Positions 1 through 25,101 are shown, numbered from the stretch's first letter. The stretch is DNA of 25,101 nt from Actinomyces viscosus (GCA_943326975.2 CALPVI020000001.1:1-25101); one strand, 5' to 3'. Made by a program: numbers and translations. The notes: a model not told the origin generated them from the sequence alone.

Positions 1-1
1 G

Positions 2-73
2 GGTATTGCAAAATTTAGGATTTTAATCAAAAAATGGGCGTTTCAACTTTTCGGATATTATCTTGATGAATAA
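2..73 (+). CDS. Possible 3' end of a gene entering from the left edge (GIAKFRILIKKWAFQLFGYYLDE*)
   Basis: Frame 2 is open from the window edge to TAA at 71-73, and the sequence turns into very AT-rich intergenic DNA right after. Too short to identify. Confidence 0.3.
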   Translation, partial: GIAKFRILIKKWAFQLFGYYLDE

Positions 74-183
74 GTTATAATGGAAACTTATAATTTATTT
101 TCAATTATGCCAATCACTTTAATTTATAAATTAAATACTTAATTAAAAATAATAAAGTTTAATGTATAAATGAAATTTATAAT

Positions 184-191
184 TAATTTTG
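184..191 (+). promoter_or_regulatory. Bacteroidota housekeeping-sigma -7 element (TAATTTTG) upstream of the ATPase
   Basis: Exact TAnnTTTG match ending 23 nt before ATG 215. No clear -33 TTTG, and the AT-rich context raises the chance-match rate. Confidence 0.45.
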
Positions 192-214
192 TTAAAGTTT
201 AATCTATATAAAGA

Positions 215-1420
215 ATGACAACATATATTCCTAGAAACGAATACATAAAGAGAATATTACCATTTATAGGTAAGAACATCATCAAAGTATTAGTCGGACA
301 AAGAAGAGTTGGTAAAAGTTACCTTTTACTACAACTAATGGATGAAGTGAAAAAAATAAATTCTGATGTTCATTGTATATTCATTAATAAAGAATCCTTA
401 GAATTCGATTCAATAAAAGACTACAATGACGTATTAGATTACGTCAATCAACATACACTACTAAACAAAAAAAACGCATTATTTATAGATGAAATACAAG
501 ATATTAAAGAGTTTGAAAAGGCATTAAGGCATTTTGGATTAAATGAAAATTTTGATATTTATTGTACTGGAAGTAATGCAAATTTACTTTCGGGTGAATT
601 AGCAACCTTTTTAAGTGGAAGATATATCGAATTCAATGTATATAGTCTTTCCTATTTAGAATTTTTACAATTTCATGAATTAGAAAATACAAATACTTCT
701 TTAAAATCCTTTTTAACTTATGGAGGTTTACCCTTTTTAAAAAACTTAGTAAAAGATGATGAAGTCTACATGGAATATTTAAAGAACATTTATTCTACTA
801 TCTTATATAAAGACATCATCTCACGATTTCAGATCAGAAATACTCAATTTTTAGAAAATTTAGTCCAATTTCTTTCAAACAATATTGGAAACGTGATTTC
901 TGCTAATAAAATAAGTGATTATTTGAAATCTCAAAAATTAAAAATATCACCTCAGTTAGTGATTAATTATTTAAACTACCTCTCACAAGCATTTTTGATT
1001 TTTCAAGTTAAACGCAATGACATCATTGGAAAAAAAGTATTTGAAATCCATGAGAAATACTATTTTGAAGATTGGGGTATTGTAAATGCAATGATAGGAT
1101 TTCAAAATATGGATATTGGAAAAATAATAGAAAACGCTGTTTACATTCACCTTAAATGTCATGGATATAAAGTGAATGTAGGTGTACTTGGAGATAAAGA
1201 AATTGATTTCATTGCAGAAAAAAACGGCGAAAAAATATACCTGCAAGTTTGTTATTTGCTACCCGATGAAAAAGTGAAACAAAGAGAATATGGAAACTTA
1301 CAACTAATTAATGACAATTATCCAAAATATGTTATTTCTCTCGATGAATTTGCTCCTTCCGATTGGAATGGAATTAAACATATCCAACTAAAAGATTTTC
1401 TAAGTGGAAGTTGGGTTTGA
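215..1420 (+). CDS. ATP-binding protein, AAA_14 + DUF4143 (COG1373-type AAA+ ATPase)
   Basis: Walker A GQRRVGKS, Walker B LFIDEIQ, TGSNA and LSGRY motifs, and C-terminal KKYYFED..ENAVY..EIDF..LQVC typical of DUF4143. The 401 aa length is typical. Confidence 0.9.
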   Translation: MTTYIPRNEYIKRILPFIGKNIIKVLVGQRRVGKSYLLLQLMDEVKKINSDVHCIFINKESLEFDSIKDYNDVLDYVNQHTLLNKKNALFIDEIQDIKEFEKALRHFGLNENFDIYCTGSNANLLSGELATFLSGRYIEFNVYSLSYLEFLQFHELENTNTSLKSFLTYGGLPFLKNLVKDDEVYMEYLKNIYSTILYKDIISRFQIRNTQFLENLVQFLSNNIGNVISANKISDYLKSQKLKISPQLVINYLNYLSQAFLIFQVKRNDIIGKKVFEIHEKYYFEDWGIVNAMIGFQNMDIGKIIENAVYIHLKCHGYKVNVGVLGDKEIDFIAEKNGEKIYLQVCYLLPDEKVKQREYGNLQLINDNYPKYVISLDEFAPSDWNGIKHIQLKDFLSGSWV

Positions 1421-1464
1421 AATAATTTTGAATGTATTTCATCACTAGACAGGATAAAGGAAAC

Positions 1465-1493
1465 AAAAAAAGCCTTACATTTCTGCAAGGCTT
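1465..1493 (-). terminator. Intrinsic terminator on the minus strand
   Basis: Minus strand reads AAGCCTTGCA-GAAA-TGTAAGGCTT-TTTTT: a 10-bp stem with one G.U pair, a GNRA loop and a U tract. On the plus strand the G.U becomes an A.C mismatch and no U tract follows. Confidence 0.8.
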
Positions 1494-1554
1494 AGATTCC
1501 ATCAATAAACATTTGATGGTCATCCGCAATGAATAATTTGATTTTTTTTGACAT
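1492..1554 (-). pseudogene. 20-codon stub of a NarL/FixJ-type response regulator (MSKKIKLFIADDHQMFIDGI*)
   Basis: Hand translation of 1554 to 1492. IKLFIADDHQMFIDGI matches the receiver-domain beta1 / acidic DD / helix 1 start of NarL-family regulators. The stop overlaps the terminator stem. Below the ORF-track size cutoff. Confidence 0.75.
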
Positions 1555-1569
1555 GAATAAAATATGTAC

Positions 1570-1577
1570 TAAAGATA
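1570..1577 (-). promoter_or_regulatory. Putative -7 promoter element (TATCTTTA) upstream of the regulator stub
   Basis: One mismatch to TAnnTTTG, 15 nt upstream of ATG 1554, with an AT-rich leader. Confidence 0.45.
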
Positions 1578-1631
1578 GTTTTAGCTAACCTTAGAAATAA
1601 TTTCATTTTAAAGATTTTTTTTGAAAATAGT

Positions 1632-1853
1632 TTATTTCTGCCAAGTCAAATCCAATCTTCCTTTTTCAGTAAAGTAATACGATTTTCTTTTGCGGCAATA
1701 TTTTATAGGTGCTTGAAAATCAGTTTTTAATACTGATATGTATTTATACACCATTCGTTCAGATATATTTAGTTGAATTGCAAACTCAGCAGGTGAATTT
1801 GTTTTTTCTTCATTGATAACATTAATGATTTTTTGTAGTAATTCAATGTTCAT
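1632..1853 (-). CDS. Stand-alone winged HTH protein (HTH_11-like), paralogue 2
   Basis: TNSPAEFAIQLNISERMVYKYISVLK..APIKYCRKRKSYYF resembles Bacteroidota HTH proteins and the N-terminal wHTH of YafY/WYL regulators. 29/73 ungapped identity with 1892..2119 by manual count. Confidence 0.85.
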   Translation of the reverse strand: MNIELLQKIINVINEEKTNSPAEFAIQLNISERMVYKYISVLKTDFQAPIKYCRKRKSYYFTEKGRLDLTWQK

Positions 1854-1891
1854 GTTTAGATTGCGATGTTGACTAATTTAAATTGAGTAAA

Positions 1892-2119
1892 TTATATTTC
1901 TTTGATCCATGTCCATATTAGTTTACCTTCTTCATAAAAGACAAATGTTTGTTTCTCACGATTGTAATTAATAGGTGCATTTAATTGTGTTTTTAAAAGT
2001 TTTACATAATGAAAAATCATTCTTTCTGACACGCCCACTTTTTCAGCTGCTGCTTTTGCGCTACCTGTTCTTTCTTTTTCAACTAAATGAATAAAATATT
2101 TTATTTTTTCAATGTTCAT
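1892..2119 (-). CDS. Stand-alone winged HTH protein (HTH_11-like), paralogue 1
   Basis: RTGSAKAAAEKVGVSERMIFHYVKLLK..APINYNR; tandem paralogue of 1632..1853. Confidence 0.85.
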   Translation of the reverse strand: MNIEKIKYFIHLVEKERTGSAKAAAEKVGVSERMIFHYVKLLKTQLNAPINYNREKQTFVFYEEGKLIWTWIKEI

Positions 2120-2323
2120 AAAAAGCTTTTACAAAATAGTCGTTTTAAAGTCTAATTTGTCCCTAAAAAAATAAATCAAACTATTTTATTAGGATTAATA
2201 AAATACTAATAGTTTGCAAATTAACGACCCCTTTATGAAATGATAGTTCAGTGAGAAATTTTTTTAATTTTTTCAAAAAACGAACTAAAAGTTAACGTTA
2301 TATAAAGTACTTTTAACATCGAA

Positions 2324-2875
2324 ATGAAAATTAATTGGGAAGAATTTTTAGAAGGGGATAATTTAGTATTAGCTAAATTATATGACGAAGTTTTTTTGTC
2401 ATTGTTATTTGTTTCCATAAGGTATACACGTGATTTTGAATTGTCGAGGGATATCATTTCAGACCTATTTTTAACTTTGATAGAAACACCAAAATCAGAT
2501 AGAATAAAAAAATGGAAAGAGGTAAGAGATATCAAATCCTTTTTAACAATATTAATTAGAAATAAATCTATCGATGCTGTCAGAACGAAGATAAATCGTC
2601 AGCAAATACGTGAAAAAATTGCATCTAAGAATACACAATATTGTGAACAAGAATATTTTCATCAAGATCATTTTGAAAAAAGCATTGCTTTATTGAATGA
2701 AAAAGAAAGAGAATTATTTTTAATGCATTTTAATGGTTTTACAAATAGTGAAATAGGAAATAAAATGTCCTATTCAGAAAAAACAGTTCGTAACAAATTG
2801 AGTTTATGCCGAAAAAAAATGATTTATTTTTGGAAAAACTTACTACTTTTAATTTTATGGAAAATTCTGAATTAA
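2324..2875 (+). CDS. ECF-type RNA polymerase sigma-70 factor
   Basis: Region 2 (RDIISDLFLTL...FLTILIRNKSIDAVR) and region 4 HTH (LLNEKERELFLMHFNGFTNSEIGNKMSYSEKTVRNKLSLCRKKM); 183 aa. Confidence 0.92.
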   Translation: MKINWEEFLEGDNLVLAKLYDEVFLSLLFVSIRYTRDFELSRDIISDLFLTLIETPKSDRIKKWKEVRDIKSFLTILIRNKSIDAVRTKINRQQIREKIASKNTQYCEQEYFHQDHFEKSIALLNEKERELFLMHFNGFTNSEIGNKMSYSEKTVRNKLSLCRKKMIYFWKNLLLLILWKILN

Positions 2876-3579
2876 ATCAATTAATTGAATTATTGGACAA
2901 TCCATCTGCATTAAAACAGAAAGTTGTTGAGCTGAAATCTACTTCAGATTTGGAAGATGAAATTATTGGATTTATTACTTTGTATGATTTATTTGAAGGA
3001 GATAGTTCTAAAATAAAAAAATACTTGGAGGAAATTAAAAAGCAGATTATTAGTCCTATCAAAATAAAATCAACTTCATTTTCTTATCTCAAATATGCCG
3101 CAATCTTTATTCTTATATTAGGTATAAGTTTGTTTTATTTTCAAAAGAAAGGAACTGCGAAATTAGCTTTGAAAAATGAATTCAATGAGCCTGGAATAGC
3201 GAATTATATGTCAACACAAACTACTTCTCTTTGGGAAGAAATAATGTATGACTACAAAATGCATAAATTCGTTTCTGCTTATACTAAAATTGAAAGAGAA
3301 TTAAAAAATTCACCTACGAATGATACATTAATTTATTTTTCTGGAATTGTAAATTACGAGTTAAAAAAAGAAAAGATTGCAACAACTAAACTAACCAAAA
3401 TTGCATTATCTAATTCAATTTTTAAGGATCGAGCTAGTTATTATTTAGGTAGAATTGCTTTTGAAAATGGTAATCGTAAACAAGCTAAGAAAATTTTTAA
3501 ATCCTTACTTAAATCAAATGATTTAGATATTAAAAATGCTTCATTTGAAAATTTAAGTGAATTAAAATCAAAAGAATAA
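2857..3579 (+). CDS. Putative anti-sigma factor: cytoplasmic N-domain, one TM helix, C-terminal TPR-like domain
   Basis: Probable start is ATG 2857 (MENSELN), overlapping the sigma stop by 19 nt; the ORF track starts at 2806. TM segment YAAIFILILGISLFYF; TPR-like helices (LIYFSGIVNYEL, ASYYLGRIAFENGNRKQAKKIF). The anti-sigma role is inferred from position and topology. Confidence 0.75.
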   Translation: MENSELNQLIELLDNPSALKQKVVELKSTSDLEDEIIGFITLYDLFEGDSSKIKKYLEEIKKQIISPIKIKSTSFSYLKYAAIFILILGISLFYFQKKGTAKLALKNEFNEPGIANYMSTQTTSLWEEIMYDYKMHKFVSAYTKIERELKNSPTNDTLIYFSGIVNYELKKEKIATTKLTKIALSNSIFKDRASYYLGRIAFENGNRKQAKKIFKSLLKSNDLDIKNASFENLSELKSKE

Positions 3580-6004
3580 AACTTAACAATACTCCAATTA
3601 GATATTTTAATTTTTGTTTATCTCCTTGATTATTTTCAAGTAAAGGGTATCGATAATTTGAAATCAAACGGTAAGGTGTCCAAAATTTAGGATGACATAA
3701 ACTACCTTTATTATTCTTTAAATATGAAAGTTGAGCATGATACAATGCGTCTTCAGTTGTTTGACCTTTTGCTATGTTATTGTAAAATGCATAAAATATT
3801 TTAGCAGAACATTCATCATCTGTTTTCAAACGGCTTACAATTATATTTTTAGCGCCTTTATTTAATAAGTATAGATACATACCACGATCAAATTCTCTAG
3901 AACTTATATTTGAATTAAATCCTGAGTAACAATTGTTTAAAACAATAAGCGAATTTTCAACTTGGTTTATATAATTAATTGAGGAAATACAGGTGTCTTT
4001 TTCTTTAATTTCGCAAGGCAATTGAAAATTGACAGAACCAAGTTCTAAATTAATTTTTAAGTCACCATGTCCGTATAAATGAAGAATTCCCTTTTTATTT
4101 AAAAACTGTGTAAGATTCCCATTGAATATTTTTGATTCACTTTTGATAGGTGTAAATTTTTCATGACTTAAATGATCCATAAATGGTAATTTACTGTAGT
4201 TCTCCGTTTTTAATTTTAAAAAGGTCAATTCATTTTTAAGTTGTTTTTTTGGTTGAATAAAAAAATCATATGGGTCATAAATTGATGTAAATTGAATTGA
4301 TTTTGCTACATAATTTAGTTTGTCATAATTAGAACCTAGTGTGTCTTTAATTAATCCATTATAATTTGTATAATCAAAGTAGAGTGTATAAATTTTATTG
4401 ATTTTTTTATTGACTTTAAGAATAGGCTCAACTTTATCTTGGTATTCTTGATATGCGTATTTTTTATACTGATGAAATGAAAGCGTATCAAAATCAATTG
4501 TATTATAATTTAAATCATTTTTACTTTTAACAATTTCAATTTTGTTAGGTTGAATAACTATTTTATAAGAATCATTCGAACTTTTTCTCGTACATGGAAC
4601 AACGATACATTCATTTGTTTTTAGTTTTTTTTGAATTAATTCAAGTTCTATTTTTGGAGCAGATTTTAAATAATAATGATTAAAATGAATTGATTTGTTA
4701 ATCAAATTTTTTAATCTTAAATCCTTTATTTTTGATAATTCAATGTTTGCATTGTTGAATCGATGATTATTTGAATAGTTTTCGTCTTTTAAATAATGAA
4801 AGTGTAAAATTTGCGTTAACAAATGTTCTGTCGCGTTTTTCAAATCTTTTTTTTGTTTCTTGACAAAAAACCGTCTTAAGTAAAGTTTAAAAAGATAGTG
4901 GTTTGGTGACGAACTATAAGTATCATAATTGTACTCTTTTGATTGAGCAAATAATGCCCACCAACTTTGGTACAATTTTTTTAAAATAGTAATGTCCTTT
5001 TGAGTTTGCTGTTCATCATAAGGTAACGTTTCTTCATTGGTCGTTTTGTAGGAATATAAAGTCATTAAAGACTTTGAGTTTGGACAATTTTCAAAATTCC
5101 CGAAAGTGGTTTGATAGTTTTTAATTGTTTTGTTAAACAGTTGTTTTGCTTTCACTTTCTCACCGATACACATGTAGTTCAGGCCTTTTAACGCCGTAGT
5201 TGAAATACGATCGTTCCAATTGTTTTTATTGATGACATTTTCCAAAGTATAATTAAAAGCGTTTAAAGCCATTTGATAGGAATACCATTGAGAAATACCC
5301 ATCTTTTTTTGTGCATCTTTGAAAACATAATTATAACCTGATACATGATCTAAATATCTTGTACCCACACCTCTATATAATAGAACTCTATCTGAACTAA
5401 ATTGAAATGGGAATTTTTTTTCATACACTTTTGCTGAGTCAAACCATTGGTTCATCACTATTCGTGCTATTGGCATTTGATGCTCTATTTTATACTTAAT
5501 AGCTGGATCTATCTTTCTATATAAAAATGTTATTGCATAAATTTGATAAACAAAAGGGACGCTTATTTTTGAATAATCTTTTCGATTTCGCTGAATGATT
5601 TCCATGGCGCGATTTGAGTAATACAATGCACTATCACCCCAAGTTAGAAAATGAAAAAAGTAAGCTTTTTCGGAAAAATACATTCCTTTATAAATTTCTC
5701 CATCTTTCTTTTTTAATTCGTAAGCTTTTCGGTTGAACTTTTCATAATTCACAATGTCATTTTCATACAAATGAATTTTAGCCAGATCTCTATAAACCCT
5801 ATATTTTGTCTCTTTTGGGATGTTTTTTGCCTTCAGGTAATCCTCCAAAAGTATGTAGGCGATATTGGTCGACCCATTTTCGATTAATTCTTCCGCCAGG
5901 ATTACTTTTTCATCTAATTTATTCGTTTTAGAATCATTCACTTGTGCGAACACATTTCCATGAAGTAAGAATAAAAAACAGATTATTTTTAAAAAGGTTT
6001 GCAA
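3530..6004 (-). CDS. CHAT-domain (caspase-like, clan CD) protease with signal peptide and C-terminal TM anchor
   Basis: TTG start. Signal peptide MQTFLKIICFLFLLHGNVFA. CHAT motifs ILHLYGHG (His646), LIVLNNCYSG (Cys692), GAKNIIVS..DD, FY, ALYHAQLSYL and HPKFWTPYRLI. C-terminal hydrophobic YLIGVLLSFILLILIHL. Confidence 0.9.
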   Translation of the reverse strand: MQTFLKIICFLFLLHGNVFAQVNDSKTNKLDEKVILAEELIENGSTNIAYILLEDYLKAKNIPKETKYRVYRDLAKIHLYENDIVNYEKFNRKAYELKKKDGEIYKGMYFSEKAYFFHFLTWGDSALYYSNRAMEIIQRNRKDYSKISVPFVYQIYAITFLYRKIDPAIKYKIEHQMPIARIVMNQWFDSAKVYEKKFPFQFSSDRVLLYRGVGTRYLDHVSGYNYVFKDAQKKMGISQWYSYQMALNAFNYTLENVINKNNWNDRISTTALKGLNYMCIGEKVKAKQLFNKTIKNYQTTFGNFENCPNSKSLMTLYSYKTTNEETLPYDEQQTQKDITILKKLYQSWWALFAQSKEYNYDTYSSSPNHYLFKLYLRRFFVKKQKKDLKNATEHLLTQILHFHYLKDENYSNNHRFNNANIELSKIKDLRLKNLINKSIHFNHYYLKSAPKIELELIQKKLKTNECIVVPCTRKSSNDSYKIVIQPNKIEIVKSKNDLNYNTIDFDTLSFHQYKKYAYQEYQDKVEPILKVNKKINKIYTLYFDYTNYNGLIKDTLGSNYDKLNYVAKSIQFTSIYDPYDFFIQPKKQLKNELTFLKLKTENYSKLPFMDHLSHEKFTPIKSESKIFNGNLTQFLNKKGILHLYGHGDLKINLELGSVNFQLPCEIKEKDTCISSINYINQVENSLIVLNNCYSGFNSNISSREFDRGMYLYLLNKGAKNIIVSRLKTDDECSAKIFYAFYNNIAKGQTTEDALYHAQLSYLKNNKGSLCHPKFWTPYRLISNYRYPLLENNQGDKQKLKYLIGVLLSFILLILIHLNFQMKHF

Positions 6005-6100
6005 TGATGTAAGTGTTGTGAAAAGTATTTAATAAAAATGCAGCTTTAAAAATAAAATTAAAAATTCTTTTTTAAATATGTCTGTATTTTCTAGTAATCT

Positions 6101-6733
6101 CTAAAAATCAATTAGAGTTGAATTGCTTATATCTACAATACCAGCGTATTCATTTTGAAAATAATCTTTGGAAATTAGTTCTAATAGTATTTCGCTTGTT
6201 TCCAAAGGACTGTTACCATTTGGATTACCCATTTCAGTGTTTAAAATACCAGGATGAATAATGTTTACCGTGAAATTTTGATTTTCTTTTCGTAAAATTT
6301 GTGCAAACATTGAAATGGAAGTTTTTGAAAGACAGTATGCATAGCCAGGTAAAGCTTCAAATTGATTTGAAGAAATGTATTTTTGAGAAGAAAATCTACT
6401 TCCTACTAATATCAATTGTTTTAAATGCTTCAATTTCTCCAATTTGAATAATTCGTGAACTAATTGAATTGGTTGTAATAAGTTGACGTGCATTACCTTT
6501 TCTAGTTCAAGTGGGTCGATTTCTTGAATATTTCCACCAGAATCTCCAATAGCGGCATTTAAAATCAATACTTCTATTGAAGGTGGAATTTCTACCAAAT
6601 TTGAATATGAAAAAATGTTCTTTGAAGGGCTATATTGACTATGAGAAATTCCAAAAACAGTAAATCTCTCATCGTCTGAATTGAGGATAGCGGCACCTAA
6701 ACCAGAAGAAATACCTGTAACAGCTATTTTCAT
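6101..6733 (-). CDS. Short-chain dehydrogenase/reductase (SDR family)
   Basis: TGISSGLG nucleotide-binding motif, NAAIG, catalytic YCLSK (YxxxK) and HPGILNTEMG. Confidence 0.9.
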   Translation of the reverse strand: MKIAVTGISSGLGAAILNSDDERFTVFGISHSQYSPSKNIFSYSNLVEIPPSIEVLILNAAIGDSGGNIQEIDPLELEKVMHVNLLQPIQLVHELFKLEKLKHLKQLILVGSRFSSQKYISSNQFEALPGYAYCLSKTSISMFAQILRKENQNFTVNIIHPGILNTEMGNPNGNSPLETSEILLELISKDYFQNEYAGIVDISNSTLIDF

Positions 6734-6735
6734 GC

Positions 6736-7986
6736 TTAATTATTTTTATTTGAATCAAGTATAGTTAATAAATTCTCTACACTCTCAAGACTTCCTTCTA
6801 TCCAATTCGGATTTGAAGAAAAATGTTCTCCGATTGCATAGAAATGTTCCCCAAGTTGCACGGTTTTTTTAAGCTCATAAATTTTATGAAAAAAACCTTT
6901 ATTATAGACCCAATAACAGCCGTTAAATCTTGCATCATTATAATCTTGAATGTAAATCTCTTGTATGTCTTTTTGTCCAAAATAGGAATTCAGACGATCA
7001 CAAATCTCTGAGTGTCCCCATTCCTTTTTCAATGAAAGTAAATACCATTCAAATACATTCGCACTGTGCTTGATGATTCTAAATGGCTCATCTGTAAGAA
7101 TATAATCTTTAAATTTATTCGACAAATCACCTTCTTTTAAAGTGAAATAACCTTTTATACATTTTCCATAACCCCCAAAAGTCAAATATCTTTTAAGTTC
7201 ACTTTGAATTTCATCGGGTAGCATTACTTTTTCTAAGCTTGATAAACTGCTTGTAACCACAATATTTTTAGCTGTATATAATTCAGTACTAGTATGTACT
7301 TTAAAACCTAAATCACAATTCTCAATTTTTAAAACTTTCTGATTAAAAAGAATTTCTAATTGATTTTTTTCAACTAGCCCATTTACAATTCCAATCATTC
7401 CATTTTTTAAACGATAAACTTTATCTTCAGTATCAGTCATATTCGACAAATAACAAAAAGCTGCTTCGTACAAGGTAGTTTGTTCTAACATTAAATCAAT
7501 GTCACCTAAAAAATATAATTTCGTTGGTTCAAAAGCTATTCCTTTATCAGCTAACCAATTTTTGAATAAAATAGCATCCCATTCTGCTGGTTGTAAACGT
7601 TCAAAATCAGCCAAATTTAGAACTCCTTCTTTAATTAAGAACTTACTTAACTCTTCTAAAGGGTCAACTTCTTCCAATTGTTTAACTAAGTCATCTATAT
7701 CCGAATAAAAAGTATCATTCCAAAAAATAGAAGCTGAATCGTTTATATGTTCAGTTAGTTCTAAATTCAATGTTTTAACTAATCCTAAAGTACGTTTGTG
7801 TGCACTCAATAACCTAGCAGCACCTAATTCAATAGGAAACGATGAAATTTGTTTGGTCTGAATTCTTCCTCCAGGGTTTTCGTCACTTTCCAAAAGTATA
7901 AATGATATATTTCTTTTTTTAAGCTCCGCCGCCAAAGTAATTCCACTTATACCTGCTCCTATTATTAAAAAAGTTGTTGTTTTCAA
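6736..7986 (-). CDS. FAD-dependent amine / L-amino-acid oxidase family protein
   Basis: TTG start. IIGAGISG dinucleotide-binding motif, E...GGRIQT, IELGAAR and C-terminal GEH...WIEGSLES. 2-nt gap to the SDR suggests an operon. Confidence 0.85.
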   Translation of the reverse strand: MKTTTFLIIGAGISGITLAAELKKRNISFILLESDENPGGRIQTKQISSFPIELGAARLLSAHKRTLGLVKTLNLELTEHINDSASIFWNDTFYSDIDDLVKQLEEVDPLEELSKFLIKEGVLNLADFERLQPAEWDAILFKNWLADKGIAFEPTKLYFLGDIDLMLEQTTLYEAAFCYLSNMTDTEDKVYRLKNGMIGIVNGLVEKNQLEILFNQKVLKIENCDLGFKVHTSTELYTAKNIVVTSSLSSLEKVMLPDEIQSELKRYLTFGGYGKCIKGYFTLKEGDLSNKFKDYILTDEPFRIIKHSANVFEWYLLSLKKEWGHSEICDRLNSYFGQKDIQEIYIQDYNDARFNGCYWVYNKGFFHKIYELKKTVQLGEHFYAIGEHFSSNPNWIEGSLESVENLLTILDSNKNN

Positions 7987-7992
7987 ATCCCA

Positions 7993-8024
7993 CTTGATTA
8001 TTAAACTTTAAAAGTATAAGTTTG
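7993..8024 (+). promoter_or_regulatory. Bacteroidota promoter for the GH99-like / PhyH pair
   Basis: TAAGTTTG at 8017-8024 (exact -7) and CTTG at 7993-7996 (3/4 match to the -33 element), 20-nt spacer. Confidence 0.6.
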
Positions 8025-8037
8025 CTTTGACATTTTT

Positions 8038-9102
8038 ATGAAAATATTTACTTATTATTATCCAGGGTATTATAATGACAGTTATAGGTCATCTGGAACA
8101 GAATGGAACAGTGTTAAATCTTGTTTAGCAAGATCAAAACAACATTATCAACCTAGAGTTCCAATCGATGGTTATTATGATCAGTCTCTTTTTGACGAAG
8201 CTAAAAAACAAATCTTAACGGCAATTAAATATGGTATAGATGGTTTTATGGTTTGCTGTTATTGGGATTTTGAAACACATCAACCAATTATGGATGAGCC
8301 ATTAAAACAGCTACTGAAGGCTTCTGAGGGTTTAGACTTTAAGATAAACTTAATGTGGGTGTTACGATTACCTCATAAAGAATTACCTATCACTTATGGT
8401 AATTTTGGAAAATATTCTAATCATCCTTGGTTCATTAAGCGAATCCAATCATACAGATACGATCAACTATTTCTTGATTATATTCAGTCCATTTCAAAAC
8501 ATCCAAACTACCGAAAAGATTCTTTAGGAAAACCTATTCTTCAAATATATTCTGTATCTGAAATTGTTGAATCTTCAGAAGAGGCAATGCTTGAAGTTAG
8601 CAGGGACTTAAAAGGGTTTCACTTACAAGGAATTTGTGGAAGAAATGATGAATGGATTTCAAATTCTCAAGAAATAGGACTTGATAGTATTTCAAGTTAT
8701 GTAACACTAGTAGACTTTAACACCAAAAAAAACTTGCTTACACACAAGGAATGTGTTGCAGATCAAAAAAATGTTTGGAGTCATATTCTTGAGCAAGCAA
8801 ATGTTCCATTTTATCCGAGTATTTCAAGTGGATGGGACGCTTCAGCACGCGGGTCATATTTAAAGGGATTCAAAGTAAATAAATTTCCATGGGCTCCAAT
8901 TGTAAAAGATGCCAATCCAAAAGATTTTTTCACTAATTTAGAACTAGTTAATGCGTATTTTTCACCCCTTAATCTAGAAATACATATTGCTAGTTGGAAT
9001 GAATGGAGTGAAGGGCATTATATAGAAGCGGATGAAAAATTTGGCTATTCTTTTTTAGAAACAGTTAAAGAGTTTAAATCACAGAATAAAAAAACGTTAT
9101 AA
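8038..9102 (+). CDS. GH99-like domain protein (WbsX / PF14307-type)
   Basis: YYYPGY, EW, P..GYYD, A.KYGIDGF...YW, GWDASAR and WNEWSEG (E322/E325). No signal peptide. Confidence 0.85.
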   Translation: MKIFTYYYPGYYNDSYRSSGTEWNSVKSCLARSKQHYQPRVPIDGYYDQSLFDEAKKQILTAIKYGIDGFMVCCYWDFETHQPIMDEPLKQLLKASEGLDFKINLMWVLRLPHKELPITYGNFGKYSNHPWFIKRIQSYRYDQLFLDYIQSISKHPNYRKDSLGKPILQIYSVSEIVESSEEAMLEVSRDLKGFHLQGICGRNDEWISNSQEIGLDSISSYVTLVDFNTKKNLLTHKECVADQKNVWSHILEQANVPFYPSISSGWDASARGSYLKGFKVNKFPWAPIVKDANPKDFFTNLELVNAYFSPLNLEIHIASWNEWSEGHYIEADEKFGYSFLETVKEFKSQNKKTL

Positions 9103-9125
9103 TAAAGTTTGTAAATTAAGAATTA

Positions 9126-10133
9126 ATGAAACTACCAATTGATCAATTTAAAAAAGAAGGATACTTTCACGGAAAATCATATTTCAATAGCAACCTTATC
9201 GAACAATTACACAGCGAATTTAAGCTAGAATTTGAAAATAAAATCAAGCGTTTTAATGATCGTTTTAAAGGTAATCAAACTAATTACGGCGCAAATCATG
9301 ATATCAATCGTTGGAACATGTTGCTTCCAAGTGAATCACTTCTTTTAAGTTCTGGATTTTACGCTGAAAGTGCTATAATGGAAATTTTAAATGATGTGTT
9401 TAACAAGGATTTTTCATTGGTATTTTTCTCTTCAGATATAGCTGCTCCAGGTTCTAAATTTCAACAAATTCACCAAGATGGCAATGATTTTGCAGTTGCG
9501 TTAAATATTCCATTAATTGATTCAGATGAAGTAAATGGCGCTACACAAGTTTATCCAAAAACTCATTTAATCAATGATAAAGCCCCGTTTACAAATGATT
9601 CTAATATTTTTTCAGATGCTGAAATACTCGAAAGGGCTTCTAAACTTTCACCAACTTACTTGAATGTTTCAATCGGTGATTTTACACTAAGAGATCTTCG
9701 ATTAATTCATAGAGGCACACCGAATAAAAGCACCACAATTCGTCCTTATCTTTCAGCAATATATTTACCTGTTGAAAAGAATGAAGCACCTACTTTTGAA
9801 ACTATAGAAAGAGGCTTAGAAGTGTTTAATCAATTCAAAATGGAAGCTTTTCCAACAGGAAGAGCTGATTTAATAGATTACGCAAATACATTTGGTAGAC
9901 TTGTAATGGGAATGTCAAATTCAGATCGAATACAAAGACCTATTTCTAAAAAAATAAGCGATCAATTATCTAAGGATGCACTTTATTGTTTCAGATTTGC
10001 AAAATTTGAGGACTCTTCATTGAATGATAAAATTGTTAGAACCAAAGAAAGTAGTCAAGCGCTAGAAAATGAAATTTCTAATGCATTAAATGAATTTGAA
10101 GCGTTAAAAAATTCAGTTAAAGAGTCTGTTTGA
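9126..10133 (+). CDS. Phytanoyl-CoA dioxygenase (PhyH) family Fe(II)/2-oxoglutarate oxygenase
   Basis: H116-x-D118 (QQIHQD), NGATQVYPKTH, distal H195 (LIHRGTPN) followed by a conserved Arg. Confidence 0.88.
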   Translation: MKLPIDQFKKEGYFHGKSYFNSNLIEQLHSEFKLEFENKIKRFNDRFKGNQTNYGANHDINRWNMLLPSESLLLSSGFYAESAIMEILNDVFNKDFSLVFFSSDIAAPGSKFQQIHQDGNDFAVALNIPLIDSDEVNGATQVYPKTHLINDKAPFTNDSNIFSDAEILERASKLSPTYLNVSIGDFTLRDLRLIHRGTPNKSTTIRPYLSAIYLPVEKNEAPTFETIERGLEVFNQFKMEAFPTGRADLIDYANTFGRLVMGMSNSDRIQRPISKKISDQLSKDALYCFRFAKFEDSSLNDKIVRTKESSQALENEISNALNEFEALKNSVKESV

Positions 10134-10198
10134 TGATATAATGACAAAGTTATTACGAACGTAAGGTGATAAGTTGAAAATCCAAACCTTTTAAAAAT

Positions 10199-10235
10199 AA
10201 AAAAACCTGTAAATCAAATATTTACAGGTTTTTTT
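10199..10235. terminator. Bidirectional intrinsic terminator between the PhyH gene and the tRNA
   Basis: A7-CCTGTAAAT-caaat-ATTTACAGG-T7, a perfect 16-bp inverted repeat. Confidence 0.85.
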
Positions 10236-10240
10236 CACCG

Positions 10241-10314
10241 TGGTCCCACCTGGGCTCGAACCAGGGACCACCTGATTATGAGTCAGGTGCTCTAACCAAC
10301 TGAGCTATAGGACC
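10241..10314 (-). tRNA. tRNA with CAT anticodon, most likely tRNA-Ile2 (lysidine-modified); CCA not encoded
   Basis: Minus strand GGTCCTATAGCTCAGTTGGTTAGAGCACCTGACTCATAATCAGGTGGTCCCTGGTTCGAGCCCAGGTGGGACCA folds as a cloverleaf. C4:G69 and C5:G68 (TilS determinants in E. coli) favour Ile2 over Met. G1:C72 excludes fMet. Confidence 0.93.
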
Positions 10315-10341
10315 GGCACTGTTTTCACAGCTATTGGGATG

Positions 10342-10372
10342 CAAAGATAACAAAGAAAGTTAAATCTGCAAA
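10342..10372 (-). promoter_or_regulatory. tRNA promoter (-33 TTTG / -7 TATCTTTG)
   Basis: Both elements exact with a 19-nt spacer, 27 nt upstream of the tRNA 5' end. Confidence 0.85.
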
Positions 10373-10422
10373 TGGTAACTATAAATTTCTTCTAAGTACT
10401 ATTTATAATGTTTTAATCATAA

Positions 10423-11913
10423 TTAAAACATGTATCCAATCATGAAATTAATATCAAAGTTTGGATTCTTGACTCTACTATTTATTAATAATTGACCAAA
10501 TGAAAAATCCCAACTGTAGCAGAAATGTTTGTGAATAAAACGTTTTCCACCAAATCTAACACCGTAATAAAGGTTGTATTGTTGGTTTGGGTAGTCCTCC
10601 AAATTGGTTGTGTCGTTTGTTTTTAAACTAGAATATATTAGTGTGGGACCGATGAATGCAGATTTAATGTAAGGAATGTAAATTGATTTTTTTAAATCTA
10701 AACCATATCCTTTATAATTAAAAGATTGCAGATTTTCAGTTTGATTTACATCTCCTTTCTTTTTTAAAGAATACATACCTCTTAAAGATAATCCCCAGAA
10801 TGGTAATTTTCTTTCAATCGAAAATGTGAAAGGTGCTTTATCATACTGAACATTAATGCCTGTGTATATTGACCATTTATATGAATTTCTTTTTTCCTGT
10901 AATTCTTTGTAATGCTGAATATCAATTGATTGATTATAAAAAGTATTATTATGTAGTACTAATTCATTTGTATATCCTTTACCTGCTTGCATCCATAAAG
11001 AACCAATTTCGTAGGTCCCACTAATTAATGATTTTTTAAAAATTTTGATTTCACACTTATATTGAGTTGTAATATTTTCTATTAGTGCAACTTTTTTTCG
11101 TTGACTATTTACTTTATATTCATAAACATAACCATTTGGTTGTTTGATCATGACTAAATAATTGGTTTGATCTGTAGAATAAATTTTTAACGCACCAACA
11201 TTATTTATAGCAACATCACTAGCATATTGTTTATAAATTCTTAATCCACAAGGATTATCTGCAGCCACATACTTATAAGCATAATTATTTGCGGATTGAA
11301 TAGTAGTATTACTTTCTTTGGCAAATGAATAACCTTCTAAAAAAGAACATTGTCTTTCACCAGGTGTTCCATGGTGGTTCGGTAACCAAAAATATTTGTC
11401 GCCCAATTCAAAAAACTCAGCTATCAAGATATTAATTTGTTCATTTGTATAATTATAGTTTTTTCCAATATAATATCCTGCTAAGAAATCACTATGAAGT
11501 TCCGGTCTTTTACCATTCTCTTCCCATCTAATTTCATTTTGAACTACGTGCCCAAACTCGTGAGCTAGCACTGCTTTTATAATTTCCAAACCTTGATTAT
11601 GAGATGCAATAAGTTTATTAATTAACAAATTTGTACCTAAAACAACTGTATGTGAATGATTACGATGATCTCTAATATAAAATGCATTCTCAGAAGTCTG
11701 ACCATTGAAGAAGCTAAAGTCAACTTTCACTTGAAAAAAGTTTTCTAATTTATTAATCTCAGAATAAACTATGCTATCTAAAGATTTTATACCCGAACTT
11801 TCTACAAGAAATGTTCCGTTAGGAATTGACTCTCCAGCTTTGTAGTAGCATTGACCAAAAGATAAGTAAGTGAAAAAAAGTATTGAAAATGTAATAGTAA
11901 AAAGTAATTTCAT
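10423..11913 (-). CDS. Secreted neutral zinc metallopeptidase with probable C-terminal outer-membrane beta-barrel
   Basis: Signal peptide; AHEFGH (H118/E119/H122); ELHSDFLAG third-ligand motif; HHGTPGER. C-terminal ~150 aa of amphipathic strands ending FMIGYMF. Confidence 0.8.
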   Translation of the reverse strand: MKLLFTITFSILFFTYLSFGQCYYKAGESIPNGTFLVESSGIKSLDSIVYSEINKLENFFQVKVDFSFFNGQTSENAFYIRDHRNHSHTVVLGTNLLINKLIASHNQGLEIIKAVLAHEFGHVVQNEIRWEENGKRPELHSDFLAGYYIGKNYNYTNEQINILIAEFFELGDKYFWLPNHHGTPGERQCSFLEGYSFAKESNTTIQSANNYAYKYVAADNPCGLRIYKQYASDVAINNVGALKIYSTDQTNYLVMIKQPNGYVYEYKVNSQRKKVALIENITTQYKCEIKIFKKSLISGTYEIGSLWMQAGKGYTNELVLHNNTFYNQSIDIQHYKELQEKRNSYKWSIYTGINVQYDKAPFTFSIERKLPFWGLSLRGMYSLKKKGDVNQTENLQSFNYKGYGLDLKKSIYIPYIKSAFIGPTLIYSSLKTNDTTNLEDYPNQQYNLYYGVRFGGKRFIHKHFCYSWDFSFGQLLINSRVKNPNFDINFMIGYMF

Positions 11914-12082
11914 TTGAAATAATTTAAAGAAAATGATTAAAAAAATTACTTTAATTACAAGATTTAGTGGAAGCGTTATTAACGTTCAACTATGAATACA
12001 TATAAGGCTAGTATCAATTTTTTTTAAAATTAACATTTTTAATTGAAATATAACATTTGTTCAATGAAGTTGTAAAATATTT

Positions 12083-12871
12083 TCAAAAAACAAAACGTTC
12101 AATTGCAATGAACAAAGAAACGGCAATCAGTAAGTAACTAAATACTTTTCGAAGAATTTTGCCAGTGAAAAACGCTTGAAGATATGTTCCGACATACACA
12201 CCCATCACTGTTAAAATTGTTAAATACCCCAACAACATAAAATCGAATGAATCATTGGTTATTTGTTTATTTAAAACATCCCCAATCAAAGCTCCAAAAG
12301 ATTGAATGGTAATAATGAGCATTGAAGTCCCAATCGCTTTTCGCATAGAAAGTCCCATTTTTGTTAAAGCTGGCACAATAATAAAGCCACCACCTGCTCC
12401 AATGATTCCTGCTAATAAACCCGTAAGAGAACCATAAATCACTATTCTACTTGTACTATTAGAGTATTCTTCGGGTATTTCTTTTTTGAAGATCATTCTA
12501 ATTGCTGTAATCATCATTACGAAAATCAGCAAAATAGACATGAGCATATCTTTTGAAGTATTGACTCCTAAAAGCTCAAATTTTTCTGGAATTAAAGGCA
12601 TAACCCAAAGTCGCATGACAAAAGCAACTATTGTGCTTGGAATAACAAATATAATCCCTTCTTTAAGTTCGAAATCTTTTGTTTTGATGCGTTTTAAAAC
12701 ACCTATCAAAGAGGCCATTGCTACAATAAATAAAGAATAGGTAGTAGCTTGTGTCATCGATACACCAAAAAAATAATGCACCACAGGTAGCGTAAGTACA
12801 GAACCGCCCCCACCAACTAAGCCTAGAATAATGCCGATTAAGATTGTAACTATGAACCCAATTATATGCAT
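12083..12871 (-). CDS. TauE/SafE family membrane transporter
   Basis: GLVGGGGSVLTLP and GIIGAGGGFIIVP motifs, multiple TM helices. Likely start 12871 (MHIIGF); the ORF track starts at 12910. Confidence 0.88.
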   Translation of the reverse strand: MHIIGFIVTILIGIILGLVGGGGSVLTLPVVHYFFGVSMTQATTYSLFIVAMASLIGVLKRIKTKDFELKEGIIFVIPSTIVAFVMRLWVMPLIPEKFELLGVNTSKDMLMSILLIFVMMITAIRMIFKKEIPEEYSNSTSRIVIYGSLTGLLAGIIGAGGGFIIVPALTKMGLSMRKAIGTSMLIITIQSFGALIGDVLNKQITNDSFDFMLLGYLTILTVMGVYVGTYLQAFFTGKILRKVFSYLLIAVSLFIAIERFVF

Positions 12872-12902
12872 GGCTTCAAAATTAGAAGAATAAATAATTT
12901 CT

Positions 12903-13922
12903 TCATGCAACTTTAGTTACAGACTTCATGCGCAGTGAAGCCATTCCTAAGGTTCCTAAAATAATTGTTGCAAATATTAAATGACTCGTTTGAACTAGTC
13001 CAGGCATATTTGCATAAGCAAGCAAAACGCCAGAAATTAATTCTAAAATCAATAAAATATAGGTAGTTCTGATAATCCAAAATTTATTTTCTTTTTCATT
13101 TTTCCAAGCAATAAATGTCAAAATAATCAAAACCAACCATGAAAAACTTCGGTGTATAAAAAACGGAAATCCTAACTTTTCTACCCAAGCATCTCGACTG
13201 TATCCTAATTTTGTTAATTCATCAATGCTCTCTCTCACTTGTGTACCCAGAAACATTTGAATAAACGTAATGACGAAGCATAAAACAACTAAGCCTTTTA
13301 AAAGTTTGCTTATTTCAATTCTTGAACTTTGTTTAGGGCTAACTTTATGAAGAATTAATAATTGTAAACCGATTATCAATAAGGCAAAAAATAAATGGAC
13401 AGTTATCGTCCAAGGCACAAGGTTAGTTGCCACGACAATCGATCCAAACCAAGCTTCAAAACCAATGAAAATCAAATTGGCAAAAGCAAGCAGTACAAGT
13501 TTTCTCTTTCTATATTTTAAGAGTGTCCAAATCAATACGATTAATACGGAATTTCCGGCTAAAAATCCAACCAACCTATTTGCGTATTCAGTCCATGTTT
13601 TTCTAGCATTAAAACTTTGTTCGATTAAAATGGATTTATCTTCTTTTATTTTATCAGCAATATCGGCCATGCCAATTGAACGAAGTAATTTTGAGAATTT
13701 TTCAATTTTCTTCCCTCTCTTTTCAGCGTAAATCTCTTTGTAATTAGTAGGCAGTTGATTTTTTTGGGTAGGCGGCACCCATTTCCCAAAACATTTCGGC
13801 CAATCTGGACAACCCATTCCACTTCCTGTTATACGAACAAAACTTCCAGCAACCACTACTAAAAAAATGAGCACCAGTGTTACCCAATTAAAACGAACAA
13901 AAGAAGTTGAATAGTTTGACAT
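12903..13922 (-). CDS. ctaA: Heme A synthase (COX15/CtaA family)
   Basis: GSFVRITGSGMGCPDWPKC, EYANRL, TVHL, IHR and SHL; multiple TM helices. Confidence 0.88.
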   Translation of the reverse strand: MSNYSTSFVRFNWVTLVLIFLVVVAGSFVRITGSGMGCPDWPKCFGKWVPPTQKNQLPTNYKEIYAEKRGKKIEKFSKLLRSIGMADIADKIKEDKSILIEQSFNARKTWTEYANRLVGFLAGNSVLIVLIWTLLKYRKRKLVLLAFANLIFIGFEAWFGSIVVATNLVPWTITVHLFFALLIIGLQLLILHKVSPKQSSRIEISKLLKGLVVLCFVITFIQMFLGTQVRESIDELTKLGYSRDAWVEKLGFPFFIHRSFSWLVLIILTFIAWKNEKENKFWIIRTTYILLILELISGVLLAYANMPGLVQTSHLIFATIILGTLGMASLRMKSVTKVA

Positions 13923-13983
13923 ACACTTTGTTTTAGAATGAATGAATCAACGTTTCTCCAAAAGAATTACTTTTAGACTTTCA

Positions 13984-13991
13984 CAAAGTTA
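13984..13991 (-). promoter_or_regulatory. -7 promoter element (TAACTTTG) for ctaA-tauE
   Basis: Exact TAnnTTTG 61 nt upstream of the ctaA ATG; TTCG at a 21-nt spacer. Confidence 0.6.
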
Positions 13992-14061
13992 ACTTTTATA
14001 TGAAACGTTAATCGAAATTCATTCATATTTTGTTAATTTCATTGCAACAAAAAGCCATACA

Positions 14062-14874
14062 ATGAAAAGTAAGAAATGTACAATTTTGGGATTAGGTTGG
14101 TTGGGTTTACCAGTAGCAAATCATTTGATCGAAAAGGGATTTAAAGTAAATGGTACGACTACATCTATTGAAAAAAGTGAACGAATCAATTCAACAACAA
14201 AAATAGAAGCATTTGTATGGAATTTAGAACATTCTCCATCTGAAGATTTAATAGCTAAAACAAGTAAAAGCAATGTAGTGATTGTAGCTATCCCTGCTTC
14301 TAAAGTATTTAAGAATTTAGATAATTTAATTCTGTTTTTAAGTGCCTTACCTCAAAAAATAGAGCTTGTTTTTTGTAGTTCTACTGGAGTATATCCAGAT
14401 GATTTAGTTACTTCATCAGAAACGTATCAATTTACAGAAAAAGATTTTTCGAATTCGAATGTTCAAATGGAAGTAAGATTGCAAAAAGAGCTACAACAAC
14501 GCTTAACTATTTTGCGTTTAGCAGGATTAATTGGAGCAAATAGACATCCTGTTACAATGTTGAGTGGGAGAGAAAATATTCCGGATGGCGATGCTCCCGT
14601 GAATTTAGTTCAATTAAAAGATGTTGTTTTATTCATAGATGCTTTGTTCGAAAAGAAATTTTTCGGTGAAATCGTAAATGTATGTTATCCAATCCACCCA
14701 ACACGTTCAGAGTATTATACATCCTGTGCTGAACATTTAGGGATACCTGTTCCTCATTTTCTTGAAGGAACAACCAAACTAAAAATAGTTTCATCTGAAA
14801 AATCGATTGTAGAATTAGGTTTTCATTATTTACATACAATAACATTGCATCCAATTAATTCAGCTTTAAATTAG
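14062..14874 (+). CDS. NAD(P)-dependent epimerase / atypical SDR (YeeZ-like)
   Basis: GLGWLG, SSTGVYP, ILRLAGLIG..RHP and VNLV motifs. Confidence 0.85.
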   Translation: MKSKKCTILGLGWLGLPVANHLIEKGFKVNGTTTSIEKSERINSTTKIEAFVWNLEHSPSEDLIAKTSKSNVVIVAIPASKVFKNLDNLILFLSALPQKIELVFCSSTGVYPDDLVTSSETYQFTEKDFSNSNVQMEVRLQKELQQRLTILRLAGLIGANRHPVTMLSGRENIPDGDAPVNLVQLKDVVLFIDALFEKKFFGEIVNVCYPIHPTRSEYYTSCAEHLGIPVPHFLEGTTKLKIVSSEKSIVELGFHYLHTITLHPINSALN

Positions 14875-15030
14875 TATTTCAAAGATGAAATCGGTTTCGA
14901 AAACTGAATTCTGAAAACAAAAGATTTAATTCAATAGTATTTTAAACTACTTGCGTCTAATATCTATGAATCAAGTATAATATTAAATTAATTTTATTAT
15001 TTTCGTGGTCTAAATTTTAAAAAATAGATA

Positions 15031-16311
15031 ATGTCATATTTATTTACATCAGAATCAGTTTCTGAAGGACATCCAGACAAAGTAGCTGATCAAATATCAG
15101 ATGCATTAATTGACAATTTCATGGCATTTGATCCAACATCAAAAGTAGCTTGTGAAACGTTAGTTACTACTGGACAAGTAGTTTTGGCTGGAGAAGTAAA
15201 AACGAAAACATATTTAGATGTTCAAAGTATTGCTCGTGAAGTAATCAGAAAAATTGGATATACTAAATCTGAATATATGTTTGAAGCGAATTCTTGTGGA
15301 ATTCTTTCAGCAATTCATGATCAATCAGATGATATCAATCAAGGTGTTGATAGAATTGTAGCAAATGATGATTTTGAAGCAAAAGCAAACGCTCAAGGAG
15401 CAGGTGACCAAGGAATGATGTTTGGTTATGCAACGAAAGAGACTGAAAACTATATGCCATTAGCATTAGATTTAGCACATAAAATTTTACAAGAGTTATC
15501 TTACATCAGAAACAATGAGCCAAATTTAATTGGTTATTTACGTCCAGATGCAAAATCGCAGGTTACAATTGAGTATTCTGATGATAATGTTCCTCAACGT
15601 ATTGATAGCATTGTTGTTTCAACTCAGCACGATGATTTCGCTTCTGAAACAGCCATGTTAGAGAAAATCAAACATGATATCATTTCGATTGTTATTCCTC
15701 GTGTTAAAGCAAAATTAAGACCAGAATTACAAGTATTATTCACAGATCAAATTCAATACCATATCAACCCAACTGGAAAATTCGTAATTGGAGGACCACA
15801 TGGTGATACAGGTTTAACGGGAAGAAAAATTATCGTTGATACTTATGGTGGTAAAGGAGCACATGGTGGTGGAGCTTTCTCAGGAAAAGATCCTTCTAAA
15901 GTTGACCGTTCTGCTGCTTATGCTACTCGTCATATTGCTAAAAACTTAGTAGCTGCAGGTCTTGCAGATGAAGTTTTAGTTCAAGTTTCTTATGCAATTG
16001 GTGTTGCTAAACCTTGTGGTTTATACATCAACACTTATGGTACTGCGAAAGTTGATAAAACGGATGGTGAAATCGCAAAAATTGTTGAAGGTATTTTCGA
16101 TTTACGTCCTTATGCAATTGAACAACGTTTGAAATTAAGAAATCCTATTTATAGTGAAACTGCTGCTTATGGTCATATGGGTCGTAAAAATGAAGTAGTT
16201 ACGAAAACTTTTAAATCACCAGATGGAACAATCGTTTCGAAAGAAGTAGAGTTATTTACTTGGGAGAAATTAGACTTCGTAGATAAAGTTAAAGCAGGAT
16301 TTGGTTTATAA
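15031..16311 (+). CDS. metK: S-adenosylmethionine synthetase
   Basis: [40 protein letters not shown] and [15 protein letters not shown]. Confidence 0.99.
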
Positions 16312-16330
16312 AAACGAAATTTAGAATATA

Positions 16331-16362
16331 AAAAAAACCGAGATGAAAATCTCGGTTTTTTT
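16331..16362. terminator. Bidirectional terminator between convergent metK and ppx
   Basis: A7-CCGAGAT-gaaa-ATCTCGG-T7. Confidence 0.9.
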
Positions 16363-16377
16363 GTTTTAGATTAATTC

Positions 16378-17253
16378 TTATTGTCTTTTTAAATGCATAT
16401 CGTAAATCATACCATCAGATAATCCTATTTTGGGCACGATCATATTATTACAATTTAATTCTTGCATTATATAAAGATAAATATCCATTGCAGGAACAAT
16501 TACATCAGCTCTATCTGGTTTCAATTGATATCTCTCGACGCGTTGTTCGAGATTCAAAACGCTTATTTCGTTTCTTAATTCAGCAATTTTCTTTACTGAA
16601 ATAGTTTCCATATGTTGAGCACCAAGCATTTTATGCACTTTATTGATGTTACCACCTGTTGCAAAAATTTGATGTACGGATTGTAAATCTACATGCTCTG
16701 CTAACCAATCATGAATTTCTTTCCAAATAGAATCTTTTACTTTTCCTTTTAATAAACGAATCGTGCCTATTTGAAAAGATTTTGATGCAATACGTTCGCC
16801 ATTCTCAAAAACACTCACTTCTGTACTTCCACCTCCAACGTCAATAACAATAAAAGGCATCGTTTTATCAAAATCCATTAAGAAGAAGGTGCCAAATATT
16901 AAATCAGCTTCTTCGTTACCTGATATAATTTCAATATTAACTCCCGTTTCTTTTTCAATAAGTTCTTGAATTTCTTCCCTATTTTTTGCTTCTCGCATTG
17001 CAGAAGTAGCGCAGGCTCGTAATTCTTTTACTTCAAAAATTTCTGAAATCAATCGAAATGCTTTCATTGTTTTTGAAAAATGAGAAGCTTTTTTAGAAGA
17101 TATTTTTCCGTCTTCAAAAACTTCTTCCCCTAAACGAAGTGGTATACGTGTGTATGATATTTTTTTAACAAAAGAGTGGCCATTTTCAGTTGTGACTTCT
17201 CCTACAAGTAATCTTGCTGCATTAGTACCAATATCTATCGCTCCATATCTCAT
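16378..17253 (-). CDS. ppx: Ppx/GppA exopolyphosphatase (short form)
   Basis: AIDIGTNA, ATSAMREA.N, ISG.EEA, DVGGGSTE and RADVIVPA. Confidence 0.92.
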   Translation of the reverse strand: MRYGAIDIGTNAARLLVGEVTTENGHSFVKKISYTRIPLRLGEEVFEDGKISSKKASHFSKTMKAFRLISEIFEVKELRACATSAMREAKNREEIQELIEKETGVNIEIISGNEEADLIFGTFFLMDFDKTMPFIVIDVGGGSTEVSVFENGERIASKSFQIGTIRLLKGKVKDSIWKEIHDWLAEHVDLQSVHQIFATGGNINKVHKMLGAQHMETISVKKIAELRNEISVLNLEQRVERYQLKPDRADVIVPAMDIYLYIMQELNCNNMIVPKIGLSDGMIYDMHLKRQ

Positions 17254-17296
17254 GACTTAAAAGTATCTATTTTAAGTTGAACAAATCGAAATAAAT

Positions 17297-18607
17297 TTAT
17301 TTTTTTCTAAAGAAAATTCGAATAGGAACCCCTTTAAAGTCATAAATTTCACGCATCCTGTTCTCTAAGAAACGTTTATAACTATCTGGAATATATTGCG
17401 GTAAATTACAGAAAAATGCAAATGAAGGACTTGCAGTAGGTAACTGTTGAATATATTTAATTTTGATATATTTTCCTTTTAAAGAAGGAGGAGGAGTCAT
17501 TTTAATAATATCTCCCATTACATCATTTAACTCAGAAGTAGTAATTTTACGTTTTTTATTTGCGTAAACTTCCATCGTTGTTTCCAACGCTTTGTGAATT
17601 CTTTGTTTTGTAATTGTAGAAGTAAAGATAATTGGAACGTCATTGAAAGGAGCTAATTGCTCACGAATATTATCTTCCCACTCTTTAGTAGTTAAGGTAT
17701 CTTTTTCAATCAAATCCCATTTATTCACTAGAACGACAACACCTTTCGCATTTTTTTCTAAGATGTAGTAGATGTGTAAATCTTGTTTTTGAAGGCCTTC
17801 TGTAGCGTCAATCATAAAAACACAAACATCTGATTCTTCAATCGCTCTAACAGAACGTAAAACCGAATAATACTCTAAATCTTCAGTAACTTTTGCCTTT
17901 TTACGAATACCTGCTGTATCAACAATCATGAAGTCGAAACCAAAAGCATTGTAACGTGTGTTAATGGCGTCACGAGTTGTACCTGAGATATCTGTAACAA
18001 TATTTCTTTCTTCTCCAGTAATCGCATTTACAAAAGAAGATTTTCCAACGTTTGGTTTTCCAACAATAGCTATTCTTGGTAAGTGATCCAATTCATTTAC
18101 AGATTCATCTTCGATATCCATAAACTTTACGGCATCATCTAGCAATTCACCTGTACCACTTCCGTTTGTAGCAGATAAATCATATACATCTCCAATACCT
18201 AATTGATAAAATTCAGACGATAAACCAATCCTTCCGCTATTATCTACTTTATTCGCAACAATAAATACTTTCTTTTTAGATTTTCTTAGTAAACCTGCAA
18301 CAACTTCATCAAAATCAACAATTCCTGTTGTAACATCTACTACAAAGAAAATAATATTCGCTTCTTCAATTGCGATTAATACTTGCTTACGAATTTCGGC
18401 CTCAAAAATATCATCTGTACCACTAGCGTAACCTCCAGTATCAATAACTGAAAATTGATATCCATTCCATTCACCTCTTCCGTATAATCGATCTCTTGTT
18501 ACACCGCTAATTTCTTTTACGATGGCATTAGTTGATTCTGTTAATCTATTGAATAAAGTTGATTTTCCTACATTTGGTCTACCAACAATTGCTATTATAT
18601 TTCCCAT
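17297..18607 (-). CDS. der: Ribosome biogenesis GTPase Der (EngA)
   Basis: Two G domains ([16 protein letters not shown]; [16 protein letters not shown]) plus a KH-like C-terminus. Confidence 0.98.
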
Positions 18608-18623
18608 TTTATTTTTTCAAAAG

Positions 18624-18631
18624 CAAACTTA
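18624..18631 (-). promoter_or_regulatory. -7 promoter element (TAAGTTTG) upstream of der
   Basis: Exact TAnnTTTG 16 nt upstream of the ATG. Confidence 0.6.
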
Positions 18632-18689
18632 TAAGATTCGCAACTAAATAATTTGCTAATCTTCAATTTGCCAATTTGTAATCTACTTT

Positions 18690-19565
18690 TTAATATCCGT
18701 ATTTCTTTAATTTGCTATCAGAAGATCTCCAATCTTTGTCTACTTTAACAAATGTCTCTAAGAAAACTTTTTTATCTACAAAACGTTCTATTTCATGTCT
18801 TGCTTCTCTTCCAATTCTTTTTAACATTTCACCACCTTTTCCTATGATGATTCCTTTTTGTGAATCACGTTCTACGATGATTAATGCACGTATTTTAATT
18901 AGATCTTGTTCTTCTAAATACTCTTCAATTTCAATTTGACTTGAATATGGAACTTCTTTTTGACAATGAATAAAGATTTTTTCACGAATCATTTCCGAAA
19001 TGAAAAAACGCATTGGTCTATCTGATAAATCATCTTTATCATAGTAAGGCGGACATTCAGGAATTGATTTTAGAATTCGCTCCCATAGTAAATCAATATT
19101 AAATCCATGAAGAGCTGACAATAGATAAACGTAAGAATTAGGCAATCTTTCTTGCCAATACGTGATACGTTCCATTATCTTTTCCTGTGATCCAAGATCT
19201 ATTTTATTGATCAAAGTGACAACAGGAATTTTCAATTTTTGAATTTTCTCTAATGTCTCCTTATGATTCATTTCGTCTTCAAAAATATCCGTTATAAAAA
19301 TCAATACATCTGCATCTTGAATAGAAGTGTTTACGTAACTCATCATGGCGTCATGCAATGCATATGCTGAATTAACTACACCAGGAGTGTCAGAAAAAAC
19401 GACTTGGTAATCTTCTTCATTAACAATTCCTAAGATACGGTGTCTTGTTGTTTGTGCTTTAGGTGTAACAATAGACATTTTATGCCCCATTAATTGGTTC
19501 ATCAATGTAGATTTACCAACGTTAGGGCTACCAACGATATTTACGAATCCTGCTTTGTGGGACAT
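18690..19565 (-). CDS. era: GTPase Era
   Basis: GSPNVGKS, QTTR, DTPG, NKID, EVPYS and the KH-domain GIIIGKGG. Confidence 0.98.
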   Translation of the reverse strand: MSHKAGFVNIVGSPNVGKSTLMNQLMGHKMSIVTPKAQTTRHRILGIVNEEDYQVVFSDTPGVVNSAYALHDAMMSYVNTSIQDADVLIFITDIFEDEMNHKETLEKIQKLKIPVVTLINKIDLGSQEKIMERITYWQERLPNSYVYLLSALHGFNIDLLWERILKSIPECPPYYDKDDLSDRPMRFFISEMIREKIFIHCQKEVPYSSQIEIEEYLEEQDLIKIRALIIVERDSQKGIIIGKGGEMLKRIGREARHEIERFVDKKVFLETFVKVDKDWRSSDSKLKKYGY

Positions 19566-19584
19566 TTTGTGCTTTTTTGAATAG

Positions 19585-19592
19585 CAAAGGTA
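19585..19592 (-). promoter_or_regulatory. -7 promoter element (TACCTTTG) upstream of era
   Basis: Exact TAnnTTTG 19 nt upstream of the ATG. Confidence 0.65.
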
Positions 19593-19689
19593 CTAAAATT
19601 GTTCGACTTGTAAGTTTAAACTTCTATAGAAGAATCACATATTTTCTAGTACCATTCAATGGTTTTAAAAACCAAATAAAATCTACTAA

Positions 19690-21051
19690 TTATCTATTCA
19701 CCCAAAGTGAAGGATTTACACATTGAACAGACCCACCATTCACTACATGGATTTCAAAATGTGCGATAGATACAGAACTTCCTTGTGGTACGATTAACGA
19801 ACCAATCACTTGTTTAGTAGATACTTTAGAACCAACTGTTACATAGGTATCCTGTAAATTTGAATATACAGTTCTGTAATTCCCATGTTTAATGATTACA
19901 ACTTTTCCAGCACCCAGAATGTTTAGAATACTTGTAACTTCTCCCTCAAATACAGCTCTTACTTGAGCATTTTGTGATGTGCTAATATCGATTCCATTGT
20001 TATTTGTAAATACATTATCTATCGTAGGATGCGCATTTCTACCAAATCCTTCTGTAATACTTCCTTTTTCTACCGGCCAAGGTAATTTCCCTTTATTTGA
20101 TTCAAAAGTTTTACTAAGTGATACAGCCTCTTTGGTGTTTTCTGTATAATTAACTTCTTTTTTATTTGTAACAACAGTTTCTTTTTTGTTTTCAGTTGTA
20201 GTGGATGAAGCAGTTGAATTTGTGTTTGTAATTTCTGCTTTTTTCTTTTCTCTTTCTGCTCTTTCTGCCTTTTCCGCCTTTTCTGCAGCCTTTCTTGCTT
20301 TTTTCTCTGCATTTGCAATTTCTTTTCGAATTGCAGCGTTAATCTTATCTTTTAAAACTTCTTTTTTGCGTTCGTCTTCTCTTAATTGCGCCATCAATTT
20401 CGCTTCCTCATTTTTGAATTTTTGATAGACAACTTGTTTGTTTACTTTATCTTTTTCGATTTCGTCTTTTTCAATTTTCTTTTGATTCAACATTTGAAGT
20501 TTGTACTCCTTTTCTTTTTCAATTGTCTGTATTTCACTATTTATCAAACCTTCGTATTGACGAATAATTAAAAATTGTTTTTGTTGAATTTCTCCTACTT
20601 TTTGAAGGTATTTGTTTCGTTTAATTGCTTGATAATAAGAGTTTGAAGAAAAAATATACATCATTTTTCCATACTTATTCCTATGCTTGTATGCATAAAG
20701 AAGTAACTTACGATATTGTTCTTTTAATCGAATTAATTTTTTTCTTAATGTAGCAATTTGTATACTTTTTTTAGAAAGTTTTAGTTCTGCTCCTCTAATT
20801 TGATTATCAAAATTTTTCAATAAATTTTCTCTGTATTCAATTTGATTTTCAATGATTTTTAGCTCATTCAGAGAGGCTTCTGTATTTGATTTCGTTTTGC
20901 TTAGTAATGATTTTGTATTAGATATTTTCTTTTCTAATTTATCTTGTTCTTTTTTAAGTTTTTCGCTTGAAGTTTGGGCGTGCAAGTTTAGATTGAAAAT
21001 AAAAATTCCAATTATTATAAATATAAATCTCAAACTATTCACACTTGTCAT
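19690..21051 (-). CDS. EnvC-like murein hydrolase activator (coiled coil + degenerate M23 domain)
   Basis: Signal/TM segment, long coiled coil, then LPWPV..G, NNGIDI, VIIKHG.YRTVYSNL and HFEI. Confidence 0.9.
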   Translation of the reverse strand: MTSVNSLRFIFIIIGIFIFNLNLHAQTSSEKLKKEQDKLEKKISNTKSLLSKTKSNTEASLNELKIIENQIEYRENLLKNFDNQIRGAELKLSKKSIQIATLRKKLIRLKEQYRKLLLYAYKHRNKYGKMMYIFSSNSYYQAIKRNKYLQKVGEIQQKQFLIIRQYEGLINSEIQTIEKEKEYKLQMLNQKKIEKDEIEKDKVNKQVVYQKFKNEEAKLMAQLREDERKKEVLKDKINAAIRKEIANAEKKARKAAEKAEKAERAEREKKKAEITNTNSTASSTTTENKKETVVTNKKEVNYTENTKEAVSLSKTFESNKGKLPWPVEKGSITEGFGRNAHPTIDNVFTNNNGIDISTSQNAQVRAVFEGEVTSILNILGAGKVVIIKHGNYRTVYSNLQDTYVTVGSKVSTKQVIGSLIVPQGSSVSIAHFEIHVVNGGSVQCVNPSLWVNR

Positions 21052-21844
21052 AACTTTCAGGTATAACCATATTTAAAGGTTCAGGCAAATTTACCTCAAT
21101 TTTATCGTACTTTAAATCCACTAGAATATTATTTCTCGGCGTTGAAATGTGAATAACTACTACTTTTGGAATTCTATATCCTTCTATTATTTCACTTTCA
21201 AGGTATTCAACATTAACCAATGTAGAATCTGAAGGACTTTCAATTTGCATGGAAGTTAAAATATTCAATTCACTATTAAGAAAATATTTAATGATCATAT
21301 CATCTTTACTTTTCTTCTCAGCTCTTTTCATCTTATACTTTCGATGTGAAGAGATGATATAACTTTTGGAGTCATGAATTTGAAAGTAGCGTTGATTTTC
21401 ATCATAATCAACAGGTAGGCCTAATATGATTTCTTCAATGTTTTTATAGTTAAAATCTACGCCAAAGGATTCTTTGAAATATCCTAAATCATGTTTTAGG
21501 TAGCATTTATCTTTTTTATTGGTAAGTATCAAAGAATCTTTTGTAATAATTGAATTTATGATTGGAATATTAGCATATGTTATAATTGCTTGAACCGCAC
21601 TATCCAACGTCATTCTAATACTAGTCTTGAAGTTATTTGTACGATTTGTATCGCTATAATTCGTTTTGATTTTTGTATAAAAATGATGTGGTACAACTTT
21701 CGTTATGCTATCTAAAGCATGTTGTAATTCTTGTGTTTTTCTTCTTTCTAGCTTTTCAGTATTTTCTGTTAAATCCTTGTGCGTTGCACATGAAAACATT
21801 ATTAAACCAGCAAGACAAAATAGATATTTAATATACTGGCTCAT
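21035..21844 (-). CDS. DUF4292 family lipoprotein
   Basis: Lipobox IMFSC; conserved position between the TPR and EnvC-like genes in Bacteroidota. Likely start 21844 (MSQY); the ORF track starts at 21862. Confidence 0.75.
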   Translation of the reverse strand: MSQYIKYLFCLAGLIMFSCATHKDLTENTEKLERRKTQELQHALDSITKVVPHHFYTKIKTNYSDTNRTNNFKTSIRMTLDSAVQAIITYANIPIINSIITKDSLILTNKKDKCYLKHDLGYFKESFGVDFNYKNIEEIILGLPVDYDENQRYFQIHDSKSYIISSHRKYKMKRAEKKSKDDMIIKYFLNSELNILTSMQIESPSDSTLVNVEYLESEIIEGYRIPKVVVIHISTPRNNILVDLKYDKIEVNLPEPLNMVIPESYDKCE

Positions 21845-23549
21845 AATATTCTTTTTTATCAATTTTCATTCTTAAATTTTTGTTTGTAGAACCAAGTTCT
21901 TCCGCTCTTTTCCAGAATTCTATGGCTTTTGGGATATTTCCTTCTTTAAAATAGCCATCACCCATGTGTTCTACGATTATTTTATCTTTTGGATCTAATT
22001 CAAATGCTTTTTTAATTAATTCAAATGACTTTGTATAATTTCCTTTTTGAAACAAAATCCATCCGTAAGTATCGATGAAATGAGGTTGTCCGGGAGATTT
22101 TTCATTCACTTTTTTAATGAGTTCTTCTGCTTTTTCTAAATCGATTTTAGCATTAGCCAAACGGTAAGCAAAATTGTTCATATTTAAAGTGCTGTTTTTA
22201 TCTAGTTCTAAGGATTTTTCATAACTTTTTTTTCCTTCGGTATATTTCTTCAATCCGAAGTATGCTTCTCCTATTTGGCCTTCAAATTCGGCTTTTAATA
22301 CAGGATCATTTGAAATGAATTCTTTCCCCGTTTCAAGTGTCGAAATTGCTTCATCAAATTTATGAATTTGATTTGCTGCTATTCCGTTAAACAAGTATAC
22401 AGATGAATTACTTGGAAAAAACTCCAAACATTTTTTACTATCTATAAATAAATTATCAAAATCAGTTTTTTGGTATTCCATCACCAATACTTGATTCCAA
22501 ATGGGGAATTTAGATTGATCGTATTTTAAAGCATTTTTATAAGCTAAAAGTGCTTTTGGTTCATTTTCTATTTTTAAATAAAAATCTCCTTGAATCGAAT
22601 AGGCTTTTGTATCTGTTGGATATTGAGCTACTAAAATGTCAATCAATTGAAAATCTCTTTCGGTTAATTTTGAATTTCGCTCATGAATATCAATTAACAC
22701 TTTCATCTTTTGATCAATATCTACATCAATACAAGCAAAAGCTCTTAGTATTTCTGTGTAATATTCATCGATTTTGCCTTTTTGTTTATAGATGTCAGCT
22801 AAGCCAAGGTGAACTCTTCCATTTGTTGGATCTGCTTTTGCCATTGCTTCTAACATTCCAATTGCTTTATCGTCTTGTTTTGTACGAAAGAAATAATCAA
22901 CTAAAACACCAATTAATTGAGGGTCTTCAGGGTGACTTTTTCTTGCTTTTTCAATCTCTAAAACACCTTTTTCAGGTTGTTTTTGTTGTACATACAGATT
23001 GAATTTTTGAATTGAAATATCAGGAACAACACCAATTTGTTCTTCTGTTTTGTCTAATGCATCGATAGCGTCTTGTGTTTTCCCTAATCTAACTAAGCTT
23101 TCTGCATACCCATACAACCAATCTACGTTTCTTGGTTCTTTTTTTACAAGTTTTTCAAATGATTTGACTGCTTCAGAATATTTCTTTTGTTCGAAATTCA
23201 TGTAAGCAATTTCTTGGATATACCACGTATTTGAAGGGTCAATTTCTGCCGCTTTTTGTATTGCTTCAGCAGATTTTATAAGGTCATTTTTCTGTATATA
23301 TAATTCTGATAATGCGTAAAAAACAGCATCATCGTTTTGTCTAACACCTAAACAATAGTTTAAAGCGTCAATTGCATCATCTATTTCACCTTTTTCTTTT
23401 AATCGAATTCCTTCATGGAATTTTTCAATATAAGGGAAATTAGCCTTTGTTAATTGTGGCTGGTCACTTTTACCCTTCGATTTAAGAATACCACAAGAAA
23501 CCATCAAAAGTGATAGCAGAATACTAGACCAAAAATGATTTTTATACAT
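21828..23549 (-). CDS. TPR-repeat lipoprotein
   Basis: Lipobox LMVSC; many TPR helices; C-terminal LNNxAY...FIDTYGWI...EHMGD pattern. Confidence 0.88.
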   Translation of the reverse strand: MYKNHFWSSILLSLLMVSCGILKSKGKSDQPQLTKANFPYIEKFHEGIRLKEKGEIDDAIDALNYCLGVRQNDDAVFYALSELYIQKNDLIKSAEAIQKAAEIDPSNTWYIQEIAYMNFEQKKYSEAVKSFEKLVKKEPRNVDWLYGYAESLVRLGKTQDAIDALDKTEEQIGVVPDISIQKFNLYVQQKQPEKGVLEIEKARKSHPEDPQLIGVLVDYFFRTKQDDKAIGMLEAMAKADPTNGRVHLGLADIYKQKGKIDEYYTEILRAFACIDVDIDQKMKVLIDIHERNSKLTERDFQLIDILVAQYPTDTKAYSIQGDFYLKIENEPKALLAYKNALKYDQSKFPIWNQVLVMEYQKTDFDNLFIDSKKCLEFFPSNSSVYLFNGIAANQIHKFDEAISTLETGKEFISNDPVLKAEFEGQIGEAYFGLKKYTEGKKSYEKSLELDKNSTLNMNNFAYRLANAKIDLEKAEELIKKVNEKSPGQPHFIDTYGWILFQKGNYTKSFELIKKAFELDPKDKIIVEHMGDGYFKEGNIPKAIEFWKRAEELGSTNKNLRMKIDKKEYYEPVY

Positions 23550-24556
23550 TAAGCAATAATTGAATAATCACTTAAACTCAAATCGTGCGCCAAACCTTTG
23601 TATTTTGCATGTGATCCTAACATTGAATCTTTTAAGTTTGCATTAACAATGATTGCATTCGATTGTAAAATACTATTACTAATAATTGAATTTGTTACCA
23701 ACGAACCATGCCCTAAAGATACATGTGGACCAACGATTGAATTCTCAAGAATAACATCTTTTCCAATATAGCATGGCGGAATAATAATAGAATTGATCAA
23801 TTTTGAAGATGGGTGAACCATTTCTAAATTTTTCTCAGCATCAAATTCTAAAACACGTTGGTTTGTGTGAACAGTTACTTCTTTGTTTCCGCAATCAAGC
23901 CATTCAATTACTTCTCCTGGTTTGAATTTTTTACCGCTTTCAGTTAATCTTCTCAACGCATCAGGTAATTGGTATTCGCCACTTTTGATGATAGAATTGT
24001 CAATTAAATATTGACACTCATTTCTTAAAGCATTTCCATCTTTAAAGTAATAAATACCAATCATTGCTAAGTCAGAAACAAATACAGATGGTTTCTCAAC
24101 GAAATCAATAATATTTCCTTCACCATCCATTTTGATGACACCAAAAGCACTTGGGTCTTCGATTTGTTTCACCCAAAGAATTCCGTCAGCATTTGGATCG
24201 ATTTTAAAATCAGCTTTAAAAAGAGTATCAGCAAATGCAACTACGACAGGTCCTTCTAGCATTTCTGCTGCACACATGACTGCATGCGCTGTGCCTAATG
24301 GTTTGTCTTGGTAAAAGATTTTACCTTTAGCGCCTAATTTCTCTGCTACTTTAATTAATTCTGCTTCAATTTCAGGACCAAAATCACCGATTACGAAACC
24401 AATTTCATCTATTTTTTCACTACAAACAGCAGCAATATCTTCTACTAAACGATGTACAATTGGTTTTCCACCAACTGGAACTAATGGTTTTGGAACTGTT
24501 AATGTATGAGGGCGTAATCTACTTCCTCTTCCTGCCATTGGTACGATAATTTTCAT
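23549..24556 (-). CDS. Sugar-phosphate nucleotidyltransferase (glucose-1-P thymidylyltransferase-like) with C-terminal left-handed beta-helix-like region
   Basis: PMAGRGSRLRPHT..VPKPL, QDKPLGTAHA, FVEKP and WLDCG. TAATG stop/start overlap with the next gene. Confidence 0.9.
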   Translation of the reverse strand: MKIIVPMAGRGSRLRPHTLTVPKPLVPVGGKPIVHRLVEDIAAVCSEKIDEIGFVIGDFGPEIEAELIKVAEKLGAKGKIFYQDKPLGTAHAVMCAAEMLEGPVVVAFADTLFKADFKIDPNADGILWVKQIEDPSAFGVIKMDGEGNIIDFVEKPSVFVSDLAMIGIYYFKDGNALRNECQYLIDNSIIKSGEYQLPDALRRLTESGKKFKPGEVIEWLDCGNKEVTVHTNQRVLEFDAEKNLEMVHPSSKLINSIIIPPCYIGKDVILENSIVGPHVSLGHGSLVTNSIISNSILQSNAIIVNANLKDSMLGSHAKYKGLAHDLSLSDYSIIA

Positions 24557-24592
24557 ACAATATTTTTTAAACGATGACGCGTTGTTAATGCT

Positions 24593-25027
24593 TTATTTTA
24601 CTCCAGTACTCCCGAAACCTCCTTCGCCTCGTTCAGTTTCTGATAATGAATTTACTTCTAACCACTCAGCTTGCTCTACTTTTGCAAACACAATTTGAGC
24701 GATTCTTTCACCATTTTCAATCGTAAATTCTTGATTAGATAAATTGATTAATATTACCCCAACTTCTCCTCTGTAATCGGCATCAATTGTTCCAGGTGAG
24801 TTCAATACGGTAATACCATTTTTTAATGCAAGACCACTTCTTGGTCTAACTTGCGCTTCATATCCTTCAGGAATCTCAAGAAACAAACCCGTTTTCACTA
24901 AAATTCTTTCCAAAGGTTTAAGTACAATAGCCGTTGTTAAATTTGCACGAACATCAATTCCAGCTGAAGCAGGAGTTTCGTATTTAGGCAAATCATTTTG
25001 CGATGTATTTATTATTTTAACTTGCAT
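24593..25027 (-). CDS. dut: dUTP diphosphatase
   Basis: [32 protein letters not shown] and [13 protein letters not shown] 25027 gives 144 aa; the ORF-track TTG start at 25051 lies inside the promoter element. Confidence 0.98.
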
Positions 25028-25048
25028 TATTTTTTTATCTATAACTGC

Positions 25049-25056
25049 CAAAGATA
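25049..25056 (-). promoter_or_regulatory. -7 promoter element (TATCTTTG) for the dut operon
   Basis: Exact TAnnTTTG 21 nt upstream of ATG 25027. Confidence 0.7.
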
Positions 25057-25101
25057 ATAAAAATAATATTGGGAAATTAGATGCTAAAAACCTACTTATA
25101 A

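Follow-up and report, generated by a model that had tools for sequence, protein, structure and literature searches.

The window, as we call the whole stretch of 25,101 nucleotides that was analysed, encodes what may be a split, two-protein version of an ECF sigma switch gated by a TPR-CHAT protease. We regard the chances as about even that the CHAT protein serves as the site-1 protease, or as the gatekeeper, of a membrane anti-sigma encoded beside it. The structural models suggest that the protease probably controls release of the sigma factor, which the membrane protein most likely holds via its N-domain. The genes lie where the preliminary description had placed them, with an ECF sigma gene (2324-2875), a gene for a single spanning transmembrane protein with TPRs (TM/TPR; 2857-3579) and, convergent on this pair, the gene for the TPR-CHAT protein (6004-3530). 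The unit had been described as one of three genes. It is larger than this and comprises five, since two winged-helix (wHTH) genes (1632-1853 and 1892-2119) belong to it too.

A conserved sigma, membrane protein and protease unit

The sigma gene was found directly upstream of the TM/TPR gene in all 24 loci from 201 Crocinitomicaceae genomes, and the two genes overlap in every family locus. The overlap had been noted before and amounts to 19 nt in the window. The start of the TM/TPR gene at 2857, already taken as such in the preliminary description, is also retained, as the ATG at this position (MENSELNQLI) is kept in relatives, though the longest open reading frame opens at 2806. The preliminary description had proposed a neighbourhood census of CHAT, ECF and TM-TPR genes, and in the same 201 genomes we observed the CHAT gene adjacent to the pair, with the triad kept, in 22 of the 23 assessable loci. 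This linkage is retained despite rearrangements, with the CHAT gene co-directional in L009 and L102, a Fic gene inserted in L046, L048 and L050, and the CHAT gene on the opposite side in L053. Among the 21 loci taken from genome contigs the triad is present in 18. Two of the remaining three (L037 and L049) are cut by the contig end, and in L052, where the contig starts just upstream of CHAT, we found no sigma or anti-sigma gene in the 8 kb downstream. Conservation of the linkage excludes a chance neighbourhood. The 3' ends of the convergent TM/TPR and CHAT genes overlap by 50 nt in the window (3530-3579), and the inspected loci of classes A and B show overlaps of 9-86 nt. Class B loci, from other genera, consist of a divergent sigma, a TM/TPR protein and a convergent CHAT protein that matches the full profile.

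Similar triplets had been mentioned for other Bacteroidota, and a wider sample agrees with this. In 11-12 of 40 sampled CHAT genes, spread over nine Bacteroidota families, a sigma gene is followed by a single-pass anti-sigma gene that converges on the CHAT 3' end; these triads carry other anti-sigma types. As a Bacteroidetes genome holds some 22 ECF sigmas, the frequency expected by chance is well under 1%. No sigma gene adjoins CHAT in about 70% of the Bacteroidota sample. The proposal that the unit is independent of CRISPR is also supported, with linkage conserved and neither cas nor CBASS genes detected when nine genes of the window, located between 215 and 10133, were compared with Pfam, NCBIfam or PADLOC. 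Pfam matches of the locus neighbours were to an SDR, an amine oxidase and an AAA_14 ATPase.

The exported CHAT protein

The CHAT gene (3530..6004, minus strand) starts with a TTG codon and encodes 824 amino acids, a length that no other open reading frame in the window exceeds. Its product matches PF12770 with an E value of 8e-14 (52.2 bits, gathering score 24), the match covering profile positions 134-287 only. Residues 1-21 are signal-peptide-like and a hydrophobic helix at residues 794-823 is followed by a short basic tail, in agreement with the exported, C-terminally anchored protein, convergent with the sigma pair, of the preliminary description. The AF2 model (pLDDT 87.4, pTM 0.84) consists of a helix at residues 2-22, an alpha-solenoid (32-438), the CHAT domain (460-782) and the transmembrane helix (794-823). 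Inspection of the codons confirmed the catalytic dyad (3929..4069, minus strand), with His646 (4067-4069) in the context GHG and Cys692 (3929-3931) in the context NNCYS. Both residues are invariant in sets of 13 and 30 relatives, the latter sharing 25-62% identity with the window protein.

The best structural match of the model is Csx29 (8eey_B), with a Z score of 22.3 over residues 96-785. The protease domain of separase (5fby) follows with a Z score of 19.9 and an rmsd of 3.8 Å over 287 residues, and Foldseek retrieved DdvA with E values of 3e-8 and 4e-7. For the alpha-solenoid the resemblance is to the TPRs with which Rap and NprR bind peptides (Z 18-19.6). By its PF12770 match, its His-Cys dyad and its modelled TPR-CHAT fold the product is predicted to be a CHAT protease, that is, a caspase-like protease of clan CD.

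Predicted complex of the protease and its membrane partner

The TM/TPR protein (2857..3579, plus strand) is a putative anti-sigma and predicted CHAT partner of 240 amino acids; current annotation of the partner proteins reads 'tetratricopeptide repeat protein' only. In the AF2 model (pLDDT 83.5) an N-domain of four helices (residues 4-65, pLDDT about 90) leads into the only hydrophobic helix of the protein, a transmembrane helix at residues 75-97, which is followed by a disordered linker (98-123) and the TPR region (124-238). Three repeats within this region (130-228) match designed and natural TPR proteins with an E value of 1e-9. In 21 orthologues the flank on the N side of the helix carries a net charge of +3.6 and that on the C side one of about 0, which suggests a topology with the N-terminus inside and the TPRs outside. 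Together with the signal peptide and C-terminal helix of the CHAT protein, this positive-inside orientation suggests that protease and TPR domain share one extracytoplasmic compartment, as had been predicted.

Orthologue alignment and the AF2 model also point to a juxtamembrane motif in the linker, EPGIANYMS (residues 111-119; 3187..3213, plus strand), as a candidate cleavage or docking site. Within it Pro112 is nearly invariant and Gly113 and Met118 are invariant across the 21 orthologues. In the protein modelled alone, the motif has low confidence and no regular structure. Modelling the CHAT and TM/TPR proteins together, another step that the preliminary description had suggested, gave an ipSAE of 0.64, with 0.01 for the best control. 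The complex was built with unpaired alignments of our own. Of 80 solved complexes, 58 attain the mark of 0.64, as do 2 of 110 mismatched pairs. On the CHAT side the interface takes in residues 644-648 and 690-693. On the partner side it takes in residue 112 and residues 115-124, corresponding to the invariant motif, and TPR residues 127-134 and 223-227 also take part. The motif is thereby predicted to sit in the His646/Cys692 cleft, and the controlled prediction supports direct binding of the two proteins. The residue after the catalytic cysteine co-varies with the motif across classes, being Asn or Glu where the motif ends in R-G or R-S, and Tyr or Phe in the window class, where it reads Y-M-S.

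At 72-79 contacts the predicted interface is large and stable, and it is as compatible with a standing complex or a securin-like pseudosubstrate as with a substrate. We hold it to be less probable than cleavage, while giving it appreciable weight, that the anti-sigma stays uncut, with the linker silencing CHAT as a securin-like pseudosubstrate or with CHAT acting as a co-receptor. Release of sigma would then fall to a different site-1 protease or to a conformational change, and the freed CHAT protein would cut other envelope proteins or peptides. The size of the interface and its extension over the TPR residues are consistent with such an arrangement, as are the nearness of the fold to separase, which securin inhibits as a pseudosubstrate, and the likeness of the alpha-solenoid to peptide-binding TPRs. 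In DdvA, moreover, the dyad is in a resting state and dyad mutants behave like wild type (PMC11506125). However, a disordered linker near the membrane in which a small residue follows a conserved Arg (or Met) has the look of a site-1 cleavage site. The co-variation of the residue after the catalytic cysteine with the linker motif also argues against an uncut partner, as does the lack of a second conserved protease in the unit, none having been found in the family loci. We keep cleavage, or gating, of the anti-sigma by the CHAT protease as the preferred reading.

The sigma factor and its putative anti-sigma

The sigma factor (2324..2875, plus strand; 183 amino acids) matches Pfam Sigma70_r4_2 (34.6, cut-off 25.7), Sigma70_ECF and, weakly, Sigma70_r2 (17.4, cut-off 24), and scores 53.0 bits against TIGR02937, where the cut-off is 42.9. 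It is too short to hold regions 1 and 3. From these matches it is assigned to the ECF (group IV) sigma-70 factors, with sigma2 and sigma4 only and a score above the curated threshold. The type III-E sigma model is matched weakly, with 19 bits against a cut-off of 100. The factor ends in a hydrophobic tail that is conserved across 20 orthologues.

The N-domain of the TM/TPR protein resembles a class I anti-sigma in layout, being a predicted cytoplasmic helical bundle encoded right after the sigma gene and overlapping it. Residues 1-70 contain no Cys or His motif of the HxxxCxxC zinc type. We detected no similarity between this N-domain (alignment A4) and that of class B (A5), for which hhalign gave a probability of 7%, and no likeness to known anti-sigma domains. 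The anti-sigma role consequently rests on gene position and the predicted four-helix fold. The class B N-domain aligns with the ZAS alignment A6 at an hhalign probability of 91%, and the ZAS profile A6 retrieves RsiW, ChrR and DdvA-Nt. Between classes the type of N-domain and the type of sigma switch together, and the periplasmic part remains homologous.

These observations bear on the idea that the TM/TPR protein is a membrane adaptor, or a partner that presents substrates to the protease, and that sigma merely drives the operon and the wHTH genes. The dissimilarity of the N-domain from anti-sigma domains would fit this, as would the conserved hydrophobic tail that sigma has of its own and the very small size of the TM/TPR family, with 46 matches among 1.84 billion representatives. 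Against it, the homologous class B and type I proteins carry a domain related to zinc anti-sigmas at the same position, the N-domain and sigma types change in step, and the sigma and TM/TPR genes overlap in every locus. An adaptor role appears improbable to us, and the anti-sigma assignment is retained.

Winged-helix genes and a promoter-like motif

The two additional genes of the unit form a tandem pair divergent from sigma. The first, hthB (1892..2119, minus strand), encodes a 75-residue winged-helix protein with weak Pfam matches to HTH_1 and HTH_11; the second, its paralogue hthA (1632..1853, minus strand), encodes 73 residues and matches HTH_11 (E 3e-6) and HTH_45 (E 2e-4). Orthologues of hthA adjoin the sigma gene in class A loci and hthB is conserved along with hthA, the two being fused as one 160-residue protein in L046, L048 and L050. 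Upstream of hthB we read a promoter-like bipartite motif from the sequence, ACTGAAC-N21-TTAATTTG (2217..2252, minus strand), both halves of which are conserved in relatives of the same genus. It is the sole match genome-wide with a gene downstream. The ACTGAAC half recurs in other genera, where it precedes the CHAT start codon by 42-61 nt (mostly 56-61) in eight loci and is followed in each by TTnnTTTG about 21 nt later. That the CHAT gene is a mere neighbour or regulon member of an ordinary sigma/anti-sigma pair would suit this shared motif, as simple co-regulation, and the lack of an adjacent sigma for most sampled CHAT genes, but seems very unlikely given that the linkage survives rearrangements and is kept across several paralogous classes, that the 3' ends overlap in the inspected loci of classes A and B, and that the predicted complex, in which the active site is part of the interface, beat its controls.

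A model for sigma release

In the model we favour, sigma would be made together with the membrane protein, whose cytoplasmic four-helix N-domain would hold it at rest, the periplasmic part consisting of the disordered linker with EPGIANYMS and then the three TPRs. The TPR-CHAT protease would be exported and tethered to the inner membrane through its C-terminal helix, and would bind this periplasmic part with the linker motif in the cleft of the dyad. A signal sensed by the large alpha-solenoid of the protease, or by the TPRs, may then turn the dyad on. The linker would be cut at site 1, an RseP-type protease would cut the helix at site 2, and sigma would be freed. A candidate for site 2 is present in the genome, a Peptidase_M50 gene of RseP type (G000:C38:1852-3120; PF02163, E 3e-50). 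The output in this lineage probably includes both divergent wHTH genes.

Bacteroidota have the largest numbers of ECF sigma factors, mostly with unknown triggers. About a quarter of the sampled CHAT genes, from nine families, share the triad layout, and we tentatively suggest that exported TPR-CHAT proteases could be dedicated site-1 proteases or gatekeepers for a large share of Bacteroidota ECF anti-sigmas. Specificity might then be set by a juxtamembrane code, with ..VRG.. in the TPR type, ..RS.. in the ZAS/beta-domain type and ..YMS.. in the window, possibly read by the residue after the catalytic cysteine (Glu or Asn for the Arg types, Tyr or Phe for the window). The window lineage could on this speculative reading be a derived branch with a new sigma-binding domain, a hydrophobic-tailed sigma and a wHTH heterodimer as output, the latter conceivably tied to the adjacent candidate defence ATPase PDC-S01. 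If true, a general caspase-like sigma trigger would fill a gap in how Bacteroidota sense their envelope and surroundings.

Comparison with known systems

Classical regulated intramembrane proteolysis (RseA/DegS/RseP; RsiW/PrsW/RasP) uses a membrane anti-sigma and a dedicated site-1 protease in the same compartment. The window system shares a membrane anti-sigma (putative here) with an extracytoplasmic domain, and the genome has a Peptidase_M50. In contrast, the candidate for site 1 is a caspase-like cysteine protease of clan CD rather than a serine protease or PrsW-type metalloprotease, has a 400-residue sensor solenoid and is encoded beside its putative substrate. Separase and securin are similar in that the protease domain superposes and a disordered partner segment occupies the active-site cleft (predicted here), but separase is eukaryotic and cytoplasmic or nuclear, and securin acts as an inhibitor rather than as a signalling substrate.

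Type III-E Craspase (Cas7-11/Csx29/Csx30/CASP-sigma) likewise contains a TPR-CHAT protease, which sets an ECF-like sigma free by cutting a protein that binds sigma. Craspase is however cytoplasmic and switched on by RNA-guided Cas7-11, whereas the window protease is exported; its signal peptide and the lack of a cas gene among the nine scanned genes led us to reject membership of this system. Craspase is reported to cleave after Met or Leu (PMC11506125, with reference to the Craspase papers), which is comparable to the Y-M-S of the window. ECF54 sigmas have been associated bioinformatically with CHAT-domain proteins, and proteolytic control was proposed, the group being described as having no anti-sigma and carboxypeptidase and subtilase neighbours (PMC8999054). 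The anti-sigma-like gene in the window and its SDR, amine oxidase and AAA_14 ATPase neighbours do not fit this context, which we rejected.

The preliminary description knew of no experimental account of such a system. This needs qualifying in view of a fused analogue, DdvA/DdvS of Myxococcus xanthus (PDB 8rot, 8rw5, 8rlz), in which a transmembrane anti-sigma of solved structure is fused to a periplasmic TPR-CHAT part and for which the same site-1 role has been proposed (PMC11506125). Both systems pair an ECF sigma with a single-pass anti-sigma, putative here, and both have a periplasmic TPR-CHAT with an intact His-Cys dyad that is partnered with the adjacent sigma. In DdvA each CHAT active site faces the TM-to-TPR-CHAT linker of the opposite protomer (PMC11506125), and in our predicted complex the active site also faces the linker beside the membrane helix. 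Unlike in DdvA, the window protease stands as a protein of its own, equipped with a signal peptide and a C-terminal anchor, and the anti-sigma-like protein retains just three TPRs and has no CHCC zinc domain; the two convergent genes (2857-3579 and 6004-3530) rule out a single polypeptide of the DdvA type. Such fusions were found by their authors only in Myxococcota and one Comamonas species. Removal of TPR-CHAT from DdvA allowed cleavage by RseP, dyad mutants had no phenotype and self-cleavage was not seen (PMC11506125). With enzyme and substrate joined in a single chain and the trigger unknown, that work could not show a site-1 role. In the window the enzyme and its candidate substrate are separate and the predicted contact singles out residues on both sides (P112, G113 and M118 of the partner; H646, C692 and Y693 of the protease), so the site-1 idea becomes directly testable in vitro.

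A convergent triad with two divergent wHTH genes

The ORF list, translations and family scans bear out all three genes of the preliminary description. The sigma gene (2324-2875, forward strand) encodes an ECF-type protein of 183 aa. Its TIGR02937 score is 53 bits, the cut-off being 42.9, and Sigma70_r4_2 and Sigma70_ECF match as well. Its residues 167-183 (window 2824-2872) form a hydrophobic C-terminal tail, IYFWKNLLLLILWKILN, an uncommon feature among ECF sigmas; the coding stretch of the tail overlaps the start of the TM/TPR gene. The hydrophobic character of this tail is kept in 20/20 orthologues, for example as FKSLLIFFA. We took the ATG at 2857 (forward strand) as the TM/TPR start because relatives conserve it, giving a 240-aa product and a 19-nt overlap with the sigma gene. 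This protein has one hydrophobic helix followed by three C-terminal TPRs; its alignment profile matched PDB entries of TPR proteins (E 1e-9), and flank charges of +3.6 vs 0 predict an N-in topology.

The CHAT gene lies on the reverse strand (6004-3530) and, from a TTG start, encodes 824 aa with a signal-peptide-like N-terminus and a C-terminal hydrophobic helix capped by a short basic tail. The PF12770 match (E 8e-14) is limited to the C-terminal half of the profile. Inspection of the codons confirmed an intact dyad, His646 lying in GHG and Cys692 in NNCYS. The TM/TPR gene converges on CHAT and shares 50 nt with it at the 3' ends (3530-3579), and this overlap measures 9-86 nt across the inspected loci of the window's type (class A) and of its distant version in other genera (class B). 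No space is left for terminators, and the arrangement implies transcripts that overlap in antisense.

To follow the linkage we ran a TM/TPR profile on 201 genomes of the family and recovered 24 full-length copies. The sigma gene stands directly 5' of the TM/TPR gene in 24/24, and CHAT adjoins it in 22, one of the others being at a contig edge and one having no CHAT within 1.5 kb; the genomes are relatives, so these class A counts are not independent. Public species-representative genomes gave 21 loci, mostly labelled Crocinitomicaceae or Fluviicola MAGs, with several species labels plainly wrong. The full triad is present in 18 of the 21, and two more are truncated by a contig end. One contig (L052) opens just 5' of CHAT and has neither sigma nor anti-sigma in the 8 kb downstream. 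The linkage holds though CHAT identity drops to 25-30% among class A loci, and it survives changes of gene order: CHAT is co-directional in L009 and L102, lies on the opposite side of sigma in L053, and in three loci is separated from the convergent TM/TPR gene by a Fic/DOC-domain gene (L046, 10333-11292; L048; L050). L053 carries a 323-aa gene at the equivalent spot. Two complete class A modules (L038, L101) share one contig (C14 of genome G195) at a distance of about 11 kb, and the CHAT of one of them is far more divergent.

The preliminary description had drawn a three-gene system. The triad is indeed conserved, but neighbour comparison of related loci extends the unit to five genes, adding two wHTH genes of about 75 aa, hthB (1892-2119) and hthA (1632-1853), both on the reverse strand, divergent from sigma and conserved in related loci. 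They match HTH_11 and HTH_45, are paralogues of each other, and accompany the triad in nearly all class A loci. In L046, L048 and L050 they are merged into a single 160-aa protein, a fusion which suggests that the two proteins may work as a pair.

Upstream of hthB we observed a bipartite, promoter-like motif, ACTGAAC-N21-TTAATTTG (2217-2252, reverse strand; pattern ACTGAAC-N21-TTnnTTTG). In eight loci of other genera (L040-L045, L047, L051) the ACTGAAC half recurs 5' of the CHAT start, at a distance of 42-61 nt (56-61 in most); in L046, L048, L050 and L052 the upstream half resembles an inverted repeat, ACTGcAA-N6-TTtCAGT. The motif may be either the sigma's promoter or an operator serving the two wHTH proteins. 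Alone, the 7-mer ACTGAAC shows no enrichment in the window, with 4 sites vs 2.4 expected. A search of the own genome with ACTGAA[CT]-N20-22-TTnnTTTG gave three sites against 0-5 in five shuffles, and neither of the two that lie beyond the module is followed by a gene; no regulon can be named.

Further out, 215-1420 (forward strand) encodes an AAA_14 + DUF4143 ATPase that matches PDC-S01, a candidate defence family of PADLOC (E 6e-146). At seven class A loci the module has a gene of this type beside it, in varying position and orientation; the own genome has just four copies in 2.1 Mb, and three other MAG records hold copies 86-95% identical to that of the window. In the same PADLOC scan the TM/TPR and CHAT proteins matched no defence family, and the only matches of the sigma and wHTH proteins, to CARF and WYL models, were weak and in the HTH region. 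A 20-codon ORF at 1492-1554 (reverse strand), MSKKIKLFIADDHQMFIDGI, resembles a response-regulator receiver N-terminus ended early by a stop and is probably a gene remnant. Among the ORFs in 1-8000 there is no small GG-leader peptide gene beside the module.

Fold of the CHAT protein and its predicted contact with the TM/TPR linker

The AF2 model of the CHAT protein alone (pLDDT 87.4, pTM 0.84) consists of an N-terminal helix, an alpha-solenoid (32-438), the CHAT domain (460-782) and a C-terminal helix (794-823). Its top fold match is Csx29, the TPR-CHAT protease of type III-E CRISPR (Foldseek E 3e-11; VIA-align Z 22.3 over residues 96-785), followed by the separase protease domain (Z 19.9, rmsd 3.8 Å). 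Foldseek also matched DdvA, the transmembrane anti-sigma of Myxococcus xanthus with a fused periplasmic TPR-CHAT, at E 3e-8 and 4e-7. By sequence, the CHAT profile gave a single weak match in the PDB (8tl0, E 0.27); the kinship to Csx29, DdvA and separase is visible by fold only, in a predicted model.

In the model of the TM/TPR protein alone, the stretch between helix and TPRs (aa 98-123) is of low confidence and without regular structure. Within it lies the motif E-P-G-I-A-N-Y-M-S, in which G113 and M118 are invariant and P112 nearly so. The complex prediction proposed in the preliminary description, run on CHAT 22-790 with partner residues 98-240, gave a median ipSAE of 0.64 over three runs; of three controls, the best reached 0.01. 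The mark used for ipSAE was reached by 58/80 solved complexes and 2/110 mismatched pairs, counts which are rough here, own alignments having been used. The confident interface comprises 644-648 (GHG), 690-693 (NNCY), 602-609, 724-733 and 767-769 of CHAT, and 112, 115-124, 127-134 and 223-227 of the partner, placing the conserved disordered motif in the catalytic cleft. The prediction supports direct binding of the two proteins.

We also aligned the CHAT domains of all classes, including the further triad types described below, at the interface positions. The residue after the catalytic Cys is Glu in triads whose linker carries RS (Arg before a small residue; zinc-binding anti-sigma and beta-domain type), Asn or Glu in VRG triads (again Arg before a small residue), Asn in a K-M-S variant of class B (L093, L094), and Tyr or Phe in the class of the window, where the motif reads Y-M-S with Met in place of Arg. 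The catalytic His sits in G-H-G in the window's class and the K-M-S variant, and in S/T/M-H-S/A/G in the VRG and RS classes. These sequences hint that enzyme and linker motif may be evolving together, which would account for the 'atypical active-site context' noted elsewhere.

Related triads in the Bacteroidota

In class B, which belongs to other genera of the family, the distant CHAT and TM/TPR relatives are again convergent neighbours, and the gene before them, divergent and sigma-like, codes for 186-190 aa; in L094 the Pfam ECF sigma match of this gene is weak, below gathering scores. Phylum-wide, PF12770 was found in 176/301 sampled genomes. We inspected 40 CHAT loci, each in a different genome, together with 3-4 kb on either side. 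At 11 of them sigma comes first and a single-pass anti-sigma-like gene next, converging on the CHAT 3' end, and a twelfth has the same layout with two genes intervening; the twelve span nine families, so the similar triplets mentioned in the preliminary description do occur elsewhere in the phylum. Among the 30 top-scoring CHAT loci, four show the layout inside 1.5 kb flanks. These figures come from a sample of 70 loci and a home-made sigma profile, which may overlook divergent sigmas. As Bacteroidetes genomes encode about 22 ECF sigmas each (PMC7826278), a sigma gene would be expected at precisely this position and orientation in well under 1% of cases. One candidate triad (L107) was ruled out, an MnmA-like enzyme gene lying between CHAT and the sigma-like ORF.

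Two anti-sigma types recur. The TPR type has the linker ..PYxN....VRG.. and CHAT partners with a C-terminal helix. The zinc-finger type (HxxxCxxC) has a beta-rich domain with a GLYYWKL end, the linker ..LE......RS.., and CHAT partners with a WxGFVLIG end. Zinc-finger triads were found in other Bacteroidota families (L120, L129, L130, L133, L134, L140, L152, L165-L167), where the periplasmic beta-rich domain ends GLYYWKL...VGKFFV and the LE......RS linker motif is conserved. The own genome holds a second exported TPR-CHAT gene, with a WAGFVLVR end, on contig C256 (395-3942). Between 1099 and 1103 a stop breaks its frame, and an exported 269-aa gene follows it; this 3.9-kb contig carries neither sigma nor anti-sigma and is too short to show gene context.

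The N-domain as a putative anti-sigma domain

The zinc-finger N-domain profile recovered RsiW, ChrR, RsrA and the DdvA N-domain from the PDB, and the N-domain of the TPR type and class B is related to it (hhalign probability 91%). The window-type N-domain has no detectable sequence kinship to either; against class B the hhalign probability is 7%, at which homology cannot be claimed. The periplasmic half of the window's TM/TPR protein is homologous to its class B counterpart, and across classes the N-domain type changes together with the sigma type. The class A N-domain family is rare, with 46 matches in 1.84 billion cluster representatives, nearly all in proteins of about 240 aa with the same architecture. 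In the window it is predicted to be a four-helix bundle (pLDDT ~90). We infer that it binds the sigma, and thus an anti-sigma role for the protein, since the gene always overlaps that of the sigma, N-domain and sigma types switch together, and the predictions give four helices and an N-in topology.

Proposed mechanism and comparison with known systems

Sequence or structure prediction provides the parts of the unit, their topology and linkage, the intact dyad, the fold and the docking, and the most economical reading of these is a split DdvA. The TM/TPR N-domain would hold the sigma, the CHAT dyad would cut the TM/TPR linker, and an RseP-like protease, whose gene is present in the genome, would act after that cut; the wHTH genes would be outputs of the switch. 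The main rival is a standing, securin-like complex in which the linker motif serves as a pseudosubstrate. The large predicted interface and the DdvA dyad mutants, which are without any phenotype (PMC11506125), lend this rival some weight.

A split DdvA would differ from DdvA itself in that anti-sigma and CHAT, fused in the latter, are separate proteins in the window. DdvA-like fusions are reported from Myxococcota and one Comamonas species only (PMC11506125). Bioinformatic work has associated ECF54 sigmas with CHAT proteins (PMC8999054), and the main text of the ECF re-classification (PMC7826278) makes no mention of CHAT. In the literature we found nothing on a two-protein arrangement of exported CHAT and anti-sigma in Bacteroidota. 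To the known systems we add an invariant linker motif, its control-scored predicted docking in the active site, and the co-variation of motif and pocket; the triad of the window stands for a class that is rare and derived, marked by a new N-domain and by the two wHTH genes.
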